Shown here: positions 1 to 64,000 of the stretch, one piece after another
Layout of the letters: every line of letters begins with the position of its first letter
How positions within the stretch are numbered: position 1 is the first letter of the stretch
Notes under the pieces: generated by a model
Database searches by the model: none
Seen by the model: the letters and a program-made list of their open reading frames with translations, nothing else
What the model was told of the DNA's origin: nothing
Made by a program: the position numbers and the translations under genes
Assembly (NCBI GenBank): GCA_041663045.1
Contig: JBAZRH010000002.1
Span: 193,946 to 257,945 of the forward strand
Source of the DNA: Minisyncoccota bacterium
GTDB taxonomy: Bacteria; Patescibacteriota; Minisyncoccia; Phycocordibacterales; GWA1-40-21
DNA: 64,000 nucleotides
Direction: 5' to 3'

Positions 1-679
1 AATCAATCGAATCCAAAATAACACCATCTTTCTTAAGTTTGCCAGTAAAATCAACTATTGAGTCAAGATTTTTCTCCCACATATCAATAAAAGTATTCTG
101 GGAAAGAAGATGGTTGTGAATTCCAAGCTTGATTTTATTTTTTTTACGTAAAATATTAAGCTTATCAAAAATTGGCATCACCTCAGAAATATGAAAGCCT
201 AAAAAAGAATCTGAGCTATAAGGTAATTCAGCATTGGAAACTTTAACTCCAGTATTAATACGAACTAAAACTTCAAGAAAGGCACCAATGGCTATATCTT
301 CAAGCAAAATCTCAAGTTGCTGAATAGAATCTACACTAAAACGGCTAACACCAAATTGACGAATCTTTTTATATTGTTCCCTAGTTAAACTTGGTGATTG
401 AAAGATGATTTTATCCTTTTTATAACCTTTCTTGATTGCAACTTTTTCTAGTTCTTCGACTGAAGAAATTAATAAACTACAACCCTCAGCTAAAATCACT
501 TCTAAAATCCCATCCTCGGGATTAGTCTTATGAGAATAGGCGATCTCACCTATAAGTGAGAATTTAACTTCTTTGATCAAATCAATTAAACTGACTTTAT
601 CAACAACAAAACAAGGGGTCTGATTTTGCCATATGTCTTTATTTTTATTTAAGAAACTAATTACAGTATTTTTATCCAT
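1..679 (-). CDS. PLP-dependent decarboxylase, Orn/DAP/Arg decarboxylase family (N-terminal part; gene runs off window start)
   Basis: Absent from the ORF track because it is truncated by the window edge. Minus-strand translation from ATG (complement 677-679) reads MDKNTVISFLNKNKDIWQNQTPCFVVDKVSLIDLIKEVKFSLIGEIAYSHKTNPEDGILEVILAEGCSLLISSVEELEKVAIKKGYKKDKIIFQSPSLTREQ..., resembling the N-terminal TIM-barrel region of fold-III decarboxylases. Confidence 0.5.
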   Translation of the reverse strand, partial: MDKNTVISFLNKNKDIWQNQTPCFVVDKVSLIDLIKEVKFSLIGEIAYSHKTNPEDGILEVILAEGCSLLISSVEELEKVAIKKGYKKDKIIFQSPSLTREQYKKIRQFGVSRFSVDSIQQLEILLEDIAIGAFLEVLVRINTGVKVSNAELPYSSDSFLGFHISEVMPIFDKLNILRKKNKIKLGIHNHLLSQNTFIDMWEKNLDSIVDFTGKLKKDGVILDSID

Positions 680-756
680 TTGTTAAGTATTCAAAACCCT
701 TTATAAAACGCCCTGATATTGTATCATATTACGCCGTAAAAGCAAGTAAAAATGGC

Positions 757-1668
757 CTAAATACCAATAAAATAGGTTCCTATAATAATCAGCCCGATGC
801 CAATGATCTTTTGTAGTATATTCTTCTTTGAAATAGATTCTTGGCTTATATTGGGGAAAAATATTGTAAGGGCAACTCCAATAACAAAGACAAAAAGTGG
901 TTGGAATGAGCTAACTAAAAGAACGAGAACTAATGGGGCCAGTAAAATTGCATATTGGGTAACAGATTCCGCAACGATAAATAGTGTTTCACTTAATGAA
1001 TTCAGACCAAGGACAGCTATCTTATTTTCTTTAATCATTTCCATAAATTGGAAACGATACGATTTTATAAATACAAAGAAAATCACCCCTAATATTATTT
1101 TACCTATTAATGACCAAAATGTGGATAACCAGAAACCATTATCCAGAGCAATCAATTTGAAGATAGCCCCATTGACGGCAAAAAGAATAGACGCCGTTAT
1201 CATAAGTAAGACTACTTCTTTTTTGAATCTTATCTTTTCTCCTCCTATTTCAAAAGATAGGATAGTTGCTCCAAAAATAATAACTAAAGAAGCTATTATT
1301 TGAATAGTTGATATTGTTTCTCCTAGAATGAAATAACCTAGGATAAAACCAAAAATTGGTATCGTTTGGTAAAAAGGCACAACGTAGGAGGCCTCATCTT
1401 TTTGCAGAGCATAGAAATAACAAAGGATAGCCAAGACAACAAGCATGCCATTTATAGCCAAAACTATTCCGTGAATAAGACTGACATTAAATACACTCGG
1501 ATGAAAAAATAGAACAATGGGTAAAGCAACAACACTAAATATAGAAGAAAAGATAATAAGTGAACCAACAGCCCCACCTTTTAAGTATTTTGTAATAAGA
1601 TACTTATCGGTGTGATTAGCTACTGCATTTAATATGGGGCCTATTAGTGCTATAAGAAACCAGTTCAT
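757..1668 (-). CDS. DMT-superfamily (EamA-like) membrane transporter
   Basis: 303 aa, about 10 predicted TM helices, duplicated 5-TM architecture. Confidence 0.6.
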   Translation of the reverse strand: MNWFLIALIGPILNAVANHTDKYLITKYLKGGAVGSLIIFSSIFSVVALPIVLFFHPSVFNVSLIHGIVLAINGMLVVLAILCYFYALQKDEASYVVPFYQTIPIFGFILGYFILGETISTIQIIASLVIIFGATILSFEIGGEKIRFKKEVVLLMITASILFAVNGAIFKLIALDNGFWLSTFWSLIGKIILGVIFFVFIKSYRFQFMEMIKENKIAVLGLNSLSETLFIVAESVTQYAILLAPLVLVLLVSSFQPLFVFVIGVALTIFFPNISQESISKKNILQKIIGIGLIIIGTYFIGI

Positions 1669-1680
1669 TATTTTTTAAAT

Positions 1681-2688
1681 TTAATCATTTTTATAAAAGT
1701 TTCTCTCCCAGGAATGTTTTTTTAGTTCTTTCATAAGAGATTTTGATAATTTTCTGCCATCCGAAACAGACATATTTGCTTCCACATTTTTTACTTTTCT
1801 CATACCAGGGATAACAGATGACACTTGATCAAATGATAATATATATCGTAGAGATAACTCGGCAAGTGTTTTTGCTTCATCCCCCATTATTTCCTTAAGT
1901 GAGTCTGTTCTTTTAATAAGATCACGTAACCTTTGCCAAGAAAAATAACCGTGGCGGAGGTCACCTTTTTCAAATACAGTATCTTTAGTAAAATTACCAG
2001 CTAAACCCCCCTCATCTAACGGGACTCTGGCAATCAGCCCAATATTATGTTTTTTAGCATAAGCAAAAAGTTCTTCGGTTGGCTTTTGATGAAAAATATT
2101 AAAAATAAACTGAACGCTTGAAATAAGTCCAGTGTCTAAAGTCTTTAAACAATTGCTAGGTTCATAATCATTAACAGATATACCCCAATGCTTTACTTTT
2201 CCTTCCTTTGTTAATTTCTTAATAGTATTTTTCCAGCCTTCCTCTTTGGCAAAATCATCTTGCCAGACATGAAATTGGACAAGGTCGAGTGTCTTAACCC
2301 CTAAGCTTTTTAGGGAATCATCTACACATTTTTCTATATGATCATTGGGAAAGACCTCAGAAATAGGTGCGCCTTTTTGGGCTGGCCATTTCATATTTTT
2401 GGGAGGTATTTTTGTGGCAATAATAACTTGATCACGCTTCCCTGATTCTCTAAGAAACTTACCTAACAATTCTTCAGATGGATGTTTGTCGGGAAATTCC
2501 TCTGAATATCCATATATCCAGGCAGTATCAATAAAATTACCACCAAGTTCTATAAATCTGTACAAACTTTTTAGACTTTCTTCGGGATTTGCACCAACCC
2601 AAAAATGTGGATCATTAGCAAGTTGCCATGTTCCACAACCGATCTCTGATACTTTTAAATTAGTTTTACCTAATGTTCTGTATTTCAT
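1681..2688 (-). CDS. aldo/keto reductase family oxidoreductase
   Basis: N-terminus MKYRTLGKTNLKVSEIGCGTWQL..IDTAWIYG matches AKR family conserved motifs. Confidence 0.8.
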   Translation of the reverse strand: MKYRTLGKTNLKVSEIGCGTWQLANDPHFWVGANPEESLKSLYRFIELGGNFIDTAWIYGYSEEFPDKHPSEELLGKFLRESGKRDQVIIATKIPPKNMKWPAQKGAPISEVFPNDHIEKCVDDSLKSLGVKTLDLVQFHVWQDDFAKEEGWKNTIKKLTKEGKVKHWGISVNDYEPSNCLKTLDTGLISSVQFIFNIFHQKPTEELFAYAKKHNIGLIARVPLDEGGLAGNFTKDTVFEKGDLRHGYFSWQRLRDLIKRTDSLKEIMGDEAKTLAELSLRYILSFDQVSSVIPGMRKVKNVEANMSVSDGRKLSKSLMKELKKHSWERNFYKND

Positions 2689-2765
2689 GATTATTTAAAG
2701 TAATTATAAAGATATTTTAGATTTTTTATTTATAGGAGAAATATAGCTTAAATAATATTAGAAAA

Positions 2766-3545
2766 CTATATCTCTTTTATTTTTTTAGAAACACCCTCTG
2801 CAAATTTTAAATTCGCCTCCCTTGCTTCCTTAAGTGCATTTGGATAAGTCGGTACATTTTTAATGTCCTTAATATCAAAATTATTAGCAACTATTAAAGG
2901 ATGACGAAACCCAAAAAATTTAGTAGAAAAGGGTTGCATCACAATTACTCTTCTCTTTAATAATGTCGCCCAATAAGCCCCATGATAACTATTAGTAATA
3001 ACTAATTCAGCACTTCCAAGAAAACTTATTATCTCTTCAAAAGAATCGCCATTCTTCATTTTAGGAAAGTCCATGTCCAAATTCCTCATTGGAAAATTTT
3101 TGTGTTCATAGATCACAACCTTATTTTTGATTTCGAATTCTTTATCAAATATGCTGTGCATACAACTTGGGCAAGGAACCCACTCGAGATAATTTGTGCT
3201 ATCTCTTACCCCAAGCAAATCGAACTCATTAGAATTTTTATATTCGTCGTATAATATATCACATCCGCCATGAACATTATGACCAAGTGCCCACCCTATA
3301 AGTAATTTGGTCTTAGCTCCAAGTAGTGCTTTCATATAATCTTTGAAATAATCCTGGGCGATAAAACCACCTCCGCCAAATATAATAATCTTACCTTCAA
3401 TTTCTTTGACAAATTTGTCTATAGGCAACTCAGTAATATCTAAAGTTTTAACATCTTTCAAAAAATCAAAGTATTTTGTAGGTGTGCCAAATTTATCACC
3501 TGTATTAGATGTGTTTTTACGATAGATGTTTACTATTTTTTCCAT
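2766..3545 (-). CDS. polysaccharide pyruvyl transferase-like protein
   Basis: The track ORF 2766..3632 probably starts at the internal Met (MEKIVNIY, complement 3543-3545). It has an N..GD N-terminal motif, a GGGG segment and a C-terminal SYHGAYWATLL segment like the CsaB/WcaK family. Confidence 0.4.
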   Translation of the reverse strand: MEKIVNIYRKNTSNTGDKFGTPTKYFDFLKDVKTLDITELPIDKFVKEIEGKIIIFGGGGFIAQDYFKDYMKALLGAKTKLLIGWALGHNVHGGCDILYDEYKNSNEFDLLGVRDSTNYLEWVPCPSCMHSIFDKEFEIKNKVVIYEHKNFPMRNLDMDFPKMKNGDSFEEIISFLGSAELVITNSYHGAYWATLLKRRVIVMQPFSTKFFGFRHPLIVANNFDIKDIKNVPTYPNALKEAREANLKFAEGVSKKIKEI

Positions 3546-3624
3546 GTATGTATAATAGTAGATAAGTACTCGAAAAACAAGTACGGGCGAGAAAATACAT
3601 TTATTAAATTTAATATAATTTTTT

Positions 3625-4161
3625 ATGGACACAAAACAAACACAGGCAGATAATAATAAAATTGAATTAGCAAAAAAATATGCTTCAGAAAAATTTGCAG
3701 AAACTGGGAAAAAGAATCATTATCTTGATGTTTTTGCAATACTACAAAACGAATTTAATGTGCCTGAACAAGATGTTTTGATTGCGGGACTCCTTCATGA
3801 CACTCTGGAGGACACTTCGGCCACATATAAAGAAATAGAAGAAACTTTTTCAAAACAGATTGCAGATTTAGTACAAGAAGTATCTCATCCAAAGAATTAT
3901 ACTCAGGAACAGAAAATAAAATACTATGAAGATATAAAGAAAATATCAGATGGGGCCAAACTAATCAAAATGGCCGATTTTACATCACACCTCAGAAATT
4001 TTGCTAAGGTATATGAAAGAGGAGAACAGCATCTCCATCCTAAATTCGTTAATAATGATAAATATATTGCAAGCATACGAGATTTTTTGGCTAGTTGTAA
4101 GGAATCAACCGGAAAAAATGTGGTTTATGATTTAACGAACAAACTGGAGGCTTTACTATAG
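3625..4161 (+). CDS. HD-domain hydrolase, RelA/SpoT-type HD (small alarmone hydrolase-like)
   Basis: GLLHDTLEDT motif typical of the (p)ppGpp-hydrolase HD domain; 178 aa stand-alone protein. Confidence 0.65.
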   Translation: MDTKQTQADNNKIELAKKYASEKFAETGKKNHYLDVFAILQNEFNVPEQDVLIAGLLHDTLEDTSATYKEIEETFSKQIADLVQEVSHPKNYTQEQKIKYYEDIKKISDGAKLIKMADFTSHLRNFAKVYERGEQHLHPKFVNNDKYIASIRDFLASCKESTGKNVVYDLTNKLEALL

Positions 4162-4248
4162 ACGAAGGGGGTATTTTTAAACTGGCTCATCTTGATTTGA
4201 CACAATACCATTTTTAGTATATACTGTAACTAGAAAGGAGGAAAGCTC

Positions 4249-4800
4249 ATGAGAAATGAAAAGGTACCGAAGTTCATTGTTTTGGAAGGTATTTCTGGAA
4301 GTGGTAAAACGGAGCTTGGTGTAAAATTGTCTCAGCAGATTTCTGCTCAATATTACACTACTCCCCCGGCTCTGTATCGTAAGATCAGAGAGGAAGTTGA
4401 TAAGACTTTGTGTCTAGAATCAAGATTTTTGTTTTATCTCTCGTCTGTTGTGCAGGCGTCGTGGGAGATCAGCAAGATTCTTGAAACACAAAGTGTCGTG
4501 TGCGACAAATACATTTGGTCCACCATCTGTTATCACACAGTGTATGGACTTGATGTAAAAATACCACCATCAACAACCTACCGCCAACCGGATTACACCT
4601 TCCTAGTTGTCTGTGAGGAAGAAAAAAGACTCGAGCGTCTGAGCCATCGTGGAGTTGTCAAAGACAAAGAGAAGTATGATCTGAGACAAGAAATGGAACG
4701 GAGATGCTTAGTCGAGTTTCGAAAGCATATACAACTGGAAATCGACAACAGGATTGATGGCTCACAAAATGCTATCGATCAAATTCTCGCAGTTATCTAA
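4249..4800 (+). CDS. P-loop nucleoside/nucleotide kinase, thymidylate-kinase-like fold
   Basis: Walker A GISGSGKT and Tmk-like DKYIWSTICYH (DRY..S..AYQ-like) segment; AGGAGG Shine-Dalgarno sequence upstream. Confidence 0.6.
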   Translation: MRNEKVPKFIVLEGISGSGKTELGVKLSQQISAQYYTTPPALYRKIREEVDKTLCLESRFLFYLSSVVQASWEISKILETQSVVCDKYIWSTICYHTVYGLDVKIPPSTTYRQPDYTFLVVCEEEKRLERLSHRGVVKDKEKYDLRQEMERRCLVEFRKHIQLEIDNRIDGSQNAIDQILAVI

Positions 4801-4816
4801 GAGAGGCAGACAAGTT

Positions 4817-5737
4817 CTACCTCTCTTTTTTCTTTATATATATAAAGGCGTATTTATAACCGAATAATCTAATAAATCTACAGAAAGCCTCAAAAAAATT
4901 CAGTTTGGTAATGGCTTGAGTCAATTCTTTAAAAAAATAAATCGTAAGATAAACCTCTTTTTTATCATAAAAATTCTCTAAACCTCTTTTTTTTACCATA
5001 ATATAATCAGATATCCCTTGCCAAAATAATCTGCGAGTCATAAATATTCTTGTTAGTCTCTTCTCTTTAATTTTCGACCAGACCTCTGCTTGTGGCTCAT
5101 ACCAAACCATACTTTGCGGAATTCTAATCAAAAATTCTGTGTCACCATTAGACAATAGATTACCACCCTTTCTATCTAAGTCTGGATCAAACATACCAAA
5201 TCTTTTAAATGTCTCTCTTTTAAATGACATATTTGCACCTATTATAAAATAAGGTGCATAAAGATGTCCTGCTTGTCTGGGGAAATTAGGAGGTAAAAGG
5301 AATCGAAGAAAGTAATTTGAAAACCAAACAGGCCATTTTTTTGTCTCTTTATCTTTAACAAAAACTGGACCGCCAACACAAAGTATATCCTGTTCACTAT
5401 AACCACACACAATGTTTTTAGCCCAATGTTCAGACACAATGACATCATCGTCTAGGAACGAAATTATATCTGCCACCGCTTCAGTAATTCCCGTATTCCT
5501 GGCATAATTCAAACCAACCCTTTTTTCTTCTATTATTTTGACCTTATTATAGTTTCTAAGTTTTAAAGTGCCTGAATCCACAGAAAGAGAATTTCCATTA
5601 TCTACTATAATGATTTCCCTAATATATTTTATGTTAGAAGTCGTTGATAAAGAACACACTAAATCTACGAGATCGGTTAATCTTTCTTCATGCTTATATG
5701 TAGGAATGATTACAGTTATTAAATTTTCTTGTTGCAT
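4817..5737 (-). CDS. glycosyltransferase family 2
   Basis: ITVIIPTYKHEERL...IIVDNGNS...DDD motifs of the GT-A fold. Confidence 0.8.
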   Translation of the reverse strand: MQQENLITVIIPTYKHEERLTDLVDLVCSLSTTSNIKYIREIIIVDNGNSLSVDSGTLKLRNYNKVKIIEEKRVGLNYARNTGITEAVADIISFLDDDVIVSEHWAKNIVCGYSEQDILCVGGPVFVKDKETKKWPVWFSNYFLRFLLPPNFPRQAGHLYAPYFIIGANMSFKRETFKRFGMFDPDLDRKGGNLLSNGDTEFLIRIPQSMVWYEPQAEVWSKIKEKRLTRIFMTRRLFWQGISDYIMVKKRGLENFYDKKEVYLTIYFFKELTQAITKLNFFEAFCRFIRLFGYKYAFIYIKKKER

Positions 5738-7572
5738 ATTATTTCCTTAATTTTCATCTTTACTTCCCTCATCTTTAAATCGGTAGTATCAATATAAGAA
5801 ATTTTTATAGGTAAAAACTTTTTAAGTTCATTTTTATAAAATTCCTTAAAATAACCTAAAAATGTTGGATCAAACCAGTTCTTATATTTAATATTTTTAG
5901 AGTAAATTTCTCTTCTTTTCAGACTCTCTTCAATCGAAACATCTAAATATATCAGATGGGTCGGAAAAGTAATTGTATGTTTTACTTTTTCATAAACTTC
6001 GAGCAATGATTTGTATTCATTTGGAGTATTATTTACTTTTGATCTTGCATAGCAATAAGCCAATGTTGTAATAAAAGTCCTATCCAAAATAACTTCCGAA
6101 TATTTTCTATCAATATTATTAATAAAATCGGTTTTATTCTTTTCTATAATTAAAAATTGTCTTGATGTTTCAAGATTATCCTTATTCAATATCTTCTCAT
6201 CTTCTATTTGGAGTTGGGGGATGAATAATTTTTTTTCATCGCTTACATAATTCTTTATGAAAGTCGTCTTTCCCGCACCGGGCATCCCCTCTAGAGCTAT
6301 TATTTTTTCTAAATTATACGTCTCAACTGTATTTCGATTCAAGATAGAGAAAGAAAAATCTTTTGGTAATTCATCTGAAGATATCTCTTTAAAACGACGC
6401 TTTTCAATAGCTTCTTGAAGCCAAACAGGCTCTTTATTTGCCATCGCCTCATTATCTTTACTTGGCCTTTTGACATTAGGAGTATTTAAAACTTTTTCGT
6501 ATGTCCTAATTGTTTGTTTAGCAATTATATTCCAATCATAGTATTTTTTTATTGCAGAATATCCCTTTTTAGATATACGAGTAAGTTTCTTTTTGTCCTT
6601 TAATAGATCAATTATCTTTGTCGTATACTTAGAATAGTCATCCTCGATCAAAAAATAATCTTTTCTATTAAACCCAGCGGTAGCTATACTAGTTGTTAAG
6701 ATTGGAATACCCGCGGCTAAATAATTCAGTAGCTTTATTCGCATGCCCGTTCCTTCATTAATAGGAGCTAGAGCAAAAGTAGCATCTTTAAAGAGTTGAT
6801 TTAAATCAGGGATGGTCCCTATAAAAGAAAAACTGGGTGCAGTACATTCTTTTTTAAGATTTGGAGGGCAATCACCGGCGATTGTAAATCTAAATCCATG
6901 CTTTTGTAGCTCTGGATATATTTGATTCCTTATCACACGCACAGCATCTTCATTTGGTTTAAAATATAAATTACCGAGGAAAACTATATTTTTCGCAGTG
7001 AAATTTGGTTTATTATACTTTAACTCCTTACAATCAACACCGCTCGGAATCACAGATATCAATTCTGGTCTAATTTTCATATACTCCATAAGAGATGGTT
7101 TATCTTGGTCACTTAAACAGATTAGATGATCTATGGATCTACCGACTTCTTTCTCAATATTCTTAATCTCATTTAGCCTAGACATGTTCGCACCAAGTTT
7201 TTTGGCAAGATTTCTTATTACATAATGCATCTCGCTGATTAATTTTGTTCCAGTTAATTGTGCTAAACGTACACCTTGAAGTAAAATTGGTTCCAAATTA
7301 TCAAATTGAATGATGTCGATAGACTCTTTTCTAAGAATGGAAGCGATCAATTCCAAATTATTATAATAGTTTTTTATTGGGAAAATGTAAGTCTTGAAAG
7401 GTTCTTTTTTTATTAAAGATATATCAGACCACTTTCGATACCCATGAAAAATAACAACATTTACATCGTTTAACGCTAAATGTCGTGATAAATAATGAAA
7501 GCGATTTGAAGCACCATCATAAGAAGGAATAAAATCCCCGTCTACAAATATTGCAATATTAATTTTTTTCAT
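5719..7572 (-). CDS. fusion protein: N-terminal GT4 (GT-B) glycosyltransferase plus C-terminal Tmk-like P-loop kinase domain
   Basis: N-terminal GT4 features ending in the E..G..EG motif (PINEGTGMRIKLLNYLAAGIPIL). The C-terminal ~230 aa carry Walker A GMPGAGKTT and the LDRTFITTLAYCYA motif, and are paralogous to 4249..4800. Confidence 0.7.
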   Translation of the reverse strand: MKKINIAIFVDGDFIPSYDGASNRFHYLSRHLALNDVNVVIFHGYRKWSDISLIKKEPFKTYIFPIKNYYNNLELIASILRKESIDIIQFDNLEPILLQGVRLAQLTGTKLISEMHYVIRNLAKKLGANMSRLNEIKNIEKEVGRSIDHLICLSDQDKPSLMEYMKIRPELISVIPSGVDCKELKYNKPNFTAKNIVFLGNLYFKPNEDAVRVIRNQIYPELQKHGFRFTIAGDCPPNLKKECTAPSFSFIGTIPDLNQLFKDATFALAPINEGTGMRIKLLNYLAAGIPILTTSIATAGFNRKDYFLIEDDYSKYTTKIIDLLKDKKKLTRISKKGYSAIKKYYDWNIIAKQTIRTYEKVLNTPNVKRPSKDNEAMANKEPVWLQEAIEKRRFKEISSDELPKDFSFSILNRNTVETYNLEKIIALEGMPGAGKTTFIKNYVSDEKKLFIPQLQIEDEKILNKDNLETSRQFLIIEKNKTDFINNIDRKYSEVILDRTFITTLAYCYARSKVNNTPNEYKSLLEVYEKVKHTITFPTHLIYLDVSIEESLKRREIYSKNIKYKNWFDPTFLGYFKEFYKNELKKFLPIKISYIDTTDLKMREVKMKIKEIICNKKI

Positions 7573-8644
7573 GATAAATTTGATTAACTTTTTCTAAAAC
7601 CTCCTCAATATTTATATCATCTTTTTCAAATAAGATAGAATCGCATTTCTTTTTACCATTCATGCACATACCAAAAAATGGGTAAAAATTCTTGCAAGAA
7701 AGCATGTGTTTGCTACTTACATAATTAAATTTATTTGAAGATCCTCCCCACATCAATGGAGATGTAGTTACATAAATTCCGAGCGATTTTATACCCATGG
7801 AATCACAGAGATGTATTAATCCAGAATCCACAGAGATTAATAAAAATATGTCTCGTAGTGATTCTTCCAATTCATATAGGTTCGTTGGTTTTAATATTTT
7901 TATTTTATTTTTGGTAAAGCTTGGTAAATCCGATATAACTTTATTAGTATATAATTTTTCATTTTCACTAAACCCCTCATATATTTCTACCTTCCTATCA
8001 GATAAAACAAGAGAAGAAATAAGTTTTGCCCATTTTGTAACTTCCCATAATTTAAAAACGCCACCGGAATGCATATTAATCAAGATACTTTCTGGATCAT
8101 TAATTATAGGAAAAAATAACTCAAAGATAGAAGTATCATAAATGAGTTTTTGATTTGTTCCCTTTTGAAGGATTTTTAAAATTATATCTCTAATATTAGT
8201 ATTAGTTTTTTCATCGGCGGTCAATGTTTCGTCATCATAAAAGTTAATCTCACTATTTTGAGTAACAAACCAATCTTTAAAATCATAATAACCTTTCTCG
8301 AAACGACGACCGACAGTACGTAAATTCATAACGACTTTAATATCGTTTTGCTCAAGAAACACACTAATTTCTTTCCAATAATTCCTAGGAAACTTTCTAA
8401 AATTATTGTCTATAATTTTGAAATTGGATGGGGCCTGTATATTTCCTTGGGTAAGATTGCCAGAAAAAAAAAGATTCGTAGTATAAAAAAACAATGATTC
8501 TGGCATTTTCTCTCCAATTTCTTTAAAAATTGGATAATATATCACTCCGTCGCCTAAACCATCAAAAGTTGTAATCAAGTAATTCATAAGGGTGTCATTA
8601 TTATTGACATTAACTAATATATCATGTAGCATACTTAATTGCAA
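7559..8644 (-). CDS. glycosyltransferase family 9 (heptosyltransferase-like)
   Basis: VDSGLIHLCDSMGIKSLGIY resembles the GT9 signature NDSGLMHLAAALG..V.LFG. Confidence 0.6.
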   Translation of the reverse strand: MQLSMLHDILVNVNNNDTLMNYLITTFDGLGDGVIYYPIFKEIGEKMPESLFFYTTNLFFSGNLTQGNIQAPSNFKIIDNNFRKFPRNYWKEISVFLEQNDIKVVMNLRTVGRRFEKGYYDFKDWFVTQNSEINFYDDETLTADEKTNTNIRDIILKILQKGTNQKLIYDTSIFELFFPIINDPESILINMHSGGVFKLWEVTKWAKLISSLVLSDRKVEIYEGFSENEKLYTNKVISDLPSFTKNKIKILKPTNLYELEESLRDIFLLISVDSGLIHLCDSMGIKSLGIYVTTSPLMWGGSSNKFNYVSSKHMLSCKNFYPFFGMCMNGKKKCDSILFEKDDINIEEVLEKVNQIYHEKN

Positions 8645-8660
8645 TTAATGTATATTTCAT

Positions 8661-9419
8661 ATGCCTAAATTAAAAAAAGAGACTGTTCTAACAGACAAAG
8701 AAAGTAGAAAATATCGAGGTGTAGTTTTTGATTTTCACTTTACGATTGCCCATTTTTATCCATCAAGGGAAAAAGTGTATGAAAAAATTTTTAATAAATA
8801 CGGGTTTACTAATTCACCAAAAGATATTGCCAGAGCTTTTTCTAGGGCATGGTTAAAATATACAGACAAAGAACTTATCGAGGCTTTCAGCCAGCAAATT
8901 GATATACCCTCTATGGAAAATTGGTGGCTTGAATTTCATTCTGGAGTTTTTATGACATTGGGAATAGAAGATAAGAAAATATTGGAATTGATAAATAAGG
9001 ATATTTCTGACCTTGTGTATAAAGATTCTTCTATCTATCGTTTATATCCGGATGTCTTAGAAACGCTCTCTTTCCTAAAGAAAAAAAAGGTTAAGATTGG
9101 AATGATAACTAATGCTCACGGTACAATCCGAGAAATTATTAATGAATTGGGCATAACAGAATATTTTGATTATATAACGATCTCTTGTGAAGTCGGGCTT
9201 AGCAAACCTGATCCTAAAATCTTTGAATATACATTTGAAAAAATGGGATTGCATAATAAAGATGTGTTATTTGTAGGAGACAGTTATCATACTGATGTTG
9301 TTGGCTCTGAAATCGCTGGATGTGCCATCGCCATCATTGATAGAAAAGATAAGGATGGGAAGAAACTGAATAAATACCTACACCTTAATAATTTAACTCA
9401 GATTAAAAATCTGATCTAA
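8661..9419 (+). CDS. HAD-superfamily hydrolase
   Basis: N-terminal VVFDFHFT (motif I variant) and C-terminal FVGDSYHTDVVG (motif IV). Confidence 0.55.
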   Translation: MPKLKKETVLTDKESRKYRGVVFDFHFTIAHFYPSREKVYEKIFNKYGFTNSPKDIARAFSRAWLKYTDKELIEAFSQQIDIPSMENWWLEFHSGVFMTLGIEDKKILELINKDISDLVYKDSSIYRLYPDVLETLSFLKKKKVKIGMITNAHGTIREIINELGITEYFDYITISCEVGLSKPDPKIFEYTFEKMGLHNKDVLFVGDSYHTDVVGSEIAGCAIAIIDRKDKDGKKLNKYLHLNNLTQIKNLI

Positions 9420-9455
9420 TTGGGGATCTACCGCCTTTTTTAGATCTCAAACTTT

Positions 9456-9986
9456 TTATTTTCCTGCTTCTTTTTTGGCTAAAATTAAAACTCCATTAAC
9501 AAACTCACTCTTCCCACTAATGTACGAATCTTTTCCTGTTGGATTATTCTTTAATAACTTTTTCTTTAATTTTTGGTATTCATCTCTCAAATCAGAATGT
9601 TTTCTCAAGTAATCTCTAAATAATATCTGTCTTTCCCAAAAGCCTCCTTTGTCAGTATAGGCAATAGAAAGATGAAATTCTGTAGGATTACCTTTCCTAA
9701 ACAAGTGCCTTTCCGCACTGGAATTTAGCTTATCATAGGAATATCTGAATCCCTCAAGTGGTTTGATAAAAGCATCAGCATCTTTTTGATTCTCTATCAT
9801 TACTGCAATATCAATAATTGGTTTTGAAGCTAACCCTTCAATAGATGTACTGCCAATATGTTCAATAGCGATTACTTTATCACCAAATATTTCTTTCAAT
9901 TTACTTTTTTCTGTCTCAAATCTGTCTTTCCAAGATGATTGATAAGATATTAAGATTGCATGTGATGAATCGTTCATAAAATACAT
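9456..9986 (-). CDS. grpB: GrpB-family protein (UPF0157, nucleotidyltransferase fold)
   Basis: IEHIGSTSIEGLASKPIIDIAVMIE signature. Confidence 0.8.
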   Translation of the reverse strand: MYFMNDSSHAILISYQSSWKDRFETEKSKLKEIFGDKVIAIEHIGSTSIEGLASKPIIDIAVMIENQKDADAFIKPLEGFRYSYDKLNSSAERHLFRKGNPTEFHLSIAYTDKGGFWERQILFRDYLRKHSDLRDEYQKLKKKLLKNNPTGKDSYISGKSEFVNGVLILAKKEAGK

Positions 9987-10436
9987 TTAAAGATCAGTAA
10001 AAATTTCTTTTATTTTTTCCTGAGTATCTTTTAATTGCCCATCAAAAAACAGATAATCCTTCAATTGCTCAAAAGGTATCCACTTATAAAATCTAACCTC
10101 TCCTTTTTTTGGTTGTATTTCATTATTAGTTCCAATAAATCTAAATCCAAAAAAATACCGTACTGACCCTTCATATTCAATCCCATCGCGATTCAACTTA
10201 ATTACTTTGAATTTGAACCTGACGGGGATATTGCTTTGGCCTACAATCTTAAGATGTTCTTCTTTAATTCCCAACTCTTCATTTAACTCTCGGTACACCG
10301 CATCCTTTAGTGTTTCGCCCTGCTCAACCCCTCCACCAGGAATTGCAAAATACTTGTCTTCAAAAGACTCTAAATTGACTAAAAGAAACTCGTTCTTTTT
10401 ATTGATGATAATTGCTGAAACTCCTTTTCTAAACAT
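9987..10436 (-). CDS. NUDIX hydrolase
   Basis: Nudix box GGGVEQGETLKDAVYRELNEELGI. Confidence 0.85.
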   Translation of the reverse strand: MFRKGVSAIIINKKNEFLLVNLESFEDKYFAIPGGGVEQGETLKDAVYRELNEELGIKEEHLKIVGQSNIPVRFKFKVIKLNRDGIEYEGSVRYFFGFRFIGTNNEIQPKKGEVRFYKWIPFEQLKDYLFFDGQLKDTQEKIKEIFTDL

Positions 10437-10520
10437 GGATTAATTAAAAATTATTTATAAATCATAAAGGTTGCTTTTCCTCATACCATCTGGTATGTAT
10501 CTAAAGAAGATGATAACACA

Positions 10521-11174
10521 TTACTCCCGCTCTTGTATCGCATAATCAATTCTGGTTTTTGCTCCACCTAGTATTGGATCGTCTAGTGAACAGAGTGGCC
10601 TCAGACCTTTACTTGAATATTCTAGCGTTTTGAATAAATATCCAAGAAATGAACCCGTATAACGATAACGAAGGATACATCCTTCAATTTTCTCCTCTAT
10701 GGGGTCAGAATAACCTCTCCAACGCCAAATTTGAGGGTATTTATCAATCCAATCATCAACTATGTATCTAATCCAAGAAATCAGTTCTCTTTGGGCTAGT
10801 GCATTTCCTTTCTGGGAAATTCTCACAAGGGCAACAATAATACGATCACGAATATGCCGGTCTTTCTCGTGTTGAGGCGACATGAATGTATAAAGTTTAT
10901 CCTTATATTTATTCAGTATCCTATCAACCTCATCTTGATTATCATATGGTTTGGCTTGCTTCCGACGATATCGTATCCAACGCTTTTGTAGATATCTGTG
11001 TAAATGACTTGTAACTCTGTCCCAATCTATAGAATTATTTTCCGTTCTGACATTTTTCTGAATATGACGGTAAACATTAGGAGTGCTAGCTAGTATCCAA
11101 GAGGGACTAAATTCTTTTGGTTGTTTTTCTTTAAGTGATTGACTAAGAATTTTAATCGCTGTATGAAAATGCAT
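10521..11174 (-). CDS. hypothetical protein (basic, Trp/Arg-rich)
   Basis: 217-aa ORF with no recognisable motif; lies directly downstream of tRNA-Lys and its terminator. Confidence 0.4.
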   Translation of the reverse strand: MHFHTAIKILSQSLKEKQPKEFSPSWILASTPNVYRHIQKNVRTENNSIDWDRVTSHLHRYLQKRWIRYRRKQAKPYDNQDEVDRILNKYKDKLYTFMSPQHEKDRHIRDRIIVALVRISQKGNALAQRELISWIRYIVDDWIDKYPQIWRWRGYSDPIEEKIEGCILRYRYTGSFLGYLFKTLEYSSKGLRPLCSLDDPILGGAKTRIDYAIQERE

Positions 11175-11201
11175 TTATTCTATTTTATCATTCAAGTAAA
11201 A

Positions 11202-11221
11202 CCCCGCTAGGAATAGCGGGG
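11202..11221 (-). terminator. intrinsic terminator hairpin after tRNA-Lys
   Basis: CCCCGCT-AGGAATA-AGCGGGG followed by a T-run on the minus strand. The hairpin 3' arm resembles the tRNA-Lys 3' end (ATTCCTAGCGGGG versus ATTCCTACTGGGGG). Confidence 0.55.
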
Positions 11222-11283
11222 GTTAACTTGACGACACGAAAGAAATGCTCTGTTGAGCCACCTCGGTCGGTCTCACTACGATG

Positions 11284-11356
11284 TGCCCCCAGTAGGAATC
11301 GAACCTACGACCATCTCCTTAAAAGGGAGCTGCTCTACCAACTGAGCTATGAGGGC
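11284..11356 (-). tRNA. tRNA-Lys (anticodon UUU)
   Basis: Cloverleaf with D-arm GCTCAGTTGGTAGAGC, anticodon loop CTTTTAA, T-arm GGTTCGATTCC and acceptor GCCCTCA/TGGGGGC; no CCA encoded. Confidence 0.85.
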
Positions 11357-11406
11357 ATATTTTCCGATACCGCAAAAATATAACAAGAAATTGAACAAAA
11401 GTCCAC

Positions 11407-12153
11407 TTACAGTTCCAAAATAAACTTTTCCAAAGCCACATAAAAATCCGTATTTCCTCTGTGCGCTTCGTGATACATAAAGACAAGTTTCTCGGCGATA
11501 GTTTCTAGCTCACCGTCTTTAGAAAAATTTCTCCCATATTCACGAGCTTTTTGAAATGGATACGGTTTCATATTTGCTTCGGCTGGAGTTTTGCACTTTT
11601 TTGCCAAGAGCATGCTTTTGATTTGCCAGAAAAATATCCCATGCACTTCCTCGGCTGGTACTTGCTCGGCGAGAGCATCTTGATATAGCACCCAAAGCCC
11701 CCTTTTATCTCTCTTTCCTAGTGCATCGGCGAATTCAAAGAAATCTATTTTTTCGCCTTTCAGCGCCAGTGCTTGCTTTTTTGTCAGAGTTTTTTCTGGC
11801 TTGATAAATTCTTCCACTTTTTCGGCATTTTTTTCTATTTTCGCCAGACTTGTCTTGTCCATCTTGCCTTCAGCAAATATAAAAATATTTTCAGACTTCG
11901 CAATATCTTTTATATCTTTCAAAATCAATTCTTTATTCTCTTTATTATCAAAAGTTTTATGGAGATAGATTAAATATTTATTATAGAAAAGTGCTTGCGT
12001 ACCGATAAGTTCATCTATTCTTCCTTGTGAAAGTGGCTCATCACCGATTTTTATAAGTGTTGCCCCCTCGTGCTTTTTCAGCGAAGAATCCACCGTAATA
12101 TTGGCTTTTCGGCTCGCCTTTTCTGTGTCTGTCCCGTAATAAAAGTAAATCAT
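11407..12153 (-). CDS. holA: DNA polymerase III delta subunit
   Basis: MIYFYYGTD N-terminus and a C-terminal delta-subunit-like helical region. Confidence 0.55.
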   Translation of the reverse strand: MIYFYYGTDTEKASRKANITVDSSLKKHEGATLIKIGDEPLSQGRIDELIGTQALFYNKYLIYLHKTFDNKENKELILKDIKDIAKSENIFIFAEGKMDKTSLAKIEKNAEKVEEFIKPEKTLTKKQALALKGEKIDFFEFADALGKRDKRGLWVLYQDALAEQVPAEEVHGIFFWQIKSMLLAKKCKTPAEANMKPYPFQKAREYGRNFSKDGELETIAEKLVFMYHEAHRGNTDFYVALEKFILEL

Positions 12154-12872
12154 AGTAGTATTTTTACGGCTATAGCTATAGCTGCGGTTTCTGCGCGGAG
12201 AACTGGCTCACCGAGTGAAATCGCTTCAATCTTTTTTTCTTTAAAAAATTCCCGTTCCTTTTCTGTCCAACCGCCTTCTGGGCCGATCAATACACCGATT
12301 TTATTGCCGGAAATTTTTGTCGCCGAAAGTGGTTTGTCCGAGAAATCCAGTGTAAAAAGTGTCCCGTCAAAATCCTCAATCGCCACAGCAAGCTCTGCCG
12401 GCACAAAAATTTCTGGCACTCTTCCCTTGCCCGACTGCTCGCTCGCCTCTTTTGCTATTTTTTGTAATCTCTCAATATTCAAATCTTTTTTCTCGCTCCT
12501 TTCCGAAATTATTGGGTGAAAAGATGCTGCACCTATTTCTGTGCATTTTTGGACTATAAGTTCAAAATTATCTTTTTTAATTATCGATTGGAAAATGTGT
12601 AGGGCGATTTTCGGCTCGGCGACTGTTTTTTTCTCCCCCACTTTCAAAATCGCTTCCTTTTTTGTAAGCAATTCAAATTCTGTTTCATATTCAAAACCTG
12701 TACCATCAAAAATAATTATTTTGCTTGCCCCGTCAAATTGATTTTTATTTGGCTTGGGGTCCCCAGCTTTTAAGCGAAAAACTTTTCCCCATTGGTTTAA
12801 AAGCTCAGAATCGTCAATTCTCAATTTATCCCCCTGTATTCTTTGATTGATATAAAATCTGTGTAATCGCAT
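12150..12872 (-). CDS. rsmE: 16S rRNA (uracil1498-N3)-methyltransferase RsmE
   Basis: MRLHRFYI N-terminus, GPEGGWTEKE, and C-terminal LGEPVLRAETAAIAI (SPOUT knot). Confidence 0.8.
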   Translation of the reverse strand: MRLHRFYINQRIQGDKLRIDDSELLNQWGKVFRLKAGDPKPNKNQFDGASKIIIFDGTGFEYETEFELLTKKEAILKVGEKKTVAEPKIALHIFQSIIKKDNFELIVQKCTEIGAASFHPIISERSEKKDLNIERLQKIAKEASEQSGKGRVPEIFVPAELAVAIEDFDGTLFTLDFSDKPLSATKISGNKIGVLIGPEGGWTEKEREFFKEKKIEAISLGEPVLRAETAAIAIAVKILL

Positions 12873-13005
12873 AACAGAAGTGTAGAACGAAAAACGAAAA
12901 AATCAAAATCTCTTTTGTCTTGACTTATGGAATACTGATGCTAATCTGGTTTTAGACAATGTTTGTGAGATCATTGTGATTTCACTCAAAAGCAAGGAGA
13001 TCGCT

Positions 13006-13401
13006 ATGAGTTCAAGTTATAAGTTTGATGGGCGACGAGTGGACCTTAAGGTTATGTCAGATGTCGCAGGCATCTCGACGAAGGATATTTACCTCGCAAT
13101 GGAAAGGTGGACGAAGGGAGAACAAGACAAGCGCGAGGAAATCGAAGAAGAAGATCAACACCTGCACGATCAGCTCAATAAGGCCAAAACTATCGAAGAG
13201 ATTGATCAAGTTATTGATGCCTGCCCAATGAGGGCTGGTGAATTGCTGATTGAGGCGAAGTATAAAAGGCATGCTTTGTGGCTTCAAATGCTACGGCATG
13301 CCAAGAGCAAGAAGGTAGTGATTGACTTGTTTATCCGTGCCAATGACAGGCAGGATCAATATTACGCCATTCAAAAGCTCTCGGAGTTCTTTCAGGTTTG
13401 A
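13006..13401 (+). CDS. hypothetical protein (G+C visibly above flanks)
   Basis: Probable start at MSSSYKF preceded by AAGGAG; followed by terminator hairpin CGGGTCGTGC-AAAGTAG-CACGACCCG-TTTT at ~13421..13450. Confidence 0.45.
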   Translation: MSSSYKFDGRRVDLKVMSDVAGISTKDIYLAMERWTKGEQDKREEIEEEDQHLHDQLNKAKTIEEIDQVIDACPMRAGELLIEAKYKRHALWLQMLRHAKSKKVVIDLFIRANDRQDQYYAIQKLSEFFQV

Positions 13402-13551
13402 TTTGTGTGGTCAACACAACGGGTCGTGCAAAGTAGCACGACCCGTTTTCTTGTCAAACTTCCTTTTTTGATGTATCTTTGAATTGGTTGTTTATTCGTA
13501 GCCATTCGTTGTATTAGTACCATTCGTATATTAGTATTTTAATTTAAAAAT

Positions 13552-14127
13552 ATGTCATACTTAATCCCAACAGTAATTGAGAAAAGCCAGTTTGGCGAAA
13601 GAGCTTTTGATATTTATTCAAGATTGCTCAAAGAAAATATCGTTTTCCTTGGTGGGCCGATAGATGATGAAACGGCCAATATCGTCATTGCCCAACTTCT
13701 CTTTTTACAATTTGAAAATCCAAAGAAAGATATTCAGCTTTATATCAACTCCCCTGGAGGTTCTGTTTCTGCGGCTCTTGCCATCTTGGACACGATGAAT
13801 CATGTGAAGAATGATATTTCGACAGTCTGTGTGGGACTTGCGGCTTCAGCAGCAGCTCTCTTGCTCTCTTCAGGAAAGAAAGGAAAGAGATTTGCCTTAC
13901 CAAATTCTGAAATAATGATTCATCAGCCGATGGGTGGTGCGCAAGGGCAAGCTTCTGATATTGAAATCACGGCGAGGCAGATTTTGAAATTGAAAGGTAA
14001 ACTAACGAAGATAATCGCTGAAAATACAGGTAAAACAGTTGCGCAAATAGAAAAAGATTCTGACAGAGACTACTACATGTCAGCAGATGAGGCGAAGAAG
14101 TATGGGGTGGTGGATAGGGTGTTGTAG
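13552..14127 (+). CDS. clpP: ATP-dependent Clp protease proteolytic subunit
   Basis: [41 protein letters not shown] plus the catalytic-region segments MIHQPMGG (His) and [11 protein letters not shown] (Ser, GxSxG-type). Confidence 0.9.
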
Positions 14128-14175
14128 AAGATAGATTCACGATTCAAGATTCAGGAATTAAGAATAAATACAAAA

Positions 14176-14200
14176 GGCGGGCGCGCTTCGCGCGCCCGCC
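14176..14200. terminator. bidirectional intrinsic terminator (clpP and the convergent thrH-like gene)
   Basis: GGCGGGCGCGC-TTCG-GCGCGCCCGCC with an A-run upstream and TTTTGTGTTGTGTTTT downstream. Confidence 0.8.
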
Positions 14201-14214
14201 TTTTGTGTTGTGTT

Positions 14215-14820
14215 TTAGAGTATTTTGGAAATTATTTTTTTCAAATCGATGTAAGTCTGTGCTACTTCAATATTCTTCTCTTGTTTTAGGAGTTTGGGTG
14301 ATGGCCTGAAGAGTATTCCTTTTTCAGCGCCTTTTAGCATTTTCAAATCGTTGAAGCTGTCCCCTATTGCAATCGTGAAATATCCGGCTTTTTGAAATCT
14401 CTGTATCATTTCTATTTTCCCGTCCTTTTCTCGGAGTTTGTATCCGACAACATTCCCCTTTCTATCCACCTCAAGAGTATTTGCAAAAGTAAGCGGATGG
14501 CCGAGCTTTGCGATGAGTGGCATTATGTAATCATAAAAGCTTCCGGTAAGTATGAGAGGCTGTGCCACACCGGTATCTCTGATCCACTTTACAAATTCTC
14601 TCGCGCCGAGAAATGGTTTCATTTTCGCTACAACTTTTTTTATTTTTTCAATATTATATTTATTTTTTTTCAAAATCTTAATCCTCATTTGCATGAGTTT
14701 GTCATAATCCGGAATATCTCTCGTGGTCAAAGCAAGCTCTTTTATGCCTGTGACGATAGCAAATTCTTCCCAGAATTCTGGTATAAGCACACCTTCAAGA
14801 TCCATGCATATTAATTTCAT
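14215..14820 (-). CDS. thrH: ThrH-like HAD phosphoserine phosphatase
   Basis: Near-collinear similarity to Pseudomonas ThrH: MKLICMDLEGVLIPE, TTRDIPDYD, GDSFND and GILF. Confidence 0.75.
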   Translation of the reverse strand: MKLICMDLEGVLIPEFWEEFAIVTGIKELALTTRDIPDYDKLMQMRIKILKKNKYNIEKIKKVVAKMKPFLGAREFVKWIRDTGVAQPLILTGSFYDYIMPLIAKLGHPLTFANTLEVDRKGNVVGYKLREKDGKIEMIQRFQKAGYFTIAIGDSFNDLKMLKGAEKGILFRPSPKLLKQEKNIEVAQTYIDLKKIISKIL

Positions 14821-15122
14821 ACTGTAATATATAACACAAAATGGCGGTTTTGGCTTGTCCGCCTAGGGCGTGACGAAGCGAAACCGCCATTTTGTGTTGT
14901 TTTCCATGACTTTTCTACTGGTAGGGACGGCAAGCCCGACTCGGCTGATTTTCCTAGACATTTCCCTCAAAATGCGATACTATTATCCTGTTAGCAATTT
15001 AATTTTAAAGATTCCGTTTTTTCAGATTTTAAGCAAGCAGTATGTTGTTAAAAATGAAATTAGTTAGTGAAAACATAAAGCAGGTGAAAAAACTCTAAAG
15101 GGGCGAAATCTTTTTCGCAATT

Positions 15123-16652
15123 ATGTCATTAAAAATAGTAATTCTTCTCGCAGGCCTTGCAGGTCTTTTCGGCATTGCGATAGGTTACTTCTTGCGACTT
15201 ATCATCTCTCTCGGTAAGAAGGGATCAATGGAACTTGAGATCCGACAGATGATGCTAAGCGCCGAGGAGAAAGCCAAGAAGATAATTATCGACGCGGAGA
15301 CGAAGTCCGTCGAGGTAATGAAAGAGATCAAAGAAGAAACACGTCAGAGGGAAGAAAAATTTAAACAAACAGAAGACCGTCTTATAAAGAAAGAGGGACT
15401 TTTGGATGGAAGACAACAGGATATAGACAAAGAAGTAGAGAGTCTGAAGCAAAAAGTCGTTGAAATCAAGGAAATTCGCGATAGAGCCGACAAACTTGAG
15501 ACACAGAAACTTGGAGATTTGCAATCTATTGCAAAGATGACTGAAGAAGATGCAAAGACTTCTCTGCTTGGAGCGATGGAGAGAAAATATGAAGAAGATT
15601 TGCTTGGGAGAATGAAAAAGCTTGAAGAGAATGGTGCAGAGAAAATGGAACACAGAGCTCGCGAGATTCTCGTCACATCGATTCAGAGACTTTCTACATC
15701 TGTTGCACCGGACATTATGTCTACGATGCTCAGTATTCCATCCGATGAAATGAAAGGAAAGATTATCGGTAAAGAGGGTAAGAATATTAAAGCCTTTGAA
15801 AGAGCTACTGGTGTTGAGGTTATAGTAGATGACACTCCTGGTGTCATCACCATCTCCTCTTTTGATCCGATCAGAAGACAAATAGCTAGAGTTGCTCTTG
15901 AAAACTTGCTCATGGACGGCAGAATACAACCAGCGAAGATTGAAAAGATAGTTGAAAAAGCTCAGCAAGATATAAACAAGATAATCAAAGAAAAAGGCGA
16001 ACAAGCTGTATATGAATGCGGAATTTTGAATCTTGACCCTAGGGTTATACAGATTCTCGGTAGACTACACTTTAGAACAAGTTATGGGCAAAATGTTTTG
16101 CAACACTCCATAGAAATGTCCCATATTGCAGGTATGATAGCTGAAGAAGTTGGTGCAAATGTGCAGGTAGCAAAAGCCGGTGCGCTTGTGCATGATATCG
16201 GAAAAGCACTCGATCATGAAGTTGCAGGGACACATGTCGAAATCGGTAGAAGGATTTTACAGAAATTCGGTGTGAGCGAGGAGATCATAAAAGCCATGCA
16301 GTCTCACCATGAAGAATATCCAGCTGAAAATCTTGAAGCTGTGATAGTCACTGTGGCGGATGCGATATCTGGTGGAAGGCCGGGCGCAAGAAGCGATAGT
16401 ATTGAGAATTATATAAAGAGATTGCAGGAGCTTGAGGCTTTGGCAAATTCATTCCAAGGGGTTGAGAAATCCTACGCTTTGCAGGCAGGGCGAGAAATAA
16501 GGATTTTTGTCACTCCGGAGCAGATTACGGATATTGAAGCCAAGAAAATGGCTAGAGATATAGCGGATAAAATAGAGAGTGATCTCAAATACCCTGGAGA
16601 AATCAAGGTTACGGTGATAAGAGAGTCAAGAGTAATAGAATACGCGAGATAA
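15123..16652 (+). CDS. rny: ribonuclease Y
   Basis: N-terminal TM helix, coiled-coil, KH domain (IGKEGKNIKAFE) and HD domain (HDIGKA). Confidence 0.9.
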   Translation: MSLKIVILLAGLAGLFGIAIGYFLRLIISLGKKGSMELEIRQMMLSAEEKAKKIIIDAETKSVEVMKEIKEETRQREEKFKQTEDRLIKKEGLLDGRQQDIDKEVESLKQKVVEIKEIRDRADKLETQKLGDLQSIAKMTEEDAKTSLLGAMERKYEEDLLGRMKKLEENGAEKMEHRAREILVTSIQRLSTSVAPDIMSTMLSIPSDEMKGKIIGKEGKNIKAFERATGVEVIVDDTPGVITISSFDPIRRQIARVALENLLMDGRIQPAKIEKIVEKAQQDINKIIKEKGEQAVYECGILNLDPRVIQILGRLHFRTSYGQNVLQHSIEMSHIAGMIAEEVGANVQVAKAGALVHDIGKALDHEVAGTHVEIGRRILQKFGVSEEIIKAMQSHHEEYPAENLEAVIVTVADAISGGRPGARSDSIENYIKRLQELEALANSFQGVEKSYALQAGREIRIFVTPEQITDIEAKKMARDIADKIESDLKYPGEIKVTVIRESRVIEYAR

Positions 16653-16674
16653 TTTGTCAACCTTTTCTCCCCTA

Positions 16675-16702
16675 TTGCACTTAATTCGCAACGTATTATA
16701 AT
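16675..16702 (+). promoter_or_regulatory. sigma-70-type promoter for hup (TTGCAC, 16 nt spacer, TATAAT)
   Basis: TTGCAC at 16675-16680 and TATAAT at 16697-16702; about 155 nt untranslated leader before hup. Confidence 0.5.
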
Positions 16703-16858
16703 ACCCACAGGTCTCTAAACCCTTTGTGAGTACTTATTTAGGAAGTGAGAAACCAGAATAAGCACAAGGAAAGCACATAAGGGGTCGTATATTATAAGCT
16801 TCGTGTGTCCCTGACCTGATACGCGAATAATTAAAAGAATCGCAAGATTCATAACATT

Positions 16859-17131
16859 ATGAATAAAGCAGCAATTGTAGATGCAGTACACGGCGTTCTA
16901 AATGGTACAAAGGTACAAGCAGAACAAGTCGTTGATACAGTATTTGATTCAATCGTCGCTTCTTTGAAGAAAGGCGAAGAAGTATCAGTAGCAGGTCTCG
17001 GAATCTTCTCAGTCAAGGCAAGAGCAGCCAGACAAGCAAGAAACCCAAGAACAGGCGAAACCATTCAGGTTAAGGCCATGAAGGTTCCAAAATTCAGAGC
17101 AGCAAAGGCTTTGAAGGATGCAGTTAAGTAA
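16859..17131 (+). CDS. hup: DNA-binding protein HU
   Basis: MNKAAIVDAV...GEEVSVAGLGIFSVKARAARQARNPRTGETIQV, the canonical HU fold. Confidence 0.9.
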   Translation: MNKAAIVDAVHGVLNGTKVQAEQVVDTVFDSIVASLKKGEEVSVAGLGIFSVKARAARQARNPRTGETIQVKAMKVPKFRAAKALKDAVK

Positions 17132-17225
17132 TTCTTAATAAAAAAACACCCCCAACGGGGTGTTTTTTTATTTTTGAATTACTAAATTAATGAAAAAAGC
17201 GCCACTCGGCGCTTTTTTGATTTGT

Positions 17226-17435
17226 TTAAATCTGATCTTTCCTACGTAATTCCTTCCATGCGTTTGTATTTCTAAACCAAGGGCAAGCTATCATACCAGC
17301 GTATGAGAGCACAAGGAGAATCAGAGCACTCCAATATAAGTTTACCTCGTTTTTTATAACAAAAAGGAAATAATAGACGGCGATATACCATATTACGGCT
17401 TCTGCAATTCCCCAAGACCAATTTTTTGCTGACAT
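17226..17435 (-). CDS. small hypothetical membrane protein
   Basis: 69 aa with two hydrophobic helices, flanked by terminators. Confidence 0.35.
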   Translation of the reverse strand: MSAKNWSWGIAEAVIWYIAVYYFLFVIKNEVNLYWSALILLVLSYAGMIACPWFRNTNAWKELRRKDQI

Positions 17436-17588
17436 AATAATTTGTGAATTATTTTTTAATAAATGCGACTTTTATTTTATATAATTATAACAAATAATAG
17501 AGATGGTATTGGTATACGCTGATGTTGACATTCTTTCTGTAGGTGTTAGATTCTGTATGGAACTGAACAAAAAACATAAGGAGAGAAG

Positions 17589-17903
17589 ATGAATATTCAG
17601 GAACAGAGTCGTAGTGTTTACCGATACATGATAACCGTATCGACGGTGCTGTGGCTGGCGGGGCTTGGCTTGATGGTTGCCTCTTTCGCTCGGTTGATTT
17701 TTATCTTCAACAACGGTCAGTGGTCATTGCGCGCCTGTGTCATATCCGCAATGATTCTGACGGCCTTCGTGAGCTATGTCGTACGTAATGTGCCATCAGT
17801 ATACATTCGTCCGATTGGAAATGGCGGATGGGAGCTACACTCAAGCCGGCATATCACCTACCCCGTTATCTTTCTCGCAATGGTCCTACTCTTCACATCT
17901 TAG
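17589..17903 (+). CDS. hypothetical membrane protein (G+C above flanks)
   Basis: Shine-Dalgarno sequence AAGGAGAG upstream, three hydrophobic segments, terminator hairpin at ~17928..17955. Confidence 0.45.
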   Translation: MNIQEQSRSVYRYMITVSTVLWLAGLGLMVASFARLIFIFNNGQWSLRACVISAMILTAFVSYVVRNVPSVYIRPIGNGGWELHSSRHITYPVIFLAMVLLFTS

Positions 17904-18011
17904 TCTGTGATCGAGTGAGGACTAAAGCCACCTCATCTCTGAGGTGGTTTTTATTTTGTATAAAAAAAGAGGGCTAGATTTTATCTAGCCCCCAAAACAA
18001 CCGATTGTTGT

Positions 18012-18338
18012 CTATGATTCGGGGAAACGATCATTGAAATATTCCAGGTTATTGTTAATTCGTTTGATATCTGAGGGAATCGAGCCCGGCAGTTCTCCCA
18101 CCTGTGTTCTCGATAATTTTCCCAGGACTCTGCTCATATTTACAATCAATTTCCTTTTGAGTATTTCTACGGCATTCTTTCTTGAAATCCCTTTGCATCT
18201 AACAACTCCCTTACCTTTACATGCCGTACATCTTTGGTAACTATAGCCCGTAGGACCTGTTCCTGTGTTTTCTATCAGTTCGCCACGGCCATAACAACGT
18301 GGACATATTTTCGAACTGCTTTTCTGTTTCGTTGACAT
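18012..18338 (-). CDS. small DnaJ-type zinc-finger (CXXCXGXG x2) protein
   Basis: CPRCYGRG...CTACKGKG. Confidence 0.5.
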   Translation of the reverse strand: MSTKQKSSSKICPRCYGRGELIENTGTGPTGYSYQRCTACKGKGVVRCKGISRKNAVEILKRKLIVNMSRVLGKLSRTQVGELPGSIPSDIKRINNNLEYFNDRFPES

Positions 18339-18523
18339 GTTATCCTTTTTTTCTTACCAATTTCAAACGTTTAACACGATATTCGCAGAAAGCAGAACCA
18401 ACTTGGTCTTGGCAATGATCTGCAAACCGCCTCGCCTCCCTTCCATCCTCGAAAGCTTTGCCATAAACACTTGTTCGCCTACCAGTTTCGCCAATTATTA
18501 TACAGATACTTTTCATTCTCATG

Positions 18524-18823
18524 TTATCCTTTCTTTTTCCTCTTGTAAGAACACTTTTCATACCTGAACCATTCAAGAACCTCTATAATTTCGCCAATAA
18601 GATGAAACTCCTCGAGTTGCCGTTGTGTGATTTTGTTAATGGCGTTTTCTTTTACGATCTCTGTGAATTCTAACAACCTTTTTAAGAGTTCTTCTTTTAG
18701 TAATGGTGAATCAGCGTTCTGTTTGAGCATCCCTTTCCAATCATATATTCTACTTGCTCTTTCCCTGTCTGGAATTACACAATGATCTTCCTCGTCTTCC
18801 CCGTTTGAATACCACATACCCAT
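18524..18823 (-). CDS. hypothetical acidic protein
   Basis: 99-aa ORF within a tight co-directional 4-gene cluster. Confidence 0.4.
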   Translation of the reverse strand: MGMWYSNGEDEEDHCVIPDRERASRIYDWKGMLKQNADSPLLKEELLKRLLEFTEIVKENAINKITQRQLEEFHLIGEIIEVLEWFRYEKCSYKRKKKG

Positions 18824-18852
18824 AATTCATCCCTTCCAGTAGTTCGTCCTTT

Positions 18853-19161
18853 TTACTTACATTTCGACACTACAATCATAAGCGTCTTCTTAACGAGTTT
18901 GATTTCTCGTTTAAGGCGCGGAATTTCTTCTGAACGATACTGTTTTAATTCATCTTGTTTCTCGCGTAGTGTGTTCCTGATTTCTGATATATCTTTTCTC
19001 CTAACTTCATCGATCAGGATAACACCTTTCCCTGCGCACCTTCGACAGTCGTTATAACTGCTTACCAGGGTATTATCAGCGTGCCAACTTCCCGAGTAAC
19101 TTGTCGTGTAGCCACGCCCGTCACATTCTGGACACGGAATTGATTTGACCTTTTTTGACAT
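18853..19161 (-). CDS. small DnaJ-type zinc-finger (CXXCXGXG x2) protein, paralog of 18012..18338
   Basis: CPECDGRG...CRRCAGKG. Confidence 0.5.
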   Translation of the reverse strand: MSKKVKSIPCPECDGRGYTTSYSGSWHADNTLVSSYNDCRRCAGKGVILIDEVRRKDISEIRNTLREKQDELKQYRSEEIPRLKREIKLVKKTLMIVVSKCK

Positions 19162-19255
19162 ATTTCTCTCCTTTCAAATAACCAATATCCAGGCTCAAAT
19201 TAGCATAAACTAAAATAAACTTGCAAAAAGTGTATAAAAGATATACACTTGTATT

Positions 19256-20014
19256 ATGCAGAAATTGGATAAAATAATAGAAAAAGCTTCATTTAGTAAG
19301 CGAGAAGCCGAGATTATATCGGTTATTTATAAAAACGGACATGCAAATATCCTCTCCTTATCAAAAGATATAGGTCTAGCTCGCCCAAGTATTTATTCAG
19401 CAGTAAAAGATTTGACGGCAAGAAGAGTTTTGTCGAAAAAGAAGAAAGGCAAGAGAATTGTTTTTGTAATAAATAAAGATTTTGATATTCGCTCTCTATA
19501 CCAAGAGACTTCTAAACAGATATCTGAATCGCTTAATCTTCCAGTAAAGAAAAACTCTGATAGTGGCCTAATGCCCTATTTCAAAGATTTGAATGGATTT
19601 TTGGATTTGGCTCTTAAATTAAAGAGAGGAGAAGTGATTTATTCTATCGAAACGCCCGAAGATATAGATGTTCTACTTAAGAATACAGAGAAAGAGTGGT
19701 TGAAACATTGGCAAGAAACCGTAGCCAGGAAAGGCATTGTGTTAAAAGGTATAAGTAGTCCGACGGGTCTAGATATTTTTAAGAAAAGCCTTGGAAATCT
19801 TTCAGAAATACTCAAAAAGAGAAGTGGAAGTGCTAGATTTATCTCTGATATTAAAATACAGACAAGCATTGTGTCATTTAAGGATTATATTTGTTTCTTT
19901 AATAGGCGAAATAAGAAATTTGTTGTTATAAAAGATGAAACTATAGCGACGACGATGCAATCGATAATAGATTTTATCTATAATATTTCAGAGTATAAAA
20001 ACTTATTCCCTTAA
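19256..20014 (+). CDS. TrmB-like transcriptional regulator (winged HTH)
   Basis: N-terminal HTH ILSLSKDIGLARPSIYSAVKDLTARRVL; paralogous to 26495..27265 and 37505..38269. Confidence 0.55.
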   Translation: MQKLDKIIEKASFSKREAEIISVIYKNGHANILSLSKDIGLARPSIYSAVKDLTARRVLSKKKKGKRIVFVINKDFDIRSLYQETSKQISESLNLPVKKNSDSGLMPYFKDLNGFLDLALKLKRGEVIYSIETPEDIDVLLKNTEKEWLKHWQETVARKGIVLKGISSPTGLDIFKKSLGNLSEILKKRSGSARFISDIKIQTSIVSFKDYICFFNRRNKKFVVIKDETIATTMQSIIDFIYNISEYKNLFP

Positions 20015-20421
20015 TTATTGTTAGAGAATCTCTTGATATATTCTCTAACAATACTCTCACAATTAAAAGCGAATCTTAACCCTTCCAACTTCCCCACTGA
20101 GAAGAATTCCCCGCACTGCCCTTCTTTGACCTTTAGATTTCTTAATTTTATTTGATTATCTACTTTTCTAAACATATGTATGTCGTAACCGTCAAAAGGG
20201 AAAACGCCTAAATATTCTGGATCTAAAAGCGTGTAACCTAATTCTTCTTTTATCTCTCTGATTATCGCTTCTTTCGGGGTTTCTCCTTTCTCGATTTGTC
20301 CACCGAAAGTTCCCCAAGTATTTGGATAAGGTATTGCACTTTTATTATCTCTTAACTGTAAGAGAATCTCTCCTTTAGTATTTTCTAATATAAGTCCACA
20401 TTGTGGTCTGTCTTTAGACAT
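20011..20421 (-). CDS. NUDIX hydrolase
   Basis: Nudix box GGQIEKGETPKEAIIREIKEELGY; start codon 5 nt from the tRNA-Gly 3' end. Confidence 0.8.
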   Translation of the reverse strand: MSKDRPQCGLILENTKGEILLQLRDNKSAIPYPNTWGTFGGQIEKGETPKEAIIREIKEELGYTLLDPEYLGVFPFDGYDIHMFRKVDNQIKLRNLKVKEGQCGEFFSVGKLEGLRFAFNCESIVREYIKRFSNNN

Positions 20422-20425
20422 TTTG

Positions 20426-20496
20426 TGCGGGCGCCGAGAATCGAACTCGGATCAACACATTGGAAGTGTGTCATTCTACCATTAAACCACGCCCGC
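20426..20496 (-). tRNA. tRNA-Gly (anticodon UCC)
   Basis: Acceptor GCGGGCG/CGCCCGC, anticodon stem ACACA/TGTGT with loop CTTCCAA, T-arm CCGAGTTCGATTCTCGG. Confidence 0.85.
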
Positions 20497-21174
20497 ATTT
20501 TGATGAACCTTGTCTATAAGCGACATTATTCTTCTAAAGAAGAAATTGTTTCCCGCACCTTTTATGGAGATGTGTGCCGTCCCAAAAGGTAATTTACCAT
20601 GATTTTTCTTCTTTTTGTTTGTTCTAGTATCAACAACGCAATTTAAAAAAGAATCTTTTGATAAACCAGTCTCTTTTGACCAAAAACTTATAGCTTTACC
20701 CTGATTCGTATCAGGATATAAATGGATTCTAATAGAAAAATTACTATTTTGCAAATGAAAACACTTTTTAAACCAAGATATAGTAGTTTTGATTATCTTT
20801 GGATCGGAGTTTACAACTCTTACAATATGACTAGTTTTTGCACCTTCCCCGATATAAATACCGATTCCGAGCATAAATAAATCTCTTTTCGTGAATTTTC
20901 CGATATCTTTTGTTGCTAATTTCTCTGCATCTTCAATAGATTTTCTCTTTTTTGCTCTCTGGGCTTCATTCGCCATTAATCTAGCCCTGACTATCTTATC
21001 GGCAGTTTCTTTATTCGGTTTATATGGTATATCAGAAAGCCACTCACTTAAAGTGCTCTTTGAAACTCCAGTTTGTTTTTGAATATAGGAATAAGAATAG
21101 CCAGCTTTTCTAAATTTTATTGCATCAGTACGTAGATAAGCTTTTGTCATAACGAACTCTATTATATAGTACAC
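20482..21174 (-). CDS. LAGLIDADG-type homing-endonuclease-like protein with N-terminal HTH
   Basis: LGIGIYIGEGAKT resembles the I-SceI-type LAGLIDADG motif (GIGLILGDAY); N-terminal HTH SYIQKQTGVSKSTLSEW; the stop codon lies inside the 5' end of tRNA-Gly. Confidence 0.4.
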   Translation of the reverse strand: MYYIIEFVMTKAYLRTDAIKFRKAGYSYSYIQKQTGVSKSTLSEWLSDIPYKPNKETADKIVRARLMANEAQRAKKRKSIEDAEKLATKDIGKFTKRDLFMLGIGIYIGEGAKTSHIVRVVNSDPKIIKTTISWFKKCFHLQNSNFSIRIHLYPDTNQGKAISFWSKETGLSKDSFLNCVVDTRTNKKKKNHGKLPFGTAHISIKGAGNNFFFRRIMSLIDKVHQNAGVV

Positions 21175-21204
21175 TAGATACTAATACAAGGTTCGAATAG
21201 TGAA

Positions 21205-21519
21205 TTAAGCCTGAGATTTTTTGCTTACTCTCACCACTTCATCAAAATTATCCTCTTTTTCTATTTTCTTTCTCCTTTCAAAACCACATTTTACGCATTT
21301 ATGTGTAATCACAAATTCCCCTTTTTCAGTCTCTATCTTTATAGGGCACATCATCCCTGCACAAGCCTCCGCCCTATCCCCTGGGTTTACGTCCACATGT
21401 TTACTCCAAAGGCATTTCGAACAATGGTTTGTGTAGCCAGTGCCTTTTACGGTATTTCCGCATTTTTCACAAACAAAGTCCTCCACTTTTTTCTGAAATT
21501 TCTTTGGCTGATTTGTCAT
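21205..21519 (-). CDS. RNHCP-domain zinc-ribbon protein
   Basis: CEKCG...YTNHCSKCLWSKHVD...C..C arrangement. Confidence 0.4.
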   Translation of the reverse strand: MTNQPKKFQKKVEDFVCEKCGNTVKGTGYTNHCSKCLWSKHVDVNPGDRAEACAGMMCPIKIETEKGEFVITHKCVKCGFERRKKIEKEDNFDEVVRVSKKSQA

Positions 21520-21520
21520 A

Positions 21521-22228
21521 TTAAATAATCTTCACTATTTTTGCTTTTTCCGCTGATTTTTTAATAATTATCTCATCTCCTGGATTCAAAGGTATCTCTT
21601 CAGCGTGATTGTCCGCATAAGCCATCGCTGGTCCGCGCATTATTTTCACTTTTATTTCTGAATCATCCCTTATCACCATATGGTCAGATTGCTCCGTACT
21701 GTTATTGAAAGCGATTCCAATACCGACTTCAAAGAAGCTGTCTGTGATAGCACGATAGTAGCCCGTAGAACCAAACGGCGTCGATATTGCCACCCCATCT
21801 CCTATTATTTCATGCCCGATTTGCTTACCATTTACAAAGATTTCATATCTTATGGCTTGTCTTGGGTCGCTATTATGGACGATAATTTCATTTAGCCCAA
21901 CAATTCGCCTGTCTTTTGTATTTCCCTCAATTTTTATTTCTTCTTCGGTTCTATATTCCCCTTTCGCGACCTTCTCTAATATCTCTTCATTTGGCAAATG
22001 ATGACCCTTTTTTGTCGTATGGCTTTTCTTCAAAATAAATTTCGGAATTCCAGGAAAGTCTTTCTCACATTTCATAAATGTGCCATCACCCCCGTAGCTT
22101 GCCACGAGATCGATAGATTTTTCGTGGCTTGCGATTATTTCTGTCCCACTTTCAACCACATCAAGACCCACCTTTTCAGCAAGTTTTTCAATTTCTTTTG
22201 TATTCTCGCCGTAGATTAGAATCTTCAT
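21521..22228 (-). CDS. nadK: NAD kinase
   Basis: GGDGT motif and DGVAISTPFGSTGY (the NadK NE/D...TGSTAY region). Confidence 0.85.
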   Translation of the reverse strand: MKILIYGENTKEIEKLAEKVGLDVVESGTEIIASHEKSIDLVASYGGDGTFMKCEKDFPGIPKFILKKSHTTKKGHHLPNEEILEKVAKGEYRTEEEIKIEGNTKDRRIVGLNEIIVHNSDPRQAIRYEIFVNGKQIGHEIIGDGVAISTPFGSTGYYRAITDSFFEVGIGIAFNNSTEQSDHMVIRDDSEIKVKIMRGPAMAYADNHAEEIPLNPGDEIIIKKSAEKAKIVKII

Positions 22229-22231
22229 TTG

Positions 22232-22297
22232 TCGGGGCGCAGGGATTTGAACCCTGACTATCCGCCTCAGGCGGAGATATTACCTATAATCACACCG
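22232..22297 (-). pseudogene. degenerate tRNA-like copy; its 3' 30 nt are identical to the tRNA-Pro 3' part
   Basis: 66 nt. T-arm and acceptor 3' strand (TAGTCAGGGTTCAAATCCCTGCGCCCCGA) are identical to tRNA-Pro. The 5' acceptor strand CGGTGTG still pairs, but the anticodon arm is a 6-bp stem with a 3-nt loop (TCCGCC-TGA-GGCGGA). Confidence 0.55.
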
Positions 22298-22318
22298 ATA
22301 CCTTTTCTATCTTTATGG

Positions 22319-22389
22319 TCGGGGCGCAGGGATTTGAACCCTGACTACATGCTCCCAAAGCATGGATGCTACCGTTACACCACGCCCCG
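22319..22389 (-). tRNA. tRNA-Pro (anticodon UGG)
   Basis: Acceptor CGGGGCG/CGCCCCG, D-stem GTGT/GCAT, anticodon stem CATGC/GCATG with loop TTTGGGA, T-arm CAGGGTTCAAATCCCTG. Confidence 0.85.
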
Positions 22390-22592
22390 ATATTAAAAGA
22401 TATTAGCATAAAAGTTGTAACGAAGCGAGGGATAAAAATTTTTGTTAGGGGTGGCGAGCCTGCCCCTTTTGAAATGCCTTGGGAGCGCGACGGCGCGAGC
22501 ACGAGGAATTTTTTAGCAAGAAAATATCCGTGCATTTCAAAAGGGGCAGGTCGACAGGACCCCGTGAAAATTTTTATCCAGACAAGCCTCTC

Positions 22593-24131
22593 TCACTGTA
22601 CCCAATGCTTCCCTCTTATCTTTTTCACCTCCTTTTCATTTTCTATTTCCTTTTTTTCTTTCCCTTCCTCGCCGATTTTCTTCAATTCTTTTATTGGCAA
22701 CTTCATAAGTTCTTTCGCACGATTTTCCAAATATTCTTCAGTATTGAGTTTTGGATCTTCAAGTACATCTTCGAGAAGTGCATGCAAAACAAAGCCAACT
22801 TTTGGCCCCGGAGCTTCTTTTGTGACTTCCATAAGTCTTCCCCCATCTATTTTCAGCATTCCCACAGAAATCGGGTCTCTAGTCGCCTCTTCTATCATGG
22901 CATGATATTTTCTTAAGCGATACGGATCGGCTTTTGGTCTGCCCATACCTATCCTATCGGCGATTCGCACATTCATCAAATCCCAAATATTATCTTTGCC
23001 TACTTGAGCGATAATCCTTCTCACAGCCGACAAACTTATCTGCTCAGTATCAGAGAAAAACATATGCCATCTGACAAGCTTAACCACTTTTTCAATAACT
23101 TTTTTCGGATATTTTAAATCGGTGAGAATTTTTTCTGTCATTCTCGCGCCGATCACTTCATGCCCATAGAAAGTCCATTTTTCCTTGCCCGCCTCTTTGG
23201 AGGGGCCCTCGGCCCCTGCCCTGCGAGATTTAGGCTTGCCGATATCGTGAAGCAATGCAGATAATCTTATATCCAAAGGCCACTTTTTATCCGCCGTCTC
23301 CTGAAGCGCCCTCAAAGAATGTTCCCAAACATCATAAATATGGGCACCCTTTTGTTCTATGCTGATAGTCTTTTCCAAATCAGGAATAATATATTTCAAA
23401 ATTCCAAATTTTTGGCAGGATTTTATGCCTTCCATTGGCGTATCCGACATTATTATTTTTGTAAATTCATCGCGTATTCTTTCTTTAGAGATTTTTGCAA
23501 GAAGCCCCGATTCTACAAGCAAAGCTTTCTCCGTGGCTTTATCAATTTCAAAACCGACAAAATTTGCAATCCTTACTGCACGCAAAATCCTCAAACCATC
23601 TTCTTGAAATCTTTCATGTGGGTCGCCGACAGTCCTCAAGACTTTTTTCTTCAAATCATCTTGCCCGCCATAATAGTCCTCAATATTTCCTTTATAAAAT
23701 CCTTCCTTACTCCCCTCTTCTGTGATATTCAATGCAATTGCATTTATGGTGAAATCTCTTCTGTGAAGATCATCGTCTAGCTTTTCACTAAAAATAACTG
23801 CATCGGGTCTCCTATTATCTGAATATTCTGCTTCAAGTCTGTATGGAGTGACTTCTATCACCTTCACTGCTTCGTCTACGGTATTTTCATTTACAACACC
23901 AACAGTACCAAAAGTATTTTCATAAAAAGTCTTTGGAAAAGTGGCAATAATCTGTTCCGGCTTTGCATTTGTCGTAATGTCCCAATCTTTTGGAATAATG
24001 CCGAGCAAAATATCTCTCACACATCCGCCTATGAGATACGCCTCAAAACCCGCCTTTTTCAAAGTCTGCGACGCCTCCCAAACCTCCTTTGGTATCGGCC
24101 CGAATTCTGTTTTATTTGAAGTTTTCTTCAT
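22593..24131 (-). CDS. cca: CCA-adding tRNA nucleotidyltransferase with C-terminal HD domain
   Basis: LIGGCVRDILLG...DWDITT head domain and HD motif HDIGKP, plus a K/E-rich tail. The likely start is MKKTSNK; the track start at 24221 adds an improbable 30-aa extension. Confidence 0.85.
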   Translation of the reverse strand: MKKTSNKTEFGPIPKEVWEASQTLKKAGFEAYLIGGCVRDILLGIIPKDWDITTNAKPEQIIATFPKTFYENTFGTVGVVNENTVDEAVKVIEVTPYRLEAEYSDNRRPDAVIFSEKLDDDLHRRDFTINAIALNITEEGSKEGFYKGNIEDYYGGQDDLKKKVLRTVGDPHERFQEDGLRILRAVRIANFVGFEIDKATEKALLVESGLLAKISKERIRDEFTKIIMSDTPMEGIKSCQKFGILKYIIPDLEKTISIEQKGAHIYDVWEHSLRALQETADKKWPLDIRLSALLHDIGKPKSRRAGAEGPSKEAGKEKWTFYGHEVIGARMTEKILTDLKYPKKVIEKVVKLVRWHMFFSDTEQISLSAVRRIIAQVGKDNIWDLMNVRIADRIGMGRPKADPYRLRKYHAMIEEATRDPISVGMLKIDGGRLMEVTKEAPGPKVGFVLHALLEDVLEDPKLNTEEYLENRAKELMKLPIKELKKIGEEGKEKKEIENEKEVKKIRGKHWVQ

Positions 24132-24523
24132 TAGATGAATTTTAGCAGATATTTTGATAAAAAGAAAAGCGCACTTCCCGGAGGTCATGCGCGATTGGAG
24201 AATGAAACACATCAGAGGCACTTCAGTGTGTTAGGAAGTGAAGGATTGCAATCCCCACAATAAACAGAAACACAATCGAAAATGCTTTGACGTTGTCTCG
24301 GTTGGTCAGGAAGAGATATATTCTCGACTTAAAGAACTCTTCTTCTGCGTGATGCTGTTCGTTCTGTACGTGCGTAAACGGAGGTGTCGGAGGCATTTTG
24401 TCCAGTCCTTTCTTAATGTGCTTTTTTCACAGTGTGATTACTGTAAAAATCATCAACTTTGATAACTAATTAATAATATCAGCCTTTAGACAATATGTCA
24501 AACTAACTCATATTTTTATTTTG

Positions 24524-24595
24524 TGCGCTCGGCAGGACTCGAACCCGCAACAACAGTTCCGAAGACTGTTGTGATATCCATTTCACCACGAGCGC
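24524..24595 (-). tRNA. tRNA-Arg (anticodon UCG)
   Basis: Acceptor GCGCTCG/CGAGCGC, D-stem GTGA/TCAC, anticodon stem ACAGT/ACTGT with loop CTTCGGA, T-arm GCGGGTTCGAGTCCTGC. Confidence 0.85.
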
Positions 24596-24756
24596 AATAT
24601 TAAACTCCCCCATTAGGATTCGGTCACGACTTTTGCTCGGCCGTCGCCATCGCAAAGTCTCGACCCCGACTCGCTTCCAATCCTGCTGGCTTAGGGCCCG
24701 CTCCGTCCTTTAAATCTTTCGCAAGTAAAGACTTTTACTTGCTTTCTAAGATTTAA
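24596..24756 (-). repeat. GC-rich tRNA-associated structured element (family member)
   Basis: In tRNA orientation it contains GGAAGCGAGTCGGGGTCGAGAC, a stem-loop CTTTTGC-GATGGCGACGGCCGAG-CAAAAG, and ends GTGACCGAATCCTAATGGGGGAG; G+C far above flanks. Confidence 0.6.
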
Positions 24757-24809
24757 ACCCACAACAACAGTTCCGAAGACTGTTGTGATATCCATTTCAC
24801 CATGGGAGC
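24757..24809 (-). pseudogene. partial tRNA copy: D-arm and anticodon arm identical to tRNA-Arg(UCG), with a different 5' acceptor strand and no T-arm
   Basis: 41 nt identical to the tRNA-Arg body; acceptor 5' strand GCTCCCA. The element's terminal AATGGGGGAG could pair with it. Confidence 0.55.
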
Positions 24810-24896
24810 ATTTCATCATAATACGCTAAATTGGCTAAAAATCAAAAAACAATTTTGTTTTTTTATAAAATTGTGTATAATACAAAAAGTAAATTT

Positions 24897-24967
24897 GCGG
24901 GCGTAGTTTAATGGTAGAACTAGTCCTTGCCAAGGATTGGGTTCGGGTCCGATTCCCGACGCCCGCA
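24897..24967 (+). tRNA. tRNA-Gly (anticodon GCC)
   Basis: Acceptor GCGGGCG/CGCCCGC, anticodon stem AGTCC/GGATT with loop TTGCCAA, T-arm TCGGGTCCGATTCCCGA; TATAAT at 24876-24881 upstream. Confidence 0.85.
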
Positions 24968-25017
24968 CACATAGCAAAAAAGCGCGTAACTGCGCTTTTT
25001 TGCTATGTGTGCGGGCG
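24960..25017 (+). terminator. 26-bp perfect inverted repeat incorporating the tRNA-Gly acceptor 3' strand
   Basis: CGCCCGCACACATAGCAAAAAAGCGC-GTAACT-GCGCTTTTTTGCTATGTGTGCGGGCG. Confidence 0.6.
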
Positions 25018-25548
25018 CAATGATTTTTATAACATTCACACTAAATCCTTTCACATGAAACACGACTTTCTCTCAAAGACACACCTCCCTACTTCAAAGA
25101 CACATAATGACATGAAAAGCAGATATGAAAATAAGTGGATAATTTATAGCTTTTAATATAAGGGTATTTTCACATGAAACTGTGGATAACTATGTGAATA
25201 TGTGTATAAAAGACGACCAATAGAATCTGGCAAATTCGAGCCTTTTAGATGTCTTTTATTAAAAATACGGCTAACTGTGAGGGTAGGACATAAAATACAT
25301 TGTCTGAAATACAATCTGTCCTATATCAAAAACGTTTCTTAGAAACGTTTTAATTTGTCTCGTGTGAAAAGATTAGAATGTGTTAAAGAGACCAAAAACA
25401 CACAAAAATCAATAAAAAATTCAAAAATCTATAATAAACAAGTAAAAATACGTGAAAATCTTGAGTAATTATAAGAATATAATGATTTTTACACGAAATG
25501 AATGTTTTTTTGTGATATTTTGATTAATTATGATATAATTTACTCATA

Positions 25549-26004
25549 TTGAAAGACAAGACAAAAAACAATGAAATAGGGAAATTAGGTGAGGATTTGG
25601 CGTGTAGGTTTCTGGTGAAACACGGTTTTAAGATAATTGATCGAAATTATTGGAAAAAATGGGGGGAAATTGACATAATTTCCCAAAAAGTCAATAAATT
25701 GCATTTTGTAGAGGTAAAAAGTGTTTCCCGTGAAAGTTTACATGGTGTTTCATGTGAAAAGGGTGGCTTTAGACCTAAATCAAATGAATTTGATCGGTCG
25801 AACACCCAATCTGATGGGTGTTTTAGACCGGAAGACAATATGCATCCCTGGAAGCTACAAAGACTATCTAGGACAATTCAAACCTATTTGCTGGAGAAAG
25901 ATGTTTCAGATGAAACAGAGTGGCAATTTAATGTAATTACTGTCTATATTGATATGAAAAGGCGAGTATCAAGGGTTTTTCTGCTGGAAGATGTGATACT
26001 TTAG
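25549..26004 (+). CDS. YraN-family (UPF0102) endonuclease-like protein with an internal insertion
   Basis: GKLGEDLACRFLVKHGFKIIDRNYW..GEIDIIS....LHFVEVKS core; TTG start; TATAAT at 25534-25539. Confidence 0.6.
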   Translation: MKDKTKNNEIGKLGEDLACRFLVKHGFKIIDRNYWKKWGEIDIISQKVNKLHFVEVKSVSRESLHGVSCEKGGFRPKSNEFDRSNTQSDGCFRPEDNMHPWKLQRLSRTIQTYLLEKDVSDETEWQFNVITVYIDMKRRVSRVFLLEDVIL

Positions 26005-26494
26005 ACATGTTTCACGTGAAAAAACCCAATAAATCAGCCATAATTTGGCTTTTTAAGTATTAAAAAACCGCCCCTCTATATACAAGTTCTGAGCGAAATT
26101 GTTTTTGAGATGAGCGGTTGTCGAAAGAGAATTCCCAGTGTTACTACATTCTCGACTCCTAGTCGTCTTTTTTGAGAAAAGATCAAGACAGGTTTTTCGA
26201 GAGGAAAGCTAATGATGTATCACCAAGTAAGCCTTTCTATTGCGGAGTTAGCTAGACTCCCTTAAAGAACGAAGTTAATGCCGGTGGAGAAAGCTTTTGA
26301 GTTGCATTTCTAAAAACTTTTTCCGACGAATAACTTATTTCACCCCTCACATATTTTAATCCCTCTTAAAGGACATGTAAAGGACATACCTGTGGATAAC
26401 TCAAAACAAAAATGTCCTTTATAAAAGAGAGGAGCCGTGGCTAATAATAAGAGTATTATTAATTTATGAAAGTTATTGATGATTACAGACTTGG

Positions 26495-27265
26495 TTATTT
26501 TTCTTTTGCAGGTGTAGAAATTTTCCAAATATTTTCAAATTGTAATTTCATCAGGTCGGAAAAATCTTTTGAATGGACGACAAAACCAAATCCTTCTTTT
26601 TCGGAAGAAAGAAAAGCGACTTTGTCTTCATACAGCCAATAACCCATATTCCATGTCATACCAACCGGTGCAAAGCGCAAGTCGCGCAGAGTATCCTCGC
26701 CACTTTTCAAATATGGATATTGCTCGGTATCCAAGACTTTATCACTCGGCCATATCGCACGCAAAAAAATATTTCTTTTTACTCTCTTTTCATTTAAATC
26801 TCTTAAATATTCCGGTCCAAGCACTTTCATCATTTCACTCATTGGCCAAAATAGGACTGTTTCTATATCTCTATTTAGCATTATTGTGTTCAAGACTTGT
26901 CTCATACCCTCCTTTCCTGAATAAAACTTAATCTGTGGCTCTACAAAAGCCACTTTTTGCAATAAAGAGGGAAGCGAGAGCTCAAATTGCTTTTTCTCAT
27001 TCTCCAAAGATTTGATTTTGTCGGCTAGCATTTCCTGAATATTCCGCACATTATCAATCTGAAATACTTTCTTATACTCCTCCTTTCTTTCTGTTACCAA
27101 GCCGTGTTTTATCAATATTTTAAGATGATCATACACAGATGGGCGGGGAATACCCACTCTATCTGCCAATTTACTAGCAGGCGTCGCTCCATTTGCCACC
27201 AAGTCATTGAAGACTTTTTGTGTGATTTCAGACAAACCAAGTTCTTGAAATACTTTTGTAAACAT
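26495..27265 (-). CDS. TrmB-like transcriptional regulator
   Basis: N-terminal wHTH ASKLADRVGIPRPSVYDHLKILIKHGLVTE. Confidence 0.55.
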   Translation of the reverse strand: MFTKVFQELGLSEITQKVFNDLVANGATPASKLADRVGIPRPSVYDHLKILIKHGLVTERKEEYKKVFQIDNVRNIQEMLADKIKSLENEKKQFELSLPSLLQKVAFVEPQIKFYSGKEGMRQVLNTIMLNRDIETVLFWPMSEMMKVLGPEYLRDLNEKRVKRNIFLRAIWPSDKVLDTEQYPYLKSGEDTLRDLRFAPVGMTWNMGYWLYEDKVAFLSSEKEGFGFVVHSKDFSDLMKLQFENIWKISTPAKEK

Positions 27266-27428
27266 TTCTTTAACTTTATTATATGTCTAATTATATACCT
27301 CTATTTATCTTTGTCGAGATTCGACGACAGCTTTACATTACTAGACAAAGGTGCTATATTGTTGTCAGATGATTAAGGTAGTAGGAATTCAAACGAATTT
27401 CGCCTTGATTATAGGTCTTTGAAAGGAA

Positions 27429-27863
27429 GTGAGTATGAATTATGGAATGATCGCGATCATACTGTTCGTCATTCTGTGCCCGTGCATTAGCTACATTATT
27501 ATAAAGAATAAGATGCATATCTGGGACGGCGGATTGATGCTGGTTATAAAAGATGGTGAAGACAAACAGACTATAGTCCCATTGAATTGTAATAAATTCA
27601 ATGAAGTGGACTTGAAGAAAGAGACGGTGGTATTGGGTTTGTTTATTCCAGGTGGAGATAGCCACTACATTCCGAGTGTACTGTTTCGTGACATTAAAGT
27701 CACATTTGAACTGAACGATGGACTATTCTGTTATTCAGTTGAGAACACAGACGCCGGATTATATCTCATGCTTCATAAGCCAATGGATCATAGATATCGA
27801 ACAGTAGCTCTTGATGTGTGGCGGATGGATTATTCGGTTACCATTCTGTTCAATCGGAGATAG
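27429..27863 (+). CDS. hypothetical protein with N-terminal TM helix
   Basis: 144 aa; hydrophobic N-terminus, then a soluble domain. Confidence 0.4.
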   Translation: MSMNYGMIAIILFVILCPCISYIIIKNKMHIWDGGLMLVIKDGEDKQTIVPLNCNKFNEVDLKKETVVLGLFIPGGDSHYIPSVLFRDIKVTFELNDGLFCYSVENTDAGLYLMLHKPMDHRYRTVALDVWRMDYSVTILFNRR

Positions 27864-27895
27864 GGCGAAACTCTTGGGGAAAGACTTCAAATTTC

Positions 27896-27990
27896 CCCTT
27901 CTTATCAAACTCATCACTAAAACAAAAAGTGGTAAGTTTGTAGGAAGATATAGGGTCTTCTTAAACAGGTTCTTTGAGAAAGGGAAAAAC
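27896..27990 (+). promoter_or_regulatory. conserved structured 5' leader, copy 1 of 3 (Shine-Dalgarno-sequestering hairpin)
   Basis: ~95 nt aligned with the copies at 28221..28316 and 36451..36548: CTCATCAC/GTGGTAAG stem, GGAAG/CTTC stem, and TTCTTT/AAAGGG covering the Shine-Dalgarno sequence; preceded by a terminator-like hairpin at 27876..27898. Confidence 0.5.
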
Positions 27991-28170
27991 ATGAATATGT
28001 ATTTTGTTTTACCTGGTTTGGTTACCTTCATTCCCGGGCTTCTCATTTCTGTGGGCGCTTTGGGCGATCCTTCGAATAAGAAAATAGGTTTGGTCGGAAT
28101 TGTTCTAGTTCTGGTTGGGGTATCACTTGCCTCAATTGGCTCTGCATCATCTACAATGATATTAAAGTAG
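27991..28170 (+). CDS. small membrane protein (two TM helices)
   Basis: The internal ATG of track ORF 27811..28170 sits right after leader copy 1: MNMYFVLPGLVTFIPGLLISVGALGD... Confidence 0.4.
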   Translation: MNMYFVLPGLVTFIPGLLISVGALGDPSNKKIGLVGIVLVLVGVSLASIGSASSTMILK

Positions 28171-28220
28171 TTGACTGCAGTACTTCGGGCAACCGCTTCG
28201 CCCCACAAGCGAAACGGTTG

Positions 28221-28316
28221 CCCTTCTTATCAAATTCATCACTAACAAAAATGTGGTGAGTTTGTAGGAAGGCAAAACGCTTTTCTAAACGAGTTCTTTG
28301 AGAAAAGGAGAAAGTT
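28221..28316 (+). promoter_or_regulatory. conserved structured 5' leader, copy 2 of 3
   Basis: CCCTTCTTATCAAATTCATCACTAACAAAAATGTGGTGAGTTTGTAGGAAGG...TTCTTTGAGAAAAGGAGAAAGTT-ATG; preceded by a hairpin at 28187..28223. Confidence 0.5.
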
Positions 28317-28787
28317 ATGTGGCAATTCATATCCGCAGTGTTGTTCGTGGTGGCGACCTCGATGATCAGTCACTATCTGGTCAAAAAAAGCCTGACCCCG
28401 TGGAATGGTGAGATGTTTTTGATTTCGAATTACCATGAGCAAAAGCTAGGAATAGTCAGTCGGTTGACTGAAGAACATGGAGGAAAAATATTTAGTGACA
28501 AAGTTGTCACTCCTACGGGTTTTCACAGAGATATCTGTCTACCCGAAGCGACCATTATTAACTCTCTTATGTTTAGTGAGTCTACCTGTGAAAAGATGCC
28601 TTTTATTCGTATAGCTTTAAAGAAAGGGTCTGTAATCACTTCTGTGGGTTGGCGCATTGCGGTCAGTATTGACGAAGTGGACATGTGTTTTGAAGAGCCT
28701 GTTGATGGAAGTAAGTTTGATTGCCTCTGTGTGATTATGGAATCTCAACTAAACAAAAGGGTTTACACAATTAATTTCAACGCATAA
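28317..28787 (+). CDS. hypothetical protein with N-terminal TM helix
   Basis: 156 aa; architecture resembles 27429..27863. Confidence 0.4.
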   Translation: MWQFISAVLFVVATSMISHYLVKKSLTPWNGEMFLISNYHEQKLGIVSRLTEEHGGKIFSDKVVTPTGFHRDICLPEATIINSLMFSESTCEKMPFIRIALKKGSVITSVGWRIAVSIDEVDMCFEEPVDGSKFDCLCVIMESQLNKRVYTINFNA

Positions 28788-28956
28788 CCTATTCCTTGCA
28801 ATATGTGTTTATAGATGTTGATACTCAATAAATCGGGCGGGGTTTGCGAAGCAAACCCCGCCTTTTCTTTTGTATTTCCAACATCTTTCTGGTATTTGCA
28901 TCCTATATTATCATATGATAATATAGGATATGTTAGTAATTTAATATATATAAAAT

Positions 28957-29178
28957 ATGAGTACAATATCTGTTCCACTTCCTGCAAAATTGGAAGAAAA
29001 ACTGAATAATCTTGTGAAGTCTGGATATGGTTCAAACAAAGCCGACGCTGTTCGCCGAGCTATTTTAAGTGCATCGGAAGAAGAGGCGATACAGGATGTC
29101 TTGCAAGCGCAGCATGAAATAGCTATGGGCAAAGGGTTGCACGGAGATTTAAGAGAATTAGCAAAAAGATTCAAATAA
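28957..29178 (+). CDS. type II antitoxin, ParD/RHH family
   Basis: 73 aa; N-terminal beta-strand then ..KADAVRRAIL, typical of ribbon-helix-helix antitoxins; a toxin gene follows 1 nt downstream. Confidence 0.55.
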   Translation: MSTISVPLPAKLEEKLNNLVKSGYGSNKADAVRRAILSASEEEAIQDVLQAQHEIAMGKGLHGDLRELAKRFK

Positions 29179-29179
29179 A

Positions 29180-29440
29180 ATGCTAAATCTTATTTATGCA
29201 CCGATTTTTGTAAAGAAATTTAATAAACTAGAGGAGAATTTACAGGATGAGGTGATTGAGAAAATAGAATTATTTAAAGATGCTCGAAATCACAAAATAC
29301 TGAAAGTCCATAAATTACACGGGCAATTCAAAAATTGTTATAGTTTTTCTGTAAATTATGAATTTCGAATCATTTTTTCCTATGCTTCTAAAAAAGATGT
29401 CGATATTTTGGCTATTGGAGGACACGATATATACAAATAA
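29180..29440 (+). CDS. type II toxin, RelE/ParE family
   Basis: 86 aa; YEFRIIFSYASKKDVDILAIGGHDIY matches the RelE/StbE C-terminal signature. Confidence 0.6.
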   Translation: MLNLIYAPIFVKKFNKLEENLQDEVIEKIELFKDARNHKILKVHKLHGQFKNCYSFSVNYEFRIIFSYASKKDVDILAIGGHDIYK

Positions 29441-29441
29441 T

Positions 29442-30245
29442 TTATTTCAATTCAAGCAGTACCGGGCAATGGTCGCTTCCAAACATATTATTTAAGATTT
29501 CGGCGCGGGAGATTTTTGATTTCAAATCTTGTGAGGTGAAAAAGTAGTCCAGACGCCAGCCGACATTTCTTTCTCGAGCAAAAGTTTTCATATCCCACCA
29601 GCTATATTTTATTTCTTTTGGATGAAGTGTGCGGAAAGTGTCTATCCAGCCATGGGCGACGAGTTTGTCCATCCAAGCGCGTTCTATCGGTAAAAATCCG
29701 GTATGCTCGGCATTTTCTTTTGCTCTTGCAAGGTCGATTTCATTGTGTGCGGTGTTTACATCTCCGCAGAAAATCACGCTTTTTCCGGCTTTTTCCAATT
29801 TTTTTATAAATTTCAGAAATTCATCATAATATTCAAGCTTGTATTCAAGTCTGTCTTGCCCACCTCCGCCATTTGGGAAATAGCAAGTTATGATGACAGT
29901 ATCTCCGAGATGCAATGCGAGAAATCTACCTTCCTGGTCTAATTTTTCCACTCCAAGTCCATATTCTACTTTTGGGGACTGGGTTCCGTTCTTCAACGGA
30001 ATGACAGAGGAGAGAAGTTTTTCTTTTATATAAATTGCTACGCCAGAATATCCCTTCTTCACTTTTGAATGATCAAAAAAGGCGTGATAACCTGCGGGGG
30101 AGCGCACTTCTTCGGGAAGCTGTTCTGGATGAGCTTTCGTCTCTTGCAGGCAGAAAATATCCGGATCAACCTCAAAAATGCTGTCAAAAGCCCCCTTTTT
30201 GTGGAAAGCTCGCAGGCCGTTTACATTCCAGGAAATGATTTTCAT
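29442..30245 (-). CDS. xth: exodeoxyribonuclease III
   Basis: MKIISWNVNGLRA start (the track ORF extends 44 aa further upstream); DHCPV near the C-terminus. Confidence 0.85.
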   Translation of the reverse strand: MKIISWNVNGLRAFHKKGAFDSIFEVDPDIFCLQETKAHPEQLPEEVRSPAGYHAFFDHSKVKKGYSGVAIYIKEKLLSSVIPLKNGTQSPKVEYGLGVEKLDQEGRFLALHLGDTVIITCYFPNGGGGQDRLEYKLEYYDEFLKFIKKLEKAGKSVIFCGDVNTAHNEIDLARAKENAEHTGFLPIERAWMDKLVAHGWIDTFRTLHPKEIKYSWWDMKTFARERNVGWRLDYFFTSQDLKSKISRAEILNNMFGSDHCPVLLELK

Positions 30246-30264
30246 AAGACAATAATAACACAAA

Positions 30265-30313
30265 AATACCGAGGCGGAACCTTTCTGTGGATTTAAGGTT
30301 CCGCCTCGGTATT
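30265..30313. terminator. 17-bp perfect-stem bidirectional terminator
   Basis: AATACCGAGGCGGAACC-(15 nt)-GGTTCCGCCTCGGTATT, flanked by an A-run and a T-run. Confidence 0.75.
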
Positions 30314-30315
30314 TT

Positions 30316-30558
30316 TTAGAAATCTCTATAGGTTTTTTCTGATCGATATTCGACGGAGACAATATTATTGTAGCCACTATCTCTTTTATAGATTATCCTG
30401 ATTTTTCCTTTTCTTAGGCGGAAACAATTTTCTTGGTCTTGTAGTTTCTTAATGTCTAGACCCCTTAGGTCGTCTGTCTTTATCTTATAGAGTAATTCGA
30501 GAATAATATCCCTTTTCCGACTCTCAATTTTAGAGAGAAACTTTTCTATTTTGTTCAT
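30316..30558 (-). CDS. type II toxin, RelE/ParE family
   Basis: 80 aa; CFRLRKGKIRIIYKRD...IVSVEYRSE. Confidence 0.55.
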   Translation of the reverse strand: MNKIEKFLSKIESRKRDIILELLYKIKTDDLRGLDIKKLQDQENCFRLRKGKIRIIYKRDSGYNNIVSVEYRSEKTYRDF

Positions 30559-30808
30559 TCTTCTTAAATTTTTCCATTATAGAAATGAGTTTCTCGACCC
30601 TAATCCCTTCTTTTTTACCTCCCTCTGTAAAATCAATCAAAGTCTCCCATTTTTCACCCACTGGTTCCAGACGAAAGATTGCTTTTGACCTTTTGACTAC
30701 CACAAAAGACATACCTTTTTCCAAGGCCCTGATATATTTGTCGGCATTTACGCGGAAATCCTTAAAAGGAATAATATTATTTATGTGGTTTTTTACCAAT
30801 GTATTCAT
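30530..30808 (-). CDS. type II antitoxin, Phd/YefM-like
   Basis: 92 aa; IPFKDFRVNADKYIRALEKGMSFVVVKRSKAIFRLEP; overlaps the downstream toxin by 29 nt. Confidence 0.45.
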   Translation of the reverse strand: MNTLVKNHINNIIPFKDFRVNADKYIRALEKGMSFVVVKRSKAIFRLEPVGEKWETLIDFTEGGKKEGIRVEKLISIMEKFKKNEQNRKVSL

Positions 30809-31040
30809 ATAGACAAGTTTATCTTAAGTTAAACTTAAAGTCAAATCATTTAATATAAAAAAACCCACCGCCGAAGCAAGTGGGTCTGGGTCGAGGCTGT
30901 ATCCCAGGTAGCCTCCGAGAGGTTAGGTTCTTGTTCTCTTGGGTTTGTGTAAGGCGGATCGGCCGAAGCAGATCAGCTAATGACAAACCGGAATTACCCT
31001 TTTATTGGAAGCTATGCTTCCAAACCTTGTCGGTTTATGG

Positions 31041-31301
31041 TCATTTTTCGTCGATCATAGAGTCGAGTTCCGCAACAACTTTTTGATAAGTAGTTGCAAG
31101 AAACATCTTTGCAAGCTCGGCCATTTCCGAAGGAAGGATGCCGAGTTTCTTTGCCCCGTTGGTGAGTTCTCGCCTGATTTCCTTTGGATTCAGACGGATT
31201 CCACCATCTCTCTCCATTTTGTCTTGGAGAACCAACACTGCGATTTCACCAGCCCGCTCTTTACTCAGTGTCATATGACACTCCTTTTCTTGAACGAACA
31301 T
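31041..31301 (-). CDS. hypothetical protein (G+C above flanks)
   Basis: 77-86 aa; followed downstream by a ~155 nt GC-rich structured untranslated segment and a terminator at 30864..30885. Confidence 0.35.
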   Translation of the reverse strand: MFVQEKECHMTLSKERAGEIAVLVLQDKMERDGGIRLNPKEIRRELTNGAKKLGILPSEMAELAKMFLATTYQKVVAELDSMIDEK

Positions 31302-31423
31302 TGCAGTTGCGGACTGCTAGCCGACCGGTTACTATCATTTCACCAGTACTACGAGTATATCATACTTGAATATAAAAGTCAAATCGTAAGAACGTAGTAT
31401 TTTTATGATATAATTTCACCACT

Positions 31424-31786
31424 ATGAACGAAGAACAGAAGATAATAAATCCATTGGAGAATAACGGCGGGGCGGGGAGTGGGCAGATTGATAATGAAAA
31501 ACTTTGGGCGGTTCTCGGATATTTTATATTTTTTCTGCCTATGATTTTTGTGAAGAATAGAACACAGTTTTTGAATTTTCATATTAATCAGGGGATTATT
31601 CTTTTTATTGTATCGATGGCAGGATATTTTGGCTTTGGGATTTTGCCTTTCGGAATAGGAATGATTTTCTCTTGGATTTGGCAGATAGCTGTGATTGCTT
31701 TACTCGTCGCGGGCGTGATGAATGTGATGAAAAAAGAGACGAAGCCCTTGCCGGTGGTGGGAAGATTATTTAATTTTTTGAAATAA
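31424..31786 (+). CDS. hypothetical membrane protein (DUF4870-like)
   Basis: 120 aa, 3 TM helices. Confidence 0.45.
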   Translation: MNEEQKIINPLENNGGAGSGQIDNEKLWAVLGYFIFFLPMIFVKNRTQFLNFHINQGIILFIVSMAGYFGFGILPFGIGMIFSWIWQIAVIALLVAGVMNVMKKETKPLPVVGRLFNFLK

Positions 31787-31791
31787 AATAT

Positions 31792-32271
31792 ATGGATACA
31801 AATAGGAAAAACATCTTTGAGACAAATGCTGCAAAAGCATCAAATAAACTCACAATAAATTCTTTTATGATGGGCAGTCTCCTTTTTATCTTTACCTTGA
31901 TTTGGACATTAAGTCCAGATAGATTTGATTTGAATTTAATATCTCAGATAACTCTCGCTTTCCCACTCCTATTTGTCTCTAGTTTGGCGTACTCTAAAAT
32001 AGCGTACTGGCATGAGACAAAACTCTGGGACACTTTTGGATGGTTCACAAACAACTTAGCAAATATTCTTATATTAAACTCAATCGGCTTGATGGTGGCT
32101 TCAATTAATAAAACGCTTTCAATTAGTTATTTTAGTCTTTTACTAATTGCCATGTTTATCTATTCAGTAATAAATGTTATTTATACACCAAGTGCTTTAT
32201 CTGAAAAGATTTTTAAATATCTATTTTTGGTAACGGGGATAATATTGGGTGGGGTATTGATGATTTTGTAA
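31792..32271 (+). CDS. hypothetical membrane protein
   Basis: 159 aa, 4 TM helices; terminator at 32292..32333. Confidence 0.45.
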   Translation: MDTNRKNIFETNAAKASNKLTINSFMMGSLLFIFTLIWTLSPDRFDLNLISQITLAFPLLFVSSLAYSKIAYWHETKLWDTFGWFTNNLANILILNSIGLMVASINKTLSISYFSLLLIAMFIYSVINVIYTPSALSEKIFKYLFLVTGIILGGVLMIL

Positions 32272-32335
32272 ACTGGACTTGTTTAAAATACAAAATGCGG
32301 GGTTTTGGCGAAGCCAAAACCCCGCATTTTGTATT

Positions 32336-33304
32336 TTATGATTTATTATGGAATTTTTTGTGAACATCCCGCAAGTGTTTATCCGTAACATGTGTGTAAA
32401 TTTGCGTCGTCGCGATATTTGAGTGGCCGAGCATAGCCTGGACAGAGCGAAGGTCGGCACCGTTTGAAAGCAAGTCCGTGGCAAAGCAATGGCGTATGAC
32501 ATGAGGCGTGACTTTCTTTGTTATTCCAGCTATTGTGGCGTATCTTTTTACAATTCTTTCAATTGTCCTACTAGTAAGACCACCATCCGGATCAGCTGCT
32601 GGTTTGCCTTTTATCTTTTCTTCAGCGACTTTTACAAATAAAGCATCAGACATGTCCTTGCGTAGAGCGAGATATTCTTTAATAGCGGATTTGGCTCCGT
32701 CTGATAAGAATACTACGCGTACTTTACCTCCTTTTCCGCGAATAGAAAATTCGTCCATCTTTATATCCAGATCATTTTTTAGTGAGCACAATTCAGAAAC
32801 ACGAAGGCCGGTGGAAAATAATAATTCTAAAATCGCATGTCCCCTTGCTTTTTTCTCCGGATTTTCTTCCTTATCTGGTGCGGTGAGTAAACGTTTTAAT
32901 TCAGTTTGAGAGATTACGTCTATTGATCTTTCGCCGACTTTAGCCAACTCAATATTATCTGCTGACAAGGAAGTGATACCGCGTCTAGTTAGGAATCTTA
33001 AGAATATGCGCAAAGCAATCAGATAATAATTCTGCGTTTTCTTGGTCATATTATCACTGACAAAAGTCTGATTGGAATTTCTTAGTGTCCCTCGAGTTTT
33101 TGCTCCAGGTCGGCGATTCAACCAAATACGAAATTCACGCACTTTTTCATTAGTAATATCTTTCGGATTTGTAACCTTACTTTGTTTGAAGAAGAGCGTT
33201 AGGTAACGATCATAGTTTTTTATAGTCTTCAACGCCCGTCCTCTTTCGATCTCAATATATTCAAGGAATTGAGTTTTTAGTTCTTGTAAATTCATGTCGC
33301 ACAA
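32336..33304 (-). CDS. tyrosine site-specific recombinase, XerC/XerD-like
   Basis: N-terminal SAM-like domain; catalytic-region R..HxxR..Y signatures RHCFATDLL, LGHSNIATTQIYTHV. Confidence 0.8.
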   Translation of the reverse strand: MCDMNLQELKTQFLEYIEIERGRALKTIKNYDRYLTLFFKQSKVTNPKDITNEKVREFRIWLNRRPGAKTRGTLRNSNQTFVSDNMTKKTQNYYLIALRIFLRFLTRRGITSLSADNIELAKVGERSIDVISQTELKRLLTAPDKEENPEKKARGHAILELLFSTGLRVSELCSLKNDLDIKMDEFSIRGKGGKVRVVFLSDGAKSAIKEYLALRKDMSDALFVKVAEEKIKGKPAADPDGGLTSRTIERIVKRYATIAGITKKVTPHVIRHCFATDLLSNGADLRSVQAMLGHSNIATTQIYTHVTDKHLRDVHKKFHNKS

Positions 33305-33385
33305 TAATTATAGCATTTAAAAGAGAGAATAAAAAAGCGGCGTTTTCTTGGGGGTGAATACCCCCAAGAAAACGCCGCCCCAACA

Positions 33386-34015
33386 TCACTCCACCAAAAG
33401 AACATGATCCCGCACTTCAAAGGGTAAGTTTACAAATCGCCCCATAAGCACAGGCTCATCTCCTTGGCGGAAGTTTATCTCCGTTACCATCTCAAGGCCA
33501 GGCTTACCGAAAGGTGTGTGAGGAAAAATGAAGCATTCCCCACGCATGATAGCTTTCCGGTGGCCTTCATTCGCCCAGAAGGCGAGTGCATCTCCGATGG
33601 TCGGCAAATACTTTTTCACGCGATTCCGCCTGACATCGGAAACATTTTTCCATCGTGGATCCATACCAAGGGTCAAGCGAATTTTGCCTTCCGTGGTCGA
33701 GAAGATCCGTTTGCGTCCGACAAGCCCTTCCCGAATTCTCTGATCCACGCCGGAGCTACCCAATATTTCAAGTAGCTTTCGCCTCGTTTCCAAATCTTTA
33801 CTACGAATGATTTGGAATCTTGAGAAAGAACGATCCGTGCCGGAGCGTATCAGCGAAAGCAAATTGCGGTATGTGATTCCGGGTGGATTAAACCCAGGAG
33901 ACATAATCACCCCCAGTAATGTCTGGACACGATAGTCTTTGCCATGATCTTCTGTCATCCTCGCTCTGTGTGCCAAGTCTGACAATATTCCTACTGCACT
34001 GTGCATTTCTTTCAT
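33386..34015 (-). CDS. hypothetical protein of foreign (high) G+C
   Basis: 209 aa; GFNPPG segment weakly reminiscent of the RES-domain GRFNPPG motif; 18-bp-stem terminator at 33326..33367. Confidence 0.45.
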   Translation of the reverse strand: MKEMHSAVGILSDLAHRARMTEDHGKDYRVQTLLGVIMSPGFNPPGITYRNLLSLIRSGTDRSFSRFQIIRSKDLETRRKLLEILGSSGVDQRIREGLVGRKRIFSTTEGKIRLTLGMDPRWKNVSDVRRNRVKKYLPTIGDALAFWANEGHRKAIMRGECFIFPHTPFGKPGLEMVTEINFRQGDEPVLMGRFVNLPFEVRDHVLLVE

Positions 34016-34159
34016 CTTCTCTACCTTTCCTTGTTTTTGTTGTGCTATCTATTAGTTAAATTACTTAAATTTAGTAAATAAGTCAAATCTTTATTAATAG
34101 TGTTTCTATCAAAAATATTATACAATTACTATATTAATTATTTTTAATAAAACAAAAAT

Positions 34160-34945
34160 ATGAATTTTGAAATGCCACCAAAAGAGACCTTGGAAAAAGA
34201 TATGCTTGCGAAAGTGAAGGATAGTATTCCTACTGGCCAAGAATGGCGTGTCGGGCAACTTTTGAAATGTGAAATAATTGTGAAGGCGGGGGCCAAGCTT
34301 ACTGTTACAGAAATGGCCGCAAAAAATAAAATCATTGTCGAGGAGGGGGGCGAGCTTGAAATTACAGGACAAGATTTGGTCAATGAAATAACGAGGGGTG
34401 GGCAAGTTGAAACAGCATCTGCGCAGGAAGAGAAAACCGAAACACCCATGCAACCGCAAAATAATGAGGTGCAAAAAGATTCGGTGGCTATACCGGAGAA
34501 TATGTCTGAACATGATAGGAGAATGCTTGATATTAGCAGAAAAGAGGTGGAGACAATACTAGGGATGACCCCCGAAGGACTCACCAAGATGGAGAAAGTC
34601 GCTGATATGATTAAGAAAATGCCATTAATTCAGAATGCAATGGTTATTGAAGGCCTTACAAGTTCTGGAGCTATCGATAAAAAGATTGGGGCAGATTTCA
34701 TTATTGCAGAATATAATCTAAGAGTTGATTTGGCATTGAAGATTTTACAATGGCCAGACTCCGCTAGGGAGACAGTAGAGACTTTATTAGGGGCTGATGG
34801 TAAGGATCCTAATAAACGTGCAATAGAAACGTACGTGAGTGATAAGAAAAAGATGGATGATTTTCTTAAAACCGGTGTAAATAATGGATTGGATCAGTAC
34901 CAAGTAATGGCATTAAATGAGATCAGAAAGGAAAAGGGGCTTTAA
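34160..34945 (+). CDS. hypothetical protein
   Basis: 261 aa, acidic, no clear motif. Confidence 0.45.
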   Translation: MNFEMPPKETLEKDMLAKVKDSIPTGQEWRVGQLLKCEIIVKAGAKLTVTEMAAKNKIIVEEGGELEITGQDLVNEITRGGQVETASAQEEKTETPMQPQNNEVQKDSVAIPENMSEHDRRMLDISRKEVETILGMTPEGLTKMEKVADMIKKMPLIQNAMVIEGLTSSGAIDKKIGADFIIAEYNLRVDLALKILQWPDSARETVETLLGADGKDPNKRAIETYVSDKKKMDDFLKTGVNNGLDQYQVMALNEIRKEKGL

Positions 34946-34953
34946 ATGAGGGG

Positions 34954-34982
34954 TTGCAAATATTGGGCAGATATGCTACAAT
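34954..34982 (+). promoter_or_regulatory. promoter of rpsO with extended -10; near-leaderless
   Basis: TTGCAA (34954-34959), 17 nt spacer, TGcTACAAT ending at 34982, 9 nt before the ATG. Confidence 0.45.
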
Positions 34983-34991
34983 CTCCCCACA

Positions 34992-35255
34992 ATGCTTACA
35001 AAGATAAAGAAACAAAAAGTCATCGCCGAACACGCTATGCACGATACAGACACAGGTTCTCCTGAGGTCCAGATAGCTATGCTTACGAAGAAAATCGAGG
35101 AATTGACCAAACATTTGAAGAAAAATGCCAAGGACAATCACTCAAGAAGAGGTCTTCTAGGTATGGTGGCAGACAGACAGAAACATATGAAATATTTGGC
35201 AAAGAACTATCCAAAAAGGCATTCAGCGATAGCAAAGAAGACGGGACTAAAGTAA
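34992..35255 (+). CDS. rpsO: 30S ribosomal protein S15
   Basis: HDTDTGSPEVQIAMLTKKI...DNHSRRGLLGMV. Confidence 0.9.
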   Translation: MLTKIKKQKVIAEHAMHDTDTGSPEVQIAMLTKKIEELTKHLKKNAKDNHSRRGLLGMVADRQKHMKYLAKNYPKRHSAIAKKTGLK

Positions 35256-35367
35256 TTTAAACAAAAATCCGCCTCGAGCGGATTTTTGTTTATTTTATCG
35301 TGTTATAATGTAAGTAGGTCGGTATTATTAATTTTATAATAAAGAGCGGGGTAGTTGTATCGATTTA

Positions 35368-35464
35368 CCCCAGTGAAGTATCCGCCTATGGCGGAGAAAT
35401 CTTAAAAGATTTCACTTCACGGGGTGATGATTTTTATATTCACTTCGCTCATTAAAAATCAATC
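35368..35464 (+). promoter_or_regulatory. duplicated structured upstream module (copy 1), abutting the NYN gene start
   Basis: CCCCAGTGAAG...CTTCACGGGG stem, then TGATGATTTTTATATTCACTTCGCTCATTAAAAATCAATC-ATG; the 3' 47 nt are identical to 43829..43875 apart from two a/g swaps. Confidence 0.5.
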
Positions 35465-35989
35465 ATGTCAGTAATAAAACACAAAAATCAGAGAGTTGGG
35501 ATTTTTATAGATACACAAAATTTATATCATTCAGCTAAGAATCTGTATGGAGCCAAGGTCAACTTCGGCCAAGTCGTCAAAGACGCATTGGATGGAAGAG
35601 TTTTGATCAGAGCGACAGCATATGTCATCACCACAGAATCTGGAGACGAGAAAAGCTTTTTCGAAGCTCTTGGTAAGGTTGGTATCACGACAAAGACAAA
35701 AAATCTACAGATTTTCCCCGGTGGAGCCAAGAAAGCAGACTGGGATGTCGGTATGGCGATAGATGCTATATCACTTTCAGCAAAAGTGGATGCAGTGGTC
35801 TTGATCACAGGCGACGGAGACTTTATTCCGCTTGTAGAATATTTGAAAATCAAACAAGGATGCCAAGTGGAAGTAGTTTCCTTTGGTAAATCAACATCAG
35901 CCAAGCTCATAGAAGCCGTAGATGGCTTTATGGATTTGGATGTAAATCCGAGAAAATATTTGCTAGGGACGGGAGGGGGGAAGAGGTAG
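35465..35989 (+). CDS. NYN-domain (LabA-like, PIN-fold) protein
   Basis: RVGIFIDTQNLY...VVLITGDGDF. Confidence 0.75.
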   Translation: MSVIKHKNQRVGIFIDTQNLYHSAKNLYGAKVNFGQVVKDALDGRVLIRATAYVITTESGDEKSFFEALGKVGITTKTKNLQIFPGGAKKADWDVGMAIDAISLSAKVDAVVLITGDGDFIPLVEYLKIKQGCQVEVVSFGKSTSAKLIEAVDGFMDLDVNPRKYLLGTGGGKR

Positions 35990-36057
35990 GCACAGATTCA
36001 AGATTCAAGAATAAAAAAACAGCCGAAGTTCACCATGGTGCACTTCGGCTGATTGGT

Positions 36058-36450
36058 TTATGGAGTATTTGTTCCCCTTATAATTTTTTGTGGTACTATC
36101 AAAACCATACTTACTCCTCTTGGACCTGGAAATCTAGGATTACACACGAACCAAAATCTCTTGTGAAAGGTCATCTCCTCATCACAATGACTATAGATAC
36201 CTTTTGGTAGATTTCTATTGCCGAACAGTATTATGTATTTACCACTGCCAATCAAACCAATAGTAGCAAATGATCTCTTGGTGCCGAATGCCGATGAATT
36301 TCGACGGATTATCGAGAGATAACTACCGCTACATGGATCGAGATTTATACTAATGAGTTTTTGCCTGACCTCTTTGACTCCATGCATAATCTTCTCAAAA
36401 TTAACAAGATAAAATACTTTTCTGCCAAATCGATATTTTATTTTTTTCAT
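36058..36450 (-). CDS. hypothetical protein
   Basis: 130 aa, immediately downstream of leader copy 3. Confidence 0.4.
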   Translation of the reverse strand: MKKIKYRFGRKVFYLVNFEKIMHGVKEVRQKLISINLDPCSGSYLSIIRRNSSAFGTKRSFATIGLIGSGKYIILFGNRNLPKGIYSHCDEEMTFHKRFWFVCNPRFPGPRGVSMVLIVPQKIIRGTNTP

Positions 36451-36548
36451 TTTTTCTCCTTTTGTTAAAGAACATTTAGAAAAGTCCTATACTTTCCTAC
36501 AAACTCACCACTTTTTTGTTTTAGTGATGAGTTTGATGAGAAGGGGAA
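36451..36548 (-). promoter_or_regulatory. conserved structured 5' leader, copy 3 of 3 (minus strand)
   Basis: Reverse complement CCCCTTCTCATCAAACTCATCACTAAAACAAAAAAGTGGTGAGTTTGTAGGAAAG...TTCTTTAACAAAAGGAGAAAAA-ATG; preceded by a hairpin at 36543..36563. Confidence 0.5.
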
Positions 36549-36585
36549 CCACAGGCGTTCCCCGAAGTGAAACTCGGCTGATGTG

Positions 36586-37143
36586 TTATCCACGGAAGTA
36601 GTGCCTTTCAAGCTCCTTCCCATACTTCCATACTTTGCATAGAACATCCAAAGCGCATTTAAACTCTAATCCAGATATCGTCTCGGTGTCAACCTTATGA
36701 CTGGCCCATCCTGCAATTCTGCTCAACTTTTTGCCTTCTCCTATTTTAATCTCCATGATCTGCGCCCATCTGGAGGCAAAGCGAAGCATTCCCATCATCT
36801 CTCTTTTATTTGTTTCGACGATTTCTGCCCAAAGATTCTTGTTACGAACTTTGAATGGTACAATGCCTTGTGCAATGGCTTTCCTCTTGAGCCTTAAGTA
36901 TTTTCTGTCCTCAGCTTTTTCCTTGAGGATTTCTGCTCTCCCTTCCGGAGATCTTCCCCATTCTTTTTCATAGTTTCTCACTATGGATTTAACACTACTA
37001 CCTTTTGGGTGAGCAGTAACAATGATTCCATTGAACCTTATACAGACAGAGTTATTGAGCTTTTTTGCCCTCCCAATCATCTTTCTTGCTAGAGAATATA
37101 GATTGTCTCCATAATCGCAGAAACCCCTCTTGAGATGTCTCAT
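36586..37143 (-). CDS. hypothetical protein
   Basis: 185 aa; translationally coupled (ATGA overlap) to the upstream small Cys-rich ORF. Confidence 0.45.
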   Translation of the reverse strand: MRHLKRGFCDYGDNLYSLARKMIGRAKKLNNSVCIRFNGIIVTAHPKGSSVKSIVRNYEKEWGRSPEGRAEILKEKAEDRKYLRLKRKAIAQGIVPFKVRNKNLWAEIVETNKREMMGMLRFASRWAQIMEIKIGEGKKLSRIAGWASHKVDTETISGLEFKCALDVLCKVWKYGKELERHYFRG

Positions 37144-37319
37144 AACCTTCCTCCTTTTTTCATTTCTTTCATTAAGTGGCGAATTTCTTTCAGTTCACGT
37201 TTCCTTGCACAGCCCGGACAGGCACATGTGCAATGTCTATCACAATGTGTGCCTGATTCCATGCAAAAGTGAAAAGTCTTGCGTTTGCATTTCTTAGGAC
37301 AGTTTTCCTTGCCCTTCAT
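37140..37319 (-). CDS. small Cys-rich protein (59 aa), not in the ORF track
   Basis: MKGKENCPKKCKRKTFHFCMESGTHCDRHCTCACPGCARKRELKEIRHLMKEMKKGGRL; AAGGAGG Shine-Dalgarno sequence for the downstream gene lies in its 3' end. Confidence 0.35.
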   Translation of the reverse strand: MKGKENCPKKCKRKTFHFCMESGTHCDRHCTCACPGCARKRELKEIRHLMKEMKKGGRL

Positions 37320-37504
37320 AATATACTCCTTACCTATTTTGCTTTATTAACGAACGCTTTTTTGACTAAGCACCTTGCTTAATCTTTCTGTATATAGTGT
37401 AGTTTGCTTTTATAAAATAGTCCAAAATGTCGTCAATATACATAAACCTTGCATAAATATGCCTATTATGATAGTATTTATGTTGTCGACTGTATCGACA
37501 GAAT

Positions 37505-38269
37505 ATGGAAAATAATCATTACATTGAGATATTGAAGGAAATCGGGCTATCAGAGCATGAAAGTGCAGTGTATTTTACTATGGTTTCCCTTGGTCCTTCA
37601 CCAGTGCTTAAGATCGCCAGAACTTCAGATGTAAAAAGGACTACAATCTATTCGGTTATTGATTCATTGAAAGAGAAGGGTCTTGTCAGGGTAGAACTGA
37701 AAGGTTTCAAAAGTCTTTTTGTTGCCGAAAGTCCGGAAAAGCTGGAGGGAATACTTGAACAGAGAAAAAATAAATTCAAAAAGCATTTGCTCGACTTTAT
37801 GCAGATTTATAATAAAGGTGGTGGCGAGTCTCTTATCAAAATCTATGAAGGACTTGAAGCGGTGAAGGGGGTATACGAGAGTTTGATAAATGATATAAAA
37901 AATGGAGAAGATTATCTGATTGTATCCGATGCAGAGAAATGGTTTGCACTTGATAGAGATTATTTTATGGATTTTACCGAAAGGAGATCTAAATTACCGA
38001 TAAAGATAAGAATGCTTATTCAAGATAATGAAGATGCTCAATATTTAAAAAAATATCAGAAAAATTTTAACTATACGACGAGGATTTTGCCAAAAGAGAC
38101 AAAACTCACGACGAATTTGATCGTAACTCCGCAAAAAGCCGTGGTGCACCAGCTCGTTCCGCCGATAATGGCTATTGTGATTGAAAATAAAAATATTATC
38201 AAAATGCATCAAGAGATGTTTGAGGTGATGTGGAAGTCGCTCGAAGATAAGGAAAGTGTGGGGGATTAG
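37505..38269 (+). CDS. TrmB-like transcriptional regulator
   Basis: wHTH ILKEIGLSEHESAVYFTMVSLGPSPVLKIARTSDVKRTTIYSVIDSLKEKGLV. Confidence 0.55.
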   Translation: MENNHYIEILKEIGLSEHESAVYFTMVSLGPSPVLKIARTSDVKRTTIYSVIDSLKEKGLVRVELKGFKSLFVAESPEKLEGILEQRKNKFKKHLLDFMQIYNKGGGESLIKIYEGLEAVKGVYESLINDIKNGEDYLIVSDAEKWFALDRDYFMDFTERRSKLPIKIRMLIQDNEDAQYLKKYQKNFNYTTRILPKETKLTTNLIVTPQKAVVHQLVPPIMAIVIENKNIIKMHQEMFEVMWKSLEDKESVGD

Positions 38270-38397
38270 TATGGGGAAATACAAAGAGGGGTTTTTGCTT
38301 CGCAAAAACCCCTTTGTATTTTGTCCACATCTTATGTATTGACAATGTAATGACATTGTATATACTTATATTGTTATTGAGATAATTAATAAATAAT

Positions 38398-38667
38398 ATG
38401 ACTACAACAGTTCAAATAAGAATAGATGACAAAATAAAAAAGGAAATTCACAAACTTTATAAAAGTCTTGGTTTAGATATTTCTTCTGCTACGAAGATGT
38501 TTTATAGTCAGTCTTTGATGATGAAGGGTATTCCTTTTCAACCAAGAACCGCGAATGGTTTTACTCCTGAATATGAGGCTAGGATTATAAAGGAAACTGA
38601 ATGGGCAGAAAAACATGGTAAAAGATACAAAACTGTTGAGGAAATGTTTAAAGCATTAAATAAATAA
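38398..38667 (+). CDS. dinJ: type II antitoxin, RelB/DinJ family
   Basis: 89 aa; VQIRIDDKIKKEIHKLYKSLGLDISSATKMF. Confidence 0.6.
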   Translation: MTTTVQIRIDDKIKKEIHKLYKSLGLDISSATKMFYSQSLMMKGIPFQPRTANGFTPEYEARIIKETEWAEKHGKRYKTVEEMFKALNK

Positions 38668-38668
38668 T

Positions 38669-38947
38669 ATGCTCGAACTAGTATTTTCTAGACAGTATAA
38701 AAAGGCTTTCAAGAAAGTTATGAGATCAGGGAATTTCGACAAAGATAAATTAATGATATTAGTGGGGATATTAATGAAAGAGGAAAAATTAGATGAAAAA
38801 TACAAAGATCATGCACTAAATGGACCGCTTTCGGAGTACAGGGATTGTCATGTCTGTAATGATTTAATCTTAATATACAAAGTTAATAAAACTCTGGGGA
38901 CACTAACCCTTTCAAATATCGGCAGTCATTCGGATTTGTTTGAATAG
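38669..38947 (+). CDS. yafQ: type II toxin, YafQ family (RelE-like mRNA interferase)
   Basis: 92 aa; YKDHALNGPLSEYRDCHV..DLILIY collinear with YafQ; gene 1 nt after the dinJ stop. Confidence 0.65.
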   Translation: MLELVFSRQYKKAFKKVMRSGNFDKDKLMILVGILMKEEKLDEKYKDHALNGPLSEYRDCHVCNDLILIYKVNKTLGTLTLSNIGSHSDLFE

Positions 38948-38999
38948 GCGAGAGCATAAGAAAAAAACAACCGAAGTTCGCCATGGCGAACCTCGGTTG

Positions 39000-39392
39000 T
39001 TATGTTGTCTGTTTGGGCCATTTTGGACTTTTCACCGCCCATTCTATCTCATACATTGCATGTATATGAGACCAATATCTTCCTCCACATGCGGTACATC
39101 GCCATACAAAGGCTCCAAGATCCCAACAGATGTCTGCTCTCCATGGGGGATCGGTTGTGTAACCCACAACTCTTTCCATGAAATCTCTTGACCCACTATC
39201 TTGGTGACAATGTGGACATTGGTTCGGTCCGTGATCCTCTTTTCCAGTACAGCCTTCTCCCCAAGTGTTCAGCTGAGCTAAAAGCTCGGGATCGACTTCC
39301 TGTCTTGTTTCTAATGTCATAAAAAGACCTCCTTTTTCTAAATTGATACTACTACGACAATATCTAATTGTCAAATTTATAAAAATAAACAA
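39000..39392 (-). CDS. hypothetical Cys/His-rich protein (G+C above flanks)
   Basis: CPHCH...CTAC putative zinc site; probable start MTLETRQ. Confidence 0.4.
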   Translation of the reverse strand: MFIFINLTIRYCRSSINLEKGGLFMTLETRQEVDPELLAQLNTWGEGCTGKEDHGPNQCPHCHQDSGSRDFMERVVGYTTDPPWRADICWDLGAFVWRCTACGGRYWSHIHAMYEIEWAVKSPKWPKQTT

Positions 39393-39630
39393 TCGTGCTA
39401 ATATAAAGGCGGAAAATTGCTATCGGCCGAACAAATTCTTATTTGTTTTAGGCCACAATTTTCCGCCTTTTAGTAGTGTGTTTGGTCTCTAAATAAGCAG
39501 GTTTTATCCGCCTTAGGTGGATTGATCTGAAATTTGGAGAGCAAACTATAATTTTCTGGATTCCAGCCTCCCCAGTGAAATAACAAATCAAATTTCACGG
39601 GGCAAGTCACCGGAATGACAGAGTAAAAAT

Positions 39631-41769
39631 ATGATAAAAAAAGAATTCTCAATGGAGCTCAACGGCAAGAAATTGTCGGCGGAGTTCAATGACCTTGTGG
39701 AGAATGCACATGGGTCTGTTTTGCTTAGATACGGAAATACAGTTATCCTCGCGACAGCTGTTATTTCAAAGGAGCCAAAAATGGGGGGCGATTATCTTCC
39801 GCTCACGGTAGATTATGAAGAAAAGTTTTATGCCTCAGGACAGATTCTTGGTAGCCGATTTATGAAGAGAGAAGGTAAACCTTCTGACGAAGCTATTTTG
39901 TCTGGTCGCGTGGTAGATAGGACTATCCGCCCGCTTTTTGACCAATGGATTCGAAATGAAATACAAGTGGTGGTCACGATTCTCTCCATTGAGGAGGATG
40001 ATCCAGATGTACTTGGAGTTGTCGCCGCGTCTCTTGCTCTTGGAGTTTCAAAGATTCCATTCCACGGGCCAGTTTCAGCTGTCAGAATCGGCAAACACAA
40101 AGCAGATGGTTTCCAAGTAAACCCAACATATACAGAAAGAGAAAATGAAAATTATGAAATTGACCTTATCGCCTGCGGAAAAGACGGAAATATAAATATG
40201 ATAGAGCTTGGCGGAGATGAAGCCCAGGAAAATGTGATCGTGGATGCCATGGAAAAAGCATCTGAAGAAATTGAAAAAATAAATGAATGGCAGAAGTCCG
40301 TCATAAAAGAAATCGGTGTTCAAAAACTTTCTATTCCAGCTCCGGTGATGCCAGAAGAAGTGAAAAAACTTTTTGCAACAGAAATTGAACCAAAACTCGA
40401 AAGCTATGTAATGAGTGGTATTCCTGGCGGGTCAAAAATAGGAGAAATAATGGATATTTGGATGAAACTTGCAGAAGAAAAGCTTCCTGAAGTTGATTCG
40501 CATTTTGCCGAATCTTTATTTGAAGGAAAAGTGGACGAAATGATACACGAGCAGGCTTTGAAAAATAATAAAAGAGCAGATGGAAGGGGAATAGATGAGC
40601 TCCGACCTCTTTTTGCACAAGCTGGCGGGATTTCGCCGATACTTCATGGCTCTGGAATATTTTACAGAGGAGGAACACATATTCTTACCGCACTAACACT
40701 TGGTGGGCCAAGCGATGCACAGATAATAAACGGTATGGAAGAGAGTAATGATGCAAAAAGATTTATGCACCATTACAATTTCCCTCCATATTCAACAGGT
40801 GAAACAGGTAGAATGGGTGGAACAAATAGAAGAATGATCGGTCATGGAGCCCTCGCAGAAAAAGCCCTTGAGCCAATGATTCCAAAACAAGATAAATTCC
40901 CTTATACGATAAGGCTTGTTTCTGAAGCGATGTCTTCAAACGGCTCGACTTCGATGGGATCTGTTTGTGCTTCCACAATCGCTCTTATGGATGGAGGAGT
41001 GCCGATAAAAGCACCTGTTGCTGGTATTGCATCAGGTCTTATGATGGATGATAAAGGGAATTATAAAGTGCTTACGGATATTCAAGGCCCAGAGGATCAT
41101 TATGGAGATATGGATTTTAAAGTTGCGGGGACAAAGAGCGGTGTCACAGCGATACAAATGGATGTGAAAGTTTCTGGTGTACCTATTCCAGCTCTTGCCG
41201 AAGCATTTGAAAAAGCAAAGGCAGCGAGATTAAAAATATTGGATGTCATCTTGAAAGCAATCCCTGAATCAAGGAAAGATATTGCTTCGAGTGCGCCAAA
41301 GATTTTGGTTATAAAGATTAAACAAGAACAAATCGGTGGAATAATCGGTAGCGGTGGAAAGACGATTAAAGAAATAAAAGAAAAAACTGGTGCAGATATT
41401 GATATTGAAGATGACGGCACTGTGTATTGTACTGGAAAAGACGGCTCTGCAGAAAAAGCAAAGAAAATTATTGAGGGGATGACCCATGAATACAAAGCGG
41501 GGGAGAGATATGAGGGAGAGGTTGTGAAGATCACTGAATTCGGAGCTTTCGTGAAGATTGGGTATAACACCGAAGGTCTTGTGCATATTTCTGAAATTGC
41601 GCCTTTCAGAGTGGACAGAGTTGAGAAATATCTGAGAGTTGGGCAGAAGGTGCCGATCATGGTGAAGGGTATAGATGAAAGAGAGAGGGTAAGTCTTTCT
41701 ATCAAAATGGCGGATCCGAAATTGTTTAGTGCGCCAGCTGCGGCTACGCCGATACCGCCAGCGAAATAA
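39631..41769 (+). CDS. pnp: polyribonucleotide nucleotidyltransferase
   Basis: Two RNase PH domains, KH (IGGIIGSGGKTIKEI) and S1 domains; 712 aa. Confidence 0.95.
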   Translation: MIKKEFSMELNGKKLSAEFNDLVENAHGSVLLRYGNTVILATAVISKEPKMGGDYLPLTVDYEEKFYASGQILGSRFMKREGKPSDEAILSGRVVDRTIRPLFDQWIRNEIQVVVTILSIEEDDPDVLGVVAASLALGVSKIPFHGPVSAVRIGKHKADGFQVNPTYTERENENYEIDLIACGKDGNINMIELGGDEAQENVIVDAMEKASEEIEKINEWQKSVIKEIGVQKLSIPAPVMPEEVKKLFATEIEPKLESYVMSGIPGGSKIGEIMDIWMKLAEEKLPEVDSHFAESLFEGKVDEMIHEQALKNNKRADGRGIDELRPLFAQAGGISPILHGSGIFYRGGTHILTALTLGGPSDAQIINGMEESNDAKRFMHHYNFPPYSTGETGRMGGTNRRMIGHGALAEKALEPMIPKQDKFPYTIRLVSEAMSSNGSTSMGSVCASTIALMDGGVPIKAPVAGIASGLMMDDKGNYKVLTDIQGPEDHYGDMDFKVAGTKSGVTAIQMDVKVSGVPIPALAEAFEKAKAARLKILDVILKAIPESRKDIASSAPKILVIKIKQEQIGGIIGSGGKTIKEIKEKTGADIDIEDDGTVYCTGKDGSAEKAKKIIEGMTHEYKAGERYEGEVVKITEFGAFVKIGYNTEGLVHISEIAPFRVDRVEKYLRVGQKVPIMVKGIDERERVSLSIKMADPKLFSAPAAATPIPPAK

Positions 41770-41779
41770 ACACTCACTC

Positions 41780-41874
41780 AATACCGCCCTTTTTGGAACA
41801 CGCATAATTTTCTGCTGAAAATTTGCTCCCTCTCATGCCGTCGCATTCCGAGAGTTTCCAAAAAGGGCGGTATT
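41780..41874. repeat. 19-bp perfect inverted repeat with 57-nt spacer downstream of pnp
   Basis: AATACCGCCCTTTTTGGAA ... TTCCAAAAAGGGCGGTATT, followed by a second terminator hairpin at 41891..41925 and TATAAT at 41931-41936. Confidence 0.6.
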
Positions 41875-41953
41875 TCGTTCATTAACTAAATTCAGGCGGG
41901 TTTGGCTTCGCCAAACCCGCCTGAATTTAGTATAATATAGTTGATAAACTACC

Positions 41954-43006
41954 ATGAATCCAGAAGATCAAAAAGTTGAAGAAAATAATGTATCTCCGGA
42001 AGTCAAAAGTGCTGTCTCCAGCGAACTTTCTTCTTATATGAACCCTCATCTAAGTACAGACATACCTACAGCTTCTCAATCAACACCAATAGGATCCATA
42101 AATACCAACGCGCCATTTATTGAGCAACAAGGTATAAAGTCTAAACCCATGATCAGGACTTTTAAAAGTGATGTAGAAGAGACAATACAGTCCCAACATC
42201 TCTCTTCTATAAATATTGCTCTTGCTGAAAACAAAAAGATGATGGAAAGAATACAAAATGCCGAGTTTGAACAAAAAACAGCAAAGAAGAATTATACTAT
42301 TTTAATAATCAGTACAATATTTATTGTGGGTGGCATCTTGGCATTTGCTGTACCATACTTTTTGGTAAATAGACAAAACACAGCTCCGGTTGTGCAGGTA
42401 AAATCAACAATGATAATAACTCCAGATCTTGATGAAAAGATAAATGTGGATGGATTAAATTTAGATAGAATCGCCTCTACTTTGTCTGAAAGAGTAGAAC
42501 AATCGTCAATACGACTTGGAGGTATTAAAAATCTTTATCTTACCGAAGGTCAAGCTGTAAATGAAAAGACTATAGATACTACAAAATTCTTATATCTTAT
42601 AAAATCACACACTCCCCCTGAAATACTGAGGACATTAAAACCTGAATATATGTTTGGAATGCATAATTTTAATGGAAATCAGAGATTTCTGATATTAAAA
42701 GTAGGTTCCTACGAAAATTCTTTCTCTGGGATGCTTGCTTGGGAGACAAATCTTTGGTCAGATTTTAAGACCTTATTTGCATTACCCACGATTATACAAA
42801 GCGGTCAGATAAAAGGTATTGAAATAGCGACATTTCAAGATGCGATATATAGTAATAAAGATAGCCGTGTAGTAAAAAATTCTTCCGGAAACATTATGTT
42901 CCTATATTCGATAATAGATAAAGATACTATTGTTATTACTACGAATACAAAAACTTTGAATGAAATAATTTCAAGAAGCTTGAAAGCACAGACGGTTACA
43001 CAGTAG
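41954..43006 (+). CDS. hypothetical single-pass membrane protein
   Basis: 350 aa; one TM helix at ~115-140. Confidence 0.5.
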   Translation: MNPEDQKVEENNVSPEVKSAVSSELSSYMNPHLSTDIPTASQSTPIGSINTNAPFIEQQGIKSKPMIRTFKSDVEETIQSQHLSSINIALAENKKMMERIQNAEFEQKTAKKNYTILIISTIFIVGGILAFAVPYFLVNRQNTAPVVQVKSTMIITPDLDEKINVDGLNLDRIASTLSERVEQSSIRLGGIKNLYLTEGQAVNEKTIDTTKFLYLIKSHTPPEILRTLKPEYMFGMHNFNGNQRFLILKVGSYENSFSGMLAWETNLWSDFKTLFALPTIIQSGQIKGIEIATFQDAIYSNKDSRVVKNSSGNIMFLYSIIDKDTIVITTNTKTLNEIISRSLKAQTVTQ

Positions 43007-43041
43007 TTGCTCGTATTATTTAATCTGATACAATTTCTTAT

Positions 43042-43401
43042 ATGAATATAGATACAAAAAGATATAAATTACAGTTGGAAAAAGAGTTTAAACTTGTAGA
43101 AGGTGAACTTAGAGCGATAGGGAGAAAGAATCCTTCAAACCCAGCCGACTGGGAAGCGGTTGAGACAGAAATAGATTCTGATCATGCAGATGTAAATGAT
43201 GTGGCAGACAATATTGAAAGTTACGAGGAGAATCGTGCCGTATTGTCTAAACTAGAGAATCAGTACAATGATATCAAAGATGCGCTGAAGAGAGTTGCTG
43301 ACGGTACTTACGGCAAGTGTAGTGTTTGCGGGGAAGAAATTCCAGAGGCAAGACTAGAAGCGAATCCGAGCGCGAAGAATTGTATAAAGCATACGAAATA
43401 A
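43042..43401 (+). CDS. DksA/TraR-family C4 zinc-finger protein
   Basis: CSVCGEEIPEARLEANPSAKNCIKH. Confidence 0.7.
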   Translation: MNIDTKRYKLQLEKEFKLVEGELRAIGRKNPSNPADWEAVETEIDSDHADVNDVADNIESYEENRAVLSKLENQYNDIKDALKRVADGTYGKCSVCGEEIPEARLEANPSAKNCIKHTK

Positions 43402-43452
43402 TATTTAAAATACAATGGGGGGCGCGAAGCGCCCCCCCATTGTATTTTTCTT

Positions 43453-43767
43453 TTACATTGGAAAATCATCCAACATTCCATCCCCAACCATTTGTCTTTC
43501 CAGATTATCTTTTGCCTTTTTAGCCGATTCAATATTAGCCTTAATCGTTGATGTATCTTTTTTATCTCTTATCGCTTTTAATAAAGCCATTTCTAAATCA
43601 ATAATCTCTCTATTTACAGTAATAAGAGATTTCTCTATTCTCTCTCTTTCTTCAGCATCTGGCAATTTTGTCCCGACTTCTTCATTCATAATACAACTAT
43701 AATAACTCTTATATAAAATATAGGCAAATCCACTTTTATATATGATATAATATTTCTTGTTATTCAA
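43453..43767 (-). CDS. hypothetical coiled-coil protein
   Basis: ORF, ~80-104 aa. Confidence 0.35.
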   Translation of the reverse strand: MNNKKYYIIYKSGFAYILYKSYYSCIMNEEVGTKLPDAEERERIEKSLITVNREIIDLEMALLKAIRDKKDTSTIKANIESAKKAKDNLERQMVGDGMLDDFPM

Positions 43768-43795
43768 TTTAATTGAAGCGGATTTATCCGATCAA

Positions 43796-43875
43796 CCCCA
43801 GTGAAATATGCCATCTACGTCGGCATTTCACGGGGTGATGATTTTTATATTCGCTTCACTCATTAAAAATCAATC
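43796..43875 (+). promoter_or_regulatory. duplicated structured upstream module (copy 2), abutting the comM/yifB start
   Basis: CCCCA-GTGAAAT-AT-GCC...GGC-ATTTCAC-GGGG hairpin then TGATGATTTTTATATTCGCTTCACTCATTAAAAATCAATC-ATG. Confidence 0.5.
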
Positions 43876-45477
43876 ATGTCCTTTGCAAAAACTTTTAGCG
43901 CACAGACCGTCGGTTTGGGTGCAGAAATTATTGATGTAGAAGTTGATTTATCAAAAGGTTTACACTCCTTCTCTATTGTGGGCCTCGGAGATAAAGCAGT
44001 AGAAGAGTCACGTGATAGAGTTTCGGCTTCTATTAAAAATTGCGGTTACAAATCTCCTAAAAATAAGAATCAGAAAGTTGTTGTTTCACTAGCTCCAGCA
44101 GATGTTCGCAAAGAAGGTCCGGCTTTTGACGTAGCCATATCACTTGCATACCTTTTGGCGGATGGGGAGATCAAATTTGATTCAAAGAAGAAACTTTTTC
44201 TTGGCGAGCTTTCTCTTGATGGCAAACTTAGGAAAATAAATGGCGTTTTGCCGATTGTGGCAGAGGCAAAAAGGCGAGGTTTTGAGGAGGTCTTTTTGCC
44301 AAAAGAGAATACAAAAGAAGCAGCGCTAGTCTCTGATATAAATATTTATGGTGCAGAAAATCTGGGGCAGATAATCGGCCACTTGGATGAAGGCGATGCT
44401 CCAAGAAAAGGGAAGTCAAGAGAAATTGACCCAGAGACTTTTGAAGCAGAAGATGAATTTATTTCGCAGAAAATAAATCCAGAACCGCAGACAGAGATTC
44501 TCGTAGAAGAAGACGAAGCTATAATAGATTTTAGTGAAATCAAAGGTCAGGAAACTGCCAAAAGAGGGCTTGAAATAGCCGCCGCTGGCGGACACAATAT
44601 CGCTATGTATGGGCCACCGGGGACAGGCAAGACAATGCTTGCAAAAGCATTTAGTCATATTCTTCCACCACTTTCTTTCGATGAAATACTGGAGATAACA
44701 GCCATACATTCTGTGTCTGGAAATCTGAAAAAAGATATTATTTCGAAACCTCCCGTCCGCGCACCACATCATACCTCTTCTTATGTTTCACTTGTCGGTG
44801 GAGGCACAGTGCCAAAGCCTGGGGAGGTGACACTTGCTCATGGCGGAGTGCTTTTCTTGGATGAATTTCCAGAATTTGATAGGAAAGTTATTGAAGCACT
44901 CCGTGAACCACTTGAAGAAGGGGAGATCACTATCTCTCGTGCCCGAGGTTCACATGCTTTCCCTGCCAATTTTATTCTCATCGCCGCCATGAATCCGTGC
45001 CCTTGTGGAAACTTTGGCTCAAAGACAAAAGAGTGTATTTGTAAGCCGACAGATTTGCTTCGATATCAGAGGAAAATCTCTGGGCCGATAGTGGACAGAA
45101 TAGATATGTGGGTGGAAGTCTCGCAGATAAATTATGAAAAGCTCGGTGAGAAAGAAAATATTAAAAAAGAGACGGCCGATATAAAAAAGAGGGTGACAAA
45201 AGCGAGAGAAATCCAAAAAGAGAGATTTACTGCTGGAAAGAGAAAAATTCGCACAAATAGCGAAATGGAAGCCAAAGATATTTTGAAACTTGCCGACTTG
45301 GAAGACAAAGCTAAAGGTATTTTAATTTCTTCCGCAAGAAAGCTAGATCTTTCTGCTCGTGCATATCACAGGGTTATAAAACTCGCGAGAACCATTGCTG
45401 ATCTTGAAGGGAGTGAAAGTATAAAGACAAATCATATCTTGGAGGCGTTGCAGTATAGGCCGAAGAGGAATCAATAA
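43876..45477 (+). CDS. comM: Mg-chelatase-like AAA+ ATPase YifB/ComM
   Basis: N-terminal Lon-like domain, Walker A GPPGTGKTML, C-terminal Mg-chelatase region. Confidence 0.85.
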   Translation: MSFAKTFSAQTVGLGAEIIDVEVDLSKGLHSFSIVGLGDKAVEESRDRVSASIKNCGYKSPKNKNQKVVVSLAPADVRKEGPAFDVAISLAYLLADGEIKFDSKKKLFLGELSLDGKLRKINGVLPIVAEAKRRGFEEVFLPKENTKEAALVSDINIYGAENLGQIIGHLDEGDAPRKGKSREIDPETFEAEDEFISQKINPEPQTEILVEEDEAIIDFSEIKGQETAKRGLEIAAAGGHNIAMYGPPGTGKTMLAKAFSHILPPLSFDEILEITAIHSVSGNLKKDIISKPPVRAPHHTSSYVSLVGGGTVPKPGEVTLAHGGVLFLDEFPEFDRKVIEALREPLEEGEITISRARGSHAFPANFILIAAMNPCPCGNFGSKTKECICKPTDLLRYQRKISGPIVDRIDMWVEVSQINYEKLGEKENIKKETADIKKRVTKAREIQKERFTAGKRKIRTNSEMEAKDILKLADLEDKAKGILISSARKLDLSARAYHRVIKLARTIADLEGSESIKTNHILEALQYRPKRNQ

Positions 45478-46058
45478 GAACTCCCTCGCATCACCACTTT
45501 TCTGTGCGGAGAATTTCCCAGCGGAAATTCTCCTAATCCTCGGCGGTTTCCGTCGTGGTATACTTTTGTTTCAAGACATACTTTCAACAAAATTACACCA
45601 CGCCGTACCGGCAAACTCGCCTGCGGACACAGAAAAGTGGTGATACTCGGTCGTAGACTTGCAGATACTGAGAAGTGTTCTGATTTTACTTGGGGTTCTC
45701 GGCAATGATGAAAAATGGTGATATTCGCTCGCTTACAGAATTTGGAGGTCTCTCCTCTCTGGTAATTTTGCCTGCCCCGTAGTGAGCTTGCTCTACTACT
45801 TGGGGAGGTGAGACCTCCGAATTGCCACCCCTAACAAAAATATTTTCAATGCAAATCCTCGCTCGCTTATGGAGGGGCAAATCCCTTGACGCACTGTCAT
45901 AATATGATATGCTTTTATATAGATTTATAGCTCCTTGAAAGATAGTGAGATTAGATTTTTGTGACCAAAATATTGGTTATAAAAATCTAATCTCATTAAA
46001 AAAGAGACAAGACGCTAACGTCAGAGCGAAATCTGGCATAACGCAGAAGAAAGAAAGG

Positions 46059-46991
46059 ATGGCTCCGATGTCAACAAAAACATTGGCTCCGTCAGTAGTG
46101 ACCGATCGGGATCCGAAGGGTATGAAGTTCATGGCGATCTGTGCTGCGGCCTACAACAGGGCGGGCCTTAGCCAAGAAGAAGCCCAGCGTGTAAATGAAA
46201 CACCCGGTCTATCAGGCTTGGTGGATCGCTATATCGCGGAGAATCGTGTCCCGAACGAGTTCAAGGGAGAAGAAGTGCCGTCGAAATACGGCTACCTCTC
46301 GGGTTACAAGAAGCCAGACGAAGTGTATATTCAGTGCAAGTTACTTCATGTGTTTTTCCCAGATCTGGGTTCAGCTCCGGCTGGAACAGAAGACTCGCGA
46401 ATCGTCCATCAGTTTGGTCTCGGCAATATTGCCGGTATACCTCTCGCTGAAGGATGGTTTGCCATTCCGAATTGGATGAAGAATCCGCAAATCTTTGGCA
46501 AAACCTATGCCGAAGCCGTGCAGAAGGTGCTCGACATGATCAAGGAAGCTCGCGGGCGGTTGTACAACTACCGCGAAGGTTCGATCGATGAAGCGCATCT
46601 GCGCCAGTCGGCTCGATCCCTCGAGGCATGGAAGAATATCGCCGAAGAGCAAGGCAATCCGGATATTCTGATTGTCGCCGGCCAGTTTGGTCTGCGTCAT
46701 CGGGGACGTTCGGTTCGTCGGGCGCTCGCAGTCATGCCGAAGCAAGGCGAGTTCGGTTTTGGAGCCTTCGCTGTCGGTTGCATGTTTTTGGTGCATCCGA
46801 ATCGCCTGCAGAATTACGACGATCTCTGGATCGATTGCAGTGGCGACGAGTGGAGTCCGGATGGCGATGGTAAGTTCTCGCTCGCGCCCTACTTCGGCTT
46901 CCGCGACGACGGGGTGGAGTTCGACGCGTGTGGTGTCAGCAATGCGGGCGGCTACTGCGGTTCCGCCTCTGGGTTCTTCCCGCAAAGCTGA
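46059..46991 (+). CDS. hypothetical protein of strongly foreign (high) G+C
   Basis: Start at MAPMSTK (AAAGAAAGGA upstream); the track's extra 38 N-terminal residues cover a non-coding inverted repeat. The opposite-strand ORF 46371..46985 is a GC-bias artefact. Confidence 0.5.
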   Translation: MAPMSTKTLAPSVVTDRDPKGMKFMAICAAAYNRAGLSQEEAQRVNETPGLSGLVDRYIAENRVPNEFKGEEVPSKYGYLSGYKKPDEVYIQCKLLHVFFPDLGSAPAGTEDSRIVHQFGLGNIAGIPLAEGWFAIPNWMKNPQIFGKTYAEAVQKVLDMIKEARGRLYNYREGSIDEAHLRQSARSLEAWKNIAEEQGNPDILIVAGQFGLRHRGRSVRRALAVMPKQGEFGFGAFAVGCMFLVHPNRLQNYDDLWIDCSGDEWSPDGDGKFSLAPYFGFRDDGVEFDACGVSNAGGYCGSASGFFPQS

Positions 46992-47071
46992 AACTTGTCT
47001 CTTGAATTCCTTTCGCTGTAAGGTGAAAGAAAGCTACGAGGGCTATTTACATTTCCAGTGTAGGTAGCCTT

Positions 47072-47473
47072 TTATTTTATATTTATCAAGGCTTCTATAA
47101 TTTTCTCTTTATTCCCCTTAAAATCCTTTTTATCCCCCCTTGTCGTCTTTGGATCAGGAATCACCCAGATGTGCGCGTGGGGGACTTCTTCACCGACGAT
47201 TTGGCAACGGACCATATCAATATTGAAAACTTTTTTCTGTGCCAGAGCGATTTTCCTCACAACTTCAAAATATTCTCCGATATTTGGGGACACTTGTCTG
47301 CCTGCGGGCAGATCCCAAACCCATCTATAATGCTCCTTCGGTATTACAAGGGCGTGGCCAGGAGAAAGCGGTCTTATATCCATAAAAGCCAGAAAGCCGG
47401 CATCTTCATAGACTTTTTCCGCCGGTATTTCTCCAGCCACTATTTTACAAAAAATGCAATTTGGGTCTTTCAT
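47072..47473 (-). CDS. HIT-family (histidine triad) nucleotide hydrolase
   Basis: CIFCKI N-terminus and HxHxH motif (HAHIW). Confidence 0.8.
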   Translation of the reverse strand: MKDPNCIFCKIVAGEIPAEKVYEDAGFLAFMDIRPLSPGHALVIPKEHYRWVWDLPAGRQVSPNIGEYFEVVRKIALAQKKVFNIDMVRCQIVGEEVPHAHIWVIPDPKTTRGDKKDFKGNKEKIIEALINIK

Positions 47474-47477
47474 TTCA

Positions 47478-47912
47478 TTAGTATTTTAATATTTCCTTAG
47501 CTTCCTCTCTCATAAACTCTTCTATTAGTATAGGCTTATGTTCTGATTTTTCAATAATATCCTTTGCTGGGATTATAATCATTTGTTTCCACTTTTCGTT
47601 TCTATCATCTTGGCTTGCTGCGTAAACCACACCTCTCATCCTAGCCCAGCAAATTGCCGACATACACATCGGGCAAGGTTCATAAGTAGAATATATCCAA
47701 CAATCACTAAGCCTATTAGTACCCAGTTTTTTACAAGCCTTTCTTATCGCTACAATTTCAGAATGTCCTGTTGCATCATGTGAATCAGAGTATATTGTTC
47801 CACCTGTCTTTATAATTATCTTTTCTCCCTCGGTAATTATTACTCCGACAGTAGAATTTTTTAGGCCGAAATCTATCGCCTCTTGCATTATTTTTTTATC
47901 TGGATGATTCAT
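47478..47912 (-). CDS. tadA: tRNA-specific adenosine deaminase
   Basis: HAEIVAIRKAC...PCPMCMSAI zinc-binding deaminase motifs. Confidence 0.8.
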   Translation of the reverse strand: MNHPDKKIMQEAIDFGLKNSTVGVIITEGEKIIIKTGGTIYSDSHDATGHSEIVAIRKACKKLGTNRLSDCWIYSTYEPCPMCMSAICWARMRGVVYAASQDDRNEKWKQMIIIPAKDIIEKSEHKPILIEEFMREEAKEILKY

Positions 47913-47974
47913 ACCGAAAATTATAACATTTTTCTGTTATTCCCGTGTAGGCGGGAATCAAGTATAATGAAACT

Positions 47975-49714
47975 ATGAAGAATTCTTCGGTAAGAGAGGA
48001 AATAGAGGAGAAATATAGTAAAAATCTGGCGGAATATCCGGAGCTTTTGCGCAAGTTGCTTTTTTATAGAGGTATAAAGACGGCCGAGGAAGCTAGGGAA
48101 TTTTTGAACCCCGACTTTTCTGGGAATCATAATCCATTTTTGATGAAAGATATGGACAAAGCAGTGGAGAGAGTTTTTTCCGCCATCGAGAAAAAAGAAA
48201 AAATAGTGATTTATAGCGATTATGATGCAGACGGTATCCCTGGAGCAGTGGTTTTACACGATTTATTCAAAAAAATATCGGATAATCTCTCCGCCCAAGG
48301 CGGACCAACTTTCAGTTGGAAAAGTTATATTCCTCACAGAGTGCTTGAAGGTTTTGGTTTAAATGATGAAGCTGTGGACCAATTTGCGAAAGAAAAAGTT
48401 GATTTGATAATTACAATAGATTGCGGTATTGCTGATATTGAAGAAGCGAAGAAAATAAAAAAGCTTGGAATAGGTTTGATAATTACAGATCATCATTTGC
48501 CGAAGGAAGAGCTTCCTGAAGCGGTGGCAGTGCTTGACCCGAAGCGTGCAGATTGTAAATATCCAGACAAAAATATTTGCGGGGCAGGCGTTATTTTTAA
48601 ATTTGTGCAGGCATTTTTGCAAAAATACGGTGAGAGATATGGTGTTAAGCTCGGCTGGGAGAAATGGCTTCTCGATATGGTGGGTATTGCGACAGTTTCA
48701 GATATGGTGCCACTTGTGGGAGAAAATCGTCTTTTTGCATATTATGGTTTGAAAGTTTTGAGAAAATCGCCGAGGCCGGGAATTCAAAAACTTCTCTCTA
48801 TTTTGAAAATCGATCAGAAAAATATCACCGAGGACGATATCGGCTTTATGATTTCTCCTCGTATCAATGCCGCATCAAGGATGGGTGAGCCAGAAGATGC
48901 TTTTATCTTACTTTCAACAAAAGATGAAGTGGAAGCAGACAAGATGGCACGGCATTTGGATAAGATAAATAGCGAGAGGAAGGGAATCGTGGCGCAAATG
49001 GTAAAAGAAATCAGGAAACATTGGAATGAAAAAGATCCGGAGAAGAAACGCCGTGTGCTTGTCGCCGGAAATCCGGATTGGAAGCCGTCGCTCCTCGGGC
49101 TTGTGGCGAATTCGCTTTTAGACGATCATAACGGGCCAGTTTTTCTTTGGGGTAGGGAGGAGGGTAGGACTTTGAAGGGCTCTTGCAGGTCGGACGGATG
49201 CGTGGATATAGTAGAGATGATGAAAGATACCGCGCACCTTTTTGATGAATACGGCGGGCATTCGGCGTCGGGCGGATTTTCTGTCGCATTTGAGAAAATA
49301 GATTTGCTTGCGGACGGTCTCGAGCTTGCTTATGAAAAACTAAGTATAAAAAGTGATTCTCTAAAAGAAATAATCGCCGATCTCGTGCTTGATATTGATA
49401 ATGTCAATTATGATTTGGAAAAAGAATTAGCGAGACTCGCACCTTTTGGTATGAATAATACAAAACCGATTTTTGCATTTCAAAAAGTGGAAATATTTGG
49501 TGTAAGAATTTTCGGGAAAAATAATGAGCATTTGGAATTACTTTTTAAAAATAAAAAAGGTGGCAAGGTATCGGCGATTGGCTTTTTTACAAAGCCAGAA
49601 GACTTTGGCACCAAAATAGCTGTCGGTGAAAAAGTAGATTTACTCGCAAATATAGAAAAAAGCACTTTCCGTGGTAGGGCAGAGATACGGCTTAGGATTG
49701 TAGATATTTTCTAA
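47975..49714 (+). CDS. recJ: single-stranded-DNA-specific exonuclease RecJ
   Basis: DHH motifs (IYSDYDADGI, ITDHH) and a DHHA1 region. Confidence 0.85.
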   Translation: MKNSSVREEIEEKYSKNLAEYPELLRKLLFYRGIKTAEEAREFLNPDFSGNHNPFLMKDMDKAVERVFSAIEKKEKIVIYSDYDADGIPGAVVLHDLFKKISDNLSAQGGPTFSWKSYIPHRVLEGFGLNDEAVDQFAKEKVDLIITIDCGIADIEEAKKIKKLGIGLIITDHHLPKEELPEAVAVLDPKRADCKYPDKNICGAGVIFKFVQAFLQKYGERYGVKLGWEKWLLDMVGIATVSDMVPLVGENRLFAYYGLKVLRKSPRPGIQKLLSILKIDQKNITEDDIGFMISPRINAASRMGEPEDAFILLSTKDEVEADKMARHLDKINSERKGIVAQMVKEIRKHWNEKDPEKKRRVLVAGNPDWKPSLLGLVANSLLDDHNGPVFLWGREEGRTLKGSCRSDGCVDIVEMMKDTAHLFDEYGGHSASGGFSVAFEKIDLLADGLELAYEKLSIKSDSLKEIIADLVLDIDNVNYDLEKELARLAPFGMNNTKPIFAFQKVEIFGVRIFGKNNEHLELLFKNKKGGKVSAIGFFTKPEDFGTKIAVGEKVDLLANIEKSTFRGRAEIRLRIVDIF

Positions 49715-49833
49715 TTTACGGCTAATATACTAAGTTCATTTCACTATTGACTTTTATACGCAAGTCTGCTATCCTTTTAGGACACAAAATACAACATAGT
49801 GTTGCGTTTTAAATTTAGGGAAGGCGGTGTTCT

Positions 49834-50382
49834 TTGAAAGAAATCATTGGGATAGCTGGAGGTATCATCTCTGGTGCAAATCTTGTCTTTTTTGCTTGGC
49901 AGATCTTGGTCAAGAAAGTGGAAGCGCCAAGCATAGCAAGTTGGGTTCTCTGGACCGTGCTTGATGTGATGTTGCTCATCACGACCGTTATCTCTGGTAA
50001 GCCTATGTGGTTACCGTTGAGTTACACGATTGGGGCGACTGCAGTCACCGCATTATGTCTCGTGCGTGGCAAATGGTCATGGTCTTACAAGGAGACTGTG
50101 TGTGCTGTGGCTACGGTTATCGCGGCATATTTCTGGCAAACTCAGGGTGCATCTGTTGGGGTACTTGCTGGAGTTGTCGCCATGACGGTTGCTGGCACAC
50201 CTCTCTACATAGATATGATCCGAGAACCAATTCGTGGTACATTCTATGTCTGGGCTGTAACGGCTCTGGCGTGTGTGCTGACGTTGTTGGCCTCTGATTG
50301 GAGTTTCATTGGTACGATACTTGCATGGGGTGGCCTGGTATTTAATGGCTCACTAGCGCTTATAGTGTTACGAGGAAAATGA
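49834..50382 (+). CDS. hypothetical 6-TM membrane protein of foreign (higher) G+C
   Basis: 182 aa, TTG start; composition contrasts with neighbouring genes. Confidence 0.45.
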   Translation: MKEIIGIAGGIISGANLVFFAWQILVKKVEAPSIASWVLWTVLDVMLLITTVISGKPMWLPLSYTIGATAVTALCLVRGKWSWSYKETVCAVATVIAAYFWQTQGASVGVLAGVVAMTVAGTPLYIDMIREPIRGTFYVWAVTALACVLTLLASDWSFIGTILAWGGLVFNGSLALIVLRGK

Positions 50383-50476
50383 GATCAAATAGCGACAAAT
50401 CCTATGGAGGGTTTGTCGCTATTATTTTTATTCTGCTTGCGAATTTTGAAAAATTAAGTTAGATTATTGAAGTCAG

Positions 50477-50563
50477 GGAAGAGTGGCTGAGTGGTTTAAA
50501 GCACCGGTCTTGAAAACCGGAGGGCTCGCAAGGGTCCCGTGAGTTCGAATCTCACCTCTTCCG
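50477..50563 (+). tRNA. tRNA-Ser (anticodon UGA), long variable arm
   Basis: Acceptor GGAAGAG/CTCTTCC, anticodon stem CCGGT/ACCGG with loop CTTGAAA, variable arm GGGCTCGCAAGGGTCCC, T-arm GTGAGTTCGAATCTCAC. Confidence 0.85.
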
Positions 50564-50584
50564 CATTAACAAAAAATGCCGATA

Positions 50585-50777
50585 ATAAATATCGGTATTT
50601 TTTGTTAACTATGCGAAAGCTTGCCGAGATTCGAACGGCGGAGCACACGGAGCGAAGCGGAGTCTGTCGCGAGCACGCGACAGGCACGAGCCGGTGCCCA
50701 ACCCGAATCCGAGCGACGGCGAGGATGAGAGGTGCGGGCGAATCTCACCTCTTCCGCATTAACAAAAAATGCCGATA
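50585..50777 (+). repeat. GC-rich tRNA-trailing element ending in an exact 38-nt copy of the tRNA-Ser 3' end plus terminator
   Basis: Direct repeat GAATCTCACCTCTTCCGCATTAACAAAAAATGCCGATA at 50547..50584 and 50740..50777. Interior contains antisense GAGATTCGAAC, hairpins CTGTCGCG-AGCA-CGCGACAG and GGCAC-GAGCCG-GTGCC, and ATCC-GAGCGACGGCGAG-GGAT. Confidence 0.65.
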
Positions 50778-50802
50778 TTTATTATCGGTGTTTTTTGTTT
50801 TG

Positions 50803-51036
50803 TTAAATATTCTGAGTTTGTTTTTTCTCTTTTATATAAAGATATGCGAGATATACTATCTCTGCGATACCTATTGTGTTTAGAAAAGCCAAAATGATAA
50901 AAATCACGAGATGATCATTTTTGGATGCCTTCCACAAAGCGATAAGTTTCCAAATGATGGACCAAATTATTATTAAGACTATCCACGGGTGCGCTGTAAA
51001 ATATGCCGACAGCGCTGCGTTTAATTGTGTATCCAT
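50803..51036 (-). CDS. small hypothetical membrane protein
   Basis: 77 aa, two TM helices. Confidence 0.4.
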   Translation of the reverse strand: MDTQLNAALSAYFTAHPWIVLIIIWSIIWKLIALWKASKNDHLVIFIILAFLNTIGIAEIVYLAYLYIKEKKQTQNI

Positions 51037-51083
51037 AATGTAGAATTATATCACTTTTTTAAAAAATAGTGTAGAATGATTTC

Positions 51084-51836
51084 ATGAAATATTTAGGAAT
51101 TGATTATGGAGAGAAAAGGGTAGGGATAGCCATATCTGACAATGATGGAAAGGTAGCCTTTCCCAAGATTGTCTTTGAGAATAACACTGACCTTTTTAAA
51201 AGAATATCTGAATTTTGTATAGAAAACAAAGTGGAGGCTATCGTCGTGGGAGAATCGAAAAATTACAAAGGTGAAGAAAACAAAATAAATCCCAAGATAA
51301 TTTCTTTCAAGAGAGAACTATCTGGTCTTATTAAACTACCAATTTCACTTGAACCAGAATTTATGTCTTCGATGCAGGTAGAGAAAACTTTTGGTAAGAC
51401 AGAAATGCTCGATGCTTCTGCCGCTTCGATAATTTTGCAGACATTCTTAGATAAAGAAAAAAATAGACAGGAGAAAAAAAAGCAAGCCGAGGCGACAATT
51501 GCCGACAAAAAAATAACTTATGACGATTTCAAAAAAGTCGAGATGAAAATAGGGAAAATACTTTCTGTCGAGCCGGTTGCCGGTTCTGATAAGCTTTTGA
51601 AACTCTCTGTCGATTTCGCAGAAGGCACACCAAGGCAGATTCTTTCTGGGATCGCCAAGTATTTTTCTGATTATCAGACACTTGTCGGAAAGAAAGTCGC
51701 TTTCGTCACCAACCTTGAGTCTAGGGAAATGATGGGACTTCAGAGTAACGGTATGATTCTTGCTGCACATACTGGTGATAGTCTCGCTATCATGGAAGTT
51801 CCGGATTTTATAAAAGAGGGGACAGAACTAAGTTAA
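51084..51836 (+). CDS. ruvX: fusion of RuvX/YqgF-like pre-16S rRNA nuclease with a C-terminal tRNA-binding (Myf/Trbp111/CsaA-like) domain
   Basis: N-terminal MKYLGIDYGEKRVGIAISD; C-terminal KVEMKIGKILSVEPVAGSDKLLKLSVDFAEG...ILSGIAK...GMILAA. Confidence 0.7.
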   Translation: MKYLGIDYGEKRVGIAISDNDGKVAFPKIVFENNTDLFKRISEFCIENKVEAIVVGESKNYKGEENKINPKIISFKRELSGLIKLPISLEPEFMSSMQVEKTFGKTEMLDASAASIILQTFLDKEKNRQEKKKQAEATIADKKITYDDFKKVEMKIGKILSVEPVAGSDKLLKLSVDFAEGTPRQILSGIAKYFSDYQTLVGKKVAFVTNLESREMMGLQSNGMILAAHTGDSLAIMEVPDFIKEGTELS

Positions 51837-51837
51837 A

Positions 51838-52452
51838 ATGATACAAGACATTTTTAATATTATTGATCCAATCACGATAATAAAAGCTCTCGGACTCATT
51901 GGGGTTCTATCTATTGTATTTGCCGAGTCCGGGCTTTTTTTCGGTTTCTTTTTTCCTGGCGATTCTCTTCTCTTCACCGCTGGACTCTTTGCTTCGCAAG
52001 GTTTCCTAAACATTTATATACTTTTATTCGGATCTTTTCTTATGGCAATTCTCGGCGATAGTTTTGGATACTGGTTTGGTAAAAAAGTTGGTCCAAAAAT
52101 TTTTACAAAAGAAGATTCCATTTTCTTCCATAAGAAACACGTTGAAAGGGCACAAATATTTTATGCAAAATATGGCAATAAAACAATAATATTAGCCAGA
52201 TTTATGCCGATTATTCGTACCTTTGCACCAATATTGGCTGGTGTCGGCCTCATGAAATATAGGAATTTTATCACTTATAATATAGTGGGTGGATTTTTGT
52301 GGTCATTTCTTATGGTTTTGGGTGGTTTCATACTAGGAAATGTTGTACCGAACGTAGATAGATATATTTTACCGATAGTATCTTTGATAATAATTATTTC
52401 AATAATTCCAATTTTTGTTGAAGCGTACAAGTCGTCTAGAAAGCTAAAGTAG
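51838..52452 (+). CDS. DedA-family membrane protein
   Basis: ESGLFFGFFFPGDSLLFTAGLFA. Confidence 0.75.
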   Translation: MIQDIFNIIDPITIIKALGLIGVLSIVFAESGLFFGFFFPGDSLLFTAGLFASQGFLNIYILLFGSFLMAILGDSFGYWFGKKVGPKIFTKEDSIFFHKKHVERAQIFYAKYGNKTIILARFMPIIRTFAPILAGVGLMKYRNFITYNIVGGFLWSFLMVLGGFILGNVVPNVDRYILPIVSLIIIISIIPIFVEAYKSSRKLK

Positions 52453-52498
52453 TACATTTCCATTTTTTCTTAAAAAAGATATAATTATACAAGCTTTT

Positions 52499-53584
52499 AT
52501 GAAGTTTGATTTTTTAAAAAGAATTTGTTGCCCTCCGGAATACCTTGCAATGTCATCTGCTGGTATTGAGATTGGGAATAAATTTATAAGATTTGTAGAA
52601 TTTGGAAACGAAGGAGGTAGAACAATCCTTTCCAATTTTGGCGAGGTCTCTCTTGGGCAGGATACTGTTAAGGACGGACAGATTTTAAATAGGGACGCGT
52701 TAGTTCAGGCATTGAAAGTGGTTAAAGAAAAGATTTCTAGCGATTTTGTTAGGGTCTCTATACCGGAAGAGGGGACTTATATCTTTAATACAGTGATACC
52801 TAGGCTTAATAAAAACGAGATAAGGTCAGCACTAGAATTTAAGCTTGAAGAAAATGTTCCGTTGAAAGTAGATGAGGCTGTCTTTGAGTATGAAATCGTA
52901 AATGGTAAAGAAGACGGTAATGATGATATGTTTTTGGGTGTTTCTGTGATTTCAAGACAGATGATAAACAACTATCTTGAGGTATTCGAGCTAGCCGATT
53001 TAAAGATAGTGTCTTTTGAACTTGAGTCGAAAATGGCTGCAAAAGCAATCGTTCCAAGTAATTATAATGTCACAGTATTAGTGGTTGATATTAAACGAGA
53101 TTCTACTATTTTATCTGTTGTTATTGGTGGAAGAGTTCGCTTCTCATCTGTTGTCTCTGTGGGTGAGTCCAGTATGATTAGCTGTCTAAAGAGAATAAAT
53201 AAAGATAATTCAGTTTCAGATAAAATACCACTTTCGTTTCTAGATTTAAATGATAATCTTGGCGTTGAAGCATTTGATTCTCTTTTAAATATATACTCTA
53301 TACTTAAGGATGAAATAGAGAAATTCAATACATACTGGTTAACTCAAACAGCAAATACAGAGACCTCTAGGTCTGATAAACCTCGTAAAATAGTTTTCTG
53401 CGGCAGAAGCGCTGCCTTGCCAGGATTTCTAAATCATATTAGTCAAAGTCTTGGAATAGAGACTATTCTAGCTAATGTCTGGGTAAATGCTATAGACACA
53501 GATAAATTTCTGCCAACACTCGGATTTGTCGATTCACTAGATTATGCTACTGCAATAGGTCTCGCCATGCCTTGTAAAGAATAA
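52499..53584 (+). CDS. pilM: type IV pilus assembly ATPase-like protein PilM (probable start at 52547)
   Basis: Actin-like fold N-terminus GIEIGNKFIRFVEF; followed by two single-TM genes in a pilMNO-like arrangement. Confidence 0.5.
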   Translation: MKFDFLKRICCPPEYLAMSSAGIEIGNKFIRFVEFGNEGGRTILSNFGEVSLGQDTVKDGQILNRDALVQALKVVKEKISSDFVRVSIPEEGTYIFNTVIPRLNKNEIRSALEFKLEENVPLKVDEAVFEYEIVNGKEDGNDDMFLGVSVISRQMINNYLEVFELADLKIVSFELESKMAAKAIVPSNYNVTVLVVDIKRDSTILSVVIGGRVRFSSVVSVGESSMISCLKRINKDNSVSDKIPLSFLDLNDNLGVEAFDSLLNIYSILKDEIEKFNTYWLTQTANTETSRSDKPRKIVFCGRSAALPGFLNHISQSLGIETILANVWVNAIDTDKFLPTLGFVDSLDYATAIGLAMPCKE

Positions 53585-53587
53585 TTT

Positions 53588-54127
53588 ATGACAAAATTTT
53601 TACCAGGACAATTAAAGGATGAAGTTAAGAAAGAATATCTATCTAGATTATTTATAGTCTTTTTGTTTTTGCTTCTAGTCGTAATGATTATTTCAATTTG
53701 TTTCTTATTACCATCAAGCTTTCTATCTAAGGTCAGAGGCTCGGTTGTAGATCAACAGCTTTCTAGTATAAAGACTGTAACCATTAAAGGAGACTCTTCT
53801 TTTGCAGAGGATATTAAAAAGATTAATGAGACGATCAGCGCCTTATCTCTTAGTATAGATAATAAAGACCAGCTCAATTCTTTATTGAAGAAAATGCTTG
53901 CTGTTAAGAATGGTGATATAAGAATCTCCGCAATATCTCTTTCGATTGATCCAAATAGGATGAAGGTACTCTCTGTTAGGGGTATTTCTGCTGCGAGGGA
54001 TAGTTTGATAATGTTTGTAAAGGACATTAAAAGCCTTGGGATTTTTAATTCTGTAGATTTTCCTGTTTCTAATCTTATAAAAAATTCCAATGTTGATTTT
54101 ACAATCGGTTTAATATTAAATAAATAA
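53588..54127 (+). CDS. pilN: PilN-like pilus assembly protein (single N-terminal TM)
   Basis: 179 aa, TM at ~20-45, operon position. Confidence 0.4.
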   Translation: MTKFLPGQLKDEVKKEYLSRLFIVFLFLLLVVMIISICFLLPSSFLSKVRGSVVDQQLSSIKTVTIKGDSSFAEDIKKINETISALSLSIDNKDQLNSLLKKMLAVKNGDIRISAISLSIDPNRMKVLSVRGISAARDSLIMFVKDIKSLGIFNSVDFPVSNLIKNSNVDFTIGLILNK

Positions 54128-54128
54128 G

Positions 54129-54689
54129 ATGATATTATCAGAGACGAAGAATAAACTCATAATGATTTTAATAGCCGATATTATTGCTGTCTCTATTTTT
54201 GTATTTATTTTATGGGATATTAATTCCATTAATAATAAGTTTACTCTAAAGGCATTTGAGATAAAATCTGAAGCTGATAAACAAGATACTTTTTTCTCTA
54301 CTAAAAGAGATTGGGGAGAGAATAATGTAAAAATTAACAATCTTGATAGTTACGTGATGTCTTCAGATGGTGTAGCGAACTTTATAGAAAGACTTGGGAG
54401 TTTGACACTGAATAATGGTCTAAAGTCAGAAGTAAAATCAATTTCATTCGGCACAGTTTCTGGTAGAAACTATCGAAATATCGAATTGGTTGATATAAAG
54501 ATAGACGTGATAGGAGAGTGGAGAAATGTGGAATATTTTCTAGAGATCTTAGAGAACTATCCATTAGCAATCGATATAAAGAGTTTTAATATGAGTAAGT
54601 TCTCAGATTATGAGAAAAATAATAAAAAAATATCTCAATGGCTCGGAAGCTTTGAATTTACGGTAGTTAAGCTTAAAGAGAAAAAATAG
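54129..54689 (+). CDS. pilO: PilO-like pilus assembly protein (single N-terminal TM)
   Basis: 186 aa, TM at ~10-30, operon position. Confidence 0.4.
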   Translation: MILSETKNKLIMILIADIIAVSIFVFILWDINSINNKFTLKAFEIKSEADKQDTFFSTKRDWGENNVKINNLDSYVMSSDGVANFIERLGSLTLNNGLKSEVKSISFGTVSGRNYRNIELVDIKIDVIGEWRNVEYFLEILENYPLAIDIKSFNMSKFSDYEKNNKKISQWLGSFEFTVVKLKEKK

Positions 54690-54690
54690 T

Positions 54691-55011
54691 ATGAAAGATT
54701 TTAAAGAAAAGATAAAAAGTCTTTGGAGGGAAGAGAAAACATTTACTTCCCTTGATATTTTTAGACCACACAGAGATTGGAAGACGCTTATTGTCCTGTC
54801 TTTCCTTGTTCTTATAGCTTTATTAACTTTTGACTATTTGGTTTACAGAGATATAAATAATGAGAAGATGTTTGTAGAGGGGAACAATTTGTCAGGAAGC
54901 ATAGAAAGATTAAAAACAGAAGATATGGATAAAGTAAATATTTATTTTAATGGTAAAAAAGAAGCGATTTCTAGTTTAGAGAAAAAACCTCTTCTTGACC
55001 CGTCACTGTAA
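54691..55011 (+). CDS. hypothetical single-TM protein (pilus operon)
   Basis: 106 aa, TM at ~30-50. Confidence 0.35.
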   Translation: MKDFKEKIKSLWREEKTFTSLDIFRPHRDWKTLIVLSFLVLIALLTFDYLVYRDINNEKMFVEGNNLSGSIERLKTEDMDKVNIYFNGKKEAISSLEKKPLLDPSL

Positions 55012-55108
55012 AAATGTTAAATTGCCTATTGTCTGGTATTGATTTGCCCTAAAATATCTTTATTACAAAAATATTCGGGCGAACATCTTATCAGAATTAA
55101 ATGTTTCA

Positions 55109-55180
55109 GCCGCCATAGTTCAATGGATAGAACAGAGCTCTTCTAAGGCTTTGATGTAGGTTCGATTCCTACTGGCGGCA
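55109..55180 (+). tRNA. tRNA-Arg (anticodon UCU)
   Basis: Acceptor GCCGCCA/TGGCGGC, D-arm GTTCAATGGATAGAAC, anticodon loop CTTCTAA, T-arm GTAGGTTCGATTCCTAC. Confidence 0.8.
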
Positions 55181-55480
55181 CAAAATGAAAAAGGTGGAAA
55201 TCAATCCGCCTTTTTCATTTTGTGTCGCCAAGCAAGCAAACTGCTTTGCTTGCGGGTAGGAATCGAACAGCGGAACTATGTTTTTTCAGCAGAAAAAACT
55301 AGTGAGCTGGTGCCCAGACTTTTTCGAGCGACGGCGAGAAAAAAGTCGAGGGAGATAAGCGAAGTGGTCCTGCTGGAATCGAAGCCCCATTGAGCGTTTT
55401 TTGTAATTTCTGAATGAACAAAAAATCCAATGGGGGGGGTACTGACCCTGTAAGGGTCGATATCCTGCTGGCGGCTTTTT
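55181..55480 (+). repeat. composite GC-rich tRNA-trailing element(s) with two degenerate copies of the tRNA-Arg 3' end
   Basis: Terminator at 55180..55224; antisense GTAGGAATCGAAC (55256..55268); hairpin GACTTTTTC-GAGCGACGGCGAG-AAAAAAGTC (55317..55347); 3'-end-like GGAATCGAAGCCCC and GGGTCGATATCCTGCTGGCGGC-TTTTT (55454..55480). Confidence 0.6.
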
Positions 55481-55516
55481 GTAAAATCTCTCTCTTTGTG
55501 TTATAAATGTCTGGTT

Positions 55517-55589
55517 GGGCGATTAGCTCAGTTGGTAGAGCGCTTCATTTACACTGAAGATGTCACAGGTTCGAGTCCTGTATCGCCCA
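55517..55589 (+). tRNA. tRNA-Val (anticodon UAC)
   Basis: Acceptor GGGCGAT/ATCGCCC, D-arm GCTCAGTTGGTAGAGC, anticodon stem CTTCA/TGAAG with loop TTTACAC, T-arm ACAGGTTCGAGTCCTGT. Confidence 0.85.
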
Positions 55590-55742
55590 CAGGCAAAAAG
55601 AGGGCAAATGCGAAAACTTGAAGTATTTGTTCTCTTTTTGGCTAATGATACAGGATTCGAAAGACGGAACACGACGGTGTGAGTCGGGGTCGCAGGATTT
55701 TCTAGCAGGAAAATACCTGTGACCGAGTCCTGTATCGCCCAC
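55590..55742 (+). repeat. GC-rich tRNA-trailing element ending in a 19-nt exact copy of the tRNA-Val 3' end
   Basis: Antisense GATACAGGATTCG (55647..55659); GGTGTGAGTCGGGGTCGCAGG; junction CTGTGACCGAGTCCTGTATCGCCCAC (55717..55742) then TTTTTT-ATG of rluA. Confidence 0.65.
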
Positions 55743-55748
55743 TTTTTT

Positions 55749-56492
55749 ATGAAAAAATCCCCAGAAATAGAAATACTATATGAAGATAAAGACGCATTGG
55801 TTATAAACAAACCTGCTGGGCTTATTGTGCATCCCGACGGGCATACAGAAGAACCGACCCTCGTGGACTGGATTTTGAAGAAGTATCCGAGAATGAAAAA
55901 AGTTGGCGAACCACTTGTACTTTCGGATGGCACGGAAATCTTCCGCCCAGGGATTGTCCATAGAATAGACCGCGATACTTCTGGTGCACTTATTATTGCC
56001 AAGAATCAGAAAGCCTACGAATTCTTGAAAGGTCAATTTAAAGCGAGAAAGGTTCATAAAATCTATCATGCATTTATTTATGGGAATTTAAAAGAAGACA
56101 GAGGAATGATAGACCGCCCGATAGGTAGAAGTCCGAACGATTTCAGAAAATGGTCTGCACAGAGAGGGGCAAGAGGTGAACTTCGTCCGGCAACCACATA
56201 TTTTAGAGTGCTCGCAAGAAAAGACGGCATTACTTTCATTGAAGCAATACCAAAAACCGGTAGAACGCATCAAATCCGCACACATTTTAAAGCTATAAAC
56301 TATCCTGTGGTGCAAGATCATCTTTATGCCACCAGGAATCTTTTGGATCAAAAGAATCAAGCAGGATTCAAAAGGCTCGCCCTTCATGCCAAAGAGCTTG
56401 AGATTAAGATTTCACCGGAGAAGACTATAAATATTAAAGCCCCGTACCCGAGAGATTTCGATAAAGCAGTGAAAGAAATAAATAAAGTTTAG
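55749..56492 (+). CDS. rluA: RluA-family pseudouridine synthase
   Basis: [16 protein letters not shown] catalytic motif. Start taken at ATG 55749; the track's GTG start at 55719 translates the tRNA-3'-end copy (MTESCIAHFF). Confidence 0.8.
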
Positions 56493-56493
56493 C

Positions 56494-56991
56494 TTGCTAA
56501 TTGAGGCTGATTATGTTAAATTACTCATCACTATGGAATTAAAGAATATCAAAGTGGCACCGATAGATGTTGAAGCAAGAAAGAATGTAGACATAAGACC
56601 AGGAGATACCGTTCGTGTCTGGCAGAAAATTCAGGAAGGCGAAAAATCAAGACTTCAAGCTTTTGAAGGTGTTGTCCTTGCTAAAAAACACGGCAAAGAA
56701 AATGGCGGAACATTTACCGTAAGAAAAGTTATAGACAGTGTTGGAGTAGAGAGAATCTTTCCGTTATACTCACCAATTATAGATGAAATCGAAGTTTTGA
56801 AGAGAGCAAAAGTCAGAAGATCAAAACTTTACTTTATCAGAGAAAAAGCCGCAAAAGATATAAGAAAGAGAATGAAGAGCGAACTTTTAGAGGCAAGAAA
56901 AGAATCAAATACAGATACTTCCGAAGCCAAGAAAGTAAAAGAAGAAGTAAAAAAGGCAGAAGTGGAAGCAAAAGCAGAAGAGAAGAAATAA
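56494..56991 (+). CDS. rplS: 50S ribosomal protein L19 with N- and C-terminal extensions
   Basis: [27 protein letters not shown]...[34 protein letters not shown]. Confidence 0.85.
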
Positions 56992-57078
56992 AAAAAGAAA
57001 AGCCGCGCCCTTCGGGCGCGGCTTTTTATAAGAGATTGAAAATAAGGGTAAATCTGCTATTATGAGAAAGTTCGAAAT

Positions 57079-57162
57079 GCACGGGTGGCGAAACTGGTAG
57101 ACGCACTACCTTGAGGTGGTAGCGCCCGTAAGGGCGTGGAGGTTCGAGTCCTCTCCCGTGCA
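57079..57162 (+). tRNA. tRNA-Leu (anticodon GAG), long variable arm
   Basis: Acceptor GCACGGG/CCCGTGC, anticodon stem CTACC/GGTAG with loop TTGAGGT, variable arm CGCCCGTAAGGGCG, T-arm GGAGGTTCGAGTCCTCT. Confidence 0.8.
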
Positions 57163-57311
57163 CAAAATAAGCAAATTTATTTGCTTATGTAATTGGGGAC
57201 GAGAAAACCGGAGCGATGCCGAGCCAGCAGGCGAGGCCGTGAGGCGGGGTCGAGAGTTTTTGTGAGCGACGGCGAACAAAAAACTTGTGACCGAGTCCTC
57301 TCCCGTGCACA
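57163..57311 (+). repeat. GC-rich tRNA-trailing element ending in a 20-nt exact copy of the tRNA-Leu 3' end
   Basis: Terminator-like hairpin at 57165..57188; CCGTGAGGCGGGGTCGAGAG; hairpin AGTTTTTGT-GAGCGACGGCGA-ACAAAAACT (57255..57284); junction TTGTGACCGAGTCCTCTCCCGTGCACA then ATT-ATG of the pduO-type gene. Confidence 0.65.
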
Positions 57312-57313
57312 TT

Positions 57314-57865
57314 ATGTTATTCACTAGAAAAGGCGACGATGGTAAAACCACAATATTTGGCTGTGATCAGAGGCTTTCAAAGAGTTCTGATATTGCTGAA
57401 GCACTTGGAACACTTGATGAGGCGAATTCTTTCCTTGGAATCTGTAAGGCGAAGATGAGAGAATCGAAAACCAAGATTCTTAATTTAAAGATTGAAGAAA
57501 TTCTACATGCCATCCAAGAAAACTTATTTATAATACAAGCACAAGTCGCTGGTGGTGACAAAAGAATCGATAAAGAAAAAATTTCTGAAATGGAAAGTCT
57601 GATAGGAGGGATAGAAAGCGAATTGCCACCCATAAAATCATTTATGATTTCTGGCAGTACCGAAATATCCGCACTTTTCGATTTCGCTCGCACACTTTGC
57701 CGACGTGCTGAAAGGAGAGTGGTAGCAGTAAGTGAAGAAAACCTTGCGAAGATAGATGAAGAAACCCTCGCATATCTCAACCGCCTCTCAAGCTTAATCT
57801 ATGCTCTGGCTAGATATTTCTCCAAAGAAGCCGGTATAAAGGAAGAATCTCCAGAATATAAATAA
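57314..57865 (+). CDS. PduO-type ATP:cob(I)alamin adenosyltransferase family protein (MMAB-like)
   Basis: FTRKGDDGKTT N-terminal motif. Start taken at ATG 57314; the track GTG start at 57287 translates the tRNA-Leu 3'-end copy. Confidence 0.7.
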   Translation: MLFTRKGDDGKTTIFGCDQRLSKSSDIAEALGTLDEANSFLGICKAKMRESKTKILNLKIEEILHAIQENLFIIQAQVAGGDKRIDKEKISEMESLIGGIESELPPIKSFMISGSTEISALFDFARTLCRRAERRVVAVSEENLAKIDEETLAYLNRLSSLIYALARYFSKEAGIKEESPEYK

Positions 57866-57911
57866 GACAAAAACTAGATTTTAATCAAAAAATCTGTTAT
57901 AAATACCCCAT

Positions 57912-57985
57912 GGTGCTCATAGTGTAGCGGCTCTGCACGATTCCCTGTGGAGGAATAAGTTCCGGTTCGACACCGGATGGGCACC
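57912..57985 (+). tRNA. tRNA-His (anticodon GUG) with encoded G-1
   Basis: G-1 pairs with discriminator C73; acceptor GTGCTCA/TGGGCAC; anticodon stem ATTCC/GGAAT with loop CTGTGGA; T-arm TCCGGTTCGACACCGGA. Confidence 0.8.
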
Positions 57986-58011
57986 CATTTAATTATGTTA
58001 TACTTTCTCCC

Positions 58012-58746
58012 ATGCTTATTTTAATTGCCATTGGAGCCTTTGTAGCGACCATTTTGGGTGGATTATTTGCTATTCGTTTTAGAGATAAACTTCATCTAAT
58101 ACTTGGTTTTAGTGCTGGAGCGGTGCTCGGAGTCGCTTTTTTTGACCTTTTACCCGAGGCAATAAGTTTGGGAAATAAATTTTATGAGATATCTTATGTC
58201 ATGGGCTTTGTCGCTCTTGGCTTTATCTTTTATCTCATTTTAGACAGACTAACTCTTCTACATTGCCACGATGAAGGTTGTGATCATGGACACTCCGAAG
58301 AAAGCAAACAAAATAAGGGTGTTTTTGGAGCAATAAGTCTTTCGGTTCACAGTTTCTTAGATGGTGTGGCTGTAGGAATCGGTTTTCAGGTTTCAGTTGC
58401 TGTGGGTGTTGTGATAGCCGTCGCTGTGCTTGTCCACGACTTTTCAGATGGCTTAAATACTGCTAGCTTGATATTGAGAGGCGGGGGAGAGAAGAAAAAG
58501 GCTTTCAGATTTTTGATTATTGATGCCTTAGCTCCAGTCTTAGGTATATTCTCGACATTTCTTTTTATCCTGCCAGAGAAATCTTTCAGTATAATCCTCG
58601 CTCTATTTGCCGGTTTTTTCTTATACATAGGCGCAAGTGATCTCTTGCCAGAAAGCCACCACGCACATCCAAAAATCTTTACTACTATCATGACCCTTTT
58701 GGGTATGGGGCTTTTATATCTTGTTATAAGTCTGACTAGTTTTTAG
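58012..58746 (+). CDS. ZIP-family divalent metal transporter (ZupT-like)
   Basis: HSFLDGVAVGIGF and LVHDFSDGL metal-binding TM motifs. Confidence 0.75.
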   Translation: MLILIAIGAFVATILGGLFAIRFRDKLHLILGFSAGAVLGVAFFDLLPEAISLGNKFYEISYVMGFVALGFIFYLILDRLTLLHCHDEGCDHGHSEESKQNKGVFGAISLSVHSFLDGVAVGIGFQVSVAVGVVIAVAVLVHDFSDGLNTASLILRGGGEKKKAFRFLIIDALAPVLGIFSTFLFILPEKSFSIILALFAGFFLYIGASDLLPESHHAHPKIFTTIMTLLGMGLLYLVISLTSF

Positions 58747-58775
58747 TTATCAACAGGTCTGATAAACCCTAGCCG

Positions 58776-58803
58776 TTGACAATACCCCTAGGGGGTATAT
58801 ACT
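58776..58803 (+). promoter_or_regulatory. csoR-copA promoter with embedded 17-bp palindromic CsoR-type operator
   Basis: TTGACA (58776-58781), spacer ATACCCCTAGGGGGTAT (perfect palindrome, 58782-58798), TATACT (58798-58803); closely resembles the B. subtilis copZA operator TACCCTACGGGGGTA. Confidence 0.65.
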
Positions 58804-58812
58804 TGTCTATAT

Positions 58813-59076
58813 ATGAATATACAGAGAAAAAGACTTGTCCGTAGATTAAAGATTATTGAAGGGCAGATAAGAGGCCTCCAAGAAATGCTTTTGAAAGATA
58901 AATACTGTATTGATGTCATCACTCAAACATCGGCAGTAAAGCAGGCGCTCTCCGGAGTAGAGGACGCACTTATGGAGAATCATCTTGGTACATGTCTTAT
59001 AGCCCAGATTAAAAAGGGTAAAGAGAAAAAAGCTACCGACGAAATACTGAAAGTCTATAGGCTTAAAAGGAAATAA
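58813..59076 (+). CDS. csoR: CsoR/RcnR-family copper-sensing repressor
   Basis: RLKIIEGQIRGLQEMLLKDKYCIDVITQTSAVKQAL...HLGTC. Confidence 0.85.
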   Translation: MNIQRKRLVRRLKIIEGQIRGLQEMLLKDKYCIDVITQTSAVKQALSGVEDALMENHLGTCLIAQIKKGKEKKATDEILKVYRLKRK

Positions 59077-59079
59077 AAT

Positions 59080-61347
59080 ATGAGCTACATGAAAGCTTTT
59101 AAAATAAAAGGGATGCATTGCGCATCATGTGCCGGTATCATTGAGAAGACACTTAAGAAAAGTGTCGGAGTTTCTTTTGTAGAAGTGAATTATGGTACCG
59201 AGACGGCAAAAGTTGGATTTGATGAAACAAAAACAGATATAAATGGTTTATCCAGCAAAATAAATCCCCTCGGCTACTATTTTTTAACAGAAGAAGATCA
59301 CTCAAATCATGCTGGCATAAATCATTCAAAAGCAGATAAAATGGTTGAACTTAAAGACATGAAAAACAAAGTTATTTCTGCTATACCACTTGCAGTGATC
59401 AGTATCTTTATAATGGGATGGGATATTTTTTCTCAGTTTAACTTTGCGCCAGATATGCCTTATGTTTGGAAAGAGTTTTCCCATCATCTGCTTCCAGTAA
59501 TGGCCACTTATATGTTATTTGTCGTAGGCAAGCCATACCTTCTAGGCGTTTATCGTTTCCTGCGTTTCGGCAAGGCAAATATGGATACCCTTATAGGTAT
59601 AGGAACATCTGTTGCTTTTCTTTACAGTTTCATCGTCGGTGCTTTTGAAGAAAGTCTGAAGTTTTTTATAAATGTTGAAAATACTTATTTCGATGTGGTC
59701 ATCGTCGTCGTAGCGTTTATCACTCTTGGTAAATATCTTGAAGCCAGATCAAAACTAAAAACAGGTGATGCCATAGAAAAACTTTTAAATCTTCAGGCGA
59801 AGACCGCGCTGGTCGTAAGGAGCGGAAGTGAAATCGAGATACCGATAGGCGAAGTCATACATGGAGATTTGATCATTATAAAACCAGCTGGAAAAATACC
59901 AGTGGACGGTATACTTACTGAAGGGCACTCTTTTGTAGACGAAGCGATGATTTCCGGTGAACCAATACCGGTAGAGAAAAGCATAGGAGACACTGTCGTC
60001 GCAGGGACGATCAATACGACAGGTACTTTTATCTTCAAGGCGATAAAAGTTGGCTCTGAAACTATGCTTGCTAATATTATAAAGATGGTTGAGGAGGCAC
60101 AGGGGAGTAAAGCGCCGATCCAGGCTCTCGCAGACAAAATATCAAGTATTTTTGTGCCAATTGTTTTAGTCATAGCGTTTCTCGCTTTGATTTTATGGCT
60201 TGCTATCGGCACATATTTTCTCGGTTTTTCACAAGCTCTTTCTGCCGGACTCGTTTCGTTTGTGGGGATTCTCGTAATCGCTTGCCCTTGCGCTTTGGGG
60301 CTTGCTACTCCGACAGCTATAATCGTCGGTGTTGGTAAAGGTGCTCACGCAGGTATCCTTGTCAAAGATGCAGGGACACTCCAGAAACTTCATAAGGTAA
60401 ATGTGGTTGTGGTTGATAAGACAGGGACGATAACAAAGGGAAAGCCAGAACTTGTATCAATACAGAATCTCTCTGACGAAGAAGACTCTAAGATAATCTC
60501 GATACTTGCTACGCTTGAAAATAAATCCGAACACCCGATAGCGCAAGCGATCATCTCTTATGCAAACTCAAATAAAATTAAACTTTTGACCGTAGACAAA
60601 TTTGAGGCGGTGAAAGGGAAGGGGTTGAAAGGTGTCATCAATGGAGTTGAATATTTTGCCGGCAATACAAAGATGATGCAAGAACTCGGACTCCCTCTTG
60701 ACTTAAAAGCTTTGGAAAAAGAGACGAGCGAAGGGAAGACACCTGTAATCCTTGCGATTTCAAATAAAATTCTTGGTGTTATAATGGTTGCAGATACGAT
60801 AAAGAAAGAGGCGATATCGGCTGTCTCAGATCTTCACAAGCTTGGCATAAAGACAGTGATGCTTACTGGTGATGATAAGAATACAGCTAGGTTTATCGCC
60901 AGTCTTGTCGGCATAGACGAGGTCGTGGCGGAAGTGATGCCGGAGGACAAGCTCAATGTGATTAGGAAGCTTCAATCGGAGGGGAATATAGTAGCGATGG
61001 CCGGTGATGGAGTAAATGATTCCCCAGCTCTTGCACAGGCAGATGTAGGTATAGCCATGGCGACAGGAACAGATGTGGCGATTGAGAGTGCTGGCATCAC
61101 ACTTCTTCACGGAGATATTTCAAAGCTTGTAAAAGCGATCAGACTTTCAAAGATGACAATGCTTGGTATAAAGCAGAACCTTTTCTGGGCATTCTTCTAC
61201 AATATTGTCGGGATACCTCTTGCTGGAGGATTATTTTATCCGATTTTTGGTTGGCTACTTTCACCAGTATTTGCAGGTCTTGCTATGGCATTCTCAAGTG
61301 TGTCTGTGGTAGGCAATTCACTCCGTATTAAAGTTAAAAAGTTATAA
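59080..61347 (+). CDS. copA: copper-translocating P1B-type ATPase
   Basis: N-terminal HMA GMHCASCAG, TM CPC motif (ACPCALG), DKTGTIT, GDGVNDSPAL. Confidence 0.95.
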   Translation: MSYMKAFKIKGMHCASCAGIIEKTLKKSVGVSFVEVNYGTETAKVGFDETKTDINGLSSKINPLGYYFLTEEDHSNHAGINHSKADKMVELKDMKNKVISAIPLAVISIFIMGWDIFSQFNFAPDMPYVWKEFSHHLLPVMATYMLFVVGKPYLLGVYRFLRFGKANMDTLIGIGTSVAFLYSFIVGAFEESLKFFINVENTYFDVVIVVVAFITLGKYLEARSKLKTGDAIEKLLNLQAKTALVVRSGSEIEIPIGEVIHGDLIIIKPAGKIPVDGILTEGHSFVDEAMISGEPIPVEKSIGDTVVAGTINTTGTFIFKAIKVGSETMLANIIKMVEEAQGSKAPIQALADKISSIFVPIVLVIAFLALILWLAIGTYFLGFSQALSAGLVSFVGILVIACPCALGLATPTAIIVGVGKGAHAGILVKDAGTLQKLHKVNVVVVDKTGTITKGKPELVSIQNLSDEEDSKIISILATLENKSEHPIAQAIISYANSNKIKLLTVDKFEAVKGKGLKGVINGVEYFAGNTKMMQELGLPLDLKALEKETSEGKTPVILAISNKILGVIMVADTIKKEAISAVSDLHKLGIKTVMLTGDDKNTARFIASLVGIDEVVAEVMPEDKLNVIRKLQSEGNIVAMAGDGVNDSPALAQADVGIAMATGTDVAIESAGITLLHGDISKLVKAIRLSKMTMLGIKQNLFWAFFYNIVGIPLAGGLFYPIFGWLLSPVFAGLAMAFSSVSVVGNSLRIKVKKL

Positions 61348-61405
61348 TAGAAATACTTGTCCCGTTAGAAATTCATTTAGATAAAATTATAAATATAAAA
61401 ATATT

Positions 61406-62485
61406 ATGGAAGATAATCAAAAAATTATAGAAGACAATATTAGTAAAATTTCTATTGGGATGCAAAAGACATTTACATTTCACATAAGTGGTATGCACTG
61501 CAAATCTTGCGAGCTTTTATCTGAGAGTGAACTCTCAGAACTTCCGGAGATTATTTCCGTGAAGGCCAATATGAAAACATCAAAAATAGAGGTTATTGGA
61601 GGTTTCCAAGACGAAAATCAAGAGAGCATCGCGATGAGATTGACAGAAGTCTTGAAAAAGCACGGCTACACAATATCTTTGGAACCTATCGGGCGGATAG
61701 AGAATATTTGGTCTGATTTTAAAATTGCTTTACCGATAGCTTTTGTAATAATCGCCAGCTTTTTCCTCTTACAAAAGATGGGTCTTGTGAATCTCATTTA
61801 TTCAGGAAGCACTTCTTATGGGACGATTTTCGTGGTGGGCATCGTAGCTTCTCTTTCAAGCTGTATGGCTGTCGTGGGAGGACTTGTACTTTCAATGTCA
61901 GCGACTTTTGCTAGCTCTGGTAACAAAATGATTCCTCAAACTTTATTTCATGTCGGCAGGTTGATCTCATTCTTTATTCTTGGTGGGCTCCTTGGCGCTA
62001 TAGGCTCGACTCTGGCGATAAATAGCACAGTTTCACTTATCCTTGGTTTTGTTGTTGGTATTGTGATGTTTATTTTAGGATTAAATTTACTTGGGATTTT
62101 CCAATGGACCAAATATATCACTCCATCAATGCCAAGATTTATCTCAAAGCATGCTATTGGAGTTTCAAAGCTTAATCATTCGCTTACCCCGCTTTTCGTC
62201 GGTATTGTGACTTTCTTTCTGCCTTGTGGCTTTACTCAATCAATGCAGATAATCGCTCTTTCGACAGGATCATTTTTCTCCGGTGCGCTGACCATGCTTG
62301 TATTTGCGCTTGGGACGCTTCCTGTCCTTGCTCTTATAAGCTTTAGCTCGGTTGGATTTAAAGATAAAAACAAATCTAGAATCTTTTTGAAAACTGCCGG
62401 ACTTATCGTAATAGCATTTGCCATCCTGAATTTATTAAATGCTCTTGTAGCTTCTGGTTTTATAAGACCAATATTTAATTTCTAA
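61406..62485 (+). CDS. HMA-domain protein fused to a multi-TM permease (CcdA/DsbD-like or TauE/SafE-like)
   Basis: N-terminal GMHCKSCE heavy-metal-associated domain; 6-8 TM helices with intramembrane Cys (LSSCMAV, LPCGFTQ). Confidence 0.55.
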   Translation: MEDNQKIIEDNISKISIGMQKTFTFHISGMHCKSCELLSESELSELPEIISVKANMKTSKIEVIGGFQDENQESIAMRLTEVLKKHGYTISLEPIGRIENIWSDFKIALPIAFVIIASFFLLQKMGLVNLIYSGSTSYGTIFVVGIVASLSSCMAVVGGLVLSMSATFASSGNKMIPQTLFHVGRLISFFILGGLLGAIGSTLAINSTVSLILGFVVGIVMFILGLNLLGIFQWTKYITPSMPRFISKHAIGVSKLNHSLTPLFVGIVTFFLPCGFTQSMQIIALSTGSFFSGALTMLVFALGTLPVLALISFSSVGFKDKNKSRIFLKTAGLIVIAFAILNLLNALVASGFIRPIFNF

Positions 62486-62489
62486 AAGT

Positions 62490-62900
62490 ATGGAAAATAA
62501 AAACATAATTATTTCGATCTTGATTACCGCAATGTTAGTCGGCGGAGCCATATTTTTCGTAGGTAGAGAAAATAATTCTGATATGAATGTGAATCAAGGG
62601 GTTTTAATTTCTGGTGATAATATTTTGATAGAAAATGGCAGGCAGATTATAGACATAGATGTTAAGGGCGGATATTGGCCTAGGAAGACAGTGGCGAAAG
62701 CTGGAATTCCTACTATAATAAGATTTAAGACGAGTAGTACATTTGACTGTTCACTTTCTGTCAGACTTCCAAGTGAGGGTATTAGGAAAATACTTCCGCA
62801 GACCGGAAGCTCAGATATAGATATCGGCACTTCCACAGCTGGCCAATTCTTCGGAACATGTGGAATGGGAATGTATTCGTTTGAAATCGACTTCAATTAA
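62490..62900 (+). CDS. secreted/anchored putative copper-binding protein (cupredoxin-like?)
   Basis: N-terminal TM/signal anchor; C-terminal GTCGMGMY; position within the copper operon. Confidence 0.3.
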   Translation: MENKNIIISILITAMLVGGAIFFVGRENNSDMNVNQGVLISGDNILIENGRQIIDIDVKGGYWPRKTVAKAGIPTIIRFKTSSTFDCSLSVRLPSEGIRKILPQTGSSDIDIGTSTAGQFFGTCGMGMYSFEIDFN

Positions 62901-62903
62901 TTT

Positions 62904-63344
62904 ATGAAAATAATTTTCCTAACGGTTGGTAAGAAGGGGGGCATCACAGACGATGCTGTTTCAGAATATGTAAAAAGATTGCAAAAATATATTTCTGTCG
63001 AAAGGGTGATTTTGCCGAATTCAAATAAGAAGAAAGAAAATGAAACGATTGCGAAACACCTTTCAGATGAAGATTTTGTCGTTGCCCTAGACGAGAAGGG
63101 AAAGGGACTCTCAACCCTTGAACTTGCCAAGTTTTTAGAAGGGAAGATGATCTCTGGTGAGAAAAAGATTATTTTTGTGATCGGTGGGGCGTATGGATTA
63201 GACGAATCTATTATAAAAAGAGCAGATATGATATGGTCTCTTTCAAAGCTCACTTTTCCACATGAGATAGCGTGGATTGTCTTAGCCGAATCTGTATACC
63301 GAGCTTTTACTGTTATAAAAGGAGAGTCATATCATCATGCGTAG
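62904..63344 (+). CDS. rlmH: 23S rRNA (pseudouridine1915-N3)-methyltransferase RlmH
   Basis: SPOUT fold; FVIGGAYGLDE...SLSKLTFPHEIAWIVLAESVYRAF. Confidence 0.8.
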   Translation: MKIIFLTVGKKGGITDDAVSEYVKRLQKYISVERVILPNSNKKKENETIAKHLSDEDFVVALDEKGKGLSTLELAKFLEGKMISGEKKIIFVIGGAYGLDESIIKRADMIWSLSKLTFPHEIAWIVLAESVYRAFTVIKGESYHHA

Positions 63345-63353
63345 TCTATTTAT

Positions 63354-63953
63354 ATGGAAAGATATGTGAACATCATAAAAGATGGAGGAATAGGTGTCAT
63401 ACCGACAGATACTATTTATGGCATAGTTGCCAGTGCCTTTTCCATAGAGGGAGTTGAAAAGGTTTATAAAATAAAAGGGCGCGATTCGAAAAAACCGCCA
63501 GTGATTTTGATAAGCTCCGTGAAAGACTTGAATCTTTTTGGAGCAAGGCTGACAGAAAAGGCCAAAATTTTTATGAAAAAATTTTGGCCGGGCAGGATAA
63601 GTGTTGCTCTTTCTGTAGATAAAGTTGGATTAGACCATCTGGATCGGCTGGATGGAACTCTTGCCTTCAGATTACCGGACAAAAAAGACTTAATTGAATT
63701 TTTGAAAAAAACCGGCCCTATAATAGCACCAAGTGCCAATCCGGAGGGTATGCCACCGGCGAGAAATATTGAAGAAGCTAGGAAATATTTTGGCCTGCCC
63801 GGCCAGGGAGACAAAGTAGATTTTTATGTAGACGAAGGAGAGATTTCAGGTTTATCATCAACTCTCGTAAAAATAGTAGATAACGAGGTATCAATATTAC
63901 GCGAGGGTGCAATTAAAAGTGATGATATAATAAAAGTATGGAAAGAAATATAA
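63354..63953 (+). CDS. tsaC: threonylcarbamoyl-AMP synthase (YrdC/Sua5 domain)
   Basis: GGIGVIPTDTIYGIVASAF. Confidence 0.8.
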   Translation: MERYVNIIKDGGIGVIPTDTIYGIVASAFSIEGVEKVYKIKGRDSKKPPVILISSVKDLNLFGARLTEKAKIFMKKFWPGRISVALSVDKVGLDHLDRLDGTLAFRLPDKKDLIEFLKKTGPIIAPSANPEGMPPARNIEEARKYFGLPGQGDKVDFYVDEGEISGLSSTLVKIVDNEVSILREGAIKSDDIIKVWKEI

Positions 63954-64000
63954 TAATTTTTTCGGATGGTTCATCGAGAGGAAATCCTGGTCCTGGTGGC
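63938..64000 (+). CDS. rnhA: ribonuclease HI (N-terminal 21 codons; continues beyond window)
   Basis: MERNIIIFSDGSSRGNPGPGG matches the RNase HI DGS..GNPGPGG start; overlaps the tsaC 3' end. Confidence 0.55.
   Translation, partial: MERNIIIFSDGSSRGNPGPGG

Follow-up and report, generated by a model that had tools for sequence, protein, structure and literature searches.

The window analysed here is a stretch of 64,000 nucleotides from a Minisyncoccota bacterium, in which an intact tRNA-Ser(tga) gene is followed by a terminator-like hairpin and a compact structured element (Table 1). A repeat search recovered the exact 38-nt repeat of the tRNA 3′ end that the preliminary description had reported, running from G57 to N73 and on into 21 nt of trailer; in the ARAGORN coordinates, it takes in the final 18 nt of the tRNA call and 20 nt beyond. 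The interior between the repeats was said to be GC-rich, and its G+C content (66% in 50609–50739) is well above that of the window (37.9%). The interior contains no ORF. It opens with an antisense arm, whose final segment (GAGATTCGAAC, 50626–50636) is the exact antisense of tRNA-Ser positions 53–63 (T loop and T stem), also as described before. The core reads in the order junction GAAC, P2, junction GUG, P3, and closing GGGC. The antisense arm and the downstream repeat pair in a helix (P1) that closes the three-way junction, and the earlier suggestion that the ends could form a tRNA acceptor/T minihelix agrees with the acceptor/T-stem-like helix that these two arms build.

The duplication at tRNA-Ser extends beyond the 38-mer. 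The segments 50539–50606 and 50732–50799 match over 68 nt with 90% identity, and a short match between 50600–50612 and 50798–50810 takes the duplication to the start of the antisense arm, giving approximately 74 nt in total with an end at about 50810. The whole terminator-like hairpin is therein included; the two hairpins have identical left arms and inverted 5-nt loops (ATAAA and TTTAT). This long repeat is particular to the window copy, as the orthologous element in a metagenome contig (L149) has a repeat of only ~17 nt without a second terminator. The duplicated terminator, the pairing between the arms, and the same architecture at four other tRNA genes of the window had escaped the preliminary description.

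Table 1. Features of the tRNA-Ser(tga) locus, family members, and related genes in the window. Scores in bits for elements are from the covariance model R1.
Feature	Position	Strand	Evidence or remarks
tRNA-Ser(tga), intact	50477–50564 (ARAGORN); end 50564/50563 with Rfam	+	ARAGORN; Rfam tRNA model, 64.7 bits
Repeat copy S1 (tRNA-Ser positions 57–73 plus CA)	3′ end of the tRNA	+	
Direct repeat, copy 1 (exact 38 nt, tRNA G57–N73 plus trailer)	50547–50584	+	
Terminator-like hairpin hp1 (A-tract, stem, T-tract)	50568–50606	+	directly 3′ of tRNA-Ser
5′ arm (A), imperfect antisense of the tRNA-Ser 3′ end	50610–50636	+	ends in GAGATTCGAAC
Conserved core of the tRNA-Ser element	50633–50739	+	82.2 bits, E = 1.5e-20; covariation
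P2	50636–50693	+	GGA/GA internal loop, GCGAAGC insert, hairpin loop AGCA
P3	50697–50738	+	tip GAGCGACGGCGAG at 50711–50723
Direct repeat, copy 2 (S2), 3′ arm of P1	50740–50777	+	identical to tRNA positions 57–73 plus trailer
Second terminator hairpin hp1′, after S2	50761–50799	+	loop inverted relative to hp1
RuvX/YqgF–tRNA-binding fusion gene	51084–51836	+	PF03652 + PF01588
Element behind tRNA-Arg(tct)	55182–55480	+	core 55262–55356; 88.8 bits
Element behind tRNA-Val(tac)	55591–55742	+	3′ arm 55724–55742; 25.6 bits
RluA-like ORF, start codon	55749		interval from the 3′ arm 55743–55751
Element behind tRNA-Leu(gag)	57164–57311	+	3′ arm 57292–57311; 64.9 bits
PduO-like ORF, start codon	57314		interval from the 3′ arm 57312–57316
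Degenerate tRNA-Arg(tcg) copy	24810–24739	−	called by ARAGORN, not by Rfam
Element between the two tRNA-Arg(tcg) copies	24596–24738	−	36.8 bits
Functional tRNA-Arg(tcg)	24595–24523	−	
Xer-like recombinase ORF	32339–33304		

The same module was found at five of the 11 tRNA genes in the window. In it, a terminator hairpin is followed by a 5′ arm antisense to tRNA positions 57–73, a three-way-junction core, and a 3′ arm equal to positions 57–73 plus CA. The antisense segment of each module is specific to the T loop and T stem of its own tRNA and always ends in TCGAAC. The loop GAGCGACGGCGAG, previously proposed as a family signature, occurs six times in the window with up to two mismatches (0.24 expected), and five of these have a tRNA gene no more than about 180 nt away. 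Element copies within one genome are divergent rather than recent. At tRNA-Val and tRNA-Leu, the 3′ arm is followed after 7 nt and 2–3 nt by the ATG of an RluA-like and a PduO-like ORF, respectively. These starts leave no space for a ribosome-binding site, and in relatives without the element the ATG stands directly after tRNA-Leu, which suggests leaderless mRNAs freed by tRNA-type processing.

Further small structures were observed around tRNA genes in the window. The degenerate tRNA-Arg(tcg) copy, directly upstream of a family element, is identical to the functional gene at positions 8–48 and differs from it in the T arm and the acceptor 3′ strand. A second, unlike small element (GATAAGCGAAGYGGTCC ... 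ACTGACC ... TAAGGGTCGATATCC) is nested in or after the 3′ arm at tRNA-Arg(tct) (about 55350–55480, + strand), and the same type was seen in the relatives L121 (14220–14400) and L123 (14260–14360 and 16630–16690); at some other loci, a mini-hairpin of 12–15 nt is inserted after the GA of the downstream arm. The terminator of tRNA-Gly(gcc) (24960–25016, + strand) is a 27-bp palindrome, the outer 10 bp of which are the acceptor 3′ strand and its antisense (CGCCCGCACA ... TGTGCGGGCG), i.e., an antisense arm without a core. An exact 30-nt copy of tRNA-Pro positions 43–72 lies 55 nt downstream of tRNA-Pro (22231–22315, − strand); preceded by stem remnants and without a GC-rich core, it resembles a decayed tandem tRNA copy. 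A free-standing element (22425–22580, + strand, opposite to the neighbouring tRNAs) carries both hairpin modules of the family (GA-stem-GACG-stem-GA and a UAGCAAG loop) within a very long closing helix of non-tRNA origin, with a fold z-score of −7.4; it is not detected by R1. The GC skew changes sign in the region 24000–26000, where DnaA-box-like sequences (TGTGGATAA at 25181–25189 and AGTGGATAA at 25134–25142) lie in an AT-rich gap. This region is probably the replication origin, and the tRNA genes on both of its sides all point away from it.

Scanning species-representative genomes with the pattern GGTGCCCA-N6-14-GAGCGACGGCGAG retrieved at least 120 loci. The earlier view of an ORF-less element belonging to a multi-copy family is borne out. 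Among the matches listed, 81 of 127 have a same-strand tRNA ending 50–240 nt upstream; these tRNAs cover nearly all amino-acid identities (about or over 20), and most of the titled loci belong to Patescibacteria, including Saccharibacteria, Paceibacterota/Parcubacteria, Kaiser-, Taylor-, and Vogelbacteria, Minisyncoccia, and Peribacteria. The window itself comes from a Candidatus Paceibacterota MAG. None of the high-GC matches in other phyla is recognised by the covariance model, and the real loci are all Patescibacteria-like. Conservation of the core extends over phylum-level groups and to many different tRNAs. In most tRNA-linked loci, an exact antisense copy of 10–16 nt stands about 50 nt ahead of the core, and the sense copy starts at the T-loop CGA/GA and stops 0–2 nt past the tRNA end. 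The elements measure about 110–190 nt, and the direct repeats at the other loci 12–48 nt. A terminator-like hairpin separates the tRNA from the element in nearly every locus, no promoter for the element was found, and many elements precede unrelated or opposite-strand genes. Searching the element against Rfam 15, only the tRNA passed the gathering score, and nothing credible was obtained over the core at E ≤ 10. A full-text literature search found no description of such elements, and this family of tRNA-flanking folded elements in Patescibacteria is apparently undescribed.

The family also varies in arrangement, and its arrays, dispersed copies, and nested insertions are signs of turnover at the DNA level. 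Tandem arrays ending in a shortened last unit were observed at L053, L091, and L066, and effectively in the window too. One dispersed copy (L073) lies 1 kb from a tRNA-Gln gene and retains the whole arm-core-arm unit including the 3′ arm matching tRNA-Gln. At least four to five core types share one frame. Two loci of the same MAG (nzgw437; L059 and L074) have cores behind tRNA-Ile and tRNA-Tyr that are identical save one base, and their arms differ from each other and are partly decayed, which suggests gene conversion between cores inside one genome. In a search for a cargo-bearing or autonomous version, copies displaced by kilobases (L030 and L092) showed nothing diagnostic. At L052 (5510–7640), 1.9 kb separate tRNA-His from a downstream element that has tRNA-His arms and a further core type and that stands behind the terminator of an intervening Cys-rich ORF of 569 aa without a Pfam match.

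The fold was derived from an alignment of 47 elements, the tRNA-Ser copy among them, and is a three-way junction. P1, in which the antisense arm pairs with the sense arm, is followed by the junction AA. P2 has the base CGCC/GGCG or CAGC/GCUG, a GGA/GA internal loop, a variable stem, and the loop YAGCAR. After the invariant junction GUG, P3 consists of CCC/GGG, a bulged A, GAC/GUC, a variable stem, and the tip GA-GC-GACG-GC-GA. The core thus takes the pattern GAAC-P2-GUG-P3-GGGM, best written as GAAC...GGG(C/A). RNAalifold predicted 31 pairs from this alignment, with compensatory changes in 22. In the extended structure, 90.8% of the cells are paired, compared with 73.3% in column shuffles and 36–44% with slid partners; 23 pairs were changed on both sides, and the cells so changed numbered 285 versus 83 in shuffles. 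The covariation score was 0.478 versus 0.159, and the observed value was reached by none of 500 shuffles. Covariation thus supports the fold. G.U is common and A.C rare (10 versus 2 at one pair), which points to the tRNA-sense strand as the folded one. The wobble pairs and tandem G.A motifs fit a folded single DNA strand equally well.

The arms differ at every tRNA, and the conserved part is the core. In topology, arm, core, and arm correspond to a tRNA in which the core substitutes for the T loop, and the tRNA-specific arms run outwards from position 57 on both sides because G53–C56 is invariant in tRNAs. In many members, a conserved side hairpin splits the antisense arm exactly at the acceptor/T-stem boundary, and where the arm is split, a single long and nearly perfect hairpin is built from the tRNA 3′ half, the terminator, and the antisense arm. 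N73-C-A is the ending of the tRNA genes and of the downstream arms alike. The full CCA is present on the downstream arm in 13 of 58 loci, 11 of which have a tRNA gene without CCA. In the loci L001–L120, the 3′ end encoded by most tRNA genes is N73-C-A with any base next to it, and is neither CCA nor random. In 29 loci, the antisense arm is a better fit to the real tRNA than to the downstream copy, and the opposite holds in 6; the closer match could mean that pairing with the tRNA itself is relevant, or merely that S2 has decayed.

The comparison with an empty tRNA-Ser site in relatives, which the preliminary description had proposed, was made with L121, L123, and L125. They share the gene order around the window, and their RuvX-fusion protein, a RuvX/YqgF nuclease domain joined to a tRNA-binding domain, is 78–83% identical to that of the window. 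This fusion is conserved in hundreds of relatives. Filled and empty sites were both observed. The Ser(tga) site, compared in the window and L121, is filled in the window and empty in L121, where the tRNA is followed by no more than a plain terminator. The Arg(tct) site is filled in the window, L121, and L123 (the last with a different core variant) and empty in L125. Val(tac) is filled in the window and empty in all three relatives, Leu(gag) is filled in the window and L123 and empty in L121 and L125, and His(gtg) is filled in L123 and empty in the window, L121, and L125. The hairpin after tRNA-Arg(tct) in the filled L121 site resembles the native terminator of the empty L125 site, and that after tRNA-His in L123 likewise resembles the L125 terminator. 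Past the downstream arm, the L123 sequence (AGCGTTAGTTTT) matches the sequence directly after the empty tRNA-His of L121. A metagenome scan with the tRNA-Ser 38-mer yielded three contigs carrying an identical tRNA-Ser (L134, L148, and L149), and no strain-level polymorphism at tRNA-Ser was caught among them. In L149 the element is orthologous to the window copy, and its terminator, P2, and P3 show compensatory changes; L148 has the same frame of terminator and split antisense arm with a different core; and the L134 contig ends shortly after the tRNA.

The reading to which we assign a probability of roughly 0.55 is that the segment 50565–50777 belongs to a large family, specific to Patescibacteria, of small structured insertion elements that lie directly behind tRNA genes, and that its folded sense strand, probably as RNA, mimics the acceptor/T-stem of the neighbouring tRNA. 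A unit of antisense arm, core, and sense arm would be inserted immediately 3′ of the tRNA terminator hairpin. Through the direct repeat S, it could be lost, or moved between genomes sharing the tRNA, by recombination, and at tRNA-Ser the terminator would have been duplicated together with S, which would explain the unusual length of the repeat there. The terminator and flank data fit two scenarios. The unit may have been inserted after the terminator, with later loss between the two S copies taking the terminator along, or it may have been gained by homologous recombination in which the tRNA serves as left arm and S as right arm; the latter predicts a second terminator after S2, as in the window. 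The active form would be an RNA made by read-through from the tRNA gene, with tRNA-acceptor-like ends probably trimmed by tRNA-processing enzymes. Putative transcription would need such read-through, since a terminator-like hairpin stands ahead of the element and no promoter was found. These two points, the matching of the arms to more than 20 different tRNAs, which no mechanism accounts for, and the closer match of the antisense arm to the real tRNA than to S2 are the main weaknesses of the reading as a small structured insertion element. That no partner protein was identified also counts against it.

Site-specific integration into the tRNA gene, as set out in the preliminary description, would have a tiny non-autonomous circle with a tRNA 3′ end recombine at the T loop by a tyrosine recombinase acting in trans, with the upstream repeat borne by the element and the downstream repeat being the displaced native end. 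The direct repeats do begin in the T loop, a known crossover location of tRNA-targeting integrases, empty sites exist, a native-looking flank follows S2 in L123, and a degenerate tRNA-Arg lies upstream of an element. The presence or absence of the insertion between relatives upholds that part of the claim, but an integrase footprint leaves the antisense arm and the covarying core unaccounted for, and a single family would have to use attachment sites in over 20 tRNA species. Behind the intact tRNA stands a terminator of native appearance, its hairpin being locus-specific and, in L121, similar to the native terminator of the empty L125 site, and copies away from tRNAs retain the whole unit (L073). 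The Xer-like recombinase named as a candidate is real and encoded in the window, but nothing ties it to the element; it is the sole recombinase of the window and lies 17 kb away, no integrase gene is inside or adjoining the element, and no copy of the family has a linked integrase. We regard the classic integrase footprint as unlikely. A plain local duplication, in which a tandem copy of the tRNA-Ser 3′ end has decayed and folds by chance, would explain why the repeat takes in the trailer and terminator. The preliminary description had kept it as a refuting possibility, and it is extremely improbable in view of a core that covaries across phylum-level groups behind many tRNAs and a tRNA-Ser copy that scores 82 bits.

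The element may instead be an attachment site formed by folded single-stranded DNA, in the manner of CTX-type phages that integrate through Xer recombinases. A hairpin on the lagging-strand template or on incoming single-stranded DNA would mimic the duplex end of a tRNA gene, be inserted by single-strand exchange or annealing beside the extruded terminator hairpin, and use the core for DNA functions such as folding, priming, or protein binding. Integrated CTX-type elements have the order target copy, rest, inverted arm, about 90-nt spacer, and second target copy, and the order here (S1, rest, antisense arm, about 90-nt spacer, S2) is the same. Tandem arrays, the location of all elements on the lagging-strand template (GC-skew switch at ~25 kb), the lack of a promoter, the position always after a terminator, and several unrelated cores in one frame also fit, as do GCGAAGC-type mini-hairpins and tandem G.A pairs, which have a very high stability in DNA. 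On the other side, no genes for replication or packaging are present, the side hairpin breaks the duplex mimic exactly at the tRNA branch point, the 3′ arm has the ending of a tRNA and an enrichment of CCA, the copies within a genome are not recent, and the switching of arms between tRNAs is still unexplained; we judge this improbable. A cis-acting RNA switch appears still less probable. The antisense arm would pair either with the upstream tRNA 3′ half or with the downstream decoy, and the core would be a sensor that selects one of these pairings and so controls tRNA maturation or the processing or translation of a gene starting right after S2. The two pairings are mutually exclusive, the stems of S1, hairpin, and antisense arm are long and near-perfect, the antisense arm tracks the tRNA closely, and ORFs begin 2–7 nt past S2 at tRNA-Val and tRNA-Leu. 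A P1-closed junction also resembles riboswitch aptamers. Yet the tRNA folds ahead of the synthesis of the antisense arm, several cores would mean several sensors, the genes that follow are in many cases unrelated or on the opposite strand, and no ligand or regulated gene class is apparent.

Returning to the reading as a small insertion element whose folded strand mimics the tRNA end, a more far-reaching version is speculative, though not implausible: Patescibacteria may hold a parallel set of anticodon-less tRNA mimics, each modelled on the acceptor/T-stem of one tRNA and bearing a three-way-junction domain, which would spread between genomes by homology to the tRNA gene on one side and to their own 3′ arm on the other. 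The conserved domain could be a new ribozyme or a protein-binding module. If true, such self-folding, homology-guided elements would represent a new kind of genetic element, with an RNA function dedicated to tRNA metabolism or to defence. The retention of many ~150-nt copies in tiny genomes, with a core conserved across phylum-level groups, points to a real function or a highly successful selfish strategy. The family offers a handle on tRNA processing in Patescibacteria, on the spread of repeats in reduced genomes, and possibly on a new RNA class (tRNA mimic, ribozyme, or sensor). The elements also produce tRNA-end repeats and pseudo-tRNA-like signals that will confuse the annotation of integration sites and tRNA genes.

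Several identities were considered for the element and rejected. A group I intron in the T loop, or one with a spare 3′ exon, disagrees with the intact tRNA, with a core of about 100 nt versus a ribozyme of more than 200 nt, and with the lack of an Rfam intron match; the tRNA introns described in Patescibacteria lie in the anticodon loop at position 35/36 (PMC13011429). Joining the 5′ part of the degenerate tRNA-Arg by hand to the downstream arm, as a spare exon would require, gives poor stems. The junction sizes and sequences misfit the hammerhead by eye, and no Rfam ribozyme, hammerhead or other, matched. In a TnpB-type guide RNA (a scaffold with a 20-nt 3′ guide), the guide would be masked by the antisense arm, and an unsystematic look at neighbouring ORFs revealed no transposon-type nuclease gene adjoining the copies. 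A retroviral-type primer-binding site or the copying of a mature tRNA was rejected, as most arms have no CCA/TGG and the window repeat runs into the genomic trailer. TIGR arrays have short repeats unrelated to the element. A kissing interaction of the side-hairpin loop (ACUGCU) with the P2 loop (AGCAG) fits, by eye, few loci and not others.

We found no described counterpart to a conserved core whose closing helix is taken from the adjacent tRNA, in one inverted and one direct copy, and the likenesses to known systems are partial. MITEs and REP/BIME repeats are likewise small, ORF-less, multi-copy, strongly folding, and intergenic, often just after genes, but their terminal inverted repeats are conserved, whereas here the termini vary with the local tRNA and the interior is conserved; a short target duplication of fixed length, a MITE trait, was not seen around the elements. 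Islands and prophages integrated at tRNA genes by tyrosine integrases (attL/attR) share the intact tRNA, the insert, the direct repeat from the T loop, and the empty sites. Unlike them, the element is about 150 nt long without integrase or cargo, has an extra inverted copy of the tRNA segment, belongs to a family spanning nearly all tRNA identities rather than one or a few attachment sites, and conserves a covarying folded core where islands conserve protein-binding arm sites. Integron attC sites resemble it in their sequence-variable imperfect inverted repeats, folded single strands, structured tip, and AAC at the inner end of the 5′ arm. An attC identity was rejected because the outer boxes R″ (RYYYAAC) and R′ (GTTRRRY) were not matched; the 3′ arm starts at G57 without a GTT box, there is no cassette ORF or integron integrase, and the arms are derived from tRNA. 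From CTX-type Xer elements it differs in its target, a tRNA gene end rather than dif, in arms that vary per locus, in having no phage genes, and in a single-stranded DNA form that is hypothetical here; it shares with them the order of parts, paired inverted and direct arms, tandem arrays, and dependence on functions in trans. Among tRNA-like RNAs (the tRNA-like domain of tmRNA, YrlA, plant mitochondrial t-elements, and dicistronic tRNA–snoRNA precursors), no Rfam model matched the element, the T loop of which is paired and replaced by the three-way junction and the helix of which copies the sequence of the adjacent tRNA. With those RNAs, the element partly shares an acceptor/T-stem-like helix, which ends in N73-CA and in 13 of 58 loci in the full CCA, and it adjoins tRNAs, with which such RNAs are found or co-transcribed, and by analogy its processing by RNase P or RNase Z would be plausible.

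Follow-up and report, generated by a model that had tools for sequence, protein, structure and literature searches.

Layout of the tRNA-Arg(UCU) locus

The window (the whole stretch of DNA analysed, 64 kb) contains a tRNA-Arg(UCU) gene that ARAGORN calls as Arg-tct and whose cloverleaf (55109-55180) scores 71.6 bits against the Rfam tRNA model (RF00005), above the gathering threshold. The 300 bases that follow this gene are two non-coding, highly structured insertion elements, units A and B, one nested in the other:

55109..55181, + strand: tRNA-Arg(UCU)
55164-55181: S, the tRNA's own 3' segment, GATTCCTACTGGCGGCAC
55182..55221, + strand: trailer hairpin Ht, arms AAAATGAAAAAGGTGG and CCGCCTTTTTCATTTT, loop AAATCAAT (from sequence and RNAfold)
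55222..55230, + strand: AS-acc, GTGTCGCCA, antisense of the tRNA end TGGCGGCAC at 8 of 9 bases
55231..55253, + strand: P0, an optional hairpin, AGCAAGCAAACTGCTTTGCTTGC, CUGC in its loop, separating AS-acc from AS-T
55254..55268, + strand: AS-T, GGGTAGGAATCGAAC, antisense of the T-stem 3' strand and T-loop
55269..55367, + strand: type-2 core of unit A, consisting of AG-CGGAAC, P2, TGAG-CT, GGTGCCCAG, P3, CGAGGGAG and ATAAGCGAAGTGG
55277-55302: P2 of unit A, with a CAGCAG loop
55318-55346: P3 of unit A, hairpin ACTTTTTC-GAGCGACGGCGAG-AAAAAAGT with GAGCGACGGCGAG as its tip
55368..55376, + strand: S'-A, TCCTGCTGG, a truncated 9-nt sense copy of the T-stem 3' strand and the first 3 acceptor nt
55377..55462, + strand: unit B, a 5'-truncated type-3 core consisting of AATCGAA, Pa, GGGTACT, Pb and GATA
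55384-55436: Pa of unit B
55444-55458: Pb of unit B, GACCC-TGTAA-GGGTC
55463..55480, + strand: S'', TCCTGCTGGCGGC, a 13-nt sense copy, then the T-run TTTTT

The arms of Ht are 16 nt each and its loop is 8 nt (from sequence and RNAfold), and outward from Ht the stem runs on into the pairing between S and the antisense segments (S:AS) in the RNAfold structure. AS-acc is antisense to the acceptor 3' strand plus 'CAC', and its counterpart in loci L002 and L130 reads GTGCCTTC(GG), tracking the different acceptor stem of those loci. The P0 hairpin recurs with compensatory stem changes in many loci (e.g. L016, L022, L038, L076, L083 and L088), and AS-T provides the 5' strand of P1, the helix that closes unit A, whose type-2 core gives a weak match to the type-1 model (55262-55356, 10.4 bits). 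S'-A is the left copy of the repeat that flanks unit B, and its position in L128 is occupied by an uninterrupted CCTACTGGCGGCAC. S'' is the right copy of this repeat together with the remainder of the tRNA-end copy of unit A, and its T-stem CCTGC matches the tRNA T-stem of the relative L001, not the CCTAC of the window.

A first-pass annotation of this DNA had placed an antisense T-arm segment and the P3 hairpin after the tRNA, and both are present, at 55254-55268 and 55318-55346, respectively. Of the two sense T-arm/acceptor copies that it also proposed, the terminal TCCTGCTGGCGGC with its T-run (55463-55480) stands, and the other, GGAATCGAAGCCCC (55375-55388), actually combines a remnant of the antisense T-loop with the beginning of the second core, because AATCGAA is the reverse complement of the T-loop TTCGATT and GCCCC... 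opens Pa. The true first partial sense copy is TCCTGCTGG at 55368-55376, just 5' of the one claimed. A search of the 64 kb for the tRNA 3' end, allowing up to 3 mismatches, recovered 3 sites versus 0.40 expected: the S'' copy, tRNA-Arg(UCU) itself and the nearly identical 3' end of tRNA-Lys. No coding sequence was found in 55182-55480 (no ORF exceeds 57 aa), the Rfam search gave no tRNA match in the trailing region itself, and in a simple promoter/terminator scan of 54950-55800 no promoter stood out beyond chance.

Anatomy, fold and distribution of the family

The order of parts in a unit is tRNA, Ht, AS, a structured three-way-junction core and S', where AS is antisense to the 3' strands of the acceptor and T-stem and to the T-loop, S' is a sense copy of the tRNA 3' segment, and the tRNA upstream stays intact. 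The terminal bases of the elements are ..GACCGA or ..GGTCGA. The duplicate has a fixed left edge, between T55 and C56 of the T-loop, and a right edge that can fall anywhere between 9 nt and more than 40 nt past the T-loop, a variable length that fits neither a DDE transposase nor a classical integrase and in this respect speaks against mobility. A reverse-transcriptase stop at m1A58 as the cause of a 58/59 edge was rejected, as copies behind tRNAs with a TTCAAGT loop read ..GACCAA followed by GTC, with AS ..CTTGAA, such that the tRNA-derived part reaches C56. S' pairs with AS in helix P1, which closes the core, and AS is equally able, via Ht, to pair with the 3' strand of the tRNA itself; this strand swap appears when read-through transcripts are folded at minimum free energy.

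Covariation was quantified in an alignment of 128 type-1 copies, in which 90.1% of cells are paired versus 68.2% in shuffles, 31 of the 33 pairs vary on both sides, and the covariation score reaches 0.541 compared to 0.168 in shuffles (none of the 500 comes this high) and no more than 0.096 in slid controls. One G-U pair is retained in 122 of 126 copies, which identifies the tRNA-sense strand as the folded strand and, by its asymmetry, rules out a tRNA-like gene on the reverse strand. The XY/Y'X' pair is seen in six Watson-Crick combinations. For the type-3 core, a 13-sequence alignment revealed compensatory changes in 15 of the 18 predicted pairs and one invariant U-G pair. The core sequence is conserved across very distant CPR (Patescibacteria) classes, which would be equally typical of a host-functional RNA and to that extent weighs against mobility.

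Several candidate identities and patterns were tried, and most of them were discarded. A mapping onto a type-II hammerhead (stem II as P1, GAAA, and GUGACCGA resembling CUGAUGA) was rejected because GGUCG and UGACC pair and covary and GGUC/GACC has a compensatory GGCC/GGCC in L128, a pairing also supported by covariation of pairs 154-156 with 236-238; no Rfam ribozyme match (hammerhead or others) pointed to a self-cleaving core. A standard k-turn is possible at P1b/P2 and at the P1 junction, where tandem G-A motifs are present and the 3-nt bulge is lacking. A guide RNA of the TnpB/IscB type (S' as the guide, TTCGA as the adjacent motif) was rejected since its target would be the resident tRNA gene itself and the Rfam search yielded neither IS605 nor HEARO. 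An apparent excess of 5'- over 3'-truncation was likewise dropped, the motif count being dominated by chance GTGACCGA matches and by full copies that the regular expression missed.

Where S and S' differ, AS follows the S of the tRNA at 89 positions and S' at 37, so that the S-Ht-AS hairpin is the better-kept pairing compared to P1; in L035, AS matches S' and departs from the tRNA. AS complements the tRNA 3' strand exactly and does not copy the G-U-containing 5' strands (L074, L100). The tracking of S by AS could reflect selection for function instead of template switching, which is a further consideration against a mobile element.

A pattern scan of genome contigs matched at least 120 loci, and among the pattern matches listed the copies confirmed by model R1 lie on CPR-like (low-GC) contigs only, with none at the 23 GC-rich non-CPR loci. 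A same-strand tRNA lies shortly upstream in 71 of the 120 pattern matches listed and in 94 of the 128 R1 matches. These tRNAs belong to at least 16 isotypes, and the element follows 30-130 nt behind, always in the orientation of the tRNA; some copies lie far from tRNAs and antisense to flanking genes. Tandem arrays (L008, and L207 with four identical 88-nt units) and nested partial copies (L010, L146) occur, as do gene-carrying versions with the AS-core-S' module at their end, such as the one in L025, whose cargo measures 2.4 kb and whose repeat is ~50 nt; L071 and L072 hold larger gene-carrying inserts bounded by this module or by a T-loop repeat, like L025. For 198 tRNAs at unselected loci, the 400 nt downstream contain a 13-nt sense match to the tRNA's own 3' end (no more than 1 mismatch) in 31 cases (~16%) and an antisense match in 9, and in the 400 nt upstream, taken as the control, neither was found for any of the 198. 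Eight GAGCYGGTGCCCA (type-2) cores were found in the window and related loci, with the XY/Y'X' pairs complete in 7 (AG/CT, GG/CC) and partial in L163 (AA/CT). The type-3 core pattern gave 28 matches in CPR loci, mostly type-3 cores, with a few within coding sequence.

The family is found again at several places in the window:

55591..55742, + strand: type-1 member behind tRNA-Val (model R1, 98.5 bits)
57164..57310, + strand: type-1 member behind tRNA-Leu (147-nt insert relative to L127; R1 match)
50565..50757, + strand: type-2 member behind tRNA-Ser (tRNA terminator duplicated after S')
24596..24738, - strand: type-1 member with a degenerate tRNA-Arg(UCG) copy on one side and the intact gene on the other (R1, 31.6 and 33.3 bits)
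41782..41868, - strand: type-1b copy with no adjoining tRNA (R1, 50.9 bits)
22461..22552, + strand: type-1b copy not beside a tRNA 3' end (R1, 42.7 bits)

In total, at least 5 of the 11 tRNA genes in the window carry a downstream copy of their own 3' end. Alignment with the copies behind tRNA-Val, tRNA-Leu, tRNA-Ser and tRNA-Arg(UCG) revealed similarity well past the GAGCGACGGCGAG hairpin, the common parts being the junction GAA(A/C), the covarying XY/Y'X', CGGARC, GAG and the AS/S' frame. The type-1b copy at 41782..41868 is closed by a 16-bp inverted repeat unrelated to any tRNA and that at 22461..22552 by a 17-bp inverted repeat; no flanking repeat surrounds either of these two copies away from tRNAs, and L133 and L135 have no counterpart of the latter between the same genes. 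The paralogues within the window are strongly diverged and hence give no sign of a recent burst.

With Rfam 15, tRNAs alone pass the gathering score in the 64-kb window, with no match at this level for 55182-55480 or the Val or Leu element, and a search of 54900-57500 with E-values up to 10 returned just sub-threshold miRNA and leader matches on the hairpin. The core pattern found no match in IMG/VR, on which basis a viral origin was rejected. No description of the family was found in searchable full-text papers, the nearest being that of group I introns in the anticodon loops of CPR tRNAs. The family spans Patescibacteria, sits behind tRNA genes and duplicates the tRNA 3' end.

Nesting and insertion polymorphism

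By sequence comparison, the type-3 unit sits within the terminal tRNA copy of the type-2 unit, an arrangement seen in the window, L002 and L001. Behind the same tRNA, L128 carries a single complete type-2 unit (AS ... GGTGCCCAG ... CGAGGGAGATAAGCGAAGCGGT-CCTACTGGCGGCAC) and L130 the hairpin and antisense acceptor only, with no core; simpler states thus exist at orthologous loci. The repeat flanking the type-3 unit is TCCTGCTGG in the window and TCCTACCG / TCTTATCG in L002. The first-pass annotation had left a choice between nested or tandem insertions of family members and an older, decaying copy: the orthologous loci support nesting, and decay is evident as well, as the inner unit is without its antisense T-stem in the window and is more decayed in L001 and L002, which argues that the type-3 insertion is old. 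In the window, the type-3 unit (55377-55462) entered the S' of the type-2 unit (55222-55376 plus 55463-55475), duplicating TCCTGCTGG, and afterwards lost its 5' antisense T-stem.

Comparison of relatives revealed an empty site and different elements at the same tRNA. In L127, whose RluA is 92% identical, tRNA-Leu is directly followed by ATTATGTTATTCAC, and the window has at this empty site the 147-nt insert, with the 18-nt repeat of the tRNA end last, and then the same ATTATGTTATTCAC. The rluA-linked tRNA-Val is followed by three different elements in the window, L128 and L004 and by none in L001, L002 and L130, from which the type-1 member of the window is thus absent. The core behind tRNA-Val in L128 closely resembles that behind tRNA-Leu in the window, with a compensatory change (GGGGCCG/GTGGCCGA versus GGGGTCG/GTGACCGA), and the P3 helices of the tRNA-Val element in the window and of the tRNA-Arg element in L001 are identical at 25 of 27 positions. 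Presence and absence among relatives could also stem from loss alone, which would count against mobility. None of the copies has a linked transposase, integrase or reverse transcriptase, and no recombinase was found among the neighbouring genes at the orthologous loci; the only reverse transcriptase seen is of the DGR type (L004-L006), and in L128 a serine recombinase island adjoins tRNA-His.

Competing explanations and known systems

With anatomy, folding strand, covariation, nesting and insertion polymorphism as the observed basis, we infer movement via a folded single-stranded intermediate of the tRNA-sense strand. Our preferred reading, to which we assign a probability of roughly 0.6, is that both units at the locus belong to a superfamily spread throughout Patescibacteria, made up of small (~90-200 nt) insertion elements that are non-coding and non-autonomous, reside at tRNA 3' ends and would be mobile via a folded single strand. 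The favoured intermediate would be single-stranded DNA handled by a recombinase in trans, as with the hairpin sites of CTX phage or integron attC, and the alternative would be RNA copied by a reverse transcriptase. Because S' would recreate the target, later units would land there. Loss would come about by recombination or slippage between S and S', and the match between AS and the tRNA would be kept by template switching inside the S-Ht-AS quasi-palindrome.

Alternatively, the elements could be cis-acting RNA devices that control maturation of the upstream tRNA. AS would pair either with the tRNA's own 3' strand (via Ht), unfolding the acceptor and T arms, or with the decoy S' (in P1), and the choice between the two would fall to the core, acting as a domain that binds a ligand or a protein. 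Such a device would explain the strict tRNA orientation immediately downstream, why AS exactly complements the tRNA 3' strand rather than copying the 5' strands and follows S even with a decayed S', the continuity of the Ht stem with S:AS, the strand swap in the folds of read-through transcripts, and the unpaired core nucleotides conserved across CPR classes with RNA-like covariation and a conserved G-U pair. Nonetheless, we consider it unlikely on the grounds that close relatives have other cores or none at the same tRNA, many copies with an intact core have a truncated or decayed S', tandem, nested and cargo-carrying copies exist, some copies lie far from tRNAs and antisense to flanking genes, the same frame holds two unrelated core architectures, and a regulatory platform upstream of its sensor would be unusual.

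A still more doubtful proposal is that these are scars or miniature derivatives of integrase-borne islands in the T-loop, with S and S' as attL and attR and the core as a conserved attP arm. No integrase lies in or beside the elements, the right edge of the repeat ranges from 9 nt to more than 40 nt with no fixed identity block, double-stranded protein-binding arms would lack strand-specific covariation with a conserved G-U(T) pair, and one core behind different tRNAs would make chimeric tRNAs. In L035, moreover, AS equals S' and is unlike the tRNA, the opposite of what a T-loop crossover predicts. What the proposal does capture is the direct repeat that begins in the T-loop with the tRNA restored intact, the gene-carrying inserts of L025, L071 and L072 bounded by the same module or a T-loop repeat, and the serine recombinase island beside tRNA-His in L128.

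The conserved structure, together with full-length copies in which AS-acc, P0 and AS-T are ordered as in a tRNA and S' reaches the discriminator base, with CCA following in cases where this is gene-encoded, would also suit genes for tRNA-shaped small RNAs that serve the host, e.g. as decoys or carriers. AS-acc:S' would be the acceptor, P0 an arm, AS-T:S' the T-stem and the core an enlarged 'T-loop' domain, with processing proposed to be by RNase P, RNase Z and the CCA-adding enzyme. The acceptor part or P0 is missing in many copies, closing helices are arbitrary in copies away from tRNAs, turnover at orthologous loci is high and the scan of 54950-55800 gave no promoter above chance, all of which leave this explanation with little probability. 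Finally, that S'' and S'-A, partial and imperfect tRNA copies as they are, are mere decaying segmental duplications or pseudogene fragments with chance hairpins is barely credible, as the cores belong to families at well over 100 other loci with significant covariation and the upstream controls are without such copies.

More broadly and only tentatively, we suggest that the elements form a class not recognised before, of mobile structured nucleic acids that have two or more unrelated core folds and would insert at the T-loop region with AS as a guide pairing to the 3' strand of a tRNA or tRNA gene, and/or of RNA switches gating tRNA maturation by S/AS/S' exchange, a new CPR-specific mechanism either way. 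On either account, ~10-16% of CPR tRNA genes would be affected, judging from the unselected loci sampled, in bacteria with tiny genomes and single-copy tRNA genes whose tRNA transcription units these elements shape. The elements also create spurious N-terminal extensions of downstream ORFs (e.g. GTG starts at 55719 and 57287) and generate pseudo-tRNAs, and gene cargo can come after. Mobility through a folded single strand would point to an undescribed trans-acting recombination or retro-mobility system in CPR, and RNA switches would be the first cis-regulators of tRNA maturation. The covariance models offer a marker for CPR contigs and a means of correcting annotation.

Among known systems, group I introns interrupt Patescibacteria tRNA genes at position 35/36 of the anticodon loop, and Patescibacteria are reported to lack group II introns (PMC13011429). 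Like these group I introns, the elements are structured RNA elements associated with tRNA genes, but the tRNA ahead of them is intact and no group I model matches them. As in retroviral and LTR primer-binding sites, AS is antisense to the ~18 nt 3'-terminal segment of the tRNA, and as in target-primed insertion of SINEs the target duplication is of variable length with one fixed edge and some copies are 5'-truncated. Unlike either, the elements have no LTR, no A-rich 3' tail and no reverse transcriptase of their own or of a partner, and their tRNA-derived segments reach C56 instead of stopping at A58.

With REP/REPIN, Correia, ERIC and RPE sequences the elements share being small, non-coding, multi-copy, hairpin-forming, intergenic and variably present. 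By contrast, their terminal inverted repeat is target-derived and tRNA-specific rather than a conserved site for a transposase, a fixed target duplication is lacking, conservation of the core extends superphylum-wide, and roughly three in four copies are associated with tRNA 3' ends, in a single orientation. MITE-like conserved terminal inverted repeats were not found, the P1 arms following the host tRNA or being arbitrary, nor was a short target-site duplication of fixed length.

Tyrosine integrases reportedly insert genomic islands and prophages into tRNA genes at the T-loop sublocation. The elements resemble such islands in that the target is the 3' part of a tRNA, the direct repeat starts from the T-loop, the tRNA is intact and successive insertions stack, and differ from them in their size of 0.1-0.2 kb, variable repeat length and lack of an integrase, and in holding an antisense target copy and a strand-specific folded core, with similar cores behind many tRNAs.

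Folded single-stranded DNA serves as the recombination site both in CTX phage, whose attP hairpin is integrated at dif by XerCD, and in integron attC sites. The elements differ from these in being without dif, attI, R and L boxes (RYYYAAC / GTTRRRY) or a linked integrase: by eye, ..TTCGAAC and GTTCGAA are each one position off the R''/R' consensus, and no dif-like 28-mer with XerC and XerD arms was seen. Their core sequence is also highly conserved, the edge of the duplicate is at the inner stem end, beside the loop, and the intermediate is one that we infer. Like CTX attP and attC, on the other hand, they have a strand-specific conserved hairpin, in which the folded strand may be DNA or RNA, whose stem rebuilds the double-stranded target, the sequence 'inverted arm - spacer - direct arm' corresponding to AS-core-S', and they share with these sites a strand-specific orientation, structure kept over sequence, arrays formed by site regeneration, and the coexistence of empty and gene-carrying cassettes.

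Layout of the tRNA-Arg(UCU) locus and its orthologues

Behind tRNA-Arg(UCU) lie two units with different cores, a type-2 unit (unit A) and a type-3 unit (unit B), which are described here by S (the tRNA's own 3' segment), Ht (trailer hairpin), AS (antisense copy of S) and S' (downstream sense copy).

Features at 55109-55480, read from the sequence
55109-55181: tRNA-Arg(UCU), ARAGORN and Rfam in agreement
55182-55221: Ht, 16-nt arms and 8-nt loop
55222-55230: GTGTCGCCA, antisense of the tRNA end TGGCGGCAC
55231-55253: optional hairpin P0, 23 nt
55254-55268: GGGTAGGAATCGAAC, antisense of the T-stem 3' strand and T-loop
55269-55367: first core (unit A), containing the ACTTTTTC-GAGCGACGGCGAG-AAAAAAGT hairpin (55318-55346) of the first-pass annotation
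55368-55376: TCCTGCTGG, first sense copy
55377-55462: AATCGAA, then a second, different core (unit B)
55463-55480: TCCTGCTGGCGGC and TTTTT, terminal sense copy

All parts of the layout in the first-pass annotation stand except GGAATCGAAGCCCC, which had been taken for a sense T-arm copy but is composed of the TGG of the first sense copy, the antisense T-loop (AATCGAA, reverse complement of the T-loop TTCGATT) and the first bases of the second core. Three sites in the window match the 3' end of tRNA-Arg(UCU), well above the 0.40 expected: the copy at 55463, the tRNA's own end and that of tRNA-Lys, which is nearly identical. The terminal copy retains CCTGC, the T-stem of the tRNA at the related locus L001, whereas the window tRNA now has CCTAC. 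After its insertion, unit B lost its antisense T-stem.

In related contigs fetched through RluA homologues, simpler states of the kind that the first-pass annotation had proposed to look for are present behind tRNA-Arg(UCU): L130 has only Ht and the antisense acceptor, and L128 a single complete type-2 unit ending in CCTACTGGCGGCAC. L001 carries a type-1 unit followed by remnants, and L002 a type-2, a type-3 and a minimal unit in succession. In both the window and L002 the type-3 unit sits within S' of the type-2 unit and is flanked by a repeat (TCCTGCTGG in the window; TCCTACCG / TCTTATCG in L002). Judged from these sequences, the arrangement is a nested insertion common to both by descent, which bears out the earlier suggestion that family members had inserted into one another.

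The state of L130 is matched in the window at tRNA-Gly(GCC) (24969-25017), where a hairpin and GTGCGGGCG, antisense of the acceptor 3' strand, occur without a core; this may be a precursor of the element or a remnant. An oriC-like region (~25000-25400) lies immediately to its right, with DnaA-box-like TGTGGATAA and AAGTGGATAA and repeats of TTCACATGAAAC; the minus strand carries the tRNA genes left of this region and the plus strand those right of it, and in relatives tgtggataa adjoins the same tRNA cluster.

Extent and folding of the family

The hairpin-AS-core-S' frame also occurs in the window behind tRNA-Ser, tRNA-Val, tRNA-Leu and the tRNA-Arg(UCG) pair, and the tRNA-trailing elements of the window have no match among Rfam families. 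The pattern CGGARY..GGGGTCG..GTGACCGARTC gave zero matches in IMG/VR and at least 120 loci in species-representative genomes, chiefly of Saccharibacteria, Paceibacteria, Moranbacteria and other Patescibacteria (CPR); among the 120 matches listed, 71 lie shortly 3' of a same-strand tRNA. A covariance model of the type-1 core (R1), built from 16 short copies, detected 128 copies from 100 sources; a same-strand tRNA precedes 94 of these copies, and 16 tRNA isotypes bear the element. R1 found no copy in 23 GC-rich non-CPR pattern loci, which are therefore chance matches, and 21 copies in 80 loci fetched via an unrelated gene. For 198 tRNAs in loci chosen irrespective of the element, a sense copy of the tRNA's own 3' end lies within 400 nt downstream in 31 cases and an antisense copy in 9, with neither in the 400 nt upstream (0/198). 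At 46573-46628 R1 gives a weak match (18.1 bits, E = 0.006), in which a part resembles P1/P2 and P3 is lacking.

AS and S' form the closing helix P1, and the type-1 consensus reads AS - GAAA - XY - CGGAGC - P2 - GAG - Y'X' - GG - P3 (base GGUCG/UGACC) - GA - S', P2 and P3 being core helices and XY/Y'X' occurring as GC/GC, GA/TC, GG/CC, GT/AC, AG/CT and AC/GT. Across the 128 type-1 copies, 90.1% of cells are paired versus 68.2% in shuffles, 31 of 33 pairs have changes on both sides, and the covariation score is 0.541 versus 0.168 in shuffles (0/500 reach 0.541) and at most 0.096 in slid controls. Because a single G-U pair is retained in 122 of 126 copies, the folding strand is the tRNA-sense one, as RNA or ssDNA. 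Type 2 has the 5' half and XY/Y'X' pairing in common with type 1 and differs by GGTGCCCAG...CGAGGGAGA around P3; of eight such cores, XY/Y'X' is fully paired in seven and partly in L163. The type-3 core, GCCYGATTGAG-Pa ... UACUG-Pb (UGUAA loop)-GA with helices Pa and Pb, yielded 28 pattern matches, mostly type-3 cores with a few chance matches in coding sequence, and an alignment of 13 sequences has compensatory changes in 15 of 18 predicted pairs and one invariant U-G pair. In both architectures a helix (the base of P3, or Pb) joins P1 directly along the 3' strand, no nucleotide there being left unpaired; this strand (..GTGACCGAATCC.. or ..GGATCGAATCC..) resembles the T-arm GGTTCGAATCC. Helix tips are frequently GCGAAGC-type mini-hairpins, which are unusually stable in ssDNA.

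Duplication edges, pairing and turnover

The left edge of the duplication is fixed in the T-loop, with identity from C56 on (copies behind TTCAAGT loops join GACCAA to GTC there), and the right edge is variable, with a cluster at the T-stem end (9 nt), a larger group 0-9 nt beyond the tRNA end and a tail above 40 nt. The U-tract of the tRNA terminator marks the end of the repeat two or three times (window tRNA-Ser, L038); at tRNA-Ser (50565-50800) a second copy of the terminator follows S', with the 5-nt loop in inverted form (ATAAA vs TTTAT). At positions that distinguish S from S', AS follows S 89 times and S' 37 times, so that the long S-Ht-AS hairpin is the better-maintained pairing; in one copy (L035) AS matches S', both differing from the tRNA. 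Minimum-free-energy folds of read-through transcripts predict that tRNA 5' strands pair with S' and S with AS, resembling a tRNA that bears a giant T-loop insertion. The main rival explanation, an RNA switch gating tRNA maturation via S/AS/S' exchange, accounts for the exact complementarity of AS and for the orientation and conservation of the elements.

Such a switch leaves unaccounted for both the decayed S' copies and the turnover at orthologous sites. In L127 (RluA 92% identical) tRNA-Leu directly adjoins ATTATGTTATTCAC, and at this junction the window has a 147-nt insert (57164-57310) whose last part repeats 18 nt of the tRNA end and beyond which ATTATGTTATTCAC resumes. What stands behind the rluA-linked tRNA-Val differs from contig to contig: in the window a type-1 unit of short form, in L128/L129 a long type-1 unit, in L004-L006 one of type 2, and in L001, L002 and L130 no element. 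Core and Ht behind tRNA-Val in L128 are very similar to those behind tRNA-Leu in the window (with compensatory GGGGCCG/GTGGCCGA), and P3 is 25/27 identical between the window tRNA-Val and L001 tRNA-Arg elements. Tandem arrays occur in L008 and in L207 (reverse complement, 6661-7125), where tRNA-Arg(UCG) precedes four identical 88-nt units of AS and type-3 core; the latter array runs straight into the 3' end of a tRNA-Gly without 5' part. Nor does the switch explain gene cargo or the antisense copies found apart from tRNAs: in some inserts, genes take up 1-2.5 kb and the same AS-core-S' module forms the end (in L025 the flanking repeat is ~50 nt, terminator included), and some copies away from tRNAs are closed by unrelated 16-17-bp inverted repeats.

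Type-1 cores away from tRNA 3' ends in the window, each with a perfect 16-17-bp inverted repeat and antisense to its flanking genes
41782-41868, minus strand: type-1 core
22461-22552, plus strand: type-1 core

In the relatives L133 and L135, the interval between the same genes contains nothing like the copy at 22461-22552; similar non-tRNA copies lie at L139:1214-1314 and L100:5639-5722.

Several further features were also observed. The whole T-arm and acceptor 3' strand of window tRNA-Pro(UGG) (22225-22389, minus strand) recur ~57 nt downstream as a direct repeat of 33 nt, without antisense segment or core, and this repeat is absent from L133 and L135. A degenerate second tRNA-Arg(UCG) (24739-24810, minus strand) has its D and anticodon arms in common with the intact gene 140 nt downstream and a broken T-arm running into a type-1 element, and comparable interrupted tRNAs occur in L117 and L041. 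An orphan element in L023 (~3700-3900) borders on the C-terminus and the end of an IS3-like transposase, which lie between it and its tRNA-Ser, 2.8 kb upstream. The longest ORFs of RluA (55719) and the Cob(I)alamin adenosyltransferase-like gene (57287) begin at a GTG inside the element's GTGACCGA, which makes their N-terminal extensions (MTESCIAHFF.., MTESSPVHI..) spurious; the true starts are downstream ATGs. L004-L006 hold a DGR-like cassette (bAvd and reverse transcriptase; ~2400-3800) between rluA and rplS (RluA identity ~75%), and an island adjoining tRNA-His in L128 (2870-8240) encodes a large serine recombinase, three DNA methyltransferase-like genes and an HTH/peptidase M78 pair.

Interpretation and known systems

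Orthologous sites show turnover, different tRNAs are trailed by similar cores, some copies are nested, in arrays or combined with cargo, one frame accommodates two unrelated cores, and covariation is strand-specific. Taken together, this gives the family the appearance of non-autonomous mobile elements that have to fold in single-stranded form. An ssDNA circle would integrate through a hairpin att site by means of a putative enzyme, and template switching in the quasi-palindrome may keep AS matched to each tRNA. We favour this ssDNA route over one through RNA and reverse transcriptase because the far-end layout of the insert would be that of a hairpin-att integration product, and the GCGAAGC-type tips add a weak hint.

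Full-text literature searches found no description of such elements; the nearest paper concerns group I introns in Patescibacteria tRNA anticodon loops (PMC13011429), a different thing. We would rate the elements as an unreported form of a known kind, tRNA-end insertion elements, and put the chance of a categorically new mechanism at about one in four. They fail membership of known ribozymes and of every Rfam family. Unlike integrase islands they have neither integrase nor fixed identity block, unlike MITEs neither conserved terminal repeats nor fixed duplication, unlike attC and dif sites no boxes, and unlike SINEs neither tail nor partner reverse transcriptase. They behave like both tRNA-targeting integrative elements and folded-DNA cassettes. 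Hairpin att-site integration of a single-stranded circle (CTX phage, integron attC) leaves an inverted arm, a spacer and a direct arm, and the far insert end of the elements likewise consists of inverted arm, structured spacer and direct arm.

Follow-up and report, generated by a model that had tools for sequence, protein, structure and literature searches.

About half of the tRNA genes in the window, the whole stretch of 64,000 nt that was analysed, have a GC-rich insert of ~90-350 nt on their 3' side. Each insert combines a conserved three-helix RNA fold with a terminal duplicate of the 3' end of the local tRNA. The host tRNAs were detected with ARAGORN and Rfam, and the coordinates of the elements and their parts are collected in Table 1. 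The sequence-only reading had joined five tRNA loci into one family. These loci indeed share modules in a fixed order, but they divide into two sister subfamilies, to which nested and non-tRNA relatives are added. Type 1 comprises the Val, Leu and Arg-UCG elements with the signature CGGGGUCG...GUGAC, type 2 the Ser and Arg-UCU elements with the signature GGUGCCCA...GAGGGAGA. A covariance model built from copies outside the window, termed R1, matches the three type-1 elements (E = 1e-27 to 1e-7) and misses Ser and Arg-UCU. Altogether, 8 modules are present in the window. The interval to which the family had been assigned, 55590-57311, contains the Val and Leu elements as well as two genes, but not the other three elements, which lie at 24603-24724(-), 50565-50799 and 55182-55475, the last of these at the Arg-UCU locus.

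Table 1. Host tRNAs, elements and element parts in the window.
Feature	Coordinates	Strand	Details
Host tRNA-Val(UAC)	55517..55590	+	positions 56-74 = repeat copy S1, 55572-55590, CGAGTCCTGTATCGCCCAC
Val element, trailer	55591..55646	+	AT-rich hairpin CAAAAAGAG / CTCTTTTTG
Val element, 5' arm	55647..55659	+	GATACAGGATTCG; 5' strand of P1, antisense to tRNA positions 56-68
Val element, P2 with junctions	55660..55687	+	junction AAAG; P2 (GAC-GGA-ACAC GACG GUGU-GA-GUC, tandem G·A internal loop); junction GG
Val element, P3	55688..55723	+	GGUCGCAGGAUUUUC-UAGC-AGGAAAAUACCUGUGAC; invariant G·U, bulged U, terminal invariant GUGAC
Val repeat copy S2	55724..55742	+	exact 19-nt copy of tRNA-Val positions 56-74; 3' strand of P1
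Host tRNA-Leu(GAG)	57079..57163	+	S1 = 57145-57164
Leu element, unit	57165..57291	+	trailer hairpin AAGCAAAUUUAUUUGCUU; short arm GGGGAC (57195-57200); long P2, tip CCAGCAGG; P3, tip GAGCGACGGCGA; terminus GUGAC
Leu repeat copy S2	57292..57311	+	exact 20-nt copy of tRNA-Leu positions 56-75
Arg(UCG) element, type 1, decaying	24603..24724	-	R1: 35 bits, E = 7e-8
Element after tRNA-Ser(UGA), type 2	50565..50738	+	duplicated terminator; arm GAGATTCGAAC (50626-50636); GGCGGAGC-P2-CGAGCC; GGTGCCCA; P3 tip GAGCGACGGCGAG (50711-50723)
Ser repeat copy S2	50739..50799	+	copy of tRNA-Ser from position 56 through the terminator hairpin (~60 nt)
Element after tRNA-Arg(UCU), type 2	55232..55376	+	P0 tip AACUGCUU (55232-55253); arm GGGTAGGAATCGAAC (55254-55268); P2; GGTGCCCAG; P3 tip GAGCGACGGCGAG (55326-55338); GAGGGAGATAAGCGAAGTGG; partial tRNA copy TCCTGCTGG (55368-55376)
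Type-3 module nested in Arg-UCU tRNA copy	55377..55475	+	..ACTGACC-hairpin-GGGTCGATA
Type-4 element, no tRNA link	41777..41871	-	R1: 49.8 bits
Second type-4 copy, no tRNA link	22463..22552	+	R1: 40.8 bits

The unit consists, in this order, of a variable trailer hairpin, often a hairpin P0 with the tip AACUGCUU, a 5' arm whose sequence (GGAyUCG or GGAy-GAG) is the complement of the T-stem and of the conserved 3' half of the T-loop, a conserved three-way junction that includes helix P2, which holds a tandem G·A internal loop, and helix P3 with an invariant G·U pair and the terminus GUGAC. The motifs quoted in the earlier reading were all recovered in place: GAGCGACGGCGAG is exact at 50711 and 55326 and has one mismatch at 57264, GTGAGNCGGGGTCG is exact at 55679 and 57239 and has one mismatch at 24661-24674(-), and GTGACCGARTCCT is exact at 55719, 57287 and 24615-24627(-). 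With up to 3 mismatches allowed, GAGCGACGGCGAG yields 15 matches, compared with a chance expectation of 4.1. The fixed hairpin loop described earlier is found in Ser and Arg-UCU, where GAGCGACGGCGAG is exact, but Val has a UAGCAG loop instead. Judged from its sequence, GAGCGACGGCGAG can itself be drawn as a mini-hairpin between tandem G·A pairs, and in compact copies this motif forms helix P2.

The individual loci differ in their surroundings. Behind the second repeat copy (S2) of the Val element, six T precede the ATG of an RluA-like gene at 55749, while S2 of the Leu element is followed by the native flank TTATG and a gene start at 57314. The Arg(UCG) element sits between a degenerate tRNA-Arg copy (24739-24810), which precedes it, and the intact tRNA-Arg (24523-24595). 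In the Ser element, the loop of the terminator hairpin in S2 is inverted with respect to the first copy. The Arg-UCU element has counterparts at the same tRNA in the relatives L123 and L125; the type-3 module nested in it, after which a second copy of the tRNA end is found (TCCTGCTGGCGGC, 55463-55475), also occurs in the relatives L122 (twice) and L123. In the type-4 element at 41.8 kb the same P2 and P3 modules are enclosed by a 14-bp palindromic stem (ACCGCCCUUUUUGG / CCAAAAAGGGCGGU). The second type-4 copy has a related stem of 18 bp and is located upstream of a tRNA-Pro on the opposite strand. A plain 30-nt duplication of its own 3' end is seen at tRNA-Pro.

In every predicted fold the arm closes onto the tRNA copy, in agreement with the closing stem that had been proposed for the segments at the element ends. 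The fold energy of the Val element is -51 kcal/mol (z = -7.1), and z-scores of -2.2 to -3.7 were obtained for the other elements. When 19 copies were aligned with MAFFT, pairing was found in 86.5% of the cells, compared with at most 46% when the partners are slid, and 22 of the 34 pairs show compensatory changes. For 108 independent metagenome copies the values are 86.8% and at most 42%, with compensatory changes in 27 of the 34 pairs and the invariant G·U kept in 106 of 107 copies, which bears out the stem covariation noted from the window. P2 and P3 contain 175 G·U but only 13 A·C combinations, indicating that the fold is selected on the sense strand. Helices P2 and P3 are strongly backed by covariation, the junction nucleotides are conserved across many Patescibacteria classes, and the conclusion that the family defines a new RNA fold is well supported. 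The closing stem P1, which had been named as a candidate substrate for RNase P/Z and the CCA enzyme, comprises 6-16 bp, compared with 12 bp for an acceptor/T-type helix, and usually spans positions 56 to ~68, leaving 5-8 nt unpaired. Its inner pairs are formed nearly always, whereas the outer ones are paired in 50-60% and show no excess of G·U over A·C; hence, the outer pairs are apparently not selected as RNA. The arms antisense to the cognate T-arm are present as described, GATACAGGATTCG in Val and GGGTAGGAATCGAAC in Arg-UCU, but they are only partly tRNA-specific, with on average 7.8 of 11 positions pairing with the cognate tRNA and 6.8 of 11 with a non-cognate control.

Several known structures were compared with this fold and rejected. 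By inspection, the junction order does not fit the hammerhead core, and a kink-turn does not match since the bulge in the P2 internal loop has 1 nt and not 3 nt. A kissing interaction of the P0 loop CUGC with the CAGCAG loops is inconsistent across copies. The published case of group I introns in Patescibacteria tRNAs concerns the anticodon loop only, and MRSC-65-2 is a single long stem. Searches of the window and of an Acidovorax copy against Rfam 15 with gathering and permissive thresholds let only tRNA pass, the sub-threshold matches over the elements being noise, and a literature search found no description of the family, consistent with the earlier statement that no such element class has been described.

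A search for further copies led to ~200 more type-1 copies in other genomes and metagenomes, mainly of Patescibacteria. A pattern scan of genomes gave 120 loci, and R1 recognized 68, 26 and 111 copies when applied to three sets of retrieved loci, and 0 among high-GC chance matches; as loci were gathered by motif pattern, both prevalence and uniformity are overestimated by these numbers. Copies can be dense, with up to 5 per 6-8 kb, and tandem and nested arrays occur. Type-1 copies lie 15-90 nt downstream of tRNAs and invariably in the orientation of the tRNA. For 57 of 71 copies a tRNA was found on the same strand at most 400 nt upstream, and the 141 tRNA-linked copies are distributed over tRNAs of 18 amino-acid types. 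Promoter-like sites are located upstream of the tRNAs only. On the downstream side, a gene starts within 40 nt in only 12 of 92 copies. An RNase Z-type site kept for the downstream mRNA, which would fit the Val and Leu loci of the window, was rejected on the basis of this low proportion. A BLAST search of phage and plasmid collections with one copy gave no match, and of 10 matches in a pattern scan of viral contigs none was confirmed by the covariance model. A metagenome scan for one specific P3 variant also yielded nothing.

The second repeat copy starts with C56, directly after GTGAC, so that the junction falls between T-loop positions 55 and 56 in ~140 copies. The exact copies of the tRNA 3' end reported for Val (19 nt) and Leu (20 nt) are both present. 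Generally, the repeat has a modal length of 19-21 bp (range 17-25, occasionally ~60) and ends at position 73 in 6 copies, 74 in 19, 75 in 13 and 76 in 27, 20 of the latter at an encoded CCA. While the 3' end of the unit is always GTGAC before C56, its 5' ends are not conserved. The upstream tRNA remains intact after insertion, and S2 and whole copies undergo decay. A CCA follows S2 in 11 of 44 cases and the upstream repeat copy S1 in 6 of 44, compared with 24 of 105 for element-free tRNAs. S2 as a retro-copy of a mature, CCA-tailed tRNA was rejected, as the rate of CCA after S2 is that of ordinary tRNA genes and the empty Leu site shows that the flank of S2 is native.

Comparison of the tRNA loci between relatives revealed that the presence of the element varies, with clean empty sites at Leu and Val. 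tRNA-Leu is empty in L121 (92% relative), where its flank equals the flank after S2 in the window, and also in L123 and L126; tRNA-Val is empty in L122, L123 and L126, and tRNA-His is filled in L122 and empty in the window. The Leu unit of the window is 86% identical to the Val unit of L125, each flanked by positions 56-74 of the local tRNA, whereas identity between the two Val units is only 56%. Among 44 pairs of units that could be aligned, 27 are located at different tRNAs. One and the same unit can be found at different tRNAs, its two repeat copies then match the tRNA of the respective locus, and the sequence behind the second copy is native flank; this identifies the repeat as a target duplication. 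Of the recombinase crossover suggested earlier, the position of the junction in the T-loop, exactly between 55 and 56, is supported, but not a classical crossover in which the element brings its own tRNA end. Some uncertainty about the insertion point comes from the trailers. The first 28 nt of the Val trailer are alike in 23 positions to the native trailer of L122, and the Arg-UCU element of L123 is preceded by a terminator that the empty L126 has as well. Hence, some insertions may have occurred farther from the tRNA, on its downstream side, or deletions may have produced the 'empty' sites.

We consider the elements to be, probably, a large family of small, non-autonomous, structured mobile elements specific for tRNA 3' ends. 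They would insert at the 3' end of a tRNA gene in the orientation of the tRNA and be transcribed together with it. Insertion duplicates the target from C56 to position 73-76, and the duplicate pairs with the arm and closes the fold. The RNA or the sense-strand DNA presumably has to fold for the element to spread or be tolerated. If the elements are mobile, two routes appear equally possible. An RNA intermediate, for which the sense-strand selection of the fold and the location inside tRNA transcription units speak indirectly, might be copied at a T-loop nick, primed via the shared CGArUCC microhomology in a way that resembles target-primed reverse transcription. Alternatively, replication might switch templates from one tRNA locus to another, with the CCA end and the T-loop serving as microhomologies and the arm being adjusted later by quasi-palindrome correction. 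A third route, with a trans-acting integrase or transposase cutting the strands ~19 bp apart, seems somewhat more doubtful. The non-conserved 5' ends of the units are unlike those of a cut-and-paste transposon and count against the mobile reading.

A structured RNA derived from tRNA 3' trailers could instead benefit the host, for example by serving in processing, decay or termination or by binding a protein, and be kept by selection, with strain turnover being secondary. The strong covariation, the invariant G·U and the conserved junction nucleotides across many Patescibacteria classes are in agreement with such a role, which would also be consistent with P2 and P3 being under strong purifying selection across phyla, and the element is located inside tRNA transcription units and has no linked mobility gene. 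A selected host function is, however, difficult to reconcile with clean empty sites at the same tRNAs in close relatives, with different variants at one tRNA and one variant at different tRNAs, and with the high copy numbers per genome, including tandem and nested arrays. Decay of S2 and of whole copies, as well as the inconsistent downstream context (12 of 92 copies with a gene start within 40 nt), also argue against it, and we regard this explanation as unlikely.

No protein genes were found to travel with the element. Only RluA and ClpB recur as neighbours of the copies, owing to conserved gene order, and in the 3.5 kb around 43 loci no recombinase gene was found repeatedly. The Xer-like recombinase of the window had been named as a candidate; its gene (32336-33304) is more than 7 kb from the nearest copy and linked to none. 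Among ~35 of the larger ORFs of the window (roughly half of those of at least 110 aa), no reverse transcriptase, Cas1 or transposase was found; the relative L124 contains the reverse transcriptase of a diversity-generating retroelement. Near the copies there is no Cas1 (casposase) gene, and the elements have no conserved terminal repeats.

These results also bear on the view of the elements as remnants or miniature att modules of tRNA-targeting integrative elements, in which a tyrosine integrase would cross over in the T-loop and the repeat would correspond to the identity block shared by attL and attR. The direct repeats of T-loop-type integrases reportedly begin in the T-loop and reach the tRNA end (Williams 2002). 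The repeat observed here has the same extent, the Xer-like recombinase is encoded in the window, and tandem arrays would fit as well. Still, an att module is improbable, given that a single unit is found at different tRNAs, each time with two repeats that match the local tRNA, where a hybrid tRNA would otherwise be expected, and that no integrase was found near ~40 loci. The uniform size (90-160 nt), the strand-specific structure with G·U far above A·C and the lack of matches in the phage, plasmid and viral-contig searches point in the same direction.

An interpretation as guides for an RNA-directed nuclease or recombinase, comparable to omega-RNAs, bridge RNAs or TIGR RNAs, is very improbable; in this view, a conserved scaffold would carry segments matching both strands of the tRNA gene. 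In its favour, the elements combine a scaffold with an 18-21-nt target-identical 3' segment and an antisense 5' segment, and dual-strand guides are known in TIGR-Tas and IS110 systems, parasitic bacteria included (PMC12045711). TIGR and bridge RNA guides, however, address adjacent, non-covarying target halves (PMC12045711), whereas the two 'guides' of the elements, arm and S2, are complementary to each other and correspond to the same target positions. Moreover, there is no adjacent effector gene, and the 3' segment, which decays, is explained by target duplication. Finally, diverged tandem tRNA duplicates (pseudo-tRNAs), for which the degenerate tRNA copy beside the intact one at Arg-UCG and the plain 30-nt duplication at tRNA-Pro might speak, are hardly credible, as had already been argued from the window, because a core without tRNA features, in which the Rfam tRNA model gives no match, is common to tRNAs of 18 amino-acid types and because the arm is antisense, not sense, to the tRNA.

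Overall, the observation made from the window is confirmed and its interpretation partly supported. A more far-reaching and rather doubtful extension of the mobile-element reading is that the family represents a bacterial counterpart of SINEs, i.e. a protein-less structured RNA that would arise from tRNA precursors and be copied into other T-loops, its built-in complement to the universal T-loop sequence possibly acting as a homing device; alternatively, the conserved three-way junction might act as a small ribozyme or protein-recruiting RNA of a new kind, with cutting or joining at GUGAC|C56. The genomes of Patescibacteria are tiny and contain hardly any non-coding DNA, yet several elements are carried per 64 kb. 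Something must be driving their spread or ensuring that they are tolerated. With a structure-bounded piece of tRNA being duplicated, from T-loop 55/56 to the acceptor end at 73-76, the family allows site-specific insertion to be tested, and it raises the question whether elements in bacteria can move via RNA or, by template switching, without an enzyme. On the practical side, the family matters for annotation, as assemblies break at the GC-rich inserts and duplicated tRNA ends, which also look like att sites, and the elements could be used as markers for strain-level population genetics of uncultured lineages.

With the islands and prophages of T-loop tyrosine integrases, the elements share a direct repeat from the tRNA T-loop to the 3' end, an intact tRNA and tandem arrays at one tRNA. 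They differ in being small (100-200 nt) and free of an integrase, in having a repeat that stems from the target and is not carried along, in not forming one lineage per tRNA, and in their interior, which is a conserved, strand-specific RNA-type fold. Like MITEs and other small repeats (REP/BIME, Correia, RUP, BOX, ERIC) they are short, multi-copy, non-coding and intergenic, are cotranscribed with their neighbours, form stable hairpins and vary in presence between strains. In contrast to these repeats, they have no conserved terminal inverted repeats, the type-1 'repeat' being the target itself, and the closing stem of types 1 and 2 follows the local tRNA, with a stem sequence shared only by the two type-4 copies. 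Their target duplication measures 18-21 bp (2-10 bp in MITEs), their insertion is strictly site- and orientation-specific (tRNA position 56 to 73-76), and their internal helices covary.

Casposons and CRISPR spacer integration likewise duplicate a long target segment by staggered attacks, and casposons are often found at tRNA gene 3' ends and form arrays; the elements lack a Cas1 gene and terminal inverted repeats, and their duplication of 18-21 bp compares with 14-15 bp for casposons and one repeat length for CRISPR. Similar to tRNA-like substrates (mascRNA, viral tRNA-like structures, minihelices), the elements have a helix of T-stem and acceptor 3' strand that ends in the discriminator, sometimes in CCA, but the T-loop is replaced by a three-way junction of 60-120 nt and the acceptor stem is usually incomplete. 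To our knowledge, no target-primed SINE-type or non-LTR retroelement is known in bacteria. Compared with SINEs, the elements have no A-rich or simple-repeat tail, and no reverse transcriptase was found in the scanned ORFs of the window. With SINEs and site-specific non-LTR retroelements they nevertheless share the precise 3' junction, the variable 5' region and the variable length of the duplication, as well as an RNA with a conserved 3' structure; propagation would likewise depend on a trans-acting enzyme, and the element RNA would be made by polymerase read-through from the tRNA promoter.

ARAGORN places 11 tRNA-like genes in the window, ten of which are confirmed by Rfam, and Rfam matches nothing else there. 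The sequence-only reading had described a family of GC-rich elements trailing five tRNAs (Val, Leu, Arg-UCG, Ser and Arg-UCU); such inserts are present at all five loci, with every quoted motif where it had been placed. As had also been claimed, the Val and Leu inserts end in an exact copy (S2) of the 3' end of the host tRNA (S1), and at both loci S2 starts at T-loop position C56, immediately 3' of GTGAC. In the fold of each insert a 5' arm pairs with the tRNA-end copy (helix P1) and encloses two helices, P2 and P3; the Val insert folds with -51 kcal/mol (z = -7.1).

The covariance model R1, made from copies of the layout seen at Val, Leu and Arg-UCG (type 1), matches these three inserts with 102 (E = 2e-27), 50 (E = 4e-12) and 35 bits (E = 7e-8), respectively. 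It does not match those of Ser and Arg-UCU, which have a second layout, so that the five loci fall into two subfamilies. Copies were found well beyond the window, in other genomes and in metagenomes. A two-module pattern, CGGGGTCG...GTGACCGARTCC, run over one genome per species gave 120 loci, about half of them chance matches in high-GC genomes and the rest with complete architecture; because type-1 motifs were used for the collection, diversity is under-sampled and uniformity overstated. In three collections of fetched loci R1 matches 68, 26 and 111 copies, and it matches none of the chance loci. Hosts of the full architecture are Saccharibacteria, Paceibacteria, Moranbacteria, Campbellbacteria, Adlerbacteria, Woesebacteria and Berkelbacteria. 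A few further contigs are labelled Elusimicrobia, Bdellovibrionota, Deltaproteobacteria, Acidovorax and Bordetella, labels that rest on MAG bins and may reflect binning errors. Despite possible misbinning, the GC content of the Acidovorax copy matches. This GC-rich copy lies 3' of a tRNA-Ser, has an arm and 3' copy that fit each other and not the adjoining tRNA, carries a truncated second 5' part upstream, and suggests that the family extends into Betaproteobacteria.

The stem covariation and the structural claims of the earlier reading hold. Nineteen compact copies were straightforward to align, and RNAalifold recovered P2 and P3. Counted on the MAFFT alignment of these copies with our structure (P1, P2a, P2b, P3), standard pairs occupy 86.5% of cells, compared to 33-46% with the partners slid, and 22 of the 34 pairs show both-sided changes; none of 500 shuffles reached the observed values. 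An independent metagenome scan yielded 108 distinct copies with 86.8% paired (at most 42% when slid) and 27 of 34 pairs compensatory, in an alignment that was fitted to R1 and is hence biased to its structure, a bias that touches neither the counts on the MAFFT alignment nor the slid controls. One G·U pair is retained in 106 of 107 metagenome copies. P2 and P3 together contain 175 G·U but 13 A·C pairs; selection therefore acts on these helices, and with them on the conserved three-way-junction fold, in the tRNA-sense strand (RNA or single-stranded DNA). The corresponding counts for P1 are 76 and 81, and its imperfections therefore look neutral.

Besides the Ser and Arg-UCU inserts, the second layout (type 2) comprises five further copies, namely L122 at tRNA-His, L123 and L125 at tRNA-Arg, L124 and L171. 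It reads arm, UCGAAC, GnCGGArC, P2, GGUGCCCA, P3 (frequently with a GAGCGACGGCGA tip), GAGGGAGA.. and tRNA copy. A nested module (type 3) and two non-tRNA copies (type 4) are listed in the table. The palindromic stem is common to both type-4 copies, and neither adjoins a same-strand tRNA. They flank two genes: some 40 nt separate one copy from the 3' end of the CCA-adding enzyme gene, and the second copy lies some 10 nt beyond the PNPase stop codon; RNase Y is also encoded in the window. Directly upstream of the arm, a large subset of elements has a further hairpin, whose stem covaries and whose AACUGCUU tip is conserved; it is seen in the window and at many loci (e.g. L025, L082, L085, L120) and probably forms a fourth helix (P0) in the full-length RNA.

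Positions of elements, tRNA-end copies and genes in the window and in loci from other genomes (L-numbers)
Feature	Sequence	Position	Strand	Remark
tRNA-Val 3' end; copy	window	55572-55590; 55724-55742		
tRNA-Leu 3' end; copy	window	57145-57164; 57292-57311		
Type 3, ..ACUGACC-hairpin-GGGUCGAUA	window	55377-55462		nested in tRNA copy of other elements; also L122, L123
Type 4	window	41777-41871	(-)	same P2 and P3 within palindromic stem
Type 4	window	22463-22552	(+)	same P2 and P3 within palindromic stem
AACUGCUU-tip hairpin	window	55232-55253		
tRNA-Ser terminator copies	window	~50575-50612; ~50768-50799		loops AATAAAT; ATTTATT
tRNA-Pro	window	22316-22389	(-)	
tRNA-Pro duplicate	window	22231-22260	(-)	30 nt
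tRNA-Gly(GCC)	window	24955-25016 (terminator hairpin)		
tRNA-Arg(UCU)	window	55170-55233 (terminator hairpin)		
CCA-adding enzyme	window	22593-24209	(-)	
PNPase	window	39631-41766	(+)	
RNase Y	window	15123-16649	(+)	
Xer-like recombinase	window	32336-33304		
RuvX/YqgF fusion	window	51084-51833	(+)	
tRNA-Leu element	L122	4754-4962 (with tRNA T-loop)		
tRNA-Leu element	L125	1823-2023 (with tRNA T-loop)		
Acidovorax MAG copy	L077	4706-4960		
Inverted tRNA-Val	L121	1-30		at contig end
Diversity-generating retroelement	L124	2436-3801		bAvd and reverse transcriptase

A same-strand tRNA lies within 400 nt upstream of 57 of 71 R1 matches, mostly at a distance of 15-90 nt. Across a larger set, 141 copies are linked to a tRNA, with 18 amino-acid types represented. 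The elements sit inside tRNA transcription units, promoter-like sites being confined to the stretch upstream of the tRNAs. The repeat starts at C56 in every case, and the identity of S1 and S2 ends at position 73 (6 copies), 74 (19), 75 (13) or 76 (27, 20 of these at an encoded CCA). Repeat lengths were determined by exact matching; shorter values come from decayed copies, and values of at least 40 arise where units are in tandem or the terminator is duplicated. From tRNA geometry, the boundaries would coincide with where the 3' strand of the acceptor/T-arm helix starts and stops. The tRNA-Pro gene has a plain duplicate of its whole T-arm and acceptor 3' end, preceded by a 55-nt spacer without core modules and followed after 2 nt by the start of the downstream gene. 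This duplicate may be what an excised, or a different, element has left behind. At tRNA-Gly(GCC) and tRNA-Arg(UCU) the tRNA's own acceptor 3' strand is the 5' arm of the terminator hairpin, so that tRNA and terminator would compete in folding.

The earlier reading had taken the junction to fit a recombinase crossover in the T-loop. We replace this with duplication of the target, as similar units occur at different tRNAs with repeats that match the local tRNA. The window tRNA-Leu unit including its trailer hairpin and the L125 tRNA-Val unit are 86% identical (104 of 121 nt), with compensatory pairs among the differences, and each is bounded on both sides by positions 56-74 of its own tRNA, while the Val units of the window and L125 share just 56%. 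The window Val arm and core are 79% identical to the L122 Arg-UCU element, with nearly the same P3. At least 75% of the length could be aligned for 44 unit pairs, and 27 of these are at different tRNAs (e.g. Leu/Arg 84%, Leu/Val 83%, Val/Ile 82%, Ser/Tyr 82%). An element carrying its own tRNA end would make hybrid tRNAs at a new host; the repeat is therefore the duplicated target, from position 56 to 73-76. CCA follows S2 in 25% of cases and element-free tRNA genes in 23%, but S1 in only 14%, so the native flank is on the S2 side.

The window has a Patescibacteria-like character, its RluA-like protein having its closest relatives in Paceibacteria MAGs. Relatives were fetched via this protein (amino-acid identity 92% for L121, 88% for L122, 87% for L125, 81% for L123 and 80% for L126). 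In the presence/absence comparison, the same tRNAs are filled in some relatives and empty in others. The tRNA-Leu site, filled in the window, is empty in L121, L123 and L126 and filled with another variant in L122 and L125; the tRNA-Val site, likewise filled, is empty in L122, L123 and L126 and holds another unit in L125. At tRNA-Arg-UCU the window, L125 and L123 carry type 2, L122 carries type 1 and L126 is empty, and tRNA-His, empty in the window, has a type-2 element in L122. ATTATG directly 3' of the empty L121 tRNA-Leu is the exact flank after S2 in the window. The elements insert at a specific site and in a specific orientation and duplicate their target, and part of the empty sites may be deletion scars. 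In L121, the closest relative, tRNA-Val is inverted directly upstream of the RluA-like gene, either by a real inversion or by an assembly break at the repeat.

When similar units from different tRNAs are compared, the arm (7-10 nt) varies and matches the local tRNA, and both flanking sequences are conserved. On average 7.8 of 11 arm positions pair with the cognate tRNA versus 6.8 with the non-cognate control, a modest specificity, and much of P1 is therefore a generic complement of the conserved CGArUCC. Where S1 and S2 differ, the arm fits only the tRNA copy at 44 positions and only S2 at 22. Two similarly arranged tRNA-Leu elements (L122, L125) switch G/A together at four sites, T-loop position 57, its arm complement, S2 and the T-loop-like end of the nested module, which indicates concerted evolution with the tRNA. 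Arm, S2 and module end are kept in register with it, possibly by repeated re-insertion, gene conversion or quasi-palindrome correction via template switching. The last is a known mutational route. The tRNA-Ser terminator copies have identical stems and an inverted loop, a change typical of template switching within a hairpin.

The element would carry in its arm a complement to the near-universal T-loop 3' half and to the start of the T-stem, so that the fold closes on whichever tRNA end is duplicated. Three routes are compatible with a precise 3' junction, 5' ends that are not conserved and repeat ends spread over positions 73-76: a T-loop nick priming reverse transcription, replication template switching between tRNA loci with microhomology at the CCA end and T-loop, or an integrase that acts in trans and has a ~19-bp stagger. 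The selection seen on P2 and P3 speaks for either an RNA (or single-strand) stage in the spread or a function in benefit or tolerance. The retroelement of L124, a 75% relative, separates the RluA-like gene from rplS and shows that reverse transcriptases are present in the lineage. When the ORFs lying within 3.5 kb of 43 copies were clustered, only the RluA-like and ClpB families recurred, due to conserved gene order. About 35 larger window ORFs (roughly half of those of at least 110 aa) are housekeeping genes, apart from the Xer-like recombinase and one EEP-family nuclease. Just downstream of the tRNA-Ser element, a RuvX/YqgF-type nuclease domain is fused to a tRNA-binding (Trbp111/CsaA-like) domain, speculatively a candidate enzyme for tRNA-shaped substrates.

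Rfam, phage and plasmid collections and viral contigs gave no match to the elements, and no description of a tRNA-trailing element family was found in the literature, in line with the earlier reading, which knew of no such class. Overall, the original observation is confirmed and extended, and readings as TIGR-Tas, bridge-RNA or omega-RNA fail on gene linkage and guide geometry.
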